A stretch of 64,000 nt of DNA from an uncultured Candidatus Rokubacteria bacterium (GCA_963805625.1 CAWDVE010000024.1:115093-179092); one strand, 5' to 3'; shown: positions 1 through 64,000, counted from the first letter of the stretch. Notes: generated from the sequence alone by a model not told the origin. Numbers and translations are program-made.

Positions 1-669
1 CTGGCGCAGGAACGCCCGCCAGGCGGGGTAGAGCGCGACGTTCGTCCGATAGTCGTAGAAGAGGTCGAGTTGCACGCGGCGCGCGTGCGGACGTTCCATG
101 AACCGGAAGTCCATGTTCCAGTTGTCCGGGCTGATCAGCTCGGGGCGCTTGTGCCCATGGAGGTAGACCAGTTTGATCCCCTCCAGCTCCAGGAACGGCA
201 GCAGTGGCGTCTCGGTCTCCGGGGCGCGTCTCTTCCAGAGCGCGTGACGGATGGCATCCCAGGCCGTGGTGAACCCCTCCTCATAGGCGTTCGTGTTCTG
301 GAGGATCAGCCACTCCATCCACTCCGGGTGACGGCTCAGGATCCGGAAGCCGACGGGGCCGCCGTAGTCCTGCATGAACAGCCCGAACCGGGTGAAGCCG
401 GTCTTGAGGAGGAGCCCCTCGACCACGTCAGACAGCCGGTCGAACGTGTAGGCGAAGGTGGCCGGGTCGGGCATGTCGGTGTTCCCGAATCCCGGGTAGT
501 CGGGCGCGATGATGTGAAAGCGGTCGGCCAGCGCCGGAATGAGATTCCGGAACTGGTGGGACGACGCTGGGAAGCCGCCGAGCAGGATCAGCTTCGGATT
601 CCGTGGCTCACCGGCTTCGCGGTAGAAAACGGAGAGACCGTCAACGGTGGTGGTCTTGTGTCGGGTCAT
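1..669 (-). CDS. alpha/beta hydrolase (epoxide hydrolase/dehalogenase-like), runs off the window edge
   Basis: Manual translation from ATG 669: MTRHKTTTVDGLSVFYREAG..LLGGFPASSHQFRNLIP..APDYPGFG..FMQDYGGPVG; AGGAGG RBS upstream. Confidence 0.9.
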   Translation of the reverse strand, partial: MTRHKTTTVDGLSVFYREAGEPRNPKLILLGGFPASSHQFRNLIPALADRFHIIAPDYPGFGNTDMPDPATFAYTFDRLSDVVEGLLLKTGFTRFGLFMQDYGGPVGFRILSRHPEWMEWLILQNTNAYEEGFTTAWDAIRHALWKRRAPETETPLLPFLELEGIKLVYLHGHKRPELISPDNWNMDFRFMERPHARRVQLDLFYDYRTNVALYPAWRAFLRQ

Positions 670-728
670 GTGATGCCCTCCTCATTGATCTGGTTCGTGC
701 TCTTAGGGGTCAGCACTCCTCGGTACGG

Positions 729-744
729 AGCAAGAGCGACGCCA
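729..744 (-). promoter_or_regulatory. sigma-54 (-24/-12) promoter of the hydrolase
   Basis: Minus strand TGGCGTC-GCTC-TTGCT fits TGGC-N7-TTGC; divergent sigma-54 activator adjacent; palindrome CGTGA-GAAT-TCACG at 814-827 is a candidate UAS. Confidence 0.7.
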
Positions 745-869
745 GGACGCCTGGAAGGAACTAACTGACTGAAAACATTGGTTCTGAGGGGCTGAACGCC
801 CGGCCCAACCTGTCGTGAGAATTCACGGCGTCGCGAATCCTCGGCGCCGTCTCGCGACATCTAACGAGC

Positions 870-2504
870 ATGGATCTCCTGCCCGTGATTCTCGCCATGG
901 CTCAGGCGGAAGGACCGACGTCGGTGCTGGGCCATGTGGTGGGGGCGGTGCTCGAGCACGACGAGATCGCGCTGGCACGCGTGTGGTTTCTCGATGACGA
1001 GGACTGCCCGGTCTGTCCCGTGCCCGGCGTCGAGCCCGAGGCCCCCGCTCTCCATCTCCGCGCCAGTGGCGGGAGTCCCGCTAGGCCGGTCATGGAGTCG
1101 AGTCGGATCGAGGGGCCGTGTCATCGAGTGCCGATGCAGGCGCGGTCGAGGATCGCCGACTGTGCGGCGCAGCGGGAGCCGCTGCTGCTGTTCGAGCTCG
1201 ATCAGGCTGGCGAGTGCGGCGTCGAGCCCGAGTTCGTGCGCCGAATGGCGCTTCGCGGGGGCGTGGCGTACCCGTTGCGCTTCAGAGACAAGGTCGTGGG
1301 CGTGCTCGCCGGCTATCTTCGAACACCCCCACAGGATGCGGGACAGCGCTGGCTGCCGACGTTGGCGGCTCATGCCGCGGTGGCCATCGGCAACTGCCGC
1401 GCGTTCCAGGAGATCAAGCGACTCCACCGGCGGCTCGAAATGGAGCGTGACTATCTACTCGAAGAACGCGGCCAGGCGGGCGCCTTCGAGGAGATCGTCG
1501 GCAAGAGCGAGGCGCTGGAAGGGTTGCTGCGCCAGGTGGAGCTGGTGGCGCCGACCGATGCGAATGTGCTCATCCAGGGTGAGTCGGGAACCGGGAAGGA
1601 ACTCGTGGCGCGGGCGATTCACCAGCGAAGCCCCCGAGCCGCGCGAGCAATGGTCAAGGTCAATTGCGGGTCGATCCCCAAGGAGCTCTTCGAAAGCGAG
1701 TTCTTCGGGCATGTCAAGGGCGCGTTCACGGGAGCCATCCGCGATCGGGTCGGCCGCTTCCAGCTGGCCGACCGGGGCACGTTGTTCTTGGACGAGGTCG
1801 CCGAGATTCCGCTGGATCTGCAGGCCAAGCTCCTCCGCGTGCTCCAAGAGGGTGAGTTCGAACGCGTCGGGGAGGAGACCACTCACCGAGTCAGCACGCG
1901 CATCCTCGCCGCCACGAATCGAGACCTGCGCGCCGAGGTCGATGCCGGCCGGTTTCGGCTCGACCTATTCTACCGGCTGAGCGTGTTTCCGCTGCGGGTG
2001 CCGTCGCTGCGCGATCGACGGGAGGATATCCCGCTGCTGGTGGCCACGTTCGTGCATCAGGCCTGTCAGCGGCAGCACCGTCCGGTGCCGAGGGTGCCGC
2101 AACGAGAGCTCGACAAACTGATGGCGTACGACTGGCCCGGCAATATCCGCGAGCTGCAGCACGTCGTCGAGCGGGCCGTGATTCTCGCGTCTCGAGGGGT
2201 GCTGCAATTCTTGGGGCTCGTGTCCGATGAGGCGCGGCGCGCTGAGCGAGCGCGCCCGGGCGCAGCCTCGAACCCCGAGTACTACACCGACAAGGAATGG
2301 CGACGGATGGAGCGGGACAATCTGACAGCAGCGCTGCGGAAGGCTGGTGGGAGAGTGGCGGGTCCCGCGGGGGCGGCGGCGCTGCTGGGCATGAATGCGA
2401 ACACGCTCGCCTCGCGGCTGCGTGCATTTGGACTTCGTCGAACCTACCGGAATGATCCGGCGATGCGTGCGGAGGGCGGATCAGACCGGGCTGGCGAGGA
2501 TTAG
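870..2504 (+). CDS. sigma-54-dependent activator, GAF + AAA+ + HTH (FhlA/NifA-like)
   Basis: GESGTGKE, GAFTGA, FLDEV and WPGNIREL motifs; N-terminal GAF; C-terminal HTH. Confidence 0.93.
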   Translation: MDLLPVILAMAQAEGPTSVLGHVVGAVLEHDEIALARVWFLDDEDCPVCPVPGVEPEAPALHLRASGGSPARPVMESSRIEGPCHRVPMQARSRIADCAAQREPLLLFELDQAGECGVEPEFVRRMALRGGVAYPLRFRDKVVGVLAGYLRTPPQDAGQRWLPTLAAHAAVAIGNCRAFQEIKRLHRRLEMERDYLLEERGQAGAFEEIVGKSEALEGLLRQVELVAPTDANVLIQGESGTGKELVARAIHQRSPRAARAMVKVNCGSIPKELFESEFFGHVKGAFTGAIRDRVGRFQLADRGTLFLDEVAEIPLDLQAKLLRVLQEGEFERVGEETTHRVSTRILAATNRDLRAEVDAGRFRLDLFYRLSVFPLRVPSLRDRREDIPLLVATFVHQACQRQHRPVPRVPQRELDKLMAYDWPGNIRELQHVVERAVILASRGVLQFLGLVSDEARRAERARPGAASNPEYYTDKEWRRMERDNLTAALRKAGGRVAGPAGAAALLGMNANTLASRLRAFGLRRTYRNDPAMRAEGGSDRAGED

Positions 2505-2622
2505 GCGACGGTCGGGGTGCCCGTACTGCGTGGTCCCCGCCCAATCTGAGCTCCCGGCGCGATCCACAGAGCTGTTCCGCAGCTGACCGTGCTCCCCTGG
2601 GGCGGGATCTGCCATCGTGCTG

Positions 2623-3347
2623 CTACCAGCCGGCACGTACCCAGGACATCCGGACGGGCTTGCACGCGGTCTCCATCCATGCCCGCAGCGTCTCGGACAC
2701 GCTCCACGCTTGGGCGATGCACCCGCGCGGGCGGAAGGGGGGATCGCCCTCGAAGAGCTCGGCGATGCTGCCCACGCCGAAGTCGTCGAGGTGGTGCGCC
2801 AGCGGCTCGAGAAACGTCCGGGCCGCCGCCGGGTCGCCATAAACGCGCACGTGCGCCAGCACAAAGGGGCCGAGCAGCCACGCCCAGGCCGGCCCCTGAC
2901 CAGCGTCTTGATCTCCACGTCCATCGGCCCGGCGGCTCGGATCAGCCGATATCGGACGTACGTCGTGTTGGCACCGGGCTCCATGAAGATGCGCTTCTCG
3001 AGTAGGGCGTCTGCACAGGCGTACGTCCAGACCGGGGTCGTCCCGTCGAGCCGGAACTCCTGGAGGTCCGCGTGGCCAGATGGTTCGACCGTGCCGTCAG
3101 CCCAGCGGTTGGCGAAGAGTGGGTGGGTGAGGCCGGCGTATTCGACCTGCTCGTCGACCTTGGCGACGAGCAGGGTGCGCCCGAGCGGTGGCTCGAGGGC
3201 GGCGACGAGGAGCCCGTGATAGCGTCGCGTGAGCACGCCCGGCACCGTGCCCGACGCGAAGCCGCCGATCCCGTTCGTGCAGAGCCACTCACGCGTTTCC
3301 GCCGTCGCCAGGTCGCCGCAGATCTCCCGCCCCCACGCGAGGTTCAT
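2623..3347 (-). pseudogene. amylo-alpha-1,6-glucosidase (glycogen debranching enzyme) with a large internal deletion
   Basis: N-terminus EWLCTNGIGGFASGT..TRRYHGLL joined near 2899, with a frame change, to the C-terminal QGPAWAWLLGPF..GSIAELFEGDPP..GCIAQAWSV; central part absent. Confidence 0.8.
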
Positions 3348-4378
3348 GGCTGGACCACCTTCAGGGCATGTCCGTCGGGATCGCGGATCAGGACCCCCTT
3401 CGTGAAGCCGAGCTCCCGCTCGGGCGGCTCCGCGACGCTCGACGACAGGAGGGCGCAGGGGCCCCCGCGCACCGCGCGCGCCACGGCCTCCGCGTCGTCG
3501 CTGGCCAGGGTCGTCTGCCAGTGGACGAGGTCGTTGGATCGCGTATCGGCCGGGATCGGTCGCCCGTCTCGGGGTGTCACGTATTCGAGAAACTCGACGC
3601 TCGGGCCCGACGGCGCCCGCAGCGCCGTGATGCGAAGGTGGGCGCCGAACACGTTGTTCAGCCGCTCCTGCTCCGGGCCGTAGTTCTCGCTCTCGCCGGC
3701 GACCCGGAGCCCCAGGGTGTCCCGGTAGCACCTGAGGCTCACCTCGGTGTTGCCGACGACGATCGCCGTGTGGTCAATGCCGAGGAAGAGTCGATTGCTC
3801 GGCCGGTGCCACTTCGGATCGCCCTTGCCCGGTGGGAACCAGAGGACCTCGAGGGGGTGACCGTCCGGGTCCTTGAAGTAGAAGGCCCGGATCCCGCCCG
3901 CGTTCGGGTTCCAGTCCGGTAGGCGTTGAGGGACTGGCGAGGCGTGCTCCGCCCGGTGCTGCCGGAGCCACGCATAGGCGCGATCCATGTCGCTCACGAT
4001 GATCGCGATGTGCTGGAACCAGCGGTCGTGGCTCCGCGAGTCCACGGGGACCGGCCGCCCCCGGGGCGTCAGGTACTCCGTCAGCTCGATCGCCTCGTCG
4101 CCCAGCCGCATCCGCACGACACGCATCCGAAGCCCGAACACCCCCTCCAGCCGCTCATAGTTCTCGCCCCACACCTCGACATCCGAGACCGTCTCGAACC
4201 CCAGAACCTGGTGGTAGAAGGCGATCGATCGGTCCATATCGGAGACGGTCATCCCGACGGCATCGACCGCGCGGATGAGGCCCGCCGGTTGTGCGTCCGA
4301 CGCACGCCCGGCCGGGAGCCCCAGCCCGGCAGCGAGGACGAGGAGTCCCAGCACCGCGATCCGCGATCGGGTGGTCAT
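3344..4378 (-). CDS. secreted VOC/glyoxalase family protein (two VOC domains)
   Basis: Signal peptide MTTRSRIAVLGLLVLAAG; HIAIIVSDMD, FKDPDGHPLE, IDHTAIVV, RDPDGH motifs. Confidence 0.88.
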   Translation of the reverse strand: MTTRSRIAVLGLLVLAAGLGLPAGRASDAQPAGLIRAVDAVGMTVSDMDRSIAFYHQVLGFETVSDVEVWGENYERLEGVFGLRMRVVRMRLGDEAIELTEYLTPRGRPVPVDSRSHDRWFQHIAIIVSDMDRAYAWLRQHRAEHASPVPQRLPDWNPNAGGIRAFYFKDPDGHPLEVLWFPPGKGDPKWHRPSNRLFLGIDHTAIVVGNTEVSLRCYRDTLGLRVAGESENYGPEQERLNNVFGAHLRITALRAPSGPSVEFLEYVTPRDGRPIPADTRSNDLVHWQTTLASDDAEAVARAVRGGPCALLSSSVAEPPERELGFTKGVLIRDPDGHALKVVQP

Positions 4379-4404
4379 GTCCGCTCTCCCTGGCGTCCGG
4401 GGCC

Positions 4405-5976
4405 TCACCGGAGCCGCTCGAGCAGGTGGTCTCCCACCCGGAGGGCATTCGCCATGACGGTAAGGGCGGGGTTCACCGCGCCGCTCGACGGGAAGACGCT
4501 GGCGTCCACGACGTAGAGGTTGCCCACCTCGTGGGCTCGGCAGTTCTGGTCCAACGCGGACGTCTTCGGGTCGCGACCGAACCGCACCGTCCCGTTCTGA
4601 TGGGCGACGCCCGCGAGCGGAATGCGTTGGCCGAGGTAGAGGCTCCGGGCGAAGAGCCCCTCGTGACACTCGTGGCCGTGGACCGTGCAGCGCGTCTGCT
4701 GCTTCATGAGGTGCTTCAGCTTGTCGATGAGCCGGGTATGCCCTTCCTCGTTGTTCGGCTGGTAGCTGAGCACGATGTTGCCGGCCCGATCGAGGGTCAC
4801 CCGGTTGTTCGGATCCGGGAGATCCTCCGAGGTGAGCCAGAAGTCCAGCGAGTGCTTGGCCATCAGGTCGAGGGTCCAACCCGGGGCGACGGCGGGCGCC
4901 CCAGCCTTCAGCGTGTCCCCGTCGAGCTTGCCGACGAAGGAGATGTGCCCCATCGGGAACTCCCACTCGGACGAGCCGAAGTAGAAGTCGTTCACCGCGA
5001 GCGTCTTCTGGAAGACGGTCGGGTTCGGACACTTCGAGAGGGCCATCAGCACCGAGTTGACATGACCCATGTAGTGACGGCCCACGACGTCCGAGCCGTT
5101 GGCCAGCCCGTGCGGATGCTTGTCGGTGGCCGACCGGAGCAGGAGCGCCGCCGAGTTGATGGCGCCGCACGACACGACGACCACGTCGGCCGAGTAGACT
5201 TCCTTGGCCCCCTGGCGTTCGACGATCACGCGCGTCACCTCGCCGCCCGAGGGGCTGGTCTCCAGCCGGGAGACGTAGGCCCCGGTCCGGAGTGTGACGT
5301 TCGGGTGCTCGAGCGCAGGATCCACGCAGAGCACCTGGGCATCGGCCTTCGCGTAGACGAGGCACGGATGGCCATCGCAGGTGCCGCAGCGGATGCAGCG
5401 GCTCTTCCGGGGGTTCTGCTCGTCGAGCAGAACGCCGAGCGGCACGTGAAACGGTCGGAGCCCCAGGCGGGCGAAGTCGTCACTGAGCTGCTGCATACGA
5501 GGCTCGTGGCTGACCACCGGGTGGGGGTACGGCGTGCTGGCCGGGGGGTCGGTCGGGTCCTCCCCCCGCCGACCGTGCACGTGATAGAGCTGCTCGGCCT
5601 GCGTGTAGTAGGGCTCCAGGTCCTCGTAGTGAATGGGCCACGCGGGCGAGATTCCGCCCCAGTGTTTGAGCTCCCCGAAGTCCTCCCGGCGCAGCCGAAA
5701 GAGCGCGGCCCCGTAGAACTTGGTGTTGCCCCCGACCCAGTAGTTCGTGTGGGGATGGAGCGGCTCGCCGTCCGTGGTGCGCCAGACCTCCTTGGTGTTG
5801 TACTTCCCCTCGAGGTTGACGGCCCGCGTGCTCCAGTTGTCCTTCTCGCGCGGGACATAATCGCCCCGCTCGAGGAGCAGGATGCGCTTGCCCGAGGGAG
5901 CCAGACGATGGGCCAGCGTGCCGCCGCCGGCCCCGGTTCCGATGATGATCACGTCGTAGCGGCTCGTCTCGTTCAT
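4405..5976 (-). CDS. GMC family oxidoreductase
   Basis: IIGTGAGGG FAD motif, VGGNTKFYG, HQNGTVRFG, NPALTVMANA. Confidence 0.92.
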   Translation of the reverse strand: MNETSRYDVIIIGTGAGGGTLAHRLAPSGKRILLLERGDYVPREKDNWSTRAVNLEGKYNTKEVWRTTDGEPLHPHTNYWVGGNTKFYGAALFRLRREDFGELKHWGGISPAWPIHYEDLEPYYTQAEQLYHVHGRRGEDPTDPPASTPYPHPVVSHEPRMQQLSDDFARLGLRPFHVPLGVLLDEQNPRKSRCIRCGTCDGHPCLVYAKADAQVLCVDPALEHPNVTLRTGAYVSRLETSPSGGEVTRVIVERQGAKEVYSADVVVVSCGAINSAALLLRSATDKHPHGLANGSDVVGRHYMGHVNSVLMALSKCPNPTVFQKTLAVNDFYFGSSEWEFPMGHISFVGKLDGDTLKAGAPAVAPGWTLDLMAKHSLDFWLTSEDLPDPNNRVTLDRAGNIVLSYQPNNEEGHTRLIDKLKHLMKQQTRCTVHGHECHEGLFARSLYLGQRIPLAGVAHQNGTVRFGRDPKTSALDQNCRAHEVGNLYVVDASVFPSSGAVNPALTVMANALRVGDHLLERLR

Positions 5977-6007
5977 GGACGCCTCCCTTGGAGTAGGCGG
6001 AGTTGAA

Positions 6008-7025
6008 TCAGCTTCGACGACCTAGGCGCTTAGATGCGAGCGCCCGGTGCCGAGGTTCCCGCGCGTCGTCCCGAGTGGTCAGCTCCCGACCGCCGCGCCC
6101 GTATTGAGCCGAACCCCCGCCCCCCGCCAGCCCAATCCCAGCCCGTAGAGCCCACGAAACCCGAGGGCCGTTCCGAAGAGGAACGGGCCGAGCACGTCCA
6201 GACCGAGATGGCGGGCCAGGACGCCGGCGGCTCCCGGAAGGGCGGCGGTCCCCAGGTAGAACGCGGCAACCTGGAAGCCAATTGCGTGGGTGGCGCGGGT
6301 CGTCCCTACCCGCTCGGGCGTAGTTGCGACCAGGAGCGGGAAGATCGGCGCCCCCGACTGCCAGTCCGGCGTAGACGAAGAAGAGGCCGACGTTCAGCCA
6401 GACCGCGGGTTGCCGGAGCGCTTCGCCGATCCCAGGGGCCATGCGAGCGAGCGGCGCCGGTCCTTTCTCCCCCGCCCAGCGACCCTCCGTCGGGACGAAG
6501 CCGATGGTCATGGTCGCCAGCACGACCCCGATCAGGCCATAGGCCATCCGCCACGATCCCGTGGCGCCGAGGACGGCGCCGGTCAGCAGGGTGGCCCCGA
6601 TGCCTTAGCTCGCGTGCAGCCAGGTCGTCACGCGGGCCGAGAGGTGCGCGGCGGCGAAAGCGTTAATCCCGGCGTCGATTGCCCCGCGCCCAGGCCAGCC
6701 ACGACGGCGCTCACGACGACGACCTCCCAGACGGGGGCCAGCGCTTAGGCGAGAGCGCTGGCCGCCGTGGGGGCGCTGCTCGCCGCCAGGACCCGGCCGA
6801 GGCCCATCCGCGCAACGAGGGCCTCGCTGGCGAAGCTCGATGCGAGGTAGCCGACCATGGCGGCAGTCAGGCGGCCGCCGAGCGGCTCATCGGCAACGCG
6901 AAGCTGCCTCGCATGGACGGCCACGCCACGCCGAGGACGCCGTCGGGCAGCCCGAGACTGAAAAATGCGAGTAGCGCGATCAGGCTCAGCGACCGGCCGG
7001 ATCGGCTCGATGCGTCGCTCCTCAC
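6008..7025 (-). pseudogene. degraded MFS transporter
   Basis: GTG at 7025, LAFFSLGLPDGVLGVAWPSMR, then broken frames; later hydrophobic segments such as [19 protein letters not shown]. Confidence 0.7.
6030..6058 (-). promoter_or_regulatory. ECF-type promoter motif (variant), upstream of the GMC operon
   Basis: GAACC-N18-ATCTAA. Confidence 0.6.
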
Positions 7026-8489
7026 GGCTGGGTTCGCAGAGCCTGGCTGGGCGCTCTGCTGCGCGGCGAGTCGAGCAGGCGAAACAGGAGATTGTCGGTG
7101 AAGCCCAGATCCTGGGTCAGGGCCAGATGGTCCGAGAAGAGGAAGGTTACGCTGCTCCACGCGATCGGGGACGCCAGCCCCGGCGTCCACGCCTGACCGA
7201 CCCGCTCGTCCAGCACGGCACTAGTCCGGAGCACCGTCCCGTCCCCCGGTCCCTGCTCGCGAACGGCGAGCTGGCCGGAGGCGGGGTCCACGGCCAGCCG
7301 GGCCGCGGTCGGCTTCGCGTCGCCGGCGAAGAGGTGGACGTCGAGGCCCGTCGGCGGCGTCGCCAGGCGGTCGAGAGCCGCATGGAGCTGCTTCGCCCGA
7401 GCGAGCGCCTTGCGAAGATGATCCCGGGCGATTTGCTGACGGGCGGCGGGCTCGGAGACATCGGGCAGGAGCCACGCCAGTGCGGGGTCGCGCTCGGCCG
7501 CCAGTCCCCAGCCGAACCGCTCCCAGACGGCGGGGTCGAACACGTCGAGATCGCGGGCATCCGCTCCCTGGCCTTCGACGACGGCGCCATGTCGCATCCG
7601 CGGCAGGAGCCGGTAGATGGACGGCATGGGTGCCGAGCACGGCGGCCGGGTAGCGCGGCAAGATGGGGGCGAACCGTCGGCCCTCGACGAGCTGGATCAA
7701 GGCGTCGGCAGACCCGGCGTTCGGCGTCCCGATCAAGATCACGCGGTTCACGTACGCGGCGCCAGCCCAGGTTAGCGGCGGGAGGGAGCCGTCCGCCGGC
7801 AGGTCGACGGGTCCATGGCGGAGGTAGTACCGGGTGAGCAGCCCCCCCATCGAGTGGGCGACGATGTCGAACTTGAGGTCGGGCCGATCGATCCCGTAGC
7901 GCCGCTTGAGCTCGGCGATCACGTAGGCTCGCTTCTCCAAGATGAATTCGTGGAGCCGTCGCGCGTTCTCCACGTTGTCCCGCCGCCAGTCATACGGGAA
8001 CTGGAAGCAGGTGAAGTGCCCGGGGCCATAGTCGAGCTGGCCCATGCGGCCGAGGGTCTCGTCCCGATAGCCGCCAACGCCGAGCGTTCGCAGGATGTAA
8101 AGATAGGCCTGCGGCTCGATCGGCAGCCCGAGGAGGCTCACGCGCACGCGATCCAGCACGCCCGTCGGCTCCACGGTGTCACGGAGCTCGGCGAGGGGAC
8201 GCCCCTCGGCCATCGGGAGCGCGACGAGCCGGGCGCCGTCCGGTCGGCTCGGGTTCGCGTAGGTGCCAGCGAACGCGCCCCACACCACCCGGCCGGTGCC
8301 CGGATCCATGAGCTTCGAGCCGCCGATGCCGGGCACCACGATCACGGGGTTGCGAGTGGCGTCTCCGCCCTGGGCCGCGCGGTTGTAGAGGCCCCCAAGG
8401 TCTGGCGCCGGTGCGAGGCTGGCGGCGCAGCCCGCCATGAGCCCTGCGGCTACCAGCGCGCCGATCGCGGATCTGCGGATCCTCGGCAT
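7022..8489 (-). CDS. lipoprotein lipase/LCAT-like alpha/beta hydrolase, frameshifted near 7629
   Basis: Lipobox LMAGC, VPGIGGS, YDWRRD, AHSMGG, LIGTPNAGS; an extra C in ACC-C-ATG shifts into ORF 7022-7627 (MPSIYRLLP..GDGTV). Confidence 0.8.
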
Positions 8490-8554
8490 GACGCCCCTTT
8501 CCGAGCCACGTGAGCGGCCCCGCTCGTGTGGCTTTCTCTCGTCAGACGCTCGGG

Positions 8555-9160
8555 CTAGACGAGCCAGCGTAGCCACCCCGCGCGCCGGTTGCCCCGTGCC
8601 GCCGCGCGATCGAGCGGGGGCGCCAGGAACCCGTCGACGCCGAAGCTCCGCCCGGCGTCGGTCAGGAGGAAGAGCGCGGGGAACATGAGGAGCATCGTGT
8701 AGGTCCAGCCCCACTCGTTCGGGACATTCAGGATGCTGACCGTGATGTTGGCGGCCATGCCGATCGCCACGAGGGACCCCAGCCGGGCGCCGAGCCCGAG
8801 GATCAGCGTCACGGCGATGAAGGTTTCGGTGCAGAGCGTCATCCAGCCGAAGAAGGTCCAGTGGGGGATCACGACGTTGAGCTGGAAGTCCTTGTAGGCG
8901 TTCAGCGTCGGGTGCTGGATGCCCTGCTGGAACCAGTACCAGAGGCCGCCGCCGGACTTCCGGCCGAAGTCGTCGGAGGGTACCTTCCAGGCGGACTGTT
9001 GCCACCAGAGGTACCCGTAGAGGATTCGGGCTAGCCCGAGCGGCCACAGGGGGGCCGTGGCCCGGAGCCAGCCCGTGCGCGGACGATCCTCCGCCGGCGC
9101 CGCGTGGCCATTTCGTGCGGATCCCATCGTGACCGGCTCGGTCTGCAGTGTGGTTGGCAA
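8555..9160 (-). CDS. DoxX/DoxD (TQO small subunit) family membrane protein, copy 1
   Basis: LARILYGYLWW..ETFIAVTLILGL..EWGWTY..GRSFGVD. Confidence 0.8.
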   Translation of the reverse strand: MPTTLQTEPVTMGSARNGHAAPAEDRPRTGWLRATAPLWPLGLARILYGYLWWQQSAWKVPSDDFGRKSGGGLWYWFQQGIQHPTLNAYKDFQLNVVIPHWTFFGWMTLCTETFIAVTLILGLGARLGSLVAIGMAANITVSILNVPNEWGWTYTMLLMFPALFLLTDAGRSFGVDGFLAPPLDRAAARGNRRAGWLRWLV

Positions 9161-9184
9161 GGCGTTCCTTCCCCGCGCCGCCCG

Positions 9185-10078
9185 TCAGCGGGCGGGCGCG
9201 CCGTAGTTGCAGCGAAAGATGCAACGTTGTTCATTGTCATGGTGGAGCTTGGCGCACAGGACCGCGGGCAGGCCTCGGGTCGCGAGGTAGAGCTGGGCTG
9301 CGGCGAGCATGCCTAGGAGCGGCGCGGTGAAGTACACCCAGAGCGCGGTCCACACGTGGGCGTGGACGGCCGAGCCCACGGTGCGCGCCGGATTCAGGCT
9401 CATCCCCGAGAGCGGCGCCTCGAGGACGATGTAACTGGCGACGAGCGCCCCGGCGAAGAATCCCGTGAAGCGGTTCAGGCCGGGCCGGTTGGTGACCGTC
9501 AGGATCACTGTCATGAGCGCGAACGTCATGAGGAACTCCGCGCCGAACGCCACGCCGACGCCGCCCGCGCCGGGTACCGTGGCCGCGTAGTTCACGGCAG
9601 GGTGCGCGAGCCGCAGGCCGAGCGCGGCCGCGGCGACGGCGACTCCGATGATCCCGCCGACGAACTGCGCCGCGACGTAGAAGACCGCATCCCAGGCCTT
9701 CACCTTGCCCAGACGCCAGAAGGTCACCGTGAGTGCGGGGTTCAGATGGGCGCCCGACCGTTGCCCCCACCGCGAGTAAACGATGGTCACGGCAGTCAGT
9801 CCCATCGCGAACCCCATCGGGATCCGCCGCAGCATGGCGTTCATCACCGTCTGCCGGACCGGCGAGCTCGGGTACTCCAGCAGCGTGGCGAACAGGCAGG
9901 CTGACACCATGAAGAAGCCCAGCCCGACCGCCTCGATCAGATACTCGGGCCAGTGCTGGCGGAGGGCACCCAGCGCGCCGTCGTCCGATCGAGGCAGGGC
10001 GGTCTGAGTTATCGCTTCGGGGCGATTGGCCGCACGTGGTTCGGCCTCAGCCCTCAGCGCGATGACATAATCGTTCAC
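9185..10078 (-). CDS. MIP/aquaporin family channel
   Basis: Two NPA motifs (SGAHLNPA, SLNPAR); GTG start overlaps the upstream TGA. Confidence 0.9.
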   Translation of the reverse strand: MNDYVIALRAEAEPRAANRPEAITQTALPRSDDGALGALRQHWPEYLIEAVGLGFFMVSACLFATLLEYPSSPVRQTVMNAMLRRIPMGFAMGLTAVTIVYSRWGQRSGAHLNPALTVTFWRLGKVKAWDAVFYVAAQFVGGIIGVAVAAAALGLRLAHPAVNYAATVPGAGGVGVAFGAEFLMTFALMTVILTVTNRPGLNRFTGFFAGALVASYIVLEAPLSGMSLNPARTVGSAVHAHVWTALWVYFTAPLLGMLAAAQLYLATRGLPAVLCAKLHHDNEQRCIFRCNYGAPAR

Positions 10079-11415
10079 CCGCGGCTCCCCACAGATGCCG
10101 CTGACCGGGGCCCGGCCTCTGCCCGTGACATCGTCGGCGCGCGCTGCGTCCGAAACTGGACCAGATCCTTCGAGAAGACGATGTCGAGCAGCCAGTCGAG
10201 CGCGACGCGAACCTTCTTCTCGAGCCGGGGCAGCTTCGACAGGTAGATCGTCCGCCACAGCCACCACGCGACAAATCCCGAGAAATTGACGCCCAGGATC
10301 TGGGCGACCCCGGTCCGCCGGCCGATCGACGCGAGGAGCCCGATCGTCTTGAACGCGAACGTCTTCTTCTGACCGCTACCGATCGTGGCCAGGATGTTCT
10401 CGGCCACCACCCGACCCTGGCGCAGCGCGTGCTGCGCGGTGGGAGGATACGGTCGTCCCGTGGGATCCTGGATGACGGCACAGTCCCCGAGGGCCCACAC
10501 GCCGGGCCAACCGGGGACTTCCATGAAGGCGTTGGCGACCAGCCGTCCCCGCTCCTTCTGGCAGGGCAGGGCCGCCAGCAGGGGATTCGGCGCGGTCCCG
10601 GCCGTCCACACCAGCGTGTTCGCCGGGATCGCGGTGCCGTCGCCGAGTTTCACGCCGACCTCCGACATGCCCGCGATCTTCGTGTTCACTCGGATGTCGA
10701 CCTTCCGCTCGGTGAGCTTGCGCTGGGCGTAGGTGCCGAGTCGCTCGCCGAGCTCGGGCAGGATGACCGGGCCGTCGTGCACCAGCACGACGCGCAGCTG
10801 GGCTTCGGTGAGGTTGGGATAGAATCGCAGCGCCTCTCGCACGAAGTCGTTCACGGCCGCTACCGTCTCGACCCCCGCGAAGCCGCCGCCGGCGACGACG
10901 AACGTGAGGAGCGGCACCTTGACGCGGCAGCACTCGGGGTCGGCCTCCTCCAGGCACTCGATCAGGCGGTTCCGCAGCGCGATGGCGTCGCCCAGCGACT
11001 TCATGGTGAGCGCGCGCTCCTCGACGCCCGGCAGGTTGTAGAAATTCGTGATGGCCCCCAGACCGATCACCAGATGGTCGTAGTCCAGTTCGTGGCCGTG
11101 CGCGTCACCGCCGTGCGACACGGCCACCCGGCGCGCCTCGAGGTCGATCGCCTCCACCTCGCCCTGGACAAACTTCACGCGGCGGAGGAGCGTCCGGATC
11201 GGACTGACGATGTCCGTGATGTCGAGGTCGCTGGCGGCGACCTCGTGGAGCATCGGTGTGAACAGGAAGAAGTTCTCACGGTTGACGAGAGTGACCTCGA
11301 GCGCCGCGCCCCGGGCGAGCGCCTTCTCGAGCCGGAGGGCGGCGTAGATGCCACCGAAGCCACCCCCGAGAATCACGACCCGTGTGCGCGCCCCGCCGTT
11401 CATGCGGGTCTCCAT
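10075..11415 (-). CDS. type II NADH dehydrogenase-like FAD oxidoreductase, copy 1
   Basis: ILGGGFGG, FTPMLHEVA, VAGGGFAGVE, WTAG, ALGDCA, PPTAQHA. Confidence 0.9.
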   Translation of the reverse strand: METRMNGGARTRVVILGGGFGGIYAALRLEKALARGAALEVTLVNRENFFLFTPMLHEVAASDLDITDIVSPIRTLLRRVKFVQGEVEAIDLEARRVAVSHGGDAHGHELDYDHLVIGLGAITNFYNLPGVEERALTMKSLGDAIALRNRLIECLEEADPECCRVKVPLLTFVVAGGGFAGVETVAAVNDFVREALRFYPNLTEAQLRVVLVHDGPVILPELGERLGTYAQRKLTERKVDIRVNTKIAGMSEVGVKLGDGTAIPANTLVWTAGTAPNPLLAALPCQKERGRLVANAFMEVPGWPGVWALGDCAVIQDPTGRPYPPTAQHALRQGRVVAENILATIGSGQKKTFAFKTIGLLASIGRRTGVAQILGVNFSGFVAWWLWRTIYLSKLPRLEKKVRVALDWLLDIVFSKDLVQFRTQRAPTMSRAEAGPRSAASVGSRG

Positions 11416-11425
11416 GGCCGTGGCC

Positions 11426-14071
<2,646 letters not shown>

Positions 14072-14092
14072 GGTTTGGTCCCCCCTAGCGCC

Positions 14093-15199
14093 TTACGCGA
14101 GGTCCGCGACTTCACAGAACACCTTGATCGTGCCCTTGGCCGTGGTGAGCTTGTCGAGGAGGTCACGGTAGTTCTCGAGCCCCTTCACCGGATGCGTGAG
14201 GAGCCGTCCGAGCCAGCCGGCATACTCGGCCTCGGCCTGTGCCAAGTCGCGGACGCCCAGCTCGAAGTACTCGCGGTTCGCGTTGACCGTCCCGACCATG
14301 ACCTTGTTGCCCAGGACGAACTCGAGGTTGAGCTTGTCCGCCGGCACTTCGACCCGGCGATCACCGCCGGTGACGCTCGAGAGGACGAGGACGCCGTTCT
14401 TGCCGAGCGCTTGCATGCTCTCGAACACGACCGGAGAGTAGCCGGTCGCCTCGAAGATGAGGTCGAAGGGCCCGAACTTCTTCCCTCCGTCGGGGATCGG
14501 CACGTCGACCGTCGATTCATAGCGGGCGCCGAGCGCCTCGATCAGGTCGGAGTTGAGAAAGGGCTTGCGGGCGAGACCGAAGGTGGTGACCTCGAGGCCT
14601 CGGAGTCGTAGCACGAGGGTCGCGAGGAGGCCGATCGTCCCCGCGCCCATGACGGCCGCGCGCCGCGGTCGCCATACCCGCAGTCGCCGCTGGATCTCGT
14701 AGGCCTGGGCGATCCCCTTCTCGACGACGGTCATGGGCTCGAGGAGGACGCCGACCTCCCGGAGGCCCCGCGGCACCTTCACGATGAACTCGGCATCGTC
14801 CACGTAGTACTCCGTCAGGAACCCGTGCCGCAGATTGATCCCACGCTCGAAATACGTGTCGTCCGTCGTCATGTCGTTCGTGCCGATCAGGTCATACAGG
14901 CTGGTTCCGGGGCGACGGACCGTGGCCACGACGTAATCGCCGGGCTTCACGGCCGTCACGTTCGGCCCCACCGCCTCGACCTGGCCGAACCCTTCGTGGC
15001 CGATCACGAGGAAGTCGTACCCGGCGGGCGCGGCACCGTACTCCGCCGCGTTGATCTCCTTGTCGGTCCCATCGACGCCGACCCGGAGGACCCTGACGAG
15101 GACGCCCTGACCGCCCGGCACGTCCGTGACGGCGGGCTTGGGCAGGTCGGCCAGGTGCACGCTGTTCGGCTTCCCGGGCAGGACGGCAATGGCTCTCAT
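14093..15199 (-). CDS. glucose 1-dehydrogenase (Zn-dependent MDR family)
   Basis: [33 protein letters not shown]. Confidence 0.85.
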
Positions 15200-15277
15200 T
15201 CGACACCCTCCGACGTGTGGGGGAGCTGACCTGCGCCATCGGTCTGGTCGTTGATCCGACGCGCCTCTCGCAACGAG

Positions 15278-15306
15278 TTAGACACGTGTCGACCGTGCAG
15301 TGGTTC
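15278..15306 (-). promoter_or_regulatory. ECF-type promoter motif upstream of the glucose dehydrogenase operon
   Basis: CGAACC-N18-GTCTAA. Confidence 0.75.
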
Positions 15307-15445
15307 GCCGGCCCCGATTCGCGCGTGATGCCTGGACGTGACCGCGCCCGCCAATACTTGGTGCCCGGGCCCGACAGATGTCAGATGCGTGACGAAACGC
15401 GGCCTGGGGAGGGGCCGCGAGGCGAGGGGAGAGCCTCGAACGGCG

Positions 15446-15757
15446 CTATGATCGCCTGGGGCCTAGTCGACCGAGGAGGAGGTCGCGGAGTCGATCCTTC
15501 AGTTCCTCCGGCATCTCGACCCGGCTCACGTCACCGACGAGCCGCCGGCTCCGGTCGTATGTCTTGAGGTAGGCTCGGCAGGGCGCGCAGTCCTGGAGGT
15601 GGCGCTCGAACGCGGCCACCGTGTCCGGATCCAGCGCCTCCTCCAGGTAGTCGAGGAGGAAACCGATGACGTCCCGACACGTCAATGGCGGAGTACCGGC
15701 CCCAGATGGCGTCGGAACCTCCGGCGATGGCTCAGAACGATGCTTAGGGAAACTCAC
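15446..15757 (-). CDS. soluble zf-HC2 anti-sigma factor
   Basis: LTCRDVIGFLLDYLE..HLQDCAPC (HxxxCxxC); AGGAGG before GTG 15757. Confidence 0.85.
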   Translation of the reverse strand: MSFPKHRSEPSPEVPTPSGAGTPPLTCRDVIGFLLDYLEEALDPDTVAAFERHLQDCAPCRAYLKTYDRSRRLVGDVSRVEMPEELKDRLRDLLLGRLGPRRS

Positions 15758-15773
15758 GTGCCGGACCCTCCTG

Positions 15774-16778
15774 TCAAACCGTTGCCGCCGTGGCAAGCCC
15801 ACGCGGAGGGGTGACCTCTGCCCAGGGCGCGGGCATCGTCCCGCGGCGGGCCAGGACACGCTCGGGGTGGCCGAGATCTGACCACTCGACCCCCCGCACC
15901 GGGAGGACTGCCAGGAGCGCGGGATTCGGGGCCAGCACGCCTCGGGAGAAGTCCGCGGACGGCAGCCGGTGATAGACGGCCTCCGCCACCGCGGCCTCCA
16001 CGGGCGTCCCCAGGAACTGTCGGAGCGGGAGGAATGCCTGGGATAGGTCAGGGAGCGCGCGGTCGATCAGGCCAAGCAGACTGGCCACCCGGCCAACCAT
16101 GACGAAACTGTTCCACAGGCAGCCGTCCTCGAGCAGGGTCCGCGCGAGATCCGGGGCGGGCTTCTCCCAGAAGCGCCGGACCCGATACAGAGGCGACCCC
16201 GGCGACCCGGACACCGGGTTGGCGGGCTCGATCCACCCGTACTCCGTCTCGGGCCGATCGGGTGAGACACCGAGGAGTGCGATCAGGTCCGGCCGAGCGA
16301 CCGCCAGGTCGAAGGCCCTTTCAACATGCGCCATGAACGCCTCGACGTCGGACACGTAGTGGTCCGAGGGGAAGATCGCGACGGAGTCATTCGGCGCGAC
16401 CGCCGCGACCCGCAGGAGCGCGTAGAGGATCGCCGGAGCAGTCCCGCGGTTCTTGGGTTGCGCTACGAGCTGTCGGGGCGAGACATCGGCCAGCAGCGGA
16501 GCATAGAAGCGCTCGTGGGCTGTGGTGACCGAGAAGACCGTCCGGGACGCCGGGACCCCAAGGGCGACTCGCCGTCGCGTCTCACCGAGGAGAGTCTCCT
16601 CGCCAAGGAGCGGGCAGAACTGCTTGGGTCGGTCGTCACCGGCGATCCGCCGGGTCAGGTCGCGCAGCCGCGTACCGTCACCGCCCGCCAGGATGATGGC
16701 CCAGCGCTCAGGCCGGGCCGGATGAGCCCGGAGGTCCCGCGGATTGTGCTGCCCGTCTCGTGTGGTGATGTCGGCCAT
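15774..16778 (-). CDS. mannose-1-phosphate guanylyltransferase-like nucleotidyltransferase
   Basis: ILAGGDGTRL, PKQF, NRGTAPA, PSDH, EYGWI, FWEKP, WSDLG. Confidence 0.88.
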   Translation of the reverse strand: MADITTRDGQHNPRDLRAHPARPERWAIILAGGDGTRLRDLTRRIAGDDRPKQFCPLLGEETLLGETRRRVALGVPASRTVFSVTTAHERFYAPLLADVSPRQLVAQPKNRGTAPAILYALLRVAAVAPNDSVAIFPSDHYVSDVEAFMAHVERAFDLAVARPDLIALLGVSPDRPETEYGWIEPANPVSGSPGSPLYRVRRFWEKPAPDLARTLLEDGCLWNSFVMVGRVASLLGLIDRALPDLSQAFLPLRQFLGTPVEAAVAEAVYHRLPSADFSRGVLAPNPALLAVLPVRGVEWSDLGHPERVLARRGTMPAPWAEVTPPRGLATAATV

Positions 16779-16808
16779 CTTCCGCGCCCTCCTCGATCCC
16801 TTTGGCCG

Positions 16809-16837
16809 TTGGACACAGGATCCGACCTCGCGGGTTC
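16809..16837 (-). promoter_or_regulatory. ECF-type promoter motif upstream of the nucleotidyltransferase/anti-sigma pair
   Basis: CGAACC-N18-GTCCAA. Confidence 0.75.
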
Positions 16838-16931
16838 GCCCGGGGTGACTCGACGGGCCCTGGCACGGGCGGCTCCCGGGTCGGCCGAACCTCGGGTCCC
16901 CTTCGTGTCGAGCCGGCTTCGTCCCGTTGCC

Positions 16932-17609
16932 TCAACAGCTCGGGACCGGGCGACCGTCTGGGACGCCTCCGAACGCGAGCGACCGCGTCACCTGCTCGCG
17001 GAGCGCCATCCGGGCCCGATGGAGCCTGGACTTCACCGAGGCCACCGAATCGTGCAGGATTTCGGCCGTCTCCTCGTTGGAAAGCTCTTCCATGTCCCGC
17101 AGCAAGAGGACGACTCGGTAGTGGTCCGGTAAGCTCGCGATCATGTGGCGGACGGCACGTCGGGTCTCATTGGACAGAAGCTCCTCCTCAGGGGTCTCGG
17201 ACCAGTCGGCCAGGAGCAAGGCCCGGTCCCCCTCGCGGTGCCCGTCCTCACGGAACGTCGGCAGGTGATCTTCGAGGAGCACCTCCAGCTCGACGCGCTT
17301 CCCTCGCCGCTTGATGAGCGCGGCGTTGACCGTGATCCGGTAGATCCACGTGCCCAGAGCCGCTCGGCCCTCGAACCCCTCGATCTTTCGGAAGAGGGTC
17401 AGGAACACGTCCTGGACGACTTCCTCGGCGTCGGCCTCGTTCCGGGTGATGCCGTACGCTAGACGATGGACCCGGGGCCCGAACTGCTCCATGAGACCCT
17501 CGAGGGCGGCTGTGTCGCCGCCGCGCAGCTGGTCGATCAGGGTCGTTTCGGTCTCGGTCCGCATGGTCGCCCCCGAATTCATCCTGGAGTGTTCGGAACC
17601 GGTCAGCAT
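16932..17609 (-). CDS. ECF sigma-70 factor
   Basis: DAEEVVQDVF, FEGRAALGTWIYRI, region 4 SVKSRLHRAR. Confidence 0.93.
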   Translation of the reverse strand: MLTGSEHSRMNSGATMRTETETTLIDQLRGGDTAALEGLMEQFGPRVHRLAYGITRNEADAEEVVQDVFLTLFRKIEGFEGRAALGTWIYRITVNAALIKRRGKRVELEVLLEDHLPTFREDGHREGDRALLLADWSETPEEELLSNETRRAVRHMIASLPDHYRVVLLLRDMEELSNEETAEILHDSVASVKSRLHRARMALREQVTRSLAFGGVPDGRPVPSC

Positions 17610-17872
17610 GGTAATAGCGCCTTGAGTTGCTCGGAGACGAACGCTGGACAATTCACAACCGTCACGCCGTCATCGACCAGGTCTTTTAGGAGCCTCACTC
17701 CGTCTCGCTCGAGGAACGCGACCTCGGCGAGATCGAGTGTCAGCGTGGCGCCAGTCGCCAAAATCCGCTCACACGACCGCCTGAGCTCGCTCACCCACGG
17801 GCCGATGACCCGGCCCTCGAGGCTCAGTGTTGCGCCGTCCCCGGATTTCTCGAGCGCCACGATCCTAAGCAT
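17603..17872 (-). CDS. small STAS-like protein
   Basis: MLRI..LSLEGRVIGPWVSEL..LDLAEVAFLERDG; overlaps the sigma factor start. Confidence 0.75.
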   Translation of the reverse strand: MLRIVALEKSGDGATLSLEGRVIGPWVSELRRSCERILATGATLTLDLAEVAFLERDGVRLLKDLVDDGVTVVNCPAFVSEQLKALLPC

Positions 17873-17898
17873 TCGGTGCCCCCCGCCCGCCAGCATGG

Positions 17899-17913
17899 GC
17901 AAGAGACGTGCCC
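17899..17913 (-). promoter_or_regulatory. sigma-54 promoter for the STAS-ECF sigma operon
   Basis: GGGCACG-TCTC-TTGC; repeats TACG-N5-TCGTGA at 18006-18020 and 18058-18072 are candidate UAS. Confidence 0.8.
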
Positions 17914-18105
17914 AGAGGTGTGGAAGAGACGTATTGCGCGTCAAACGTCGAGAATGGCTGGAGGTTTCCGGATCGGGCCGAGCGCCGGGAGAAAGAACTA
18001 CGTCCTACGGTATTTCGTGATGCCTGGAGACCTCGTAGTCACGAGGCGGCTACGGCTTACGACATGTCGTGACATGTGGGGCCGGCGCGGCCGGCCCTTC
18101 CAAGA

Positions 18106-20811
18106 CTACGAGGCTTCGTGACGGGCTCGCGGGACCGCAATCCCAAGCTTTTCCATGCGGCTCCGGAGCGTATTGGGATGGAGGGCGAGAATCCTGGCGG
18201 CACCCCGGGAACCGTGGATCACGCCTCCGGTTCGCTCCAGGGCGGCGAGGATATGCCGGCGCTCCGCCTCCTCCAGCGTGACGAGGTCTACCGGCGTTGA
18301 ATCGCTCGCGGCCTGTGCTTCCCGTGAATCACGGACCGCCGGCCCCGGGCTCTCCGGTGAGACTTCGGGTTCACGGGCCGGCCCGTCCGCCCGTTTGCCA
18401 GGGGCGAGATCCCGGCCCAGCTCCAGGATCGGCCCCTCGCAGAGCACGACCGCCCGCTCGATGATGTTCTGGAGCTCCCGGATGTTCCCCGGCCACGCGT
18501 AGGTTGCCAGGCGCTCCATGGTCTCCGGCGATACGGAGGCGATCCGCTTGCCGAACCTCTTAGCGAAGCGCGACAGGAAGAAGGTCACCAGCTGCGGGAT
18601 GTCCGATCGCCGGTCACGCAGCGGCGAGACTTCGATCGGGAAAACGTTCAGCCGGTAGAAGAGGTCGCTTCGGAACCGGCCCGCACGGAGGGCTTCCTGG
18701 AGGTCCCGGTTCGTCGCGGCGATGACCCGCACGTCGACGCGGACGGTCCGGCTCGACCCCACCGGCTCGAACTCCTGCTCCTGAAGGACGCGGAGCAGCT
18801 TGACCTGCGTCTCGAGCGGGAGCTCGCCGATCTCATCGAGGAAGATTGTCCCGCCGTCGGCCAGCTCGAAGCGGCCCACGCGGCGCTCGAGGGCGCCAGT
18901 GAAGGCGCCCTTCACGTGCCCGAAGAGCTCGCTTTCAACCAAGCCCGCTGAGATGGCGCTACAGTTCACCTTCACCAGCGGCCGGTCGCGGCGGCCGCTA
19001 CGGTTGTGGATCGCGCGGGCGATCAGCTCCTTGCCGGTCCCAGTCTCCCCGAGGACGAGCACGCTGGTATCGGTCGGCGCAACCTGCTCGACCTGCCGAA
19101 GGGTCGCGAGAAGCGCCGGACTCGACCCCACGAGCTCTTCGAAGGGATGCTCTCGACGAATCTCTTCCTGCAGATAGACGTTCTCGCGCGCCAACCGGTC
19201 GCGGAGGCTCTGGACCTCCTCGTAGGCTAAGCAGTGGTCCAGGGCGACCGCCACCGCGCCCGCCACCTGGTCGAGCAGGCTGCGACGTAGCTCGGTGTAC
19301 GCTGCCTTCCTGGCCGCCATGAAGAACAGCACGCCGAGGCAGCGCTGGCCGCTTAGCAGCGGGATCGCGCAGAGGGACTCCATTTCCTCCCGTCGCATGA
19401 CATCGAAGGTGACCGGAAAACGCGCCCGCAGCTCGTCCCGGGAGGATGCGACGAGCCACTGCTGGGTTTCCTCGGTCCAGCGACAGGCAGTGCCCGCTGC
19501 TGGCAGTTCCTCCACCTGCGCCGAAGCCCCGGCGGACCCGGGTGCGAACACGTGAGCCCTGAGCTTGCCCCCGTCGACAGGGAGCTCGATCCCGAAGCGG
19601 TCGGACGGCAGGATGTCGCGCAAGCACTGCGCCAAAGTGGCGAACAGCTCGTCCCGGTGCAGATGGAGGGCCACGGCCCGGTTGACCTCGAGGAGCGCCG
19701 CCAGCTCGTCCCGGAATTTGCCCAGCTCCTCGTAGGCCACGCAGTGGTCCACCGCCACCGCGACGGCGGCGGCGATCTGCTCGAGCAGGGCCGGGGGGAC
19801 CGAACCCCAGGCGCCGGCCGGCTTCGCCATCAGGGCGAGCGTGCCCACGCAGCGCCCTTCGGCCAGGAGGGGCACGACGGCGATCGAGTCCATCCTCTCC
19901 TGCAGGATCCGCTCGTAGCTAACTGGGAAGCTCTCCCGAACCTCTTCCGCGTGCGCAACGACAAACGGTCGGCCGTGCTCCACGACCCACCCCGCGATTG
20001 TCCCGGCCCGCGGAAGGGTCTCGCCCTCGAAGAACTGGATACCTGTCTTTCCGTAAGCCGCGTATACGGTCAACGTCGACGGGTCGCCGCCTGGCAGGAG
20101 CAGGACCACGCGCTCCACTGGGACTACCCCGTGGAGCGCCTCCGCAACGGCCGTGAACAGCGTCCGGCGGTCGAGATGACCCGCGACGGCGTGCTGAATC
20201 TCCACGAGCGCGGCCAGCTGATCGCGGGCGAGCCTCAGGTCCCGCGCGGTCCGCTCCAGCCGGAACTCGAGATCGAGGCTGGCCTGTTCCAGCGCGGCCT
20301 CGGCGCGCAGCCGTTCGAGCTCGACGCGCGCGCGGTCGGCGAAGAGTTGGAACATGTCTTGGAACGTGCGGTCGCCGGTCATCGGCTTGGTGTCGATAAC
20401 GGCCAGGTGCCCAAGCGTGTTCCCGCTGACGGACCGCAGCGGCACCCCGAGGTAGCTGCGCGCGGACATCTCGACAAGCGGGGTGTCCCGCGGGAACCGC
20501 TCCTGCACGCCGTCCAGATGGAGGCAGAGAGCCCCTCGCAGCACCTCCTCGCATGGTGTGCCCTCGAGGTCGAACTCGACGTTGTCGAGCCACTCCCCGC
20601 GCCCCCAGAAGGCGATCGTCCGCACTCGCGTCGGCGAGCCGGCGAACTCCGCCACGAAACCGTAGGCCACGTCCAGCGCCAGGGCCAGATGCTTGACGAG
20701 ATGGCGGAAGAACTCTTCTCCCGCCTTGTCGGCGGTCGCCTCCACGATCGAGCGGAAAGCGAGATCCTCCCGAATGGCCAGATCGTGCGAGCGAGGGGGC
20801 TCAGCGGGCAT
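18106..20811 (-). CDS. sigma-54-dependent activator with three GAF domains (FhlA-like)
   Basis: Repeated GAF segments, GETGTGKE, GAFTGA, WPGNIREL, C-terminal HTH. Confidence 0.93.
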   Translation of the reverse strand: MPAEPPRSHDLAIREDLAFRSIVEATADKAGEEFFRHLVKHLALALDVAYGFVAEFAGSPTRVRTIAFWGRGEWLDNVEFDLEGTPCEEVLRGALCLHLDGVQERFPRDTPLVEMSARSYLGVPLRSVSGNTLGHLAVIDTKPMTGDRTFQDMFQLFADRARVELERLRAEAALEQASLDLEFRLERTARDLRLARDQLAALVEIQHAVAGHLDRRTLFTAVAEALHGVVPVERVVLLLPGGDPSTLTVYAAYGKTGIQFFEGETLPRAGTIAGWVVEHGRPFVVAHAEEVRESFPVSYERILQERMDSIAVVPLLAEGRCVGTLALMAKPAGAWGSVPPALLEQIAAAVAVAVDHCVAYEELGKFRDELAALLEVNRAVALHLHRDELFATLAQCLRDILPSDRFGIELPVDGGKLRAHVFAPGSAGASAQVEELPAAGTACRWTEETQQWLVASSRDELRARFPVTFDVMRREEMESLCAIPLLSGQRCLGVLFFMAARKAAYTELRRSLLDQVAGAVAVALDHCLAYEEVQSLRDRLARENVYLQEEIRREHPFEELVGSSPALLATLRQVEQVAPTDTSVLVLGETGTGKELIARAIHNRSGRRDRPLVKVNCSAISAGLVESELFGHVKGAFTGALERRVGRFELADGGTIFLDEIGELPLETQVKLLRVLQEQEFEPVGSSRTVRVDVRVIAATNRDLQEALRAGRFRSDLFYRLNVFPIEVSPLRDRRSDIPQLVTFFLSRFAKRFGKRIASVSPETMERLATYAWPGNIRELQNIIERAVVLCEGPILELGRDLAPGKRADGPAREPEVSPESPGPAVRDSREAQAASDSTPVDLVTLEEAERRHILAALERTGGVIHGSRGAARILALHPNTLRSRMEKLGIAVPRARHEAS

Positions 20812-20892
20812 AATGCCTAGATCATAGCGTACCGGAGAACCATCCGGCGGGTGGGTGGGGGTGGAAGCCTCCCGACTGCGGGGGGGCCGGCC

Positions 20893-21366
20893 CTACCGAA
20901 GGAGGTCGAGCGCGGCCAGCGACATGATCTGCACACCCATGGGCAGGGCGTCCTCGTCGATATCGAAGCCGGGGCGATGCCAGATCTCGGTGATGCCCTT
21001 CTCCGGGTTCGCGGTACCGAGTAGCATGAGGCAACCCGGCGCCGCGGCCATGAAGAGGCCAAGGTCGTCCGCGAATCGATGGCGCCAGTTCGTCAGGATG
21101 TTTGCCTGGCCAATGACCCGCTGCGCCGCCCGCTCGAGGGCGTCGGTGACGTCATCGTCATTGGCGGAGGCCAGGAGCGCGTAGTCGACCTCCTGGCTGA
21201 GCGTGCCGCCGGCCGCGGTGACGATGGCTCCGGCGACTTCCTCGATCCGGTTGAGCAGGCGGGCGCGCAGGGTGTTCTCATACAGCGCCAGGTTGAACTC
21301 GACGGCGGCGCGACTGGGCTCGCCCCGGCCCAAGAGAACCCTCGATGGCCGCCTGACGAGGCTCAC
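20893..21366 (-). pseudogene. M20 amidohydrolase C-terminal fragment
   Basis: ADDLGLFM..PG..LLGT..WHRPGFDIDEDAL; N-terminal part missing. Confidence 0.7.
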
Positions 21367-21496
21367 CGCGGCCGCATTGCTCGGCCTCGAGGGACCGCAC
21401 CCGGAAGGTCACGGGTTCGGGTGATTGCCCCTCGCGCTCCACGAGGGCGTAGGTCATGTCCGTTCCGCTGTCCCCGTCCGCGGTCCCGCGACCGGC

Positions 21497-23131
21497 TCAG
21501 GGGCGGATGCCGACAACGCTCAGCCGGATCCGGTAGAGCCCGGTTTGGGCCGCCAGATAAAGCGTGCGGCCGTCGTCGTCGCCCCAGGCCAGGTTGTGCG
21601 GGTGCTCGGGCCCCTTGAGCGTGCCGAGGTGCTTCCCTTCGGGCGAAAGGATCCAGAGGCCACCGGGCCCCGAGACGTAGAGGTTGCCGCGCTCGTCGAC
21701 CTTGATCCCGTCCAGGGCGTCCTCGCCCGGCGAGCTGGTCATGTCGAAGAAGACCTGCCCGTTGACCAGGCTGCCATCGGGCCGAGCCTCGTACCGCATG
21801 ACGATCTTCTTCTGGGGATCCCAGTTGCCCACGTAGAGATACCGCTCGTCGGGCGAGAACGCGAGGCCGTTGGGCCCGGCCAGGTCGGTGCCGACCAGCT
21901 TCAGCTCGCCGTTGATGAGGCAGAAGACCCCACTGAACGGCAGCTCCTTGCGCGGGTCGTCGGCGAACTTCGGCAGCCCGAACGGCGGGTCGGTGAAGTA
22001 GAGCGCGCCATCGGAGCGGTACACGAGATCGTTCGGGCTGTTCAAGCGCTTCCCCTGGTATCGATCCGCGAGGATCGTCAGGGCGCCAGTCTTTTCGAGG
22101 CGCACCACGCGGCGATTCCCGTGCTCGTTGATCGTGAGCCGGCCCTCGCGGTCGAGGGTGAGCCCGTTCGAGCCCGGCTGGCCGTAGTCGCCGACGTCCA
22201 CGCCGGCGTAGCCGCTCTTTGTCCGGAATACCGAGACCTGGCCGTCCGAGGACCAACGATAGATCGTGTTGGCGTTGGGATCGCTGAAGAGGAGATACCC
22301 CTCGGTGGTCGCGGTCCGGGGGATCCAGACGGGCCCCTCGGTGAAGAGGAAGTCGTCCGCCAGTTTCTCGATCTTTGCCGACCGCGGCACGATGGCATCG
22401 AGGGCCGCGGCCTGCCGGATGATCTCAGTGCGGACCTCCTGGGTGCGACCCGCTTGGCCGGGCTTGTAGAAATCGAGCGTGGCCGAGCGTACCCAGATGA
22501 AGTTCCCCGGCGGGTTCGACACGGGGCCGTTCATGCCGAACACAGCGAGCTGGAACTGCTGGCCCGGCCGTGCGTCGCGGCTGAGGACGACGCGATTGGG
22601 GGCGTTGAAGCCCTTCACCAGCGGGCCCCCGGTCTGCCCGAGCACGATTGGCAGGTTCCCGTCCACCCACACCTCGGCGTAGTCGTCGATGACGATCTCG
22701 AAGACGACGGTCGAGCCGGTGGGGTCGAACGAGCCCACCCGGTCGGGGATCGTCACTTTGGTCCGGTACCAGTTGAAGCTCAGCCGCCCGTTACCCTTGC
22801 GCGCCTCCAGCTGTGAGGCAGGCAGGGGCGCCCACGCCGAGTCGTCGAAGTCAGCCGCCCCGGCGTGGGGGGTGATGTCGTAGGTCCGGTTCGCGAAGCC
22901 GGAGGGTCTGAGGTCCGGGCCGGGGGCTCGGTGCTCGACCTCGACAATCTTGACGTCGCTGTAGCGCCACTGCCCCTGGACGAGCCGGACACCCTCGTCA
23001 GTTGCGAGGTTGATGATCGCCGCGGGCCGCCCGGCCGGCGCATCCGCCGTGGTCTGCGCCGCTGCCCCGAACGGTGCGACGGCCAGGATGGCCATCATCA
23101 TGACCGGACCGAGTCGGACTCGCGCTCCCAT
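21497..23131 (-). CDS. secreted SMP-30/gluconolactonase with an extra N-terminal domain
   Basis: Signal peptide; FTEGPVW, SNGL, NSPNDL, PNGLAFSPD, DGIKVD. Confidence 0.9.
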   Translation of the reverse strand: MGARVRLGPVMMMAILAVAPFGAAAQTTADAPAGRPAAIINLATDEGVRLVQGQWRYSDVKIVEVEHRAPGPDLRPSGFANRTYDITPHAGAADFDDSAWAPLPASQLEARKGNGRLSFNWYRTKVTIPDRVGSFDPTGSTVVFEIVIDDYAEVWVDGNLPIVLGQTGGPLVKGFNAPNRVVLSRDARPGQQFQLAVFGMNGPVSNPPGNFIWVRSATLDFYKPGQAGRTQEVRTEIIRQAAALDAIVPRSAKIEKLADDFLFTEGPVWIPRTATTEGYLLFSDPNANTIYRWSSDGQVSVFRTKSGYAGVDVGDYGQPGSNGLTLDREGRLTINEHGNRRVVRLEKTGALTILADRYQGKRLNSPNDLVYRSDGALYFTDPPFGLPKFADDPRKELPFSGVFCLINGELKLVGTDLAGPNGLAFSPDERYLYVGNWDPQKKIVMRYEARPDGSLVNGQVFFDMTSSPGEDALDGIKVDERGNLYVSGPGGLWILSPEGKHLGTLKGPEHPHNLAWGDDDGRTLYLAAQTGLYRIRLSVVGIRP

Positions 23132-23166
23132 GGGATATCTCCTCTCGCGGCGCGCGTGTGCGCTCG

Positions 23167-24039
23167 TCAGCGGACCTTGACTACGTAGTAGTTCAGAGAT
23201 CCTTGGACGTTCGTGAACATATGCGGCACGCCGGCGGGGACTACGATCACGTCGCCCTTCACGATCCGCCGACTCTCCCCGCCGACGATGGCCGAGCCGC
23301 GGAGCTCGTTCGGCTCGATCGGCTTCGCGTCGGGGACGTTGCCGCCCGTGACGAACGTGGCTGAGCCCTCCAGCATGTAGATCAGATCGGTGTCCAGCGT
23401 GTGAATCTCGGCGATCCCGTCCATTTCGCGGTGGCTGGCATGGACCATGTAGTTGCCCATGTTGACCAGGACCGTGCCTTTCTCGAAGCCGGCGGTCACC
23501 ATCTGCTGGTCAATGAAGGTGACCTTGCGGGAGGTCTCGGTCCCAGCCATCCCCAGCTTGAGCGTCTTCGCTGCCGCAGCGCCTGCGAGCGCGAGCTCCT
23601 CATCCTGCTGGGCCGTCGCCGCTCCACTCACCCCGATGCCGCCGACGACCTCTTCGCCGACGATGATCGGGATCCCACCCTGCAGCGGTGTGAAGTCCGA
23701 CAGGGCCACCATCGCTGTCCGGCCGTTCTTGATGATGTCCTCGAACGCCTTGGTGGGCCGCTTGAAGAGCGCCGCCGTACGCGCCTTGCCGATTGAGATG
23801 TTGGCGCCGGCGGCGAACGTGCCGTCCAGCCGCTCCAGCGCCATCAGGTTCCCGCCGTCGTCGACGACGGCGATGACCCCGCCTGGGGCCTTGACCCGTC
23901 GCGCCTCGCCGATGGTCGTCGCGATGATTTGCCGGGCACCCTCGAGGGTCAGCGCCTTCTTCTCCACCACCTGGGCTTGGCCTGGCCCGGCCCCCGCCAC
24001 CATCACGGCTGCGGCCACGATGCTCGTGAGCCATTTCAT
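23167..24039 (-). CDS. secreted GlcG/HbpS heme-binding protein fused to a cupin
   Basis: IAVVDDGG, GKARTA, GGIGVSG..QQDE; C-terminal EIH..GDVIVVPAGVPH. Confidence 0.85.
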   Translation of the reverse strand: MKWLTSIVAAAVMVAGAGPGQAQVVEKKALTLEGARQIIATTIGEARRVKAPGGVIAVVDDGGNLMALERLDGTFAAGANISIGKARTAALFKRPTKAFEDIIKNGRTAMVALSDFTPLQGGIPIIVGEEVVGGIGVSGAATAQQDEELALAGAAAAKTLKLGMAGTETSRKVTFIDQQMVTAGFEKGTVLVNMGNYMVHASHREMDGIAEIHTLDTDLIYMLEGSATFVTGGNVPDAKPIEPNELRGSAIVGGESRRIVKGDVIVVPAGVPHMFTNVQGSLNYYVVKVR

Positions 24040-24155
24040 GACGAATTTCCTCCTGGAGTCCGTCAGTGTAGTCCACCTCCGGTCGCCGGCCGGCCGCGTC
24101 TCGGGCCCGGAGGACCCGGAAGGCGACCGACCGGCGCCGGCGACATGTGCGGCCG

Positions 24156-24554
24156 TTACTTCATTGCGATTGGCTGAGTGAACGACGCCTCGCCGAGCAC
24201 GACCTCGGCCCACGCGCACCACATCTGGACCTTGGCGACGTCCGCGATGTGGGCCGGGAGCGTGATCGACCGGTTGACCTTGTCCTCCTTGAGCGTCAGC
24301 CGGTCCAGCAGGTACACGGTCCCCTTGCTGTCGACGACCTGCCAGTGAGGGTCGGGCGAGCCCGGCACCTTGAAGTCTGCGGAGACGGACAGCACGTGCT
24401 TCCCACCCTGGATCTCGTGTGTGACCGTGCCACCGTTCACGGCCTTACCGGCAAACGGCGTCGTCACGTCGGCCGCGAAGCCGGGAGTGGCGATCAGGCC
24501 GAAGACGACGAGCGCCGCCAGGAGCACCACGCGGAACGGATGAAGACCAGTCAT
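24156..24554 (-). CDS. secreted DM13-like domain protein
   Basis: Signal peptide; DFKVPGSPDPHW..VQMWCAWAEVVLGEA; AGGAGG RBS. Confidence 0.7.
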   Translation of the reverse strand: MTGLHPFRVVLLAALVVFGLIATPGFAADVTTPFAGKAVNGGTVTHEIQGGKHVLSVSADFKVPGSPDPHWQVVDSKGTVYLLDRLTLKEDKVNRSITLPAHIADVAKVQMWCAWAEVVLGEASFTQPIAMK

Positions 24555-24656
24555 GGGACCTCCTCCTTGTGTAAGGTTTTTGAGCCGCGCCTCGGGACGG
24601 AGGGGATCTTCTCGTCCCCACTGCGTGCTGGTGTTCCCTGGCGCGACTGCTGCCGG

Positions 24657-24685
24657 TTGGACACCGCGCCCGGTCGGTGAGGTTC
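24657..24685 (-). promoter_or_regulatory. ECF-type promoter motif upstream of the DM13 operon
   Basis: CGAACC-N18-GTCCAA. Confidence 0.75.
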
Positions 24686-24762
24686 GACCGCTCCGAGATC
24701 TCCCGGGTCGGGGCGCTGGCGCTCCTGCCGGTGCCGGGCCCTCTGGACGGAGCCCCGCGCCC

Positions 24763-24791
24763 GAACCCGCGGGAGAGGTCCGTGTGTCTGA
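24763..24791 (+). promoter_or_regulatory. ECF-type promoter motif upstream of GlcG copy 2
   Basis: CGAACC-N18-GTCTGA. Confidence 0.75.
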
Positions 24792-24896
24792 CTGCTGAAG
24801 CCGCGACGAGACGGCTTCGCGCGTTTCGACCGGCTCGCTCAGCCGAGCCGATGGAGTCTCGAGATCGAGCCCGCGCACCTCTAGGAGGGAGGCGTC

Positions 24897-25358
24897 ATGA
24901 AGACCATCCGACCCGCTGTGTTTGGTCTGGCAGTGCTCCTGTCGATCCCGGCGAGCGCCAGCGCTCAGGCGCTGGACAAGAAGGTTCTGTCGTTTGCGGC
25001 AGCCGAGAAGATTCCGGCGGCGGCGGCCGATGCCGCGCGCGCCCGAGGCGTCGGCGTGGTCATCGCGGTCGTCGACGATGGGGGTCACCTGATCCTGCTC
25101 CACCGGCTCGACGATACTCAGGTGGCGAGCGTCAACGTCGGCATCGGCAAGGCGAGCACGGCGGCGATCTATCGACGGCCGAGCCGAGAGTTCGAGGAGC
25201 AGATTCGAGCGGGCCGGATCGCGGCCTTGGCCCTGGCCGACAGCACGCCGCTGCAAGGGGGAGTGCCGATCCGGCTGGATGGGAAGGTGATCGGGGCGAT
25301 CGGGGTGAGTGGTGACACTCCTCAAGTCGACGAAGCGATCGCCATCTCACGATGGTGA
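24897..25358 (+). CDS. GlcG/HbpS heme-binding protein, copy 2 (possibly 3'-truncated)
   Basis: IAVVDDGGH, GKASTAA, GAIGVSGDTPQVDE. Confidence 0.82.
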   Translation: MKTIRPAVFGLAVLLSIPASASAQALDKKVLSFAAAEKIPAAAADAARARGVGVVIAVVDDGGHLILLHRLDDTQVASVNVGIGKASTAAIYRRPSREFEEQIRAGRIAALALADSTPLQGGVPIRLDGKVIGAIGVSGDTPQVDEAIAISRW

Positions 25359-25744
25359 TCGGCTCGACGTGCTGGAAGCCGACCTGTCCCTGCCGGGATG
25401 TGGACTTGCTGCATCACTGCGCAGAGCCGGGTACGGTGCTGAGCGAGGCGGTTCGAGTGACCCGAGGGCGATTCATTGTCATGGAGTCGGTGTCCCGCAA
25501 CCCCTGGGAACGGTTCTGGCTTCATCTCCTGGGCGGGGGGCTGAACTTGCACCGGCACGACGGTGGGATGCCAGTGCCCCGGGCCTTCCGGAGCCCCGCC
25601 CAGTGGAGAACCTGGTTCGAGTCGCTCGGGCTTCGTTTGGCCCACGAGCGGTGGCTCGGATGGCGTTGGGAGCGGTTCGTGCACCACCCGTTGCTCTTCG
25701 TCCTCGAGAAGGATGAGGCGAGGCGTGGCCCCGGTCAGGGATGA
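25352..25744 (+). pseudogene. class I SAM methyltransferase C-terminal fragment
   Basis: LLHHCAEPGTVLSEAVRVTR..IVME; SAM motif I not seen. Confidence 0.6.
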
Positions 25745-25952
25745 CCCGCGGCACCCGTGATGGGTAGAAGTCACCTGTCATGGACCGACCTGATCGTGCC
25801 TCACCCCGGCCCGCACTGAGTATGGTTCAGTGGACTCCGGCCGTCCGCCCCTGGTGCCGGCGCCACGCAATGTTCACACATTCGTGACACTCGGGTCGGC
25901 AATCTGGGTTCGACTGCGGTCGAGCGAGGGGCTGCGGCCGGTGAGCTGGGAC

Positions 25953-25981
25953 GAATCGCGAGCTCCGATGGGTGTGTCCAA
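25953..25981 (+). promoter_or_regulatory. ECF-type promoter motif (distal)
   Basis: CGAATC-N18-GTCCAA. Confidence 0.65.
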
Positions 25982-26209
25982 GTCAGTAGCTCGCCGGTCC
26001 GCCCAGTCAACCGAAGCCCCAGCCCAGGGCTCAAGGCTGGCGGTTGGAGTGATACGGACTTGTGGCATGACCTCGGTGTGCTCGGGTCCCCGGTCGGTTA
26101 CGGTTCGCGCCGGCCCGGCTTGTCTTCTGGCTCGACCCGTTGGGTTCCTGGCCTCCGCCTGCCCTGGTCCGTGCCCGAGCGTGCGGGCCACCGCTCGAGT
26201 TGTGTCCGC

Positions 26210-26238
26210 GAACCGCCCGGTCGGCCCGACGCGTCCAA
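26210..26238 (+). promoter_or_regulatory. ECF-type promoter motif just before NDH-2 copy 2
   Basis: CGAACC-N18-GTCCAA, 9 nt before the ATG. Confidence 0.72.
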
Positions 26239-26247
26239 CGCTCTGGC

Positions 26248-27642
26248 ATGAACACCCTGGCCCCGCCCACAGTCGGGCCTACTCGCACCCCACCCAGATC
26301 GCCAGTTCCGATCGACGGGCGCGTGGCGCCGTTCGCCGGTCGGGTTTTCGCGCGCCGCTCGACGTCGCTCGCGCCTCGCATCGTGGTCCTGGGAGGTGGC
26401 TTTGCCGGCATCACCACGGCGCTCGAGCTGGCGAAGCGGTGTACCGGCGTCCTGCCCGTGGACATCACCCTCATCAGCGATCGGAACTTCTTTCTTTTCA
26501 CGCCGATGCTGGCCGAGGCGGCGACCGGGGCGGTGGAGACGCGGCACGTCCTCCATCCGATCCGTCCCCTCTGCACCGCCGAGGGGATCGAGTTCGGCGA
26601 GATGCGGGTCGAGGCGGTCGACCTCGCCCGGCGCCGGGTGACGGTGCGCCATAGCCGATCGCGCGCCCACCAGGAGATCCGTTACGATCGGCTCGTGCTG
26701 GCCCTCGGCGCCGCCCCGAATGTCGGCATGGCACCGGGCGCGGCGGAGCATGCCCTCACCTTCAAGGGGGCCGGCGACGCGGTCCAGATCCGGAACCGGG
26801 TGATCGATCTCTTCGAAGCCGCGGCTTTGGTGGACGACCCGTGGGCGCGGCGACGTCTGCTCACCTTCGTCGTGGTCGGGGCGGGCCACGCGGGCACGGA
26901 GCTGATGGCGGCCCTCGAGGAGCTCACTCGCGGGATCCTTCTGCGTCACTACCCCTCCATCCCGGCGGACGCCGTGCGCCTGGTCCTGGTCGGGGGCGCG
27001 ATCCTGCCCCAGACGGCGACCAACCTTGCGGCCTACGCCAAGGAGCAACTGCTCGGGCGAGCCATCGAGCTCGAGACAGCCCGGGCCGCCAAGGTCTCGG
27101 CGGACGGACTCGAACTCCAAGACGGCCGGCTGATCACGAGCCACTGTGTCATCTGGACGGCCGGGAACCGAGTGAACACCGTGGTGACGGCGCTTCCGGC
27201 CGCCAAGGCGAAGGACGGGCGGCTGCTCGTGAACGAGTTCTTCGAGGTGCAGGGGACTCCCGGGGTGTACGCACTGGGCGACAACGCGGCACAGCCCGAC
27301 ACCCATACCGGGGAGCCCTATGTCGCCACCGCGCAGGTGGCCCTCCGGCAGGGTCGAGCCCTCGCGGCTCAGATCGAGGCAGACCTGACCGGACGGGCGC
27401 GCCGCCCGTTCCGCTTCAAGCTGCTCGGCGAGATGGTGCCGCTCAGCCGACGGACAGCCGTCGCCGACCTCATGGGATGGAAGCTCACCGGGTTTCCCGC
27501 GTGGTTCCTCTGGAAGACGGTCTACATGCTCAAGCTGCCGACTCTGGCGACGCGCGTGCGCGTGGTCTTGGACTGGACGGTGGAGCTGTTCTTCGAGCGC
27601 GATGTGTCCGAGCTGACCGTCGATGAGAAAGCAGGAGCCTGA
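26248..27642 (+). CDS. type II NADH dehydrogenase-like FAD oxidoreductase, copy 2
   Basis: VLGGGFAG, FTPMLAE, VVGAGHAGTE, ALGDNA, TAQVALRQG. Confidence 0.9.
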   Translation: MNTLAPPTVGPTRTPPRSPVPIDGRVAPFAGRVFARRSTSLAPRIVVLGGGFAGITTALELAKRCTGVLPVDITLISDRNFFLFTPMLAEAATGAVETRHVLHPIRPLCTAEGIEFGEMRVEAVDLARRRVTVRHSRSRAHQEIRYDRLVLALGAAPNVGMAPGAAEHALTFKGAGDAVQIRNRVIDLFEAAALVDDPWARRRLLTFVVVGAGHAGTELMAALEELTRGILLRHYPSIPADAVRLVLVGGAILPQTATNLAAYAKEQLLGRAIELETARAAKVSADGLELQDGRLITSHCVIWTAGNRVNTVVTALPAAKAKDGRLLVNEFFEVQGTPGVYALGDNAAQPDTHTGEPYVATAQVALRQGRALAAQIEADLTGRARRPFRFKLLGEMVPLSRRTAVADLMGWKLTGFPAWFLWKTVYMLKLPTLATRVRVVLDWTVELFFERDVSELTVDEKAGA

Positions 27643-29059
27643 AATGATGGAGCGAGCAGGGGCGACGGCATCCCCGCGCGCGCGGCGGCTGCCCCTCTGG
27701 CGACGCCTTGGCTGGCGGCTTGGAGCCGCCTTCCTCGCCGTGACGGCGGTGGCGATCCTCGTCGGTGGCGGGCTCCAGTACCGCGCCCAGGCGGCTGGCA
27801 TCCGTGACTCGCTGGGGGCGCTCCTGCTCAACATCGCGCGGACCGGCGCCCTTCTGGTCGATCCCGCGCTCCACCTCGAGGTCCAGCTCACGCGAACGAC
27901 GGACTCGGAGGCGTACCGGTACCTGCGCCGGATGCTGGCAGCCATCCAGGACGCCAACCAGGTGGAGACGCCGATCTACACGCTGAGCGACTACGAGCCG
28001 TCCGCGCGCCGCGCCCGCTTCGTCGTGACCAGCCGGGGTCCGGGCCTGCCCGGCGAGCCGTACCCGCTCGTGCCGGAACTGATCCCCGCCCTGGAGCGGA
28101 CCTTCGGCGAAGGCGTGCCGAGCACGACGCCGATCTACCGCAACCAGAGCGGGACCTGGCTGACGGCCTTCGCGCCGGTGAAGGGCGCGGACGGCCAGAC
28201 TATCGCCGTCCTGGAGGTGGACTACAAGGTGGACGTCTACCTGACCCAGCTGGCGGCGGCGCGCCGGCGTCTCCTCTGGCACCTTCTGGCGGGCGGCGGC
28301 CTCGCGGCGGTGGCCGGTGTCCTCGTTGCGAGGCGGATCACCGGGCCGGTGGGCCAGCTGTCGGCGCTTGCGCGGAGCGTCGTGGAGGGGGACCTGACCG
28401 CCCGGGCCCACGTACGCTCGCGCGACGAGGTCGGGATGCTGGGCAACGTGTTTCACCTGATGGTCGAGCGGCTTGCCGTCTCCAACCGCAGTATGGTGGA
28501 TGTCCTGGTTCGCGCCCTCGACGCCCGCAGCGGCGAGCCCGGGGCGCTCGGACGCGTGTCCGCCGCCGCGCAGGAGCTGGCGGCGCCCCTCGGCCTTTCC
28601 GCCGCCCAGCGGGAAGCGCTCGAGCTCGGAGCCCTGCTCCACGACATCGGCGAGATCCGGACCCCCGAGGCGGTGCTGCGAAAGCTAGGTTCGCTCGACC
28701 CGGACGAGCGCCGAGTGGTCGAGCAGCATCCCGTGGCGGGGGTCGAAATCTTGGAGTCGGTCCCGCTCCTGACCCCCGCGCTCGACGTCGTCGGGGCGCA
28801 CCACGAGCGGTGGGACGGGAGCGGGTACCCGCGGGGACTGCGCGAGGACGGAATTCCGCTCGCGGCGCGCATCTTCGCGGTAGTCGACGCACTCGACGCC
28901 ATGACCCACGTCCGGCCGCACCGGGACGCCCGCACGGTCGGGGAGGCGCTCATCGTCGTGCGTGAGGAGGCCGGGAAGCAGTTCGACCCCCGCATCGCTG
29001 AGCTGGCACTGGCGATGCCCGCCACCCGGTGGGCGGAGCTCCTGGGCGCGGCCCCCTGA
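27623..29059 (+). CDS. membrane sensor with HAMP and HD-GYP phosphodiesterase domains
   Basis: Two TM segments, RDEVG HAMP, LHDIG, HHERWDGSGYP. Confidence 0.9.
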   Translation: MRKQEPEMMERAGATASPRARRLPLWRRLGWRLGAAFLAVTAVAILVGGGLQYRAQAAGIRDSLGALLLNIARTGALLVDPALHLEVQLTRTTDSEAYRYLRRMLAAIQDANQVETPIYTLSDYEPSARRARFVVTSRGPGLPGEPYPLVPELIPALERTFGEGVPSTTPIYRNQSGTWLTAFAPVKGADGQTIAVLEVDYKVDVYLTQLAAARRRLLWHLLAGGGLAAVAGVLVARRITGPVGQLSALARSVVEGDLTARAHVRSRDEVGMLGNVFHLMVERLAVSNRSMVDVLVRALDARSGEPGALGRVSAAAQELAAPLGLSAAQREALELGALLHDIGEIRTPEAVLRKLGSLDPDERRVVEQHPVAGVEILESVPLLTPALDVVGAHHERWDGSGYPRGLREDGIPLAARIFAVVDALDAMTHVRPHRDARTVGEALIVVREEAGKQFDPRIAELALAMPATRWAELLGAAP

Positions 29060-29437
29060 TCACGGGTCCGTCCACAGCCACATGGAGGTGACGCGGTGAC
29101 CGACGAGACGACGAGCAGACTCGACCAGCTCTGCGGTTGAACGAGGTGCTCCGCAAAGGGGCGAAGCCGTGGCCTGCGTTCTCCGGCGGTCTGGATCGCA
29201 TCGACGTGGTCGATGGCCCGGCACTCCCCGGATCACACAGCGTCTCGGACCCTGTTTCCCCGGAGAACGGTGTACCTCGACCCTATTGGCTCAGCGGCTG
29301 CCCTCTCCGCGACGCGCTGGCCGCCAGGAAGGCCGCCCACGAATCCTCCGGGCCCTACGGGTGGCATGATCGGCAGCCTGCCAGATCGGTGTGGCGGCGA
29401 TCGACGCGGCCGCGGCTGCGGCCTGGGAGACTCGTCG

Positions 29438-29830
29438 ATGATACGTAGGACGGCACTGCTCGTGTGTGTGTTCCTGGCGGGGATCAGCGTTGGACGCGCC
29501 GCCGGCCAGGGCAGCTCGGCTCCACGCCCGCCTCGCATGTGGGCTGATCGGATCCTGGACATTGCGACCGAGGAGATCCCGCGGCGGGCCCGGGTGTGGA
29601 CGAGCTCTGATCATTGGGATCCCGGCGCCGAGACGGGGCGCCACACGCACCCCGGGCCCACGGTCTTCGTCCTGCTGGAAGGTGAGCTGGAGGAGACCCT
29701 CGCCGACGGGCGGACCCGGACGCTGAAGGCGGGGCAGGGGTACTGGAAACCGGCGCGCACGGAGCACAACGTGCGCAACCTTGGCGACAAGCCCGCCCAC
29801 GCGCTGGCGGTCCACCTGGACCCCCGGTGA
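29438..29830 (+). CDS. secreted cupin domain protein
   Basis: Signal peptide; HTHPGP..LEGE..H..RN. Confidence 0.8.
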   Translation: MIRRTALLVCVFLAGISVGRAAGQGSSAPRPPRMWADRILDIATEEIPRRARVWTSSDHWDPGAETGRHTHPGPTVFVLLEGELEETLADGRTRTLKAGQGYWKPARTEHNVRNLGDKPAHALAVHLDPR

Positions 29831-29925
29831 TCGTGCGCCGGGCGGCCCGACCGTGAGCCGGCCAGGATACAATCGGGGGCCGGACCGGCTTCAGGCCGAC
29901 CCCGGGACCCCCACGTGAGGAGACC

Positions 29926-30609
29926 GTGCAAGACGGCGGCGTCGCCCTGATCATCCCGGCGCTCGACGAGGAGGCCGCGATCCCGGCCGTCCTGCGCGCG
30001 GTGCCGCCGGGTCTCGTGGACGATCTCGTGGTCGTGGACAATGGATCCACCGACCGCACGGCGGCCGTTGCCCGCGCGGCCGGGGCACGGGTCGTCGCGG
30101 AGCCGCGTCGGGGCTACGGCGCGGCGTGCTGGGCTGGTGTCGAGGCGCTCGCCCCGGGAATCGCGGTAGTCGCATTCCTGGACGGTGACGGGAGCCAGGA
30201 CCCGGGCGAGTTGCCGCGGCTCCTGTCGCCGCTTCGGGCGCGGAGCGCCGACCTGGTGCTCGGCGCCCGTACGTTCCCGCGCGGGTCGGGGCATCCCTGG
30301 CATGCCATCCTGGGCACGCGCGCCGTGGCCCTGGTGCTCCGCTGGCGGTTCGGGGTGCGTCTCCGCGACCTCGGACCGTTCCGCGCCATCCGGCGCGACG
30401 CCCTGCTCGCGCTCGAGTTGCGCGATCGCGGCTCCGGCTGGCCCGTCGAGATGGTGGCCCGCGCCGCCCGCCGGGGCCTCCGCATCGCCGAGGTCGAGGT
30501 GACGCAGCGCCCGCGGCTGGCCGGGCGTTCGAAGGTCGCCGGCAGGCTGGGTGCCAGCCTGCACGCCGGGTGGCGATTCATGCGCGTGGCCTTGCGCGAG
30601 GGCCGATGA
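29926..30609 (+). CDS. family 2 glycosyltransferase
   Basis: IIPALDEE, VVDNGSTD, FLDGDGS, DLGPFRAI. Confidence 0.9.
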   Translation: MQDGGVALIIPALDEEAAIPAVLRAVPPGLVDDLVVVDNGSTDRTAAVARAAGARVVAEPRRGYGAACWAGVEALAPGIAVVAFLDGDGSQDPGELPRLLSPLRARSADLVLGARTFPRGSGHPWHAILGTRAVALVLRWRFGVRLRDLGPFRAIRRDALLALELRDRGSGWPVEMVARAARRGLRIAEVEVTQRPRLAGRSKVAGRLGASLHAGWRFMRVALREGR

Positions 30610-31283
30610 GGATCCCGGTCGCGGTCATGGCGAAGGTGCCGGCAGCCGGGGAGGTCAAGACACGCCTCTGTCCGCCCCTCACGCCGGCCCAGGCGGCTGG
30701 CCTCGCGCGCTGCTTCCTCCAGGACCGGATCGCACAGCTCCGTGAGATCCCGACGGTCGCGCCCGTCGTGGCCTTCACGCCCCCGGAGCGCGAGCCGGAG
30801 CTTCGCGCGCTCCTGCCCGACGGCGTGCGGCTGATCCCGCAGCAGGGCGCCGATCTGGGGGCGCGGCTCGACCGGCTCCTGACGGATCTCATCGCCGAAG
30901 GCGCCGTCGGAGCCATCGCCGTGGACGCCGACAGCCCGACGCTCCCCACCGCGTTCGTCCGCCGGGCGGGCGTGCACCTCGCCGAGCGCGAGGCCGACGT
31001 GGTGCTTGGCCCCTGCGACGACGGCGGCTACTACCTGATCGGCCTCCGGCAGGCCGCCCCGGAACTCTTCCGGGAGATGCCGTGGAGCACGCCCGCCGTG
31101 CTCGACGAGACGGTGGCCCGCGTCCGTCGGGTGGGCCTCCGCCTCGCGCTCCTCCCACCGTGGTTCGACGTCGACCGTGGCGCGGACCTGGAGCGCCTCC
31201 GCGCGAGCGCGCACGGGCCTGGCGCCCACCAGCCCGCCCGAACGCTCGCGTTCCTTGCGCGAGAGCTCGCATGGGCCCTTTGA
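30606..31283 (+). CDS. DUF2064/TIGR04282-like transferase (rSAM/selenodomain-associated)
   Basis: [43 protein letters not shown]. Confidence 0.85.
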   Translation: MRIPVAVMAKVPAAGEVKTRLCPPLTPAQAAGLARCFLQDRIAQLREIPTVAPVVAFTPPEREPELRALLPDGVRLIPQQGADLGARLDRLLTDLIAEGAVGAIAVDADSPTLPTAFVRRAGVHLAEREADVVLGPCDDGGYYLIGLRQAAPELFREMPWSTPAVLDETVARVRRVGLRLALLPPWFDVDRGADLERLRASAHGPGAHQPARTLAFLARELAWAL

Positions 31284-32560
31284 TCCTGGCCGGCACCACG
31301 CTGGCCGCGGCGTTCGGTGGAATGCTCTGGCTCGGCGACCTCTTCCACGCCGTCGGATGGTTCGTCGTCCTGTTCGGGCTGGCGAGCGTGGCCTATGCCG
31401 TGGCCGTCGGCTGGGTGCTCCACCGGCCTCCCGCGAGCCTCCAGGCGTTGGGCGTGATTCTAGGTGCCGCCGTCCTCTTCCGCCTGCTGCTGCTGGCGAG
31501 CGCTCCGACGCTCTCGACGGACCTCTATCGCTATCTCTGGGACGGCAGGCTGGCGATCGCCGGCGTGAGCCCGTACCGTCACCCGGCGAACGCGCCCGAG
31601 GTAGCCGGGTTCCGTGACGCGCTCGTGTATCCACGCTTGAACCACGTCGAGTGGCGCACGATCTATCCTCCCGGCGCGCAGCTCGTCTTCGCTGCGGTCG
31701 TGGGGTTTTGGCCCTCGAGCGTGATCGGGATGAAGCTCGTGATTCTCGTGGTCGATCTCCTGACCATCGGCCTGCTCCTCGGCTGGCTCCGGGCGCTTGG
31801 CCGTCCGGCGGCGTGGGTACTCGTCTACGCCTGGCATCCGTTGGTCGTCGTCGAGTTCGCGGGAAGCGGCCATCTCGACGCGCTCGTGCTAGCTACGACG
31901 ATCGGGGCGCTTTGGGCTGCCGCACGGGGGCGTCTGCTCGCGGCAGGTGCGCTCGTTGGCGTCGGCGCCCTCGTGAAACTGTATCCGCTGCTCCTGCTTC
32001 CCGCCATCTGGGGGAGACAGCGGACGCGCGTGCTGGCGGTGGGGCTCGGCGTCGTGGCCGCGGGTTACGCACTCTACTGGCGCGAGGGCGTTGCGGTCTT
32101 CGGGTCGCTCGGGCGATACGTGGCCGAGGAGGAGTTCAACGGCACCCTGCGCGCGATGCTCGAGCTCGGGCTCGCACCCCTGGGGGGGGCCGGCCTTATG
32201 GTGGCGCGTCTTCTCCCTCTGCTCGGGCTCGCCGGACTGGCGCTCGCGGTCGGCTGCGGGACGGCGCCGGCGGAGCGGCGCGCCCGCTGGCTGGTGGGTG
32301 GCTACCTTCTGACCACACCGAACCTCTTTCCGTGGTACGCGCTGTGGATGGTGCCGCTTCAGGCCGCCGCGCCGGCGTGGCCCTGGCTCTACTTGACCTG
32401 TGCGGTCGCCCTGACCTATCTCTCGTTCGCTCAGCCGATCTGGCATATTCCAGTCTGGGTCATCGCCGTGCAGTGGGTTCCCTTTGCGCTCGGGCTGGCT
32501 TGGGCGGCCCGGCCCCGCGATACCGCGCCGAGCGACGTCCTCTGGAGGCCATCCTCGTGA
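31271..32560 (+). CDS. GT-C fold membrane glycosyltransferase (GT87/DUF2029-like)
   Basis: LSTDLYRYLWDG..SPY, TIYPP, AWHPL..EFAGSGHLD, FPWY. Confidence 0.82.
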   Translation: MGPLILAGTTLAAAFGGMLWLGDLFHAVGWFVVLFGLASVAYAVAVGWVLHRPPASLQALGVILGAAVLFRLLLLASAPTLSTDLYRYLWDGRLAIAGVSPYRHPANAPEVAGFRDALVYPRLNHVEWRTIYPPGAQLVFAAVVGFWPSSVIGMKLVILVVDLLTIGLLLGWLRALGRPAAWVLVYAWHPLVVVEFAGSGHLDALVLATTIGALWAAARGRLLAAGALVGVGALVKLYPLLLLPAIWGRQRTRVLAVGLGVVAAGYALYWREGVAVFGSLGRYVAEEEFNGTLRAMLELGLAPLGGAGLMVARLLPLLGLAGLALAVGCGTAPAERRARWLVGGYLLTTPNLFPWYALWMVPLQAAAPAWPWLYLTCAVALTYLSFAQPIWHIPVWVIAVQWVPFALGLAWAARPRDTAPSDVLWRPSS

Positions 32561-33102
32561 GTCTGGCCGACGTGCCCTGGCAGACGCGCTCGAGTCGCGT
32601 GGTCTACCAGAACCCCTGGATCCAAGTCGACGAAAACCAGGTCGAGCTGCCGGATGGGCGCACGACGGTGTATGGCGTCGTCCGGTGCGGCGAGTGCGTC
32701 GGCGTGCTTCCGTTTCTCGACGCGGAGACCGTAGTCCTGATCCGCCAGTATCGGTATGTCGCGCGCGGCGTCTACTGGGAGATGCCGACCGGTGGAGTCC
32801 ATCCAGGTGAGAGTCTCGAGGTCGCCGCCCAGCGGGAGCTCGGCGAGGAGATCGGGTATCAGGCGGCCCGCCTCACGCCGCTCGTGTCCTACCATACGTC
32901 CAAGAGCGTGGTCGACGAGGTCGCACACCTCTTCTACGGCGAGGCGCTCACGCCGGTTGTCACTCCGGGTGATTCGACCGAGTTCATCGAGGTACGGCCC
33001 GTGCCGTTCGCGGAGGCGCTCCGGCTGGTGGAGTCGGGAGAGATCATGGACAGCATGACGGTCATCGCGGTCCTGCACGCAGCCAGGCGGCTTGGGCGGT
33101 GA
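32557..33102 (+). CDS. NUDIX hydrolase
   Basis: WEMPTGGVHPGESLEVAAQRELGEEIG. Confidence 0.88.
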   Translation: MSLADVPWQTRSSRVVYQNPWIQVDENQVELPDGRTTVYGVVRCGECVGVLPFLDAETVVLIRQYRYVARGVYWEMPTGGVHPGESLEVAAQRELGEEIGYQAARLTPLVSYHTSKSVVDEVAHLFYGEALTPVVTPGDSTEFIEVRPVPFAEALRLVESGEIMDSMTVIAVLHAARRLGR

Positions 33103-34103
33103 GCGACCCGGGACCGGCCGCGCCCCCACCGCTCCCTCGGTCGCTCTACGTCGAGACGACGAGCCGGTGCAACTCGCTCTGCGAGACGTGCATCCTGACC
33201 TTCGGCGGTCGGGAGGCGCCGAAGGATCTCGGCTACCCGGAGTTCCGTCGGATCGTGGACCAGTTCCCGGTGCTCGAGCGGGTCGTCCTCCACGGGATCG
33301 GCGAACCCCTCCTCAACCGCGAGCTGCCCGCGATGATCGAGCACGCGAAGGCGCGCGGCGCGCAGGTCCTGTTCAACACGAACGCCATCACGCTGAATGG
33401 CCGGTGGCCCGCCGCGCTCGTGAACGCGGGACTCGACGAGATCCGCGTCTCCCTCGATGGCTCGACCGCCGAGACATACCGCCGGGTCCGCGGCGTCGAC
33501 GCGTTCGACAAGGTCCTCGACAACCTCGAGGCGTTTGCCGCATATCGGCGGGCGCGCGGTGTGACACACCCGCAGGTGTCACTCTGGTTCACCGGCATGC
33601 AGGACACCCTCCACGAGCTGCCCGGGCTCGTCCCGATCGCCGTGCGGGCGGGTGCGGCCGGGATCCATCTTCAGCGGCTGGTCTACTACGGGCAGGGTCT
33701 GGCCGTGAAGCCGCAGGCGCTGTTCGGCCGGGCCACGGTGGAGCATGAGCGCGTGATACGCGAGACGGGAGTCGCCGCCGCGGCCGCCGGCGTGGCCTTC
33801 TCCGCCTCCGGCGCCACCGCGCCCGAGGTCAGCCTGACGCCACACGGCGTCTCGACTCGCCCCTGGAGCCACTGCCGACGACCCTGGACGCTGGTCTACG
33901 TGACCGTGCACGGGAACGTGCTGCCGTGCTGCATCTCTCCGTTCGTGGCCGATCCGTACGAGGGCATCGTCCTCGGGAATCTCTTCGAGCAGACCCTGGA
34001 GGCGATTTGGGGGGGGGACGGCTATGCGGCCTTCCGGGGGGCGCTCCTGACGGAATCACCGCCCCAGCCGTGCCGTGGGTGCGGCGTATTCTGGAGCCTC
34101 TAG
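33099..34103 (+). CDS. radical SAM/SPASM-twitch protein
   Basis: CNSLCETC, GIGEP, CRRPW..GNVLPCC..CRGC. Confidence 0.9.
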   Translation: MSDPGPAAPPPLPRSLYVETTSRCNSLCETCILTFGGREAPKDLGYPEFRRIVDQFPVLERVVLHGIGEPLLNRELPAMIEHAKARGAQVLFNTNAITLNGRWPAALVNAGLDEIRVSLDGSTAETYRRVRGVDAFDKVLDNLEAFAAYRRARGVTHPQVSLWFTGMQDTLHELPGLVPIAVRAGAAGIHLQRLVYYGQGLAVKPQALFGRATVEHERVIRETGVAAAAAGVAFSASGATAPEVSLTPHGVSTRPWSHCRRPWTLVYVTVHGNVLPCCISPFVADPYEGIVLGNLFEQTLEAIWGGDGYAAFRGALLTESPPQPCRGCGVFWSL

Positions 34104-34110
34104 TGGCCGA

Positions 34111-35103
34111 CTACCGAGCCGAGACGACGGTCGTGCATGCGCTCCCGAGCTTCGGGAGGTCGGCGCCCGCCGCGGGCTCCCAGTCGATGACGAGACGGTC
34201 GCCGCGAGCGAACGGACAGTAGGGGTCAGGCTCCCCCAGGCGGCCGAGCACCGCGCGACGGCCTGCGCACCCGCCTTGACAGGGGCAGCCGGCGCAGGCG
34301 GCCGGCCGTTCGGTCGCCTGCCGGAACTCCGGAGCGCTCGTGATGTCGTCGCCGAGCGCATCCAGGTCCGCGAGCGTGAGCCGGCTCGCCGGCCAGTAGG
34401 TGCAGGGGAGGATCCGACCGTCCGGCGCGAGCCGGATCGTCGAGCGCCCGCAGCCCGGACCCGTGAAGCCCGGGACGCCCAGGACCCCGGCCAGGACCGG
34501 CTCGGTGGTGGCGACCAGACGCGTCGCCCCGAGCAGGCGCCGGAATCCCTCCCAGAACTCGGTGTAGCTGAGCGAGAAGCGGTCGGTCTTCGAGGGCTGG
34601 TAGATGTTGACGCGCAGGTTGGCGCCCCGTCCGGCGGCCACGCGTGCGAGTGCGGGCAGGTGGTCGACGTTGATCTTCATCATGACCGCCGTCACGGTCA
34701 CGGGCACGCCGAGCCCCGCGCAGCGCTCCATCGCGGTCTCGACCGTGCGCCAGTTGCCGGCCCCCCGGAAGGCGTCGTGCTCGCGCTCCGTGGGGAAGTC
34801 GAGCGAGAACTCGACGCCGTGGAACCGCTTGACGGCGGCGTCGGGGAGGGCCTGGATGCTGAGGCCGTTGGAGGTGATGCTCGTCTTGATCCCGTGCGCC
34901 CACACGAGCTCCAGGATCGCCTCGTAGTCCGGATGCAGGCCGTTTTCGCCGACCCCCAGATTCAACGATCGGATCGGGATGCGCTCCACCACACGCCGGA
35001 CGTCCGCCAGGGTCAGGCGGGCGATGACCGCGTCCGGCCGGTAGCAGTGTGCGCAGCGCAGGTCGCACTCGTTGGTGAGGCCGATGCCCACCGAGAAGGC
35101 CAT
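34111..35103 (-). CDS. radical SAM/SPASM protein
   Basis: CDLRCAHC, GCG..PC, CAGCPCQGGC..DPYC. Confidence 0.88.
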   Translation of the reverse strand: MAFSVGIGLTNECDLRCAHCYRPDAVIARLTLADVRRVVERIPIRSLNLGVGENGLHPDYEAILELVWAHGIKTSITSNGLSIQALPDAAVKRFHGVEFSLDFPTEREHDAFRGAGNWRTVETAMERCAGLGVPVTVTAVMMKINVDHLPALARVAAGRGANLRVNIYQPSKTDRFSLSYTEFWEGFRRLLGATRLVATTEPVLAGVLGVPGFTGPGCGRSTIRLAPDGRILPCTYWPASRLTLADLDALGDDITSAPEFRQATERPAACAGCPCQGGCAGRRAVLGRLGEPDPYCPFARGDRLVIDWEPAAGADLPKLGSACTTVVSAR

Positions 35104-35167
35104 GTGTGCCCTCACCCGATCTCGCCGAGGGGCCGTCGGGACGCCGGTGGTCGGGCGTCAGTCAAGC

Positions 35168-35770
35168 TCAGACGAGCCAGCGGACGATCCGGGCGAGTGG
35201 ATGGCCCTGGGCTGCCGCACGGTCGAGCGGGGGCGCCAGGAACGCGTCGACGCCGAAGCTCCGCCCGGCGTCGGTCAGGAGGAAGAGCACGGGGAACATG
35301 ATGAGCATCGTGTAGGTCCAGCCCCACTCGTTCGGGACGTTCAAGATGCTGACCGTGATGTTGGTCGCCATGCCGATCGCCACGAGGGACCCCAGCCGGG
35401 TGCCGAGCCCGAGAATCAGCGTGACGGCGATGAAGGTCTCGGTGATCAGCGTCATCCAGCCGAAGAAGGTCCAGTGGGGGATCACGACGTGGAGCTGGAA
35501 GTCCTTGTAGGCGGTGAGGGTGGGGTGCTGGATCCCCTGCTGGAACCAGTACCAGAGGCCGCCGCCGGACTTCCGGCCGAAGTCGTCGGAGGGCACCTTC
35601 CAGGCGGACTGCTGCCACCAGAGGTAGCCGTAGAGGATCCGCGCCAGCCCGAGCGGCCAGAGCGGGGCTGTCGCCCGGAGCCAGCCCACTCGGGCCAAGC
35701 TCTCGGCTCTGACCCCTGCATCACGATCGGTCATCGCGGCAACCTCGCGCACCACCCCTTCCACAGCCAT
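35168..35770 (-). CDS. DoxX/DoxD family membrane protein, copy 2
   Basis: Nearly identical to 8555-9160 over most of its length; GGAGGAG RBS. Confidence 0.82.
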   Translation of the reverse strand: MAVEGVVREVAAMTDRDAGVRAESLARVGWLRATAPLWPLGLARILYGYLWWQQSAWKVPSDDFGRKSGGGLWYWFQQGIQHPTLTAYKDFQLHVVIPHWTFFGWMTLITETFIAVTLILGLGTRLGSLVAIGMATNITVSILNVPNEWGWTYTMLIMFPVLFLLTDAGRSFGVDAFLAPPLDRAAAQGHPLARIVRWLV

Positions 35771-35824
35771 CGCTACTCCTCCCCTCGCCACGCCGGGACC
35801 GCTCGTTGGACCCGCGTCCCCCAG

Positions 35825-35853
35825 TTTGACACGAGCCGGCCGCCGAGCGGTTC
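35825..35853 (-). promoter_or_regulatory. ECF-type promoter motif upstream of DoxX-2/rSAM
   Basis: CGAACC-N18-GTCAAA. Confidence 0.72.
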
Positions 35854-36128
35854 GCTTGGCGAACAGGGGCCGCCGGCGTTGCCGCCGGGGGCTCAGGCGT
35901 ACTTGGCCGGCGCGAAGCGATCTGCGGTGATCAGCGCGTTCGCGAGCGTCTCCGGCATCGAGCCCCGTGGGGTCCGCGCGAGACTCTATCCGTGACGGTC
36001 CCCGATGGCGATCCGCCGGAGCGGCCGGCCGACTCGATGGGCCGCCCGGCGGGCGAGACCGGACACCGGGCATGCCCGGTCCTGTGGCACGCCCTGACCG
36101 ATTGTTGCGCGCTCGGCGTGGATCGGGC

Positions 36129-36635
36129 CTACTCGGGACCGGGATCTCCCCCGGCCAGATGGACCGTCTCGTCGCCAACCCGCACCACCGCATCCCATGT
36201 GACCTCGATGGCCCCCTTGACGCTCTGGTGCGCGGGGCACCCCTGGGGATGGAGCGTCAGGGCGCGCTCCGTCGCCTCGCGCGTCCCGAGCGGTACGGCG
36301 ACGTCGTAGTGGACGTGGATGGATCGAATCCGAATGGTCTTGCCGATGCCGGCGATGCGACCTTTCACGGTGGCCCTGAACGACTCCCGATCGAAGGCAA
36401 CCTGGCGCCCTGCCAGGGCGCCACGCAGGGTGCCGTACATTCAGCCGGCCACGGCGGCCACGATGTGGTCCAGCGTCGACGCGATGGGCGGTCCCTCGCT
36501 GACCCCATAGTATTGGCGGAGCTTTCCCTGCACGCCGTAGACGATCGGTTCCGGGACGTCGCCGAGCCATGCGTGGCGGTAGCCATTGCGGTATTCGATC
36601 CGAGCCGAGGAGATGTACTCGAAGTCGTCGCTCAT
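36129..36635 (-). CDS. OsmC-like selenoprotein (UGA at 36441-36443 read as Sec)
   Basis: Two in-frame ORFs joined by TGA: STLDHIVAAVAG-U-MYGTL..HPQGCPAHQSV; UGA at the first OsmC Cys position; hairpin follows. Confidence 0.85.
36396..36434 (-). promoter_or_regulatory. bacterial SECIS-like hairpin
   Basis: mRNA GGCACC..UGGCGCCCU-GGC-AGGGCGCCA-GGUUGCC; apical loop begins 26 nt after UGA. Confidence 0.75.
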
Positions 36636-36730
36636 GGCGAACGCTCCTTTCATGGAGGTGGCGTGTGGATCACTAGGCGGTCGATCTCGGTGGCCTCGAT
36701 GGGCGGAACCCTCCGGACGGCCCAAGGGTA

Positions 36731-36759
36731 TTCGACACGGTCGGGGCGGGGCGCGATTC
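36731..36759 (-). promoter_or_regulatory. ECF-type promoter motif of the OsmC-like selenoprotein
   Basis: CGAATC-N18-GTCGAA. Confidence 0.72.
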
Positions 36760-36793
36760 GCGGTCCTGCAGATGGCGCGGCCCTGGCGTCAGC

Positions 36794-36822
36794 GAATCGC
36801 CCAGCGTCCGGCGAGCGTCAGA
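36794..36822 (+). promoter_or_regulatory. ECF-type promoter motif of the Prx-like selenoprotein
   Basis: CGAATC-N18-GTCAGA. Confidence 0.7.
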
Positions 36823-36918
36823 AGGTCAAGTGACGGGAGACCGTCGGACGGCCGAGAGCGCGTTAGCGTCACCGCGGCGCGCCAGCGGGCCAACGGCGCT
36901 TGTGAACGGGAGACATCG

Positions 36919-37929
36919 ATGCCGCTTCCACCGAGGGACTTCAGCAAGATCGGACCCAACGAGGGCGAGCCGTTCCCGGACGTGTGCCTGCCGGACCAGA
37001 CGGGGACGACCATCGACCTCCACCACGCGCGGGCGACCGGGAAGGCGATCGTGGTGGTCCACCGCAGCGCGGAGTGGTGACCCTACTGCAAGACGCAGCT
37101 GGTCCAGCTGCAACAGGTGCTTCCGGCGCTCGAACGCAACGGCATCAGCCTTTTCGCCATCAGCTACGATTCGGTGGCGATCCTCGCCGCGTTTGCCGCG
37201 AAGCACGGGATCCGCTATCCGCTGTTGTCGGACGAGGGGAGCCATACCCTGCGCCGCCTGGGTCTGATCAACGAGCGCGTCCACGAAGACCACGCCGCCT
37301 ACGGGATTCAGCCCAATCCCCGGCACGTGGGCGTGCCGTACCCTGGGGTGTTCGTCCTCAACGAGCTGGGCGTCGTCGCCCGGAAGCGCTTCCACGAGAG
37401 TTATCGCGAGCGCGACACCGGCGCGGGTCTGCTCGCCCAGTCCCTCGGCATCTTCGATACCCCGCGCGGGACTGAGACGACGGCCAGCGGGCCTACCGTG
37501 CGCGTGCGAGCCTGGCTCGATTCACCGACGTACAGCGTGTTCCAGCGTCTGCACCTGTCCGTAGAACTCACAATTGCGCCCGGGCTGCACGTGTACGGCG
37601 CCCCGGCTCCCAACGGGGCCACCCCACTGTCGCTGGACGTGAGTCCGATCGATGGTCTCGAGCTCCGGCCGATGAGCTGGCCCGAGCCCCGACGTCTCCG
37701 GATGGCCGGACTCGATGAGGAGCTCTGGGTGCATGAGGGGACCATCCGTGGCGCGCTGCCTGTCGCGTTTACGGCTCCAGCCGGTGGCGGCGATCACCGC
37801 CTGACGGTTGTCGTAAGCTACCAGGCCTGCAGCAACGCGGTGTGCTACCCGCCCGATGCGGTGCGGCTGGAGCTGTCGGTGAAAGAGATCGCGCTCGTGG
37901 ACCGGACTCTTCCTAACGCGAAATCCTGA
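36919..37929 (+). CDS. AhpC/TSA (peroxiredoxin-like) selenoprotein with a C-terminal DsbD-N-like domain (UGA at 37078-37080)
   Basis: HRSAEW-U-PYCKTQL (UxxC), frame stays open through AISYDS..YPLLSDEG; C-terminal HVYG..YQACSNAVCYPP. Confidence 0.87.
37086..37116 (+). promoter_or_regulatory. bacterial SECIS-like hairpin
   Basis: CUG..GCAGCUG-GUC-CAGCUGC..CAG; loop begins 21 nt after UGA. Confidence 0.7.
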
Positions 37930-37989
37930 CGCCCGAGGGGCGAGGCGGCTGACCCCCATCTGATCGACCTCGCGGAGGCGGCGTCTCCG

Positions 37990-38370
37990 GCTGGGTAGCC
38001 GCTCAGCTTGAGCACACAGCTCTCGGGCGCGAGATTGCCCTTGAGCACGCTGATGTGTGGATGTCGCGCTCGAGCGACAGATCGAGCAAAAAGCTCGTCT
38101 CCTCCAGCGTGTTGGTGCCTTGTGTCACCACGACGCCGTCGGCATCGAGAGTACGAATTCGAGCCGCCAGCTCGTAGATTTGGTCGATCGACAGCGAGTG
38201 GCTACCGACGCGCGATACTGTCTCGGTTCGGATGGCGGCTAGTCTGGCCAGCGTCAGCACGGCGGCACCCAGATCGTCGGCACCCAACCCCATCTGCATG
38301 GCACCCGACGCATCCGGGCGCGTGGCGATCGTGCCGCCGAGCGCCAGGACGTGGACGCGCAGCAAGCCCG
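37990..38370 (-). pseudogene. asparaginase N-terminal fragment abutting a short IlvD-like fragment
   Basis: LGGTIA, DGVVVTQGTNTLEETSFLL; then LKGNLAPESCVLK in another frame. Confidence 0.65.
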
Positions 38371-38602
38371 TCACTTCAGTCCGAGGGACTCGACGGGGCG
38401 GGCCATCGGGGCGTCGCATCGGGTTGGCCAGATTGCGCAAAGCCGGCGGCTAGAGAAGCCTGGTTCCTCTCGAAGAGCTTCCACTTGATGCCAACTGGTC
38501 GCCTCAATGGCCCGACACAGCGTGTGTGACCGGCGATCACTAGTCGACCTCGTGACTCCCCTAAGATTCGGCCACTCCGGCTGAGAGTTCGTTTCGCCCG
38601 GT

Positions 38603-39286
38603 TCAGGTTGAGTTTCCGTGGAGCGACTCCAACACCGCATCCGTCTTCTCCAGCCAGAAGCCCATGCCCATCTCGCGGTACATCGTCGTCGCGATCGCGA
38701 GATGCTCACGGGCCTGCTCCCGCTGGCCCGTTCGCCGGTGGAGCTTGCCGAGCCCGAGATGGCAGTGGGCGACGAGGGGGCGCATGCCGAGTTCGGAAGC
38801 CAGCGTCATGGCGGCGCCGTAGTGCGCCTCGGCCGTTGCCACGTCAGGATCGTCGTGATACGAGGCGACCTCGCCGAGAAGGCGGAGGGCCCATGCCTCG
38901 TGACCCCGCTCACCGCGCTCGCGGGCGAGCCTCACGGCGCGGTCGGCAGAGGCGCGGAGGTCCTCGACCCGGTCCGCCAGGAGCTCCATGGAGCCCTTGA
39001 GGTCAGCGAACAGGACCGTGACCAGCTTCCGCTCCCCTTCGAGCGCGGCCTTCGAGGTGAGGATCCGCTCGGCGAGATGCTTGGGTGTATAGGACTGGGG
39101 GGCCGCGAAGCGTGTCGCCGCCGAGGCGGTGGGAACAGTCACTCGCGCCCCACACTTTCGGCAAAAGTTGTCGTCTGGGGCGGTTGCCGCGCCGCATTGC
39201 GGGCACCCGACGTGGAGCTTCGCCCCGCACTTCGGGCAGAAGGCCGCGTCCGAGGGCGTTTCCTGCTCGCATCGCGGACAGTTCAT
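38603..39286 (-). pseudogene. double zinc-ribbon/adenylate cyclase/AAA/TPR protein with in-frame internal deletion
   Basis: Four CxxC motifs, EGERKLVTVLFADLKGS joined directly to the terminal TPR segment. Confidence 0.8.
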
Positions 39287-39299
39287 ACAGGCTCTCGGC

Positions 39300-41958
39300 C
39301 TACGTCGACTCGTTTAGCTGGGTCTCCGCCTGCGCCAGCCAGAAGCCCATGCCCATCTCGCGGTACATCGTCGTCGCGGTCGCCAGATGCTCCCGGGCCC
39401 GCTCCCGCTTGCCCGTTCGCCGGTAGAGCTTGCCGAGGCCCAGGTGGCAGTGGGCGGCCAGCGGGCGCATGCCGAGTTCGTCGGCTCGCGCGAGGGCCTG
39501 GCGGTAGTGCTCCTCGGCGGTCTTGACGTCGGGAGGGTCGGCCTGTGCGGCGATCTCGCCGAGGAGGCGGAGGACCCAGGCCTCGTTGCCGCGCTCCTTC
39601 TGCCGGTGCGCGAGGTCTAGCGCGCGTTGCGCGATCGCGAGCGCGTCGTCTCGGCGACGGGCGAGAAGGTGCCCCTCACCGAGGTAGGCCAGGAGAAGCG
39701 GATGGAAAGCGGTGCCCGTCGACTCGGGGTCCGCGAGCGCCTCCTCCATGAGGCTCACGCCCTCCGCGAGGCGACCCGACAGCGCATACGCGTAGCCGAG
39801 ATGCGCGGCCGTGATGTCGAAGAGGACCGGCGCGGCGACCCGGCACAGCTCCACGGCACGCTCGAGCGGCGGAATGGCCTCGGCGATCGCACCCCGGCGG
39901 AGGAAAACGAAGCCCAGGCTCCGGCATGAGAAGGCGAGGGGGGAGAGTTGATTGACTTCGCTAGCGATCCGGAGAGCCTCCTCGGCGTGCGCCATCGCCT
40001 CCGCGAACTCACCCAGCTCGGCGAGGCACCAGACGAGCCGTCCTCGTGAGATGACCGATCCGACGACGGTGACGGTCACACCCCCCGACGAGACCAAGCC
40101 ATCGTACCGCCGACCGGCAGGATCTATGTCCTACAGAGTCTCGCCCAGCCGGCTGAATGCCTCCACGCTCTCTCGATAGTTCCCCGTGGACTGCCCGATC
40201 GCAGCCAGCGTGTAGTTCACGGATGCCTGGAGCAAGACGTCACCGAGGCCGCTGGCGAGGGCCAGAGCCCGCCGGGCCAGCTCGAGCCCGCGATCCGTCT
40301 CACCCCAGTTCCAGGCTTGGGTCCCGAGGAGCAGGAGGGCCCGCCCCAGCCGCCGATCGTCGCCCACCGCTTCCGCGAGAGCCTCGGCTCGTCGGGCGTG
40401 CGCGACGCTCTTCGCCCGCTCCCCCACCGTCGTCAGGCCGCGGCCGGCGTCGAAATGGAGGTCGATCGCCCGCTCCCGCCACTCCGTCTCTTGCGGGAGA
40501 TGCGCGAGCGCCTCGAGCGCCTGCTCGAAGCAGGTCACCGCCTCCCGGTAGGCCGAGCGCTCCGTCGCCTTCCCGCCGGCCTGACGGAGGTAGGTCACCG
40601 CCTGTTCCCATACCTCCCCCCGGAGCGCGTGGTGGGCCAGGCGCTCGATGTGCTCCGAGAGCCGCTCTGGGTAGCACCGCTCGATGGCCTCGACCGCCCG
40701 GGCGTGGAGGGCGCGCCGGCGATCCTGCAGGAGGCTCCCGTAGGCGACCTCGTGGGTCAGCGCGTGCTTGAAGCTGTACTCAACGTCGGGGAACAGACTC
40801 GTCTCGTACAGGAACTCGGCGGCCTGGAGCCGGCCGAGGCCCTCGGCCAGCGCGTCCGCCGGTTCTCCCGCGACACCCGCGAGCACGGCCAGCGGGACGT
40901 TGGTGCCGATCACCGAGGCCGTCTGGAGGAGGTCCTTGTCCTCTGTCGGCAACCGGTCAATGCGCGCCGCCAGGATCGCGTGCACCGTCGTCGGCACGTG
41001 GATGGCCTTCGTAGCCTTCAGGAGCCGATACGCACCGCGCGCGCCGGCTAGCACTCCCTCGTCCACGAGGCTCCGCACGCTCTCTTCGAATCGGGTGAGC
41101 CCCTGCGCGGCCGCCGCGGAGAGCCGCGAGCGCCGGGGCCCCGCGCCCGTGAGCTCGTAGTTCTCCACCGGGGCCGGCAGCCCCTTGATCGGCATCGCGC
41201 CGAGCGGCTTGATCTCGACGTACCCTTCCACTAAGCGGAGGGTGTCGGCCGTCAGAAACGTCGTGCCCGGGCTGGCCAGTTGCTCCATGCGGGCGGCCAG
41301 GTGCGTCGTCTAGCCTATCGCGCTGTAGTCCATGCGGAGGTCGCTCCCGATGGTGCGCACCACGACTTCGCCGGAGTTCAGACCCACCCGGACCTCGACG
41401 GTCACGCCGTGCGCGCGCCGGAGGTCCTCGGTCAGCCGCCGCATCGCCCGCTGGAGATCGATCGCGGCGTAGCACGCCCGTACCGCGTGGTCCTCGTGAG
41501 CGACGGGCGCACCGAAGAGCGCCATAATCCCGTCGCCCATCACCTGGTTCACGATGCCCTCGTAGCGGTGGACGGCCTCCATCATCCGCTGGAGGACGGG
41601 ATCGAGGAGCTTCCGAGCCTCCTCGGGATCCCGGTCAACCAGGAGCTCCGTCGAGCCTTTCACGTCGGCGAAGAGGACCGTGACCTGTTTGCGCTCGCCC
41701 TCGAGGGGCGCTCTTCGAAGTGAGGATCTTCTCGGCGAGATGCTTCGGGGTAAACGACTGCGGTGAGGTAAAGGCCGGGGAGCCTCCCAGCGACGGTGTA
41801 GGGGTTTCGGTCACGCGCGTACCGCACTTGCCGCAGAAGGCGAATCCCTCGGAGTTCGCGTAGCCGCAGGACGGGCACTGTGTCGCCAGCCTCACTCCAC
41901 AGCGCCCGCAGAACGCCATCGCGGGCGGATTCTCGAAGGTGCATCGCGGACAGATCAT
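39300..41958 (-). pseudogene. zinc-ribbon/adenylate cyclase/AAA/TPR pseudogene
   Basis: Frameshift near 41700, in-frame TAG at 41310 and 40131, AAA core deleted (GLTRF joined to EESVRSL). Confidence 0.82.
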
Positions 41959-42490
41959 GCTCCGCGGTCCCTCATCTCTGGCTCCGCCTGCTCCAGCCAG
42001 AAGGTCATGCCCATCTCGCGGTACATCGTGGCAGCGGTCGTCAGGTGCTCTTGCGCCCTTGCGGCGTCACCCGTCCTCCGGTGGAGCGTGCCGAGCCCGA
42101 GGTGGCAGTGCGCAACGAGCGGGCGCATGCCGAGCTCGCCGGCGAGGGCCAGCGCCTCACCGTAGTAGCCGGGAGTGTCCTCGGCGCCGCCGCCGGCCGA
42201 CGCGACATCACCGGCGAGACAGAGGGCGTGCGCCTCGCTGGCCCGAGCCCCTAGCCGGCGGCTGAGCGCCAGCGCCTCTCGCGCGTGGTCGGCGGCCTCG
42301 TCGAGCCGCCCGGCCGAGAGGGAGGTCATCCTCGCGCACAGCAGAATGAGGGCCGGCCGGTTGTGAGACGGGCGGCTGCGGAACTCCTCGAGGGCGCCTG
42401 CCACCAACGGGCGCGCCTCGTCAGCCCGGCCGGCGAGGGCGTAGGCGGCGCCGAGAGTCGCGGCGACGATCGGTGTCCAGAAGACCTGCT
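41955..42490 (-). pseudogene. C-terminal TPR fragment of the same family
   Basis: ELGMRPLVAHCHLGLG..MYREMGM.FW tail shared with the two downstream copies. Confidence 0.75.
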
Positions 42491-42499
42491 GCCAGGTTC

Positions 42500-42658
42500 G
42501 GACACGATGACGTGGCCATGCCGGGCGGCGTAGTTCCACACGGCGTCGTCCGTGGCCCCCGACAGGCCGACGTCGCGAACGTGCGTCGATCCCGGGAAGA
42601 GGTCGGCCAGGGCTCGAACCAACCGGGGCGGGAGGTTCTGGTCGAGCAGGAGCCTCAC
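42500..42658 (-). pseudogene. DUF5615 PIN-like toxin, truncated
   Basis: MRLLLDQNL..HVRDVGL..DDAVW..IVS, then runs into unrelated sequence. Confidence 0.75.
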
Positions 42659-42882
42659 GCGGGCGGAAGCGCCATCAGGCGGCGCTCACGCTCAGCCGCG
42701 AACGCCAGGCACGCCCGGATGTCCTCCGGCGTGAGGTCCGGGAAGTCGCGGAGGATCTCCTCTTGGGACATCCCCGACGCCAGGTAGTCGAGGACATCGT
42801 AGACGGTGATCCGAAGCCCCCGGATGCACGGCTTACCGCCGAGCTTGTCCGGTTCGATCGTGATGCGCTCCCGATAGTCCAT
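42655..42882 (-). CDS. DUF433 family antitoxin
   Basis: RITIEPDKLGGKPCIRGLRITV..LTPEDIRACL. Confidence 0.9.
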   Translation of the reverse strand: MDYRERITIEPDKLGGKPCIRGLRITVYDVLDYLASGMSQEEILRDFPDLTPEDIRACLAFAAERERRLMALPPA

Positions 42883-43956
42883 GCGCCGAGAATACGGGTG
42901 GGGTTCAGTCAGGTCAACCTTGGCCACCCGATCTGTGAGGGAGGCGCGGTAGCGAGCCGGGCCGAAGAAGGGAGAGAGGATGGACGGCAAGATAAAGGTG
43001 TACGCGGGACGTCGGCCAAGTGCTTGTTGACACTAACCATTCTGTAGGAGGGCCGTGCGAACCCTGGTTCGTGACAGCCCTCTCGGAGGGCCGTGCGGGC
43101 TACATTGGCGGGGAGGAGGACCCGGCCGCGGGTTCACGACGTCGGAGGAGGCGCGTCAGGCGGGCTCGCAGGCCGCCAGGGGTCGCGACCGCAACCTGGC
43201 TTGATGATCCGGCAGGAGCGTCTCGACGCTTCCCTCGGCCTTCAACTCGCGTCCGGCCGGGCCGGTCGGCGGCCTCGAGATTCTCGGTGGTGTCGCCTGC
43301 CAGTGGCATCGGTGACACCGGCTGGCGGCTTCCTCCGCGTCGGGCAGCGGCCAGGGCACGGACCGACCGGAGGCGGTGAGCATGCGCGTCACCGCACGAC
43401 GCCAGTGCGCAAACCGTCGCTCGCCACTCATGAGCGCCCGGGCCTGGGCCGCCGGAGGCACCTCCAGCGTACAACACAGGAACGGGCTACTCCCCTTGTA
43501 CTGCCGCCGACGCATTTGGCCACGGGAGACAGGATGGGCGCCTCCGAAGGGCCTCTTGGCGAGGCGGTTCGTCTCCGGAGTAGATGCGGCACTTCGCAGC
43601 GCGAACCGTGCGTTTTGCAGCGAGTCCGCTCAGCCCACCTGTGGCGTTCTCTTCGGCGGCTCACCCACCCGTCCGCTCGATTCGGTGCGGACTTGCAGCA
43701 CCTATGACGGTGGTCCAGTGCGCCTGGCATGCCGATTGGACGGCTCACACCCAACACGATCGGTGCCAACGCATGCCGGGAGAGGTCGGCACGTTCCGCA
43801 GAAGGTGGGCGGGTGATCGTCGATGTTGCCGGGCCAGGTGAATGAGGCCGCTTCGACGAGCCGCGATGGACACCACCACCCGCTCGCACAGTTTCAGGGT
43901 AGAGAGACCGAATAAGGGCCGAGCGCAAGGAGAAGGCCGATGGATCAACTCTTGAG

Positions 43957-44115
43957 ATGCCGATGCCCGGCGGCTGGACGATGTCGATGACGTGGATGCG
44001 GATGCCCGGACAGACCTGGGCCGGCGCCGCGACGACGTTCCTCGGCATATGGGTCGTGATGATGGTGGCGATGATGATGCCATCCCTGGTCCGTGCCGCT
44101 CCGCCAGACCTGTGA
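43957..44115 (+). pseudogene. DUF2182-like membrane protein fragment
   Basis: MPMPGGWTMSMTWMRMPGQTW..WVVMMVAMMMPS. Confidence 0.6.
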
Positions 44116-44299
44116 GGAGTGTCCCTCGCACCGGGACCCGGCTCCGCCTCGCCTCGCCGCCCGCTCCTTGACTGGGCGCCCCACGCCGGCGCAGGATCGC
44201 GGGGGTGAGCCGGCGCTCGGGGTCGCCCCCGGGGGCTGGGGCCGGCCGACGGGGAGGCAGGAGGAGGCTGGACCTCAGCTCCGCCCGCAGAGGTGGCGC

Positions 44300-44490
44300 T
44301 AATCGTTCCTGCGCACAACACCGCGGCCACGAGCCGAGCCATGGCCGCCACGGACGCCAGCAGTCCGCGACCCAGATGCAGAGCGTCGGCCATGAAGGGG
44401 AAGAGCACGCCGAAGGCGACGGTCAGGACACCGTACGAGAGAAGATGCGAGACGAAGGCGCCGCCGACAACGACCCACCCGTAGAACACC
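44300..44490 (-). pseudogene. MFS transporter N-terminal fragment
   Basis: FYGWVVVG..AFGVLFPFMADALHLGR. Confidence 0.55.
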
Positions 44491-44605
44491 GCGCGATCGT
44501 AGCATCGGACACGAACTTCCTCGCGACGACGCCGTAATCGGCCGATGATACAATGGGTGATGAACCGCACCACCTGACCCCGCACCACACAACGTAGAGG
44601 GGAAA

Positions 44606-45415
44606 ATCAACGCGAACTGGCCTCGGCGCCGCCTCGTCCAACTGACCGGCCTTGTTGCCCTCGGGGTCGCCCTGGCGTCGCCCGTATGGGCCGAGTCGTC
44701 GCTGGATGCCATCCGGGCTCGAGGCGTGCTCCGCGTCGGCGTCAAGTCCGACGCGCCCCCGTTCGGCTCGCTCGACGCGCGCGGGAGACCGGTTGGCTTC
44801 GAGATCGACCTGGCCCGATTCTTCGCGCGGGTCGTTTTCGACGACGACAAACGCGTCGAGTTCGTGCCCGTCACCACGGCGACGCGGTTCGGGACGTTAC
44901 AGGCGGGACGGGTCGACCTGGTCGCCGCCACGATCACGGCGACGGACGAGCGTCGCACGCTGGCGGAGCTGTCGGACTCGTACTTCATGTCTGCGTCGCT
45001 GGTGCTCGTGGCGCGCGCGAGCAAGGTAGACGAGCTCGCCGATCTGGGCGGCCGGCGCGTCGCGGCGGTCCGCGGCTCGGTGCAGGAGCGGGACGTGGCC
45101 GAGCTCCAGCCGCGAGCGCTTCCGGTCGCCGTCGCGTCCGTCGCGGAGGGCGCGCAGGCCGTCAAGGGCGGTCAGGCGGATGCCTTCGTGTACGACGACG
45201 TTGTGCTATTGAAACTGGCTCAGGCCGATCCCGCGCTTCGCGTGACCGGCCGGCCGATCCGGCCGCGGCCGTTCGCGATCGCCGCTCGCAAGGGGGACGC
45301 CGAGCTGATCCGGTGGGTGAACGGCTGGCTGGCCAAGATGCGCCGGGATGGCAGCTATGGCGAGCTGTGGCACCGGTACTTCGCGCCGTTCGAATCGCGC
45401 CTTGTCGGAGGCTGA
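44606..45415 (+). CDS. amino-acid ABC-type substrate-binding protein (family 3)
   Basis: LRVGV..PPF, GFEIDLA, ITATDER; the in-frame signal peptide begins at ATC 44606. Confidence 0.88.
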   Translation: MNANWPRRRLVQLTGLVALGVALASPVWAESSLDAIRARGVLRVGVKSDAPPFGSLDARGRPVGFEIDLARFFARVVFDDDKRVEFVPVTTATRFGTLQAGRVDLVAATITATDERRTLAELSDSYFMSASLVLVARASKVDELADLGGRRVAAVRGSVQERDVAELQPRALPVAVASVAEGAQAVKGGQADAFVYDDVVLLKLAQADPALRVTGRPIRPRPFAIAARKGDAELIRWVNGWLAKMRRDGSYGELWHRYFAPFESRLVGG

Positions 45416-48310
45416 GTGAAAAATCTCTCGCTGCGCACCAAGCTTCTCGGCGCGTTCATGAGCGTAGGCCTGCTCGCCCTGCTCGCGACGGGATGGCAGG
45501 CGTACCAGCGGGCGGAGACGGCCCTCCGAGAGGTCTCGATCAACCGCCTGACGTCTATCCGCGAGGAGCGGAGGCGGCAGATCGAAACCTACTTCCGGAA
45601 CGTGCGGCGAGAGGCGCTGGCTCTCGCGGAGTCTCGCGATACCACGACCGCGATGCTGCAGTTCAGCGCGGCGTACCGGGCGCTCGAGCTGGAAGCGGCG
45701 CGCTGGTCTGAAGACACGCGGGCGCGATACCGGACGCCGGTCGATCGGTACTACCAGTCGGCTTTCGTACCGCGCCTGCCAGCCCTCGAAACAGAGTCGG
45801 GGGTGAGCACGAAGAGACGATACGTTCCGGCTGATGATGCGGCGCTCCTGCTTCAGACCCTCTTCATCGCGGAGAACCCGAACCCCGAGGCGTGGCGCGA
45901 TCGCCTCGACCGTCCGGCAGGCGGCGGGCAGTACGGGGAGGTTCACGCCCGATTCAACCCGTTCCTCCGCTCGACGATTCGCCGGTTCGGGTATGAAGAC
46001 CTCTTTCTCATCGATCACGAGAGCGGCCGTGTGGTCTACACCGTAGCCAAGAAGGTCGATTTCGGCACGAGCCTCATGTCCGGGCCGTATCGGAACACGA
46101 GGCTCAGCCGCGCCTTCCGGACGGCCCGCACCGCCATCGATGCCGATTTCGTCCAGCTCGTGGATTTCGAGTCGTATCCGCCGTCGCTCGGCGCGCCCGC
46201 GGCGTTCGTGGCGGCGCCCATCTTCAAGGATGGTCGGCGGCTGGGCGTGCTTGCTCTCCAGGTCCCGCTCGACCGGATCGATGCCGTCATGACCGGGGAC
46301 CGGCAGTGGGAGGCGCAGGGCCTGGGCCGGACGGGCGAGACGTATCTCATCGGCTCGGATCATCGGATGCGGAGCGACTCGCGGTTCTTCCTGGAGGCGC
46401 CGCAGCGGTACCTCGATATGGCCTCCGAGAGAGGCCTGCCGGAGGAACCCCGTCGGCTGATGCAGGTTCACCGGAGCACCGTTCTCTTCCAGCAGATCGC
46501 GACTGCCGCAGCCACGGCGGCATTGAAGGGCCAGGCAGGGACGTCCACCCAGCTCGACGATCGAGGGGAGCAGGTCCTGGCTTCGTACGCCGCGTTGGCC
46601 ATTCCGAATCTGGACTGGGCGATCATCGCCAAGCTCGACACCGTGGAGGCATTCGCGCCCGTCACCGCCCTCCGGCGGGCCCTGCTCGGAACCGGGGCGG
46701 GCATCGCCGTCCTCGTAACGGTGATTGCCCTGGTGCTGGCGCGGTCGCTCACCGCGCCCATTCACCGCCTCATCGCGGGGATGGGCATCCTTGGCCGGGG
46801 CGACCTGTCACACCGTTTGAGGGAGGACAGGCGCGACGAGATCGGGCAGATCACGACCGCCCTGAACCGGATGGCCGGAGACCTCCAGGAAACGACCGTC
46901 TCCCGCGACCACGTCACCAGCATCCTCGACTCGATGAGCGACGCGGTGATCGTCGTCCGGCCACCGGACACGGGCGCCGACTGGCGGGAAGCCGTCATCA
47001 CCACGGTCAACCCGGCGGCGTGCGCCATGCTGGGCCGCAAGCAGGACGAGATCCTCGGCCAGCCGATGGGGAGCCTGATTCCGGACATCACCCCAGGGCA
47101 GAGCGGACCGGTCGGTGCAAACGATGTCTGGCTCGAGGAGGTGCTACGGCTAGGACGCATCGGAGGCCGCGAAGTCGTGTACAAGATCCGGGACGGGCGC
47201 GAGATCCCGGTTCTGTTCTCGAGCGCCGTCATGCAGCAGGGTACGAGTGCGGTACAGGGCGTCGTCTTCGCGGCGCACGACTTGACCGAGATCAAGGCGT
47301 CGGAGGCGCGCGGCGCGTTCGTACGGGAGACGTTCGGGCGCTACGTCTCGGACGATGTCGTAGCAAGCCTGCTGAGCTCCCCGGACGCGCTCAAGCTGGG
47401 TGGTGAGCTGCGCAAGGTCACGGTGATGATGTCCGACCTGCGCGGGTTCACGGCGCTGGCCGAGCGCTTGACTCCTGAAGAAGCCATCCGCTTCCTGAAC
47501 GGATATCTGCAGACGATGGTCGACCTCATTCTCCACTACGGCGGGACGATCAACGAGATCATGGGCGACGGGATCCTCGTCATCTTCGGGGCGCCCAAGG
47601 CCGCGGCGGACGACACCGAGCGTGCCGTGGCCTGCGCGGTGGCCATGCAGCTCGCCATGGACGAGGTGAACGCGCGCGGCCGGGAGCGGGGGCTGCCGGA
47701 GGTCGAGATGGGTATCGGCATCCACACCGGCGAGGTGATCGTCGGCAACATCGGCTCGGACCGGCGGATGAAGTACGCCGCCGTCGGAACCCACGTGAAC
47801 CTGACGGGCCGGATCGAGTCGTACACGACGGGCGGACAGATCCTCATCTCGGAGAGTACTCTGCAAGAGGTCGCGTCGATCGTCACGGTGGGGCGTTCGC
47901 TCAGCATCGAGCCGAAGGGAGCGAGGCGTGAGATGACCGTGTGGGAAGTGGTCGGCATCGGCGGATCGCATGGCCTCACCCTGCGCGCGTCGGAGCCGGA
48001 ATTGATCGGCCTCGTCAGGGAGATTCCGATTCGTTACGCGGTATTGGAGGAAAAGCACGTGGGCCAGAGCGTCATCGACGCGAGCTTCGTGCGCCTCTCC
48101 GTCAAGGGCGCCGAGGTGCGGTCGTCCACGCCGGTGCCGCCGCTGAGAAACTTGAAAATCTGGATTCCCGAGATCGAGGCCGGATCATCGCCCGTCGAGC
48201 TCTACGCCAAGGTGGTCGAGGGCACTCCGGTCGGCGCGACTGGCTTTACCGTCCGCTTCACCTCAATGGCCCCCGAAGTCGCAGACCATCTCCGGCGGCT
48301 GGTCCGGTGA
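45416..48310 (+). CDS. membrane adenylate/guanylate cyclase (Cache-like, HAMP, PAS, class III cyclase)
   Basis: LGRTGETYLIG, RRDEIG, TFGRY, SDLRGFT, GDG, GIGIHTG..GNIGS. Confidence 0.9.
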   Translation: MKNLSLRTKLLGAFMSVGLLALLATGWQAYQRAETALREVSINRLTSIREERRRQIETYFRNVRREALALAESRDTTTAMLQFSAAYRALELEAARWSEDTRARYRTPVDRYYQSAFVPRLPALETESGVSTKRRYVPADDAALLLQTLFIAENPNPEAWRDRLDRPAGGGQYGEVHARFNPFLRSTIRRFGYEDLFLIDHESGRVVYTVAKKVDFGTSLMSGPYRNTRLSRAFRTARTAIDADFVQLVDFESYPPSLGAPAAFVAAPIFKDGRRLGVLALQVPLDRIDAVMTGDRQWEAQGLGRTGETYLIGSDHRMRSDSRFFLEAPQRYLDMASERGLPEEPRRLMQVHRSTVLFQQIATAAATAALKGQAGTSTQLDDRGEQVLASYAALAIPNLDWAIIAKLDTVEAFAPVTALRRALLGTGAGIAVLVTVIALVLARSLTAPIHRLIAGMGILGRGDLSHRLREDRRDEIGQITTALNRMAGDLQETTVSRDHVTSILDSMSDAVIVVRPPDTGADWREAVITTVNPAACAMLGRKQDEILGQPMGSLIPDITPGQSGPVGANDVWLEEVLRLGRIGGREVVYKIRDGREIPVLFSSAVMQQGTSAVQGVVFAAHDLTEIKASEARGAFVRETFGRYVSDDVVASLLSSPDALKLGGELRKVTVMMSDLRGFTALAERLTPEEAIRFLNGYLQTMVDLILHYGGTINEIMGDGILVIFGAPKAAADDTERAVACAVAMQLAMDEVNARGRERGLPEVEMGIGIHTGEVIVGNIGSDRRMKYAAVGTHVNLTGRIESYTTGGQILISESTLQEVASIVTVGRSLSIEPKGARREMTVWEVVGIGGSHGLTLRASEPELIGLVREIPIRYAVLEEKHVGQSVIDASFVRLSVKGAEVRSSTPVPPLRNLKIWIPEIEAGSSPVELYAKVVEGTPVGATGFTVRFTSMAPEVADHLRRLVR

Positions 48311-49281
48311 TCTCGCGTCGATCGTTCATCGCTGGCGCCCTCGGCGTTGCGTCGTCACCCCTCGTCGCTGAAGCACAGGGGGCGGGAGACGTAAAGACGA
48401 TCGGGTTTCTATCAGAGCGCACTCTCGCGCCGCCGTACCTTGAGGCATTGCGCCGCGGCCTGAGCGAGCGGGGCTGGGTTGAGGGACAGAGCTTCCGCAT
48501 CGAGCAACGCTCGGCCGAAGGGAATCTGGAGCGGCTGCCCGGTCTCGTCGCCGAGCTCATCAGCCTCGGTGTGTCCCTCATCGTGACCGGAATCGGGACG
48601 CCGGCGGCGCTTGCCGCGAAGAGGTCGACCGCGAACATTCCCATCGTATTCGTGACCGGCGGAGACCCCGTGGCCTTCCGCATCGTCTCGAACCCGACGA
48701 AACCCGGCGGAAACATCACGGGTCTCGGCGGAGGAATCGGCGTGATTCAAAAGCGGATCGAGTTGTTGCGCGAGGCGAGCCCGCGCGTCAAACGGGTCGG
48801 CTTTCTCATGAATTTGACGAACCCGATCCATCCCCAGATCTTCAGCGCCACGGAGAAGGCGGCCGAGCCGTTCGGCCTCACCCTGCATGAGATCGGCGTG
48901 TTCGAGGCCAGGGAGCTCGATGACGCATTCAAGAGGATGCAGAGCCAGCGAATAGACGCCCTCTTCGTGCCCGGGGATGCCATGTTCAGCTCTAACCGGG
49001 CGCAGCTCGTGGGTACGGCCCTCAAGGCTCGGGTACCCACTATCTACGGCGACCGGCTGTTCCCCGATGCCGGTGGCCTGATGTCATTTTCAGTCGATCT
49101 GGTGGATCTGTGCCGACGAGCAGCCGGGCCTGTCGATAAGATCCTGAAGGGAGCTCGAGCGGGAGATTTGCCCGTGGAGGAGGCCATCAAGTTCGAGGTG
49201 GTCATCAGCCTCAAAGCGGCCACGGCCATCGGCCTGACGATTCCACCGTCGCTGCTTCAGCGGGCGGAGGTCCTCCGATGA
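48307..49281 (+). CDS. ABC transporter substrate-binding protein (ABC_sub_bind-like)
   Basis: SRRSFI signal, IPIVF..DPV, PGGNITG, KILKGA..DLPVE, IPPSLLQRA. Confidence 0.85.
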   Translation: MISRRSFIAGALGVASSPLVAEAQGAGDVKTIGFLSERTLAPPYLEALRRGLSERGWVEGQSFRIEQRSAEGNLERLPGLVAELISLGVSLIVTGIGTPAALAAKRSTANIPIVFVTGGDPVAFRIVSNPTKPGGNITGLGGGIGVIQKRIELLREASPRVKRVGFLMNLTNPIHPQIFSATEKAAEPFGLTLHEIGVFEARELDDAFKRMQSQRIDALFVPGDAMFSSNRAQLVGTALKARVPTIYGDRLFPDAGGLMSFSVDLVDLCRRAAGPVDKILKGARAGDLPVEEAIKFEVVISLKAATAIGLTIPPSLLQRAEVLR

Positions 49282-50052
49282 CCGCGCGCGGCGCTGACAA
49301 GCTGGAGAAGGGCGGCGGCCGCGGTTGAACACTCGGCGCCGGCGTCACCGCGCGCGCAAATGCGACGCTGCGCCGGGGCAGCCCGACTAGGGAGGGGCCC
49401 ACGGGCCGGGAGGACGGAGGCCAGAACGTGCTTTGCGGTTCCTAGGCTCCACCCTCGTCGCATCTGCGGCCGGGGGCACTACCGGGCGAACGTTCGGCGC
49501 GCCACGTGTACACCAAATCCGAATAAGTTTCTGCTCTTTGTGTACTACAACAAGGCGGACGCCGTGCTTGGCGATACCTGCTGGCTGATCTGCGCCTCGG
49601 ATTTTTGCACGTTGCTCAGCAAGCAGAGGGCATCGCGCCCGGTTTATGTCTTCGACAGTACCTTTTCGGGCAAACGAGATATGTGGACGAGCTTCCGGCG
49701 TCCATTGACTGAAGTCGGCGTTGCGCTTCTTAAGGCTCTCAACTGAACAGCGGCGACCGTACGAGCATCATGTGGCTGCTCGTCCTGCACAGGGTCGGGC
49801 CCAGTCTATGCCCTCGGGTTATCGCTTCGCACGCTTGGCGATTCCTCAACGAACAGACGATACTGCTCCGGCACCCACTTGTCCCGCGCCGCCCGCTTGA
49901 CTGCGGAGCCCGCGCCGAAGTAAAGTCCCGCAAGGTTCGAGTGTACCGCACGCGGTTCCTTGGACACTGGTGAGACCTGAGAATGTCCCGTTTCGGGGAA
50001 TACCAGATAGCGGCCCCCCTCCTCAGAATCGATCCTGGAGCCTCTACGGCCC

Positions 50053-50150
50053 TCAATCTTCGGCCCGAGCCCCACATTCTGGCAGGGGAGATCGCAGAGG
50101 ACCTGCGGTCGGCACTTGAACAGATCGAGAGCATCCTGGGAGACTTGCCA
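50053..50150 (+). pseudogene. type I restriction-modification M subunit C-terminal remnant
   Basis: NLRPEPHILAGEIAEDLRSALEQIESI resembles HsdM C-terminal tails. Confidence 0.5.
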
Positions 50151-51202
50151 GCCCGGGCGAGAGGCCTAGGAAATCCACTGGGTCCAGGGCTACCGCCTGG
50201 CGGGCCGCCTTCCTCCGACCGCCGCCCCGGCTGACGTCAGCGCGGAGCACGCCAGAAGTCGGCCGCGTCGAACTCAAGGGCCACCGGGTCACCTTCCGAA
50301 CCATCCCGGCCCGGCTGCACGCGTGGCTCCGCCGAATTGACCGGTGGATCGCCTACGCCAACTCGGTGGTGGAGGAGTGACGTGCAATGGTTGAATGGCG
50401 CATGGGATGAAAGAAGATCATCAAGAAGATGGTCTCGATCGCGCTGGCGGGCGTCATAGCTGTCTACACGCTTCTCAGTTTCATTGACCAAATTCACCAA
50501 TCCGTGGATTTCGTTCTCACGCTCGTCGGCGTCATTCCTGCCCATCCGAATCCTATCCTCCTTCCCCGTATTCGCGACGCCGAGACTACTTCTCTCGACG
50601 CCACTATCCCAGCGGAACTCGCGGCCTTTTCTGGCAAGTGGTATGAGAGTGAAGCATGGTTTGCGGGACGCTTCCGCCTGCGCTGCGCAGATGCAGCGGT
50701 ACGTCGAAAGGCACGCCGCCACACTCCTGGCGATCTATGACGGGGGGAACAACAAGGGCGAGCTCCGAGGCCTGGATCGACTGCGGAGCGCCTCGACCCA
50801 GCCGTGCGGGTGGTCGTCGTGTCGGGACCCGAGATCGGTGCCAAGTAGCCGATGTGGCTCCGCGTGGATGATCGGCCTGCCAATTGTGCAGTGCTCTTCG
50901 CAGACCGTGCTGCCAAACTGAGCCTCGCTTCCGAAGGTCTTTCTCGGACTACGATACTGCATCTCCCATCAAAACCGGTTGCTTGGCCTTCCCGCTGCCT
51001 GTGGCACGAACTGTGCTAGCCCTCTCACCGGAGTACCTTATGCGTCTTCGCCCGCGCGGGATTGACGTGGTGGCAGCAGGGACAGGGGATCGTGGAGCTG
51101 TCGGTCATGCCGGGTGCCGCGTGCGCTCGTCGGAGAGCCTAGCCATCGGCGTCCTCGAGGGCAAGCGGGTCGCGGTCGCGTGCCGGCGCGCTCGCGCGCG
51201 GG

Positions 51203-52794
51203 TCAGCGCCGCTGCCAGCCGCGGAGCTCGGGCGGCTCGACCGACGTCGAGGGCGCCGCGCGATTCTCGACGACTCCGGAGGGCGCCTGGCGCAGGTCGT
51301 AGAGATACACGGAGGCTCCGGTCCGCTGGAACCGGTCCTGGCGTGTGCCTATCGCGTCGAGGTGGTACAGGATGAACCGCTCCTCGTCGATGCCCCCCCG
51401 CGCGTAGACGTGGGAGAAGATCACCCAGACCCGCGGCCGACCCCGGAGCTGCTGGAGGTCCTCGGCGTAGCGCGCCCACGCCGTGCGAGCGGCCACGCCG
51501 GTCACGACGTCCCGACCCCGCACGCCGAGGCGCGGCGCATAGTACCGCAAGGCGAACTGGGCCCCGTAGTACACGTAGACGATATCGCCCTCCTGCCGGT
51601 GCTCCTGGAGGTAGCGGACCACGGGGACCAGCTCCTCCCGCTCGGGCGGCGCCACGAGCTGGTTGCCCGCCAGCACGAGCGGGTGGAAGAGGAGCAGGGC
51701 CACGAGGAAGGGGCCTGCCAGGGGCATGCTCGCGGCCGTGGCGCGGCGGATCCCGTCGGCCCCAACCGCCACCAGCAGCGCGAGGCCCGGGATCAGGAAT
51801 GCGATCGGACGGCCGTAGATGGGATAGGCGCGCAACGCCGATGCCGTCACGGCGACCGGGAAGGGCGCGAGCAGGAGCAGGGCCGGGAGCCGTCTTTCAC
51901 GAAGCAAGACCCCCGCGCCCACCAGCCAGATAAACGCCGCGAGGGCCGGCAGCCCCAGGCCGGCATCGTCGAACCATTCGACGAACGTCCTGAGGAACCA
52001 GAGGATGTCCGCGAGCGAGCGCTGCGGCAGGGGGACGAAGCCGCCCCGATACTCTTCCTGGATGAGCTGGTTCCGCGCGAGGTAGTGACGGAGGACGAGG
52101 AGGTAGACCGCCGTGAGGCTCGCGCCCACCGCCAACCCGACGGTGACCACCCCGCGGAAGACCGCCGACGACCGGCGACGCCAGGACTCGATGAGGCCCG
52201 CTAGCCCGATGCCGGCCAGCACGAGCGGCGCCGGCGTCGAGACCCAGACCGCTGCGGCTCCCGCCAGCGCCAGGCTGGCGACGGCGCCCGGGGCAAACTC
52301 TCGCCGGAACATCTCGAGCGCGAGCAGGGTGAGGGCCAGGCTGATCGCAACGTCGCTGGCATAGGGCTTGGCGTCGCTCGACAGGGGGATCAGGTTCGGC
52401 GAGAACGCCAGGAAGATGACGGCCAGCGGCACCGCCGTCGGCGGGAGACACCGCCGCGCGAGCGCGTACCGAGCACCGGCGTGACGAGCCCGGCCGCAAG
52501 CGACACCAGTCGCAGGCTCCACTCCCCATAGTCGAACGGCGCCGCCAGGCTCTTCAGGAGCAGAAGGTAGCCGACGGGCACGACCTGGGCGTAGTCGAGC
52601 GGCCGGAAGAGCTCCAGCGGGGACCGCTCGATGAGGGAGAGCGCCAGGAACGCCTCGTCGAGCCAGAGCGACCGGCCGTGCACGAACGCCCGAAGGCGGA
52701 CGATGGCGCCGACGCCGATCACCACCCAGAGCCATGCGGCGGTATGCGTCCGCAGGTGGCGGCGAATCTGGCCCGCGAGCCCGTTCGCGGTCAC
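51203..52794 (-). CDS. GT39/ArnT-like membrane glycosyltransferase, frameshifted near 52470
   Basis: RSLWLDE, EWSLRL in one frame; KPYASD and further TM segments in the next. Confidence 0.75.
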
Positions 52795-53148
52795 TGATGC
52801 AGGGCCTCCTTCCTGCCGGCGCATAGGGCGCATAGAAGGAACGATTAACGCCACCTCCGCGAAGCGGCCGGCCAGGTCCGGCCTCCCCCCGAAGCCTGCC
52901 CTGACCGCCGTGGCGGCCCGCCTCGATGGGCGAGGGCGAGCGGCGACCTCGCGAGCGCCGGCTGACCCCGCGTCATCCTGCGCCGGCGCGGGGAGGCCCC
53001 AAAGGGGGACCCAGTGGGTTCACCTGTTGGAGCCGGGCATCCGCAATCTCGGGCCCTCCGCGCCTGGATGCCGAAGGTTGCAGGCACGGACGAAGGTCGG
53101 CCCGAGGCGTCCACGCTGAATCCTCGCTACGAGTCCACACGACCAGAA

Positions 53149-53201
53149 GATATCGGCCCTCGCACGGCCAAACGCCGGTTCGAATCCCGATGGAGCCACC
53201 A
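53149..53201 (+). pseudogene. degenerate tRNA 3' fragment (Glu-like), possible att remnant
   Basis: GGCC-CTCGCAC-GGCC anticodon arm, GGTTCGAATCCC T arm, TGGAGCC-A-CCA end; no matching 5' acceptor strand or D arm. Confidence 0.65.
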
Positions 53202-53206
53202 CCGCG

Positions 53207-53230
53207 AGATGGTGAGGGTTTTCGCCATCC
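53207..53230 (+). terminator. hairpin after the tRNA fragment
   Basis: GATGGTGA..TCGCCATC stem; no clear U tract. Confidence 0.35.
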
Positions 53231-53361
53231 GGACTTGAGGACATTCGGCCGTTGTCCTCACACCCGAGCGTTGTCCACGGCGCTCAAACCGGCATAGCAC
53301 TGCCGCGACCCGGCGGATCCTGGGGCGCGCTCCCGCGGCTCGTCGCCGAGACACGGAACGG

Positions 53362-54471
53362 CTAGGGCCGCGGCACGTACATATCCGGCCACTGGTCGTT
53401 GGCTGGATGATGGGTGAGGCGGACCGCTTGTTCCGCGGGCGTGCCGATCTCCCACACGAAGATCTCGTAGTCGGCCCGATCGTGCTCGTGCCCCTCGGCC
53501 GCCGCTCCCCAGACGAGCCACCGTCCGTCGTTCGAGACCCGCGGGAAGTACTCGTGGCTGTAACGGCCTGGGAGGTCGATCACCACGCCGGCGGCACTGG
53601 GGGCGGCACCCGGTGGCAGGCCGGAGATCCGAGTGCCCCCGTGTCCCCGGGGGTCCATCCACAGCAGTCCTCCGGCCGGGCTCCACGTCAACTGACAGGC
53701 CTGCCCCTCCGTGATCCGAGTGACGGCCCGCGTCGCAAGATCGACCACGGCGACGCCGCCGAAGGACCGGCTGCGCGCGGTGAGCGCGAGCCGCCGCCCA
53801 TCGGGGGACAGCTCGGGCGTCTCGAGCCCGCCCATCAGGCCCTCGGTCGTCGCCGCGTCGAGGATCACCGTCTCGAGACCGGTCGCCAGGTCGAACCGGA
53901 CCACCTGGCTGCCGCGGGCGAACGTGACCGCCTCGCCGCCGGCCGTCCATTGGGGCCAGTACCCGTTCCGTGCGAGGAGCCGCTCGCCGCTCCCGTCCGT
54001 CCCGATCACGTAGACGTCCCACCCCGTCGGGTCGCGGGGCGACACGTACTCCCGTTGGCTCCGGTTGAAGACGAGGCGCTGCCCGTCCGGCGAAAAGCGC
54101 GAGAAGAAGTCGACGTGCGGGTGGCGAGTCAACCGGCGCACCGTCCGGCTCCGTAGATCGAGCAGGTACAGGTCGTGGTTGCCACTCCGGTTGGACGACC
54201 ACACGATCCGCCCATCCAGGCGGCGCGCGAGCATATCCACCGCCTTGCGCTCAGGACCGGTGAGGTCGGCAAGCCGTACCCGCCGGGGGACGCGCGGCGG
54301 AAAGAACCGGGCCCAGACGCGCTCCGGCAGGGCGGCGACTGTGGCCAGGGGCTTGGGGAGCTCGCGGGCCACCCGCGGCAGCGCCGCGGTGGCGACCGCC
54401 CCGACGACCAGAACGGCGAGGCCGGCGACCATTCGCCGTACGCGTGGGTTCGCGAAGCGTGGCGCCTTCAT
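53362..54471 (-). CDS. TolB-like PD40 beta-propeller protein
   Basis: WSSNRSG, FSPDG, LSPDG, DQWPD repeats; N-terminal TM. Confidence 0.85.
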   Translation of the reverse strand: MKAPRFANPRVRRMVAGLAVLVVGAVATAALPRVARELPKPLATVAALPERVWARFFPPRVPRRVRLADLTGPERKAVDMLARRLDGRIVWSSNRSGNHDLYLLDLRSRTVRRLTRHPHVDFFSRFSPDGQRLVFNRSQREYVSPRDPTGWDVYVIGTDGSGERLLARNGYWPQWTAGGEAVTFARGSQVVRFDLATGLETVILDAATTEGLMGGLETPELSPDGRRLALTARSRSFGGVAVVDLATRAVTRITEGQACQLTWSPAGGLLWMDPRGHGGTRISGLPPGAAPSAAGVVIDLPGRYSHEYFPRVSNDGRWLVWGAAAEGHEHDRADYEIFVWEIGTPAEQAVRLTHHPANDQWPDMYVPRP

Positions 54472-54529
54472 CTCAGGGGTGCGGCCGAACGCGCCCCAGT
54501 GTGTCCGACGGGCAAGCTGCCCACGACCT

Positions 54530-55630
54530 TCACCGAGTCGGGCCCGACGTCCCGGCATGGCCCGGGCCGCGGCCCCGCGTCATGCGTGGCCGCGCCCATG
54601 GCGCCATGATCCAGAGGAACGCCACCACCCCGAGCCCGTAGTCATGGACCTGGGACAGTCCATGGAAGGCCGTCGCGGCGAGCGTCGCGAGTTCGGGGGA
54701 GAGCCCGAGCCAGAACGCGAAGCCGGCGGCCCCGGCCGCCTCATACGGCCCAAGGCTCGCGACGGTGGGCAGCGGCAGGGACGCCGCTAGCTCGGCCCCG
54801 GCCACCGAGAGAAACACGCGAACGAAGTTCAGGCTGCCCCACGGCTGGCCCTGCGAGACCAGGAGCGCCTGGAGGAGGCAGTAGTAGGCGCCGTACTTGG
54901 CGAGCCGCAGTACGAGCGACAGCCCCAGCGCCGGCAACAGGGTCCGCGCGCGCTCGAGGCGGTCGACCTCGGCCGCCCCGCCGAGGAGGAGCGGGAGCAG
55001 GCGGTTCCCCGGTGCCAGGAGACGCCCTGCCACCGCCCCCCCGATCCGGAGAAGCGGGGCCAGGAGCCAGAGCGCCGCCACGGAGCCGGCCAGGATGACG
55101 AGGCTCCCACCGACGAGGACGACCCGCGGCAGGGGCGCGCTGCCGGCGACGAGAACTGCCAGGACGAGGAGCGGGGCCACTGCGAGCGTGTCGAGGATGA
55201 ACGAGGCCGTGAACGACGCCACACCCGCCTCTAGCGGGAGGCCGAGCCGGGCGGTGACGAGGTAGAGGTAGCTTGCCGCCGCGCCCGCTCGCGCCGGGAC
55301 CAAGTCGACCGCCATGTTGCGGACCGCCGTCACGAGCACGAGCGGCCAGAAGGGGACCGGGCGCCCGAGGAGGAGGCGATACCGCAGCGCGCGGAGCAGT
55401 AAGGCCGCGGCGGAAATGCCCAGGTAGGCGCCGAGGCCCGGCAGCCAGATGGTCCTGATGAGGGTGAGCAGCCCGACCGGATCGATGCCCTGGGACGCAA
55501 ACAGGTAGGCGAGGATACTCCCGGAGAGCAGGAACGCCGCGGCCCAGCGCCAGAGCCCCCGTGGCTCAACCGCGGCCCGTATGGTGCGGGTCTCCGGCGC
55601 CCCTCGCGAAGCGGGCGGAGGGCGGGTCAC
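54530..55630 (-). CDS. lysylphosphatidylglycerol synthase TM/flippase-like (UPF0104) membrane protein
   Basis: RALRYRLLL, VPARAG, LGPYEAA; multiple TM segments. Confidence 0.75.
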   Translation of the reverse strand: MTRPPPASRGAPETRTIRAAVEPRGLWRWAAAFLLSGSILAYLFASQGIDPVGLLTLIRTIWLPGLGAYLGISAAALLLRALRYRLLLGRPVPFWPLVLVTAVRNMAVDLVPARAGAAASYLYLVTARLGLPLEAGVASFTASFILDTLAVAPLLVLAVLVAGSAPLPRVVLVGGSLVILAGSVAALWLLAPLLRIGGAVAGRLLAPGNRLLPLLLGGAAEVDRLERARTLLPALGLSLVLRLAKYGAYYCLLQALLVSQGQPWGSLNFVRVFLSVAGAELAASLPLPTVASLGPYEAAGAAGFAFWLGLSPELATLAATAFHGLSQVHDYGLGVVAFLWIMAPWARPRMTRGRGPGHAGTSGPTR

Positions 55631-55697
55631 GGGAGAGGTCTGCAGCGTCTCCTGCAGGGCGCACGACGCAACGTCGCGATCGCCCTCCCGCCGCGGG

Positions 55698-56105
55698 TCA
55701 TGGGCACGGCACCGGCGCCCTTCCCGGATCACGCGGGACATCCTCGTGAGTCACGACGGCCTCGACGCCGCCGACGGGATGCACCCGTGCGAGGGGGCCG
55801 ATCCACGGCGCGGTAACGGGCCCCTCCTTGACGTAGAGCCGGCCGGCGGGCGTCACCGTGCCGATCCGGGTGCCATCGAGGTCGAACGCGGCCACGTTGG
55901 AGGCGAGCAGGCCACTCCATGCGTCGGTGTTGGGCCCCTCTCTCACCAGAAAGTGGCCGTTGGTCTTCAGCATGGCCATGCGCGCGCCGTCGAGCTGGAA
56001 CGCGGCGACGCCCTCGCCTTCTCGGATCCAAGCGGCCGGTCCCACCTCGGCCGTGAACAACACGTCGTCAACGGTCAGCACCGCCATCCGGGTCACGGTC
56101 GACAT
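55698..56105 (-). CDS. hypothetical protein with ~37-aa internal repeats (propeller-blade-like), perhaps truncated
   Basis: VAAFQLDGARMAML..LVREG..W / VAAFDLDGTRIGTV..YVKEG..W; GAGGAGG RBS. Confidence 0.65.
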   Translation of the reverse strand: MSTVTRMAVLTVDDVLFTAEVGPAAWIREGEGVAAFQLDGARMAMLKTNGHFLVREGPNTDAWSGLLASNVAAFDLDGTRIGTVTPAGRLYVKEGPVTAPWIGPLARVHPVGGVEAVVTHEDVPRDPGRAPVPCP

Positions 56106-56147
56106 GGCCCGCCCTCCTCTGCAGACTCGGGTTCACACAGATCGGTA

Positions 56148-56270
56148 ACCCGACCGGAACGTGATGCGCGCCAGGCTTCAGGCAGACGCGGCCTGCCTGG
56201 CGTCAGTCGGGTGTGGCGAGGAGGGCGCTTAGGGCGCGGGGCGAATCAGGCAGAGCAGCGGATGCGGACT
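56148..56270 (-). repeat. ~120-bp block, inverted copy of 59959-60080
   Basis: Shared ..CCTGATTCGCCCCGCGCCCTAAGCG..GACGCCAGGC..CCGCGTCTGCCTGARGCCTGGCGC..CATCACRTTCCGGTCGGGT. Confidence 0.9.
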
Positions 56271-56513
56271 CGAACGGAGGCGTGGGACCGAGGACTCTGG
56301 TGCACAAGGGGCGCTGGAGGTCCGATTCCTGACGAACGGCGTCACGCGCCTCGACACCGGGCCGATGTCCGTGTGAAACTCATCGGACACCTCGACAAGC
56401 GCGACCGTCGGTAAACTTGCGGTCTCGGTATCCGCGCCGGCCGCTCTGATCGAGAGCCGAGCGTCAAGGAGGACGCACACAAGAAGCGTGACGAGCACCA
56501 CCCGTCCCGTCAT
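56229..56513 (-). CDS. putative leader/arrest peptide, copy 1 (94 aa)
   Basis: Hydrophobic N-terminus, DIGPVSRR, ends SSPHPLLCLIRPAP-TAA; paralog at 59710. Confidence 0.8.
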   Translation of the reverse strand: MTGRVVLVTLLVCVLLDARLSIRAAGADTETASLPTVALVEVSDEFHTDIGPVSRRVTPFVRNRTSSAPCAPESSVPRLRSSPHPLLCLIRPAP

Positions 56514-56520
56514 TGATGTC

Positions 56521-56549
56521 ACGATAGGGTGCTGGGCCACGGCTGTCAA
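56521..56549 (-). promoter_or_regulatory. sigma-70 promoter, likely leaderless
   Basis: TTGACA-N17-TATCGT-N7-ATG. Confidence 0.75.
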
Positions 56550-56777
56550 CGTCCCCGGCATCGGCGGGTCCGGACCCGGCCCGGAGCAGCGAGTCGAGAA
56601 CCCGCCGGCTGGGTGTCACGGCCTGCCGCGGCCTGTGCCGGCCGCTTCGGCCGGGCCGTGTCGGAGACGCCGTGGTGCCGTGTTCTGGAGCCTGGCCGTG
56701 CACGGCCGTCGCGCTGCAACCTGGCCCGGTCCTGCCAACGCGTACACCGCCGGCCGCCGAGAGGACTCGCTCGCGCG

Positions 56778-59483
56778 ATGACCCTCGGAACCCATCTTCG
56801 CATCGGCGCCCTGTTCCTCACGCTCGTGAGCGTCTACACGTGGCCCCTTGTCTGTGACCCTGCGCATTTGCTGCCGGCGGGTGCCGACCCTCGGCTCTTC
56901 AGTTGGGTGCTTCTCACCATGTTCCGAAATCTTGTGACGGACCCGGCGCTGCTCTTTCACGGCAACGCCCTCTACCCGATCGGCAGCAGCCTGGCCCTCG
57001 CGGAGCCGCTGGTCGTTCCCGCCCTGATGGCCGGCCCTGTGTTTGTCCTCACGCAGAACCCGGTCCTCGCCTACAACCTCACGTTGATCCTCTTCTGGGC
57101 GCTGTCCGGCTGGGCGATGTACGCGGTGGCCTTCTGGCTGACGCGACAGCACTCGGCCGCGTTTGTCGCGGGCGTGATCTTCGCCTTCGCGCCATATCGC
57201 ATGGATCACTACCGCGAGTTCCAGATGGAGATGGCGTTCGGCATTCCCCTGGCCCTCTATGCGCTGGTGCGTTTCCTGGAAACGCAACGGATGCGGTATC
57301 TCGTTGCCCTCCTGGTCGTCTTCGGCTTGCAGGCCGCTTCCGTCTGGTACTACGCGATCATCTCGAGCCTTGGCCTCAGCATCGTGGCGCTCCAGGTCAC
57401 CGCCCTCCGGTGGACGGGCTTCCGGCTCCGCGCCTTGGGTGCCGCGGGTCTGGGGCTCCTGGGACTGGCGCTGGTGCTGTACCCGGTGGCGGCGCCCTAT
57501 TTTCGGATGCGGCAGGAGCTGGACTATCGTCGCGACCTCGACGACGCGGTGCGCCGTTCGGCCGACGTCCTGTCCTACGTGGAGGCTCGTGCCAACTGGC
57601 TCTACCGAAGCTTCACCGTGGAGCGCGACTGGGAAGCATCGCTCTTCCTGGGGGTCGCGGGACTCCTGCTGGTGGCCCCGGGTCTCTTGTGGCTGCGGCG
57701 CGGGCCCGGTGCCGCCGCGCGAACCCGAGCTGAGCGATGGCTGGCGGTGGGGATCTGGCTGCTCTTGGGACTGAGTCTGTTCGCTCTCCTGGTTCGCGGG
57801 CGCGTCTACGTTGGTTTTTTCCGGATCGTCCTGCCCTTCACGGCGTGCGGTGTGGCCCTCCTCCTTGCCATGTTCGCTCGACATGCGTCCGAGGGATGGC
57901 GCCGATGGCACGCGGGCGTGGTCGATCGCCGCCTGTCTGACCGCGACTGGGTGACGATACTCCTGGGCCTGGCCGGTTTCGCGTTCTTCCTGTCACTCGG
58001 GCCGATTGTCGCCCTTGGCGGGAGAGCTTTGGGGAGTGGTCTGTATGCCTGGCTGTGGCCCTACCTCATTCTTCTGCACGCCATCCGGGGCCCGACGCGC
58101 ATCGGCGTGCTGTTCCTCTTCAGCGGCGCCCTGCTTGCGGCGTTGGGCGTCACGCGGCTGCGCGCTGGGTGGCCCGCCCGACGATATCGGGGGCTGATGG
58201 CGCTGCTGGGCGTCGGCCTCCTGCTCGAATATGCATGGATGCCCTTGCCATACGAGACGGTCCCACCGTTCGCTCGTCCCGTCGACCAGGTGCTGCGTGC
58301 CGACCCCCGGCCAGCCGCCGTGCTCGAGTGGCCCACGAATGTCCCTGAGACCGACGCGGACGCGATGTTCCGGTCGCTCAGTCATGGGAAGTATGTCGTG
58401 AACGGGTTCTCCGGCTTCGTGCCGGCGCTGATCCGCGACTTGTCTCTCGCGCTCACGACACCGGGACCGATCTTCCCCGTTCCGGAGGCCCAGGCCGCAC
58501 TTCGTCAGATCTATCCGCTGCGCTACCTCATCGTCCGGCTTGAGGACCCGGCGCTCAGCGAGGAGTGGCGGGCCACCTGGCGGGCCGTGCGGCTCCGGCC
58601 GCCTTCCCTGCTCACGTTCCGGGGCACGTTCGGTTCGGACGACCTTTACGAGATTACGCCGACGCCCGAGCGAGGCCTTCGGCTGGAACGCTGGGTGTCG
58701 TACGGCGTCCTGCATCGGCATCCCGTGGCGACGGTGCGGCTTCGCCCGCTCGCGGAGACCGCGTGCTGCGATCAATGGGTAGATGTGCTCCTCAATGATT
58801 CCGTGGTGCGCCGGATCCCGCTCAACCGTGAAGCGACAGATACCGTGGTTCTCACCTCGCCGGTCTTTCAGGCCGCGCCGAATGTCATCACGATTCGATA
58901 CGGCTACCGGCGCGCGCCGGGGACCCTGAACGATTCGTTCCGCATCGGGACGACCGGCGCCCGGAGCTCAGGAGACCTGCGGGTGGTGAGCGTGGGCCAG
59001 CCTCACGGGAGCGCGAGTTCTATCTCGCTCAATGGCGTGGAGTGCTCTCCGGATCGGCGGGGCTACAATCTGGTGGCCGTCGACACGACCGGATACGTCG
59101 TCGATGCGAAGGCGTTCGATACCTTCGCGGACGCCGCCGCCGCCGCCGAGCTGGCCGCCTGGGTGGGGTCCTTGCCCCTGGGGACCATCGTTGCGGGCGC
59201 CGTACGGGACGAGGGGTCCGGACGGTTGACCGCGGAGGCCGTCACGGCACTCGGGCAGCTCGGCGTCACGGGGGATCTGCGCGGCCGGTTTCGAGAGGCG
59301 CACGCGTTCATCGGGGTGAAAGGTGCGTCGCCAGGGACCGCTCTTGAGGCGCTCGGCCCCCAGCCGGTGAAGCTTCTGGTCGGGGATCCTCCCGAAGAGA
59401 CGGGCCTCGAGTTGCTCGAGTTCGCGCTTGAATCTGGGCTCCGCGCGGAACCGGACGCGATGCGAAACGTCCACGGCCGATAG
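56778..59483 (+). CDS. large multi-pass membrane protein (GT-C/YfhO-like) with a C-terminal ILEI-like domain
   Basis: TWPL..DP, LAYN, FAFAPYR, VNGFSGF; C-terminal RRGYNLV..FDT..AVRDEG..FIGVKG. Confidence 0.75.
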   Translation: MTLGTHLRIGALFLTLVSVYTWPLVCDPAHLLPAGADPRLFSWVLLTMFRNLVTDPALLFHGNALYPIGSSLALAEPLVVPALMAGPVFVLTQNPVLAYNLTLILFWALSGWAMYAVAFWLTRQHSAAFVAGVIFAFAPYRMDHYREFQMEMAFGIPLALYALVRFLETQRMRYLVALLVVFGLQAASVWYYAIISSLGLSIVALQVTALRWTGFRLRALGAAGLGLLGLALVLYPVAAPYFRMRQELDYRRDLDDAVRRSADVLSYVEARANWLYRSFTVERDWEASLFLGVAGLLLVAPGLLWLRRGPGAAARTRAERWLAVGIWLLLGLSLFALLVRGRVYVGFFRIVLPFTACGVALLLAMFARHASEGWRRWHAGVVDRRLSDRDWVTILLGLAGFAFFLSLGPIVALGGRALGSGLYAWLWPYLILLHAIRGPTRIGVLFLFSGALLAALGVTRLRAGWPARRYRGLMALLGVGLLLEYAWMPLPYETVPPFARPVDQVLRADPRPAAVLEWPTNVPETDADAMFRSLSHGKYVVNGFSGFVPALIRDLSLALTTPGPIFPVPEAQAALRQIYPLRYLIVRLEDPALSEEWRATWRAVRLRPPSLLTFRGTFGSDDLYEITPTPERGLRLERWVSYGVLHRHPVATVRLRPLAETACCDQWVDVLLNDSVVRRIPLNREATDTVVLTSPVFQAAPNVITIRYGYRRAPGTLNDSFRIGTTGARSSGDLRVVSVGQPHGSASSISLNGVECSPDRRGYNLVAVDTTGYVVDAKAFDTFADAAAAAELAAWVGSLPLGTIVAGAVRDEGSGRLTAEAVTALGQLGVTGDLRGRFREAHAFIGVKGASPGTALEALGPQPVKLLVGDPPEETGLELLEFALESGLRAEPDAMRNVHGR

Positions 59484-59672
59484 ACGAGAGGGGCCCCGGT
59501 GCTGAGTCGGTCCGTTGCCATGACTCACACCGGCTCGATCCTTCGCCACGCGGCCCCTCGTAGCTTCCTGAGCCCGCTGACGGAGTGACGTGCCGCGGAT
59601 CGGCTGGTCTGTACCTCCTCCCGTGGGGCGGAGTCTTCCGTCAGGCCCCGGCGAGCGATTGAGCGTTTCCGG

Positions 59673-59702
59673 TTGACAGTCTCCCGCTTGACCCTGTACG
59701 GT
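59673..59702 (+). promoter_or_regulatory. sigma-70 promoter, likely leaderless
   Basis: TTGACA-N18-TACGGT-N7-GTG. Confidence 0.7.
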
Positions 59703-59709
59703 CGAGTTC

Positions 59710-60000
59710 GTGAAGCTGCGGTGGTCCATCCTGGTCATTCTCGGTCTCTGGCTTGTCCTCCAAGTGGGTCTGCCCGCTGAGGCGCCGGCCACATTCTCCG
59801 AGTCTCTGACGGGGATCAGCAGTGAGGCGTGTGAAGGCTTCGGCGAGGCCAGCAGGGACATCGGGCCGGCATCCAGGCGCCTGAGTCGGTTCGCGGCGAA
59901 CCGGATGGCCCGCGTCCAGGTCGGCGTGCACATGCCTGTTGCCTCCCAGCAGAACTCCAGTCCGCATCCGCTGTTCCGCCTGATTCGCCCCGCGCCCTAA
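59710..60000 (+). CDS. putative leader/arrest peptide, copy 2 (96 aa)
   Basis: Signal peptide ..LPAEA, DIGPASRR, ends SSPHPLFRLIRPAP-TAA. Confidence 0.8.
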   Translation: MKLRWSILVILGLWLVLQVGLPAEAPATFSESLTGISSEACEGFGEASRDIGPASRRLSRFAANRMARVQVGVHMPVASQQNSSPHPLFRLIRPAP

Positions 60001-60080
60001 GCGCTCTCCCGGCCGACCGGACCGACGCCAGGCCGCCCGCGTCTGCCTGAGGCCTGGCGCTCATCACATTCCGGTCGGGT
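59959..60080 (+). repeat. ~120-bp block, inverted copy of 56148-56270
   Basis: Direct base comparison; conservation extends ~80 nt past the stop codon. Confidence 0.9.
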
Positions 60081-60417
60081 CACTCGAGGCTCTCGCTCTT
60101 GCCCCTGAGTCGAGACCGACGGAGGAGCCATGCGTGGACGGGAGGCGTGCCGTGGGCGAATCGCGCGAGACCGAGGCGGTGAGCGGCATCGGAGGCGCGC
60201 TCGATGGGGGGCGGCGGCGCCTGGAGCGCTCTGAGGACCGAGGTGTCCCAATCCGGTCGGAGAAACCGTGGGTCGAAGGCGAGCAGGGTCCGCTCGCCTG
60301 GGCTCCGGGCGGGAGGAGCATGAGCACGACGGGGCCGGCTGAGATGTTGCCCGGGAGGTCCGTACTCCATCTGGGACCACTGATTCGCCATCTGAGGGTC
60401 CGTCAATGGCTCGATCT

Positions 60418-61647
60418 GTGAGCGTCGCGGCTCAGCTGAGGACGAGCCCGCCAGGTTTGGATGCGCAACAATCCAGCCTGCGCGTCTTGATGGTGGCGCC
60501 GACGCCGTTCTTCGGCGATCGCGGCTGTCACATCCGGATCCTTGAGCAAGCGCGCGCGCTTCGCCGCCTCGGCGTCGAGATCTTGCTGGCCACGTACCAC
60601 GTCGGGCGCGACGTCCCTGACGTCCCGACGGTTCGAACACCGCGCGTGCCCTGGGTGCGCGCCTTGCCCATCGGGTTCTCCATCCACAAGCTGTATCTTG
60701 ACGGCCTCCTGTTCGCGGCCACGCTTCGGGCGGCGCGGCGCTTCCGGCCGGACCTCCTTCATGGCCACCTCCACGAGGGCGCCGTGATCGCGTCGGTCGT
60801 CGGCCGCCTCGTCGGGCGGCCGGCCGTCGGAGACCTCCAGGGCAGCGTGACGGGGGAGATGGTCGCCCACGGCCACATGCCCGCGAGGGGTCCGCTACCG
60901 CTGATGGTGCGCGCGCTGGAGCGCTGTGTCGTCCGATGGTCCAGTCGGCTCCTTCCATCGTCCTCGAACTTTGCCCGCGAGTTGGTCGACGCCTGGGGAG
61001 TCCCGCACGGGCGTGTCGTCCTGCTTCCCGACGGGACCGACCCGGAGGCCTTCCGCGCCCCAGCCGGCCTCGACGAGCTCCGCGACCGCCTGGGTTTGGT
61101 CGGCAAGCGTGTCGTCGTGTACCTCGGCGTGCTGACCGACTACCAGGGCGTCGATGACCTCCTCGCCGCGTGGCCGACGGTCACCGCCAGCGTGCCGGAC
61201 GCGCACCTCCTCCTGATGGGATACCCCAACGTGGAGCGCTACCGAACCCGGGTCGCCACGTTGGGTCTCGGCGGGTCGGTCACCGTCACCGGACGCATCG
61301 AGTACCGGGAGGCGCCGGACTACCTCGCCCTTGGCGATGTCGCCGTGAGCGCCAAGCACGTGAGCACGGAAGCGAACGGCAAGCTTCTCAACTACATGGC
61401 GATGGGGCTGCCCGTGGTCGCCTATGACGGACCGGTCTCGCGGGAGCTCCTCGGCGTGCACGGGGTCTTCGTGCCGATGCGAAACGTGCCGGCCCTCGGC
61501 GCCGCCCTCGCCCGGCTTCTCCGCGACCCGCAGGAGCAGAAGCTCCGCGGCCAGGCTCTGCGGGAGCGCGTCGTCACCCGCTTCGCCTCGTCGACGCTGG
61601 CCGGGCGCCTCCTGGAGGTCTACCGAGACGTCCTCGGGAAGCCATAG
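60418..61647 (+). CDS. family 4 glycosyltransferase
   Basis: APTPFFGDRG, HGHLHEG, KLLNYMAMGLPVV. Confidence 0.9.
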   Translation: MSVAAQLRTSPPGLDAQQSSLRVLMVAPTPFFGDRGCHIRILEQARALRRLGVEILLATYHVGRDVPDVPTVRTPRVPWVRALPIGFSIHKLYLDGLLFAATLRAARRFRPDLLHGHLHEGAVIASVVGRLVGRPAVGDLQGSVTGEMVAHGHMPARGPLPLMVRALERCVVRWSSRLLPSSSNFARELVDAWGVPHGRVVLLPDGTDPEAFRAPAGLDELRDRLGLVGKRVVVYLGVLTDYQGVDDLLAAWPTVTASVPDAHLLLMGYPNVERYRTRVATLGLGGSVTVTGRIEYREAPDYLALGDVAVSAKHVSTEANGKLLNYMAMGLPVVAYDGPVSRELLGVHGVFVPMRNVPALGAALARLLRDPQEQKLRGQALRERVVTRFASSTLAGRLLEVYRDVLGKP

Positions 61648-61671
61648 GCGCTACAGCCCTGACCCTGCCGG

Positions 61672-63098
61672 ATGGTCTTTAGCTCGCCGATCTTTCTGTT
61701 TCTTTTCCTGCCGGTCGTGCTGGCGCTGCATGCGGGGATGCCACGCGGCGCCCGTAACCTTCTCTTACTCGTCGCGAGCCTCCTCTTCTACGCCTGGGGA
61801 GAGCCCGGGTTCATCCCAGTCCTGCTCGGAGCCCTGGCCCTCAACTGGGCGCTCGGCTGGGCCGTGGGCACCGCGCCGGTTCGGTGGCGACCGACCCTCG
61901 TCGCGCTGGCCGTCGCCCTGAATCTCGGGCTCCTGGTCACGTGCAAGTACGGGGCGTGGCTGGTCGCCAATTTCAACTCGGTCCTGTCGCCTTCGGCGGA
62001 CCGGCGTTCCCGGTGCCGCGCGGTGCCGTCATCATCGGTCTGTCGTTTTTCACGTTCCAGGCGCTCTCGTACGTGATCGACGTGGCCCGCCGTGAGGCGG
62101 CGATCCAGCGGAACCCGCTCACCCTCGCGCTCTACCTGGTGCTCTTCCCCCAGCTCATCGCCGGGCCCATCGTGCGCTACCACGACATCGCCGGCCAGCT
62201 CGCCCATCGGCAGCTGACCCGGCCCGAGGTCGCCCTCGGCGTGCACCGGTTCATCCTGGGACTCGGCAAGAAGGTGCTCATCGCCAACCCGGTCGCGGTG
62301 CCGGCCGACGCGATCTTCGCCCTTCCGACGGACCAGCTGACGGTGGGCCTCGCCTGGCTCGCGGCGCTCTGTTACACGCTCCAGATCTACTTCGATTTCT
62401 CCGGGTACTCGGACATGGCGGTCGGGCTGGGCCACCTGTTCGGGTTCCGGCTCCCAGAGAATTTCCGGCACCCGTACGTCGCCCGAGGCCTGACCGACTT
62501 CTGGCGGCGCTGGCACATCTCGCTGTCAACCTGGTTCCGCGACTACCTCTACATCCCGCTCGGCGGGAACCGCGTCGGCCCGGCACGCGTCTACGCAAAC
62601 CTCTTGGTCGTGTTCCTGCTCTGCGGGCTCTGGCACGGGGCGAGCTGGACCTTCGTCGTGTGGGGGCTCTATCACGGCGCGTTCCTGGTCCTGGAGCGTC
62701 TCGGGCTCGGCCGGCTCCTCGCCGGCCTGCGGCCTCTGATCGTTCACGGCTACACGCTCGTGGTCGTGATCGTCGGCTGGGTCCTGTTCCGGGCCCCGAC
62801 GCTCGAGGCCGGGTGGGCGATGCTCCAGGCGATGGCGGGTCTGGGCCTTGGAACAAGCGCCGAGCATGATGTGAGGCTCCACTGGGACACGGGCGTGGCG
62901 CTGAGCTTCGGCGCCGGTGTCCTCGGCGTGCTCCCGTTTGGCGCGGCCCTGGCGCGGTGGCGACGCCGCGTCGAGGCGTCGTGGCTGGACGACGCAGTGG
63001 CGGCTGGGCACGTCCTGACGCTGGGGGTGGTCCTGCTCGGGTGCGCGATGATGCTCGCCGCGGGCACCCACAACCCGTTCATCTACTTTCGCTTCTAA
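61672..63098 (+). CDS. MBOAT O-acyltransferase (AlgI-like), frameshifted near 61990
   Basis: MVFSSPIFLFLF, GLSFFTFQ, FPQLIAGPI, YFDFSGYSD, FWRRWHISLS, GLWHGA, FIYFRF. Confidence 0.88.
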
Positions 63099-63101
63099 GG
63101 C

Positions 63102-64000
63102 ATGCCGATACCACTCCTGTTCCCGCGTCGCGTCTGGGCCGATCGCGCTCTCATCGGCCTCTTCCTGGGGCTCCTGGCGCTCCCGCTCACGGCCACCGTG
63201 ACCGGGTTCCGCGCGGGCCCCGCGCTCGTGGAGCAGCGGACGCCGGCCCCCCGGCCCGCCTGGCGGCCCACGCGGGGCGTGGTCCTCGCCTATCCCCGCC
63301 GCTTCGAGGCGTACTGGAATGACACGTTCGGTCTTCGGGTGGCGTTGATCCGCGGCCACCACCGGCTGAAGCTGGCACTCGGGGTGGCCCCCTCGAACCG
63401 GGCGATCCTCGGACAGCGCGGGTGGCTCTTTCTTCAGGACAACTACGGGTTCGATTACTATCGGGCAGCGCGCCCATTTCCTCCCGACGCGCTGGCAGAA
63501 TGGAGCCGGCACTTCGAGCACGCGCGCGCCTGGCTGGCCGCGCGGGGGATCCGGTATCTGCTGGTCGTGGTTTCGGACAAGGCGACGATCTATCCTGAGT
63601 TCATGCCCGCGCGGATCCGGCGGGTGCGCGCCACGAGCTGGTCCGACGAGTTGTTCGCGCACCTACGCGCTCACACCCGGGTGGAGTTCCTCGATCTCCG
63701 TGAGGCCTTGCGGGCAGCGAAGGTGGACGAACGAGTCTATTGGCGCACGGATACGCACTGGAACGACCGCGGTGCCTTCGTCGCCTACCAGGCCATCATG
63801 GCGCAGCTCGCCCGCGCCTGGCCCCAGTCCACCCCATTCGGGGCCGACGAGTTCGAGCTGCACGAGCGGCCGGTGCCCGGGCAGGATCTCGCGCACGTCT
63901 TCGGGCTGCCGGACGTGCTGACCGACGAGTTCCAGGAGCTCCGGCCGCGCACTCCGCGCCGGGCGCGCGAGATCGTGGCCATCGCCAAGCGGCCGGATTA
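63102..64000 (+). CDS. AlgJ/AlgX-like O-acetyltransferase, runs off the window edge
   Basis: Manual translation: GWLFL, DKATIYPE, YWRTDTHWNDRG. Confidence 0.85.
   Translation, partial: MPIPLLFPRRVWADRALIGLFLGLLALPLTATVTGFRAGPALVEQRTPAPRPAWRPTRGVVLAYPRRFEAYWNDTFGLRVALIRGHHRLKLALGVAPSNRAILGQRGWLFLQDNYGFDYYRAARPFPPDALAEWSRHFEHARAWLAARGIRYLLVVVSDKATIYPEFMPARIRRVRATSWSDELFAHLRAHTRVEFLDLREALRAAKVDERVYWRTDTHWNDRGAFVAYQAIMAQLARAWPQSTPFGADEFELHERPVPGQDLAHVFGLPDVLTDEFQELRPRTPRRAREIVAIAKRPD

Follow-up and report, generated by a model that had tools for sequence, protein, structure and literature searches.

Leader peptides that couple an export signal to translational arrest are known in several forms, and the statements about them given here draw on parts of the papers cited. 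SecM, ApdA, ApdP, CruR and the Streptomyces RAPP/RGPP/RAGP set share a signal, a variable linker, an Arg/Pro-rich C-terminus and RNA that hides a Shine-Dalgarno sequence (SD) (PMC7897499, PMC12992588); these recur in the leaders described below, the SD-hiding RNA as a folding prediction. RAPP/RGPP/RAGP arrest peptides are found before genes outside protein export (PMC7897499, PMC12992588), so signal-plus-arrest leaders of non-export genes have already been published (PMC12992588). In systematic mutagenesis of ApdA, ApdP and ApcA, the P-site proline tolerated no substitution, except glycine in ApdP (PMC12992588). A second form is represented by uDF_NAP-stop and uA_NSP-stop of Bacteroidota (Fujiwara et al. 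2024), which carry localization signals, require the stop codon and stall with that codon in the A site (PMC10987492). Arrest at a Pro-stop has therefore been published as well, for leaders of sec genes.

Here, we describe a leader ending in LIRPAP-stop, which is present as two inverted copies in 64,000 nucleotides of DNA from an uncultured Candidatus Rokubacteria bacterium (GCA_963805625.1, CAWDVE010000024.1:115093-179092; this whole stretch is referred to as the window). From folding predictions and by analogy with the systems above, we propose that it serves as a translation switch in which a pause at the Pro-stop would hold the downstream SD open, a reading that we give about an even chance. 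The features of the locus are collected in Table 1.

Table 1. Features of the two leader cassettes and their neighbors (positions counted from the first letter of the window)
Feature	Position	Strand	Remarks
Frameshifted membrane-protein gene		-	After PD40/TolB-like gene; gene order
PD40/TolB-like gene	54558-53362	-	After flippase-like gene; family match
LPG_synthase_TM/flippase-like gene	55741-54530	-	After 135-aa ORF; family match
135-aa ORF	55698..56105	-	Directly behind copy 1; no family match
SD of gene behind copy 1	56110..56119	-	Complementary to 56227-56218
Copy 1 conserved intergenic RNA domain	56145..56210	-	Predicted outer 7-bp stem and inner 7-bp hairpin; would bring stop region near SD
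Copy 1 post-stop anti-SD	56218..56227	-	Perfect 10-bp complement of downstream SD; predicted pairing 0.96-0.99 in full transcript
Tail codons LIRPAP plus TAA	56229..56249	-	Invariant; 20-21/21 nt identical among four DNA loci
Copy 1 leader ORF, 94 aa	56229..56513	-	Basic residue and hydrophobic N-terminus, variable body, LIRPAP-TAA
Copy 1 sigma70-like promoter, TTGACA-17-TATCGT	56521..56549	-	TTGACA 56549-56544; ATG 56513 after 7 nt; predicted leaderless
Large membrane protein with ILEI domain	56778..59483	+	Between cassettes; behind neither leader
Copy 2 sigma70-like promoter, TTGACA-18-TACGGT	59673..59702	+	TTGACA 59673-59678; GTG 59710 after 7 nt; predicted leaderless
Copy 2 leader ORF, 96 aa	59710..60000	+	Signal-like N-terminus, LIRPAP-TAA (TAA 59998-60000)
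129-nt block	59956..60083	+	88% identical to 56273-56145; mosaic identity; putative gene conversion
SD behind copy 2	60121..60127	+	Predicted main partner is codons 19-45 nt before stop, not post-stop segment
95-aa ORF, weak coding signal	60134..60421	+	Overlaps GT4 start; relay ORF, decayed stretch or assembly indel
GT4 glycosyltransferase	60406..61647	+	Behind copy 2
MBOAT, split over two frames	61672-63098	+	After GT4; followed by ALGX/SGNH protein

The coordinates, translations and promoter-to-start spacings that the initial annotation of this DNA had given for both copies were all correct on re-check. Its description of a leaderless signal-peptide ORF also agrees with our analysis, in which promoter geometry, hydrophobic N-terminus and conserved tail point to a real ORF that is probably leaderless and probably exported; that each copy is a real leader ORF seems to us very likely. 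By genome codon usage, the leader ORF is the best-scoring of the six frames in both copies (-0.12 and +0.06). The two proteins are nearly collinear with 36% identity, and no third copy was found in their own genome. The geometry TTGACA-N16-18-TAnnnT-N6-7-start occurs at 23 sites genome-wide, often heading well-scoring ORFs, and TAnnnT is enriched 6-10 nt 5' of ATG (24-38 per position versus ~8 elsewhere, over 2763 starts), which indicates that leaderless genes are a real class in this genome. Reads of one sequencing run (X1, possibly the source sample) are identical to the window over 55939-56381 and 59514-60014, while 60202-60378 is uncovered; four further runs (X2-X5) gave short matching pieces only.

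The LIRPAP family comprises nine proteins in about five lineages, with 26-48% identity between lineages for the eight that were aligned. Two of them (P0002, P0003) came from an hmmsearch with a two-copy profile against 1.84 billion representatives, which gave three matches, namely the query itself and these two; another three (P0004, P0005, P0006) were added by a cluster look-up and two profile searches. Two metagenome relatives (L110, L139), both heading a GT4 gene, complete the family. They are from a codon-free metagenome scan for [HQ][PF]xxxLIRPAP-stop that returned 61 loci, and they score 91 bits; the remaining 59, at most 17 bits each, were dropped as chance matches. In all four loci with DNA, TTGACA/TAnnnT lies 6-7 nt upstream of the start, the arrangement in both L110 and L139 being TTGACA-17-TATAGT, then 6 nt and a GTG.

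DNA, HMM and motif searches found no relative in 250 other genomes of the phylum. Searched as DNA, 251 genomes of the class gave short chance matches only, and the best non-self HMM match in 251 class genomes had an E-value of 0.002 and internal stops; the motif occurred eight times in six of 251 phylum genomes, and only the two window copies belong to the family. No relative was recovered by phmmer with copy 1, from genome contigs (0/30 pattern loci true) or from viral contigs (0/29). The leader ORFs have no Pfam match and no conserved Cys/His motif.

LIRPAP is C-terminal in all nine proteins, the final proline directly preceding the stop, which was itself seen in DNA for four of them. Among the eight aligned proteins, E31, R56 and LIRPAP are the only invariant columns, so that SSPHPL and DIGPxSRR, both initially noted as shared by the two copies, are not motifs of the family. 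The invariance of the tail is partly an ascertainment effect, because LIRPAP-stop was required to find L110 and L139 and the HMM matches were partly scored on the tail. CCC-TAA ends only one of 2949 long ORFs in the genome, where about six are expected, versus 4/4 family loci. The hydrophobic N-terminus, whose signal-like nature was judged by hydropathy, lies 76-81 residues from the C-terminus in eight of the nine proteins and 100 in the other; its hydropathy is 2.6-3.5 in seven, the remaining two having been called without their N-terminus. The leader body has a dN/dS of 0.53-1.33 (six pairs), versus 0.17-0.24 for GT4, while the frame and a near-constant length are kept. Judged from these sequence comparisons, the body appears to evolve almost neutrally, with near-zero selection at the residue level. 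Together with the retained frame, length and hydrophobic N-terminus, this suggests that the body tethers a functional tail to a targeting signal and is not a folded secreted protein.

The genes that follow support the cell-surface context initially proposed, as the leaders head envelope gene clusters, with GT4/MBOAT or the unassigned 135-aa ORF behind them and no Sec genes. In L110 and L139, the leader stands directly before GT4, and in L110 MBOAT is next. The 135-aa ORF has no match in Pfam, NCBIfam or PDB. The SD behind copy 2 leads to an ATG at 60130 (33 aa) or a GTG at 60134 (95 aa), and neither ORF is in frame with GT4 as assembled. Frame breaks occur in the MBOAT gene, the gene at 52854-51203, and elsewhere in a second GT4 and a RAPPA leader, which makes an assembly indel behind copy 2 possible. 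Strict orthology of the GT4 genes was considered and rejected: a tree was built from 21 of 28 rows, the other seven having been short, split or not extracted, and in it copies from leaderless contexts are the ones that join the window GT4 (100/99), apart from L110/L139 and the RAPPA clades.

A parallel set of leaders was found at homologous GT4 genes. Four of 23 other distinct GT4 homologues (25 loci fetched, with two genes each split into a pair) have in front of them a signal ORF of 93-100 aa that ends in RAPPA-stop and whose start lies 6 nt behind TAnnnT; at one of the four, the gene before the leader is the TolB-like one also present in the window. Most GT4 homologues that have no RAPPA leader are directly behind another gene. 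Searching with a profile built from these leaders gave 14 loci in 8/183 genomes; twelve end RAPPA, one RSPPAA and one PIRSALS, this last relative (L228) having no Pro-stop. For the ten loci to which a downstream gene was assigned, it is GT4 in four and PMT_2/ArnT-like in six, two of the latter having been scanned and the others called by near-identical N-termini. Like the LIRPAP leaders, the RAPPA-stop leaders are 93-101 aa long, begin with a signal-like stretch, mostly have TAnnnT 6-8 nt upstream of the start codon and are followed by an envelope glycosyltransferase gene. Unlike the LIRPAP leaders, they carry canonical RAPP in 12/14 (RSPP in one), a [YFH]DGD motif and a TAG stop in 14/14. Homology between the two families was not detectable by hhalign (0.6%) or cross-HMM comparison (scores up to 4.9 bits, with decoys reaching 4.3-4.4). 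The occurrence of RAPPA leaders in parallel before homologous GT4 genes suggests that this position is a leader slot and, as far as can be judged from sequence, that leaderless ORFs for exported peptides, most of them bearing a RAPP arrest motif, have repeatedly come to stand before envelope glycosyltransferase genes of the same genus. A short post-stop word common to LIRPAP and RAPPA loci was seen by eye and is only suggestive.

At the RNA level, copy 1 is the clearest case for pairing next to the stop. The initial annotation had reported a 10-bp complement between the post-stop segment of copy 1 and the following SD (56227-56218 with 56119-56110), which is as stated and beyond chance, as the duplex outranks every other of the 375 windows in that transcript and is stronger than in 117/117 control gene pairs. 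The equivalent pairing reported for copy 2 exists but is ordinary, as 69/387 windows and 35/117 controls match it, and the supposedly compensatory change of both partners is not significant, cognate pairs being no better than non-cognate ones. Post-stop pairing is also ordinary in L110 and L139 (22/117 and 22/117 controls equally good).

When full transcripts are folded in silico, only 0-16% of the downstream SD is left unpaired, and it is predicted to be hidden in 4/4 loci; in copy 2, L110 and L139, its main predicted partner is formed by codons 19-45 nt 5' of the stop or by more upstream parts of the ORF. The energy needed to open the SD is predicted to fall by 3-11 kcal/mol when the tail and stop region are removed from pairing, a drop matched by 0/117 controls for copy 1, 0/117 for L110, 2/117 for copy 2 and 14/117 for L139; at the RAPPA loci, the drop is above the control 90th percentile in 4/10. 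These calculations used general ribosome footprint sizes. In copy 1, the predicted opening energy goes from ~12 to at most 2 kcal/mol once at least 9 nt from the first base of the stop are covered, which is the reach expected of a terminating ribosome. For copy 2, L110 and L139, where the partner lies just 5' of the footprint of such a ribosome, a single stalled ribosome may not free the SD.

Two 7-bp stems 3' of the stop are common to the four loci. Covariation in the 3' RNA, a check proposed from the outset, gave a term of 0 for four loci in three independent DNA lineages, and whole-segment folding z-scores are not significant (-0.49, -1.46). Rfam gave nothing at the gathering score over the window, with one chance match (E-value 2.5) outside the cassettes. 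The nucleotides of the tail are conserved too, including the rare ATT codon (5.8%); the single tail change seen among the DNA loci is synonymous, and copy 2 and L139 show 0/7 codon differences at tail synonymous sites versus 13/39 in the body. The 3' intergenic region takes non-triplet indels. GAUUCG in the tail is able to form a helix with YGAGUY, located 10-15 nt 5' of the SD, with a probability of 0.88-1.0 in 3/4 loci and 0 in copy 2 when the -45 fragment is folded, and 0.01-0.55 in full transcripts. This pairing and the nucleotide-level conservation suggest that part of the tail invariance may lie at the RNA level.

The two copies also appear to have exchanged sequence. Their shared 129-nt block begins 15 codons from the end of the ORF and runs on for ~83 nt beyond the stop. 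Over the body, copy 2 has more identities with L139 (160/249) than with copy 1 (112/246), but the order is reversed in the 3' stem (59/67 with copy 1, 43/67 with L139); from this sequence mosaic, the 3' block was apparently converted between the copies, which would explain why both have SSPHPL. Inside the converted block, the post-stop segment (16-17 nt) has diverged (10/17) and the copy 1 version perfectly matches its own SD, suggesting that this segment is fitted to the SD of copy 1. An invertible element or mobile repeat was also considered and rejected, as there are only two copies, 88% alike over 129 nt, and the reading frame is kept in distant relatives. A tRNA-Glu scar lies 3 kb from the cassettes.

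In the proposed mechanism, expression would start from the promoter-like site 6-7 nt before the start codon and give an open frame whose near-constant length, hydrophobic N-terminus and invariant tail can be read from the sequence. According to the folding predictions, the SD would be paired in free mRNA. As in uDF_NAP-stop and uA_NSP-stop, on which this step is modeled, peptide release at the Pro-stop would be slowed by the nascent tail. The ribosome, paused while its P site holds the last proline and its A site UAA, would then sit over the RNA that hides the next SD. In what is the weakest step, the export machinery would engage the signal, pull the chain and end the pause; a tether of 76-100 residues would permit release of arrest by translocation force. 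A leader that is not pulled through would then mean more translation of the envelope glycosylation and acylation genes. The parts of this scheme differ in strength: the locus is probably a translation-dependent switch acting in cis, a peptide-dependent pause at the Pro-stop is an evenly balanced proposition that leans on analogy, and export load as the sensed input, drawn from the tether geometry, is doubtful.

The same locus could be a switch that needs no arrest. Ordinary translation and termination would briefly unfold the SD-hiding helix, the tail would serve as an RNA arm, and the signal peptide would dispose of the product or bring the mRNA to the membrane. The frozen synonymous sites of the tail, the GAUUCG:YGAGUY helix and the location of the SD partner within the coding sequence in 3/4 loci all agree with this, as does an E. 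coli reporter study in which RPAP does not pause elongating ribosomes. RNA pairing, however, covers only ~6-11 of the 21 tail nucleotides and does not explain a final Pro-stop in 9/9 proteins, the one tail change observed is synonymous, and the parallel family has the proven arrest motif RAPP at the same position; we regard the arrest-free switch as rather unlikely. It is less likely still that nothing is regulated and that the leader gene simply encodes a small secreted protein and has a structured 3' region, its copies being alike only through local duplication and gene conversion. The mosaic identity (body copy 2-L139, 3' stem copy 2-copy 1), the patchy distribution over the phylum and the nearby tRNA scar would all fit, but a body under almost no residue-level selection, a tail retained in distant lineages and 16 post-stop nucleotides that diverged within a converted block into a perfect match to copy 1's own SD leave this account a small chance.

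The initial annotation had placed RPAP beside the motifs of SecM and ApdA, which amounts to an elongation arrest relieved by the pull of Sec, the ribosome holding Ala in its P site, with Arg at -2, and Pro in its A site. The I-R-x-x-P spacing is that of SecM IRAGP, ApdA and ApdP partly accept Pro in place of Ala at position 2 (PMC12992588), Mannheimia SecM has Ser in the P-site position (RGSP), and RAPPA leaders occupy the same slot. The LIRPAP leaders also resemble the RAPP-like class in being small ORFs with an N-terminal localization signal, by hydropathy, and a co-oriented downstream gene. RPAP nevertheless falls outside the RAPP-like core as published, (R/Q/H)-(A/G/D/S/P)-(P/G/S)-(P/G), since it has Ala at the P-site position, where Pro is replaceable by Gly only in the mutagenesis reported (PMC12992588). 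In a crude stop-to-stop ORF set of the genome, RPAP is over-represented (98 observed versus 59 expected, ratio 1.67), whereas RAPP, RGPP, RAGP and RSPP are depleted (observed/expected 0.34-0.55, RAPP 0.34); RPAP was, moreover, the no-pause control of the E. coli reporter (bioRxiv 10.1101/2024.08.03.606492). The stop is immediate in 9/9, unlike in RAPPA-stop. The SecM/ApdA assignment is therefore not supported, an arrest in that register is very unlikely, and a stall at the stop codon fits better, if stalling occurs. A shifty stop, in which CCC-UAA-G would let ribosomes slip to the +1 frame and cross the intergenic RNA to the next gene, is extremely improbable. CCC-UAA-G and an open +1 frame through the intergenic region are both seen in 4/4 loci, and CCC-UGA gives 15% +1 shifting in E. 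coli pheL, yet that shift was found to be incidental (PMC3082878); the +1 frame is open for 42 codons past 65% of ordinary stops in the genome, within chance, and L110 and L139 do not agree in the phase of this frame relative to the gene that follows.

Returning to a pause at the Pro-stop as the preferred reading, the LIRPAP leaders belong to neither of the named arrest families but probably work alike. The literature searched, PMC12992588 and PMC10987492 included, yielded no mention of a LIRPAP-stop family, of envelope genes as its targets or of an alternation with RAPPA leaders, nor any occurrence of IRPAP. In the portion of the literature examined, signal-bearing stop-codon arrest peptides stand before secA or secDF only, and a LIRPAP-stop is invisible to motif screens based on RAPP. 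The reach of the finding is limited by a small family (nine proteins found) and an uncultured host, but an invariant six-residue Pro-stop tail before envelope-modifying operons would, if true, widen both the motif repertoire and the targets. We would go further only tentatively, and would sooner expect to be wrong, in suggesting that LIRPAP-UAA represents a termination-arrest motif of a new type, with codons that at the same time provide an arm of the switch RNA, used interchangeably with RAPP elongation arrest in one genus before the same kind of glycosyltransferase gene and sensing envelope state rather than Sec traffic. Such a motif would represent a natural swap between two arrest chemistries and would take stop-codon arrest sensors beyond sec genes.

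The DUF2946/CzcI-like leaders (CruR, CutF) are the nearest named ESM Atlas clusters to LIRPAP (0.92-0.93, with only 80-83/256 features shared). The taxa of the nearest clusters in this atlas point to Rokubacteriales as the probable host. The LIRPAP leaders differ from them in having no Pfam match, no CxxC or His metal motif, no RAPP and no metal-uptake genes behind them. From the RAPP set, RPAP departs by the swap of positions 2 and 3, which puts Ala in the P site, by the lack of proteome depletion and by the stop that follows immediately. The closer likeness in form is to uDF_NAP-stop and uA_NSP-stop, which in their published description are also small upstream ORFs that begin with a localization signal and in which a conserved Pro immediately precedes the stop; NAP-stop, like LIRPAP, even ends in Ala-Pro-stop. 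NAP-stop and NSP-stop are described as needing Asn at -3, whereas LIRPAP has Pro at -3 within its invariant six-residue stretch, and they are reported before secDF or secA, in Bacteroidota only, whereas LIRPAP precedes envelope glycosyl- and acyl-transferase operons in a host that is probably of the Rokubacteriales.

A further family of leaders, ending in RAPPA-stop and as yet without a name, was found in the same genus, upstream of genes for GT4 glycosyltransferases or ArnT-like PMT_2 proteins. These leaders are 93-101 aa long, all 14 terminate with TAG, and they share an acidic [YFH]DGD motif C-terminal to the signal, which, we speculate, may be a divalent cation ligand. One member, at L228:38-316, instead has PIRSALS-stop as its C-terminal end, encoded by final codons similar to those of LIRPAP; it is a possible bridge between the RAPPA and LIRPAP families, with a score within the decoy range.

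Small ORFs with a hydrophobic start and a RAPP-like end also occur on the minus strand of source-genome contigs C13, C19 and C10 (endings HPRAPPSC, LPRAPPAA and RSPPVP, among 38 candidates).

Related endings were seen in other contexts. QFIRPAP-stop closes a longer, unrelated ORF of a Pedosphaera MAG (L098, L109, L121, L181), which is followed by a CCCTCCC run and scores low against the LIRPAP-family profile. VIRPAP-TGA ends a large protein (G000:C16:216470-216490 in the source genome, and G238:C1) that belongs to a different family and was rejected as a LIRPAP relative; the shared ending is probably coincidence.

Positions of the leader loci, frame breaks and repeats
Feature	Location	Strand	Genomes
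RAPPA-ending leaders	L221-L234		G234, G235, G238, G240, G241, G243, G244, G247
Frameshifted RAPPA-family member	G000:C13 about 538330-538640		G000 (source)
Frame break, membrane-protein gene 52854-51203	window about 52500		
Frame break, MBOAT gene	window about 61975		
Frame break upstream of GT4	window 60130-60480		
tRNA-Glu-like gene, 3' half, CCA at end	window 53157-53201	+	
Dispersed element, about 200 nt	window 52816-53020	-	
Dispersed element, also	window about 44179-44310		

The three frame breaks in the window reflect either assembly indels or decay. The tRNA-Glu-like half, similar remnants of which are present on several contigs, probably represents the scar of an integration event, close to the left side of this block. 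The dispersed element gave no Rfam match; it has eight further matches in the genome, and in all three cases viewed it lies immediately upstream of a gene start.
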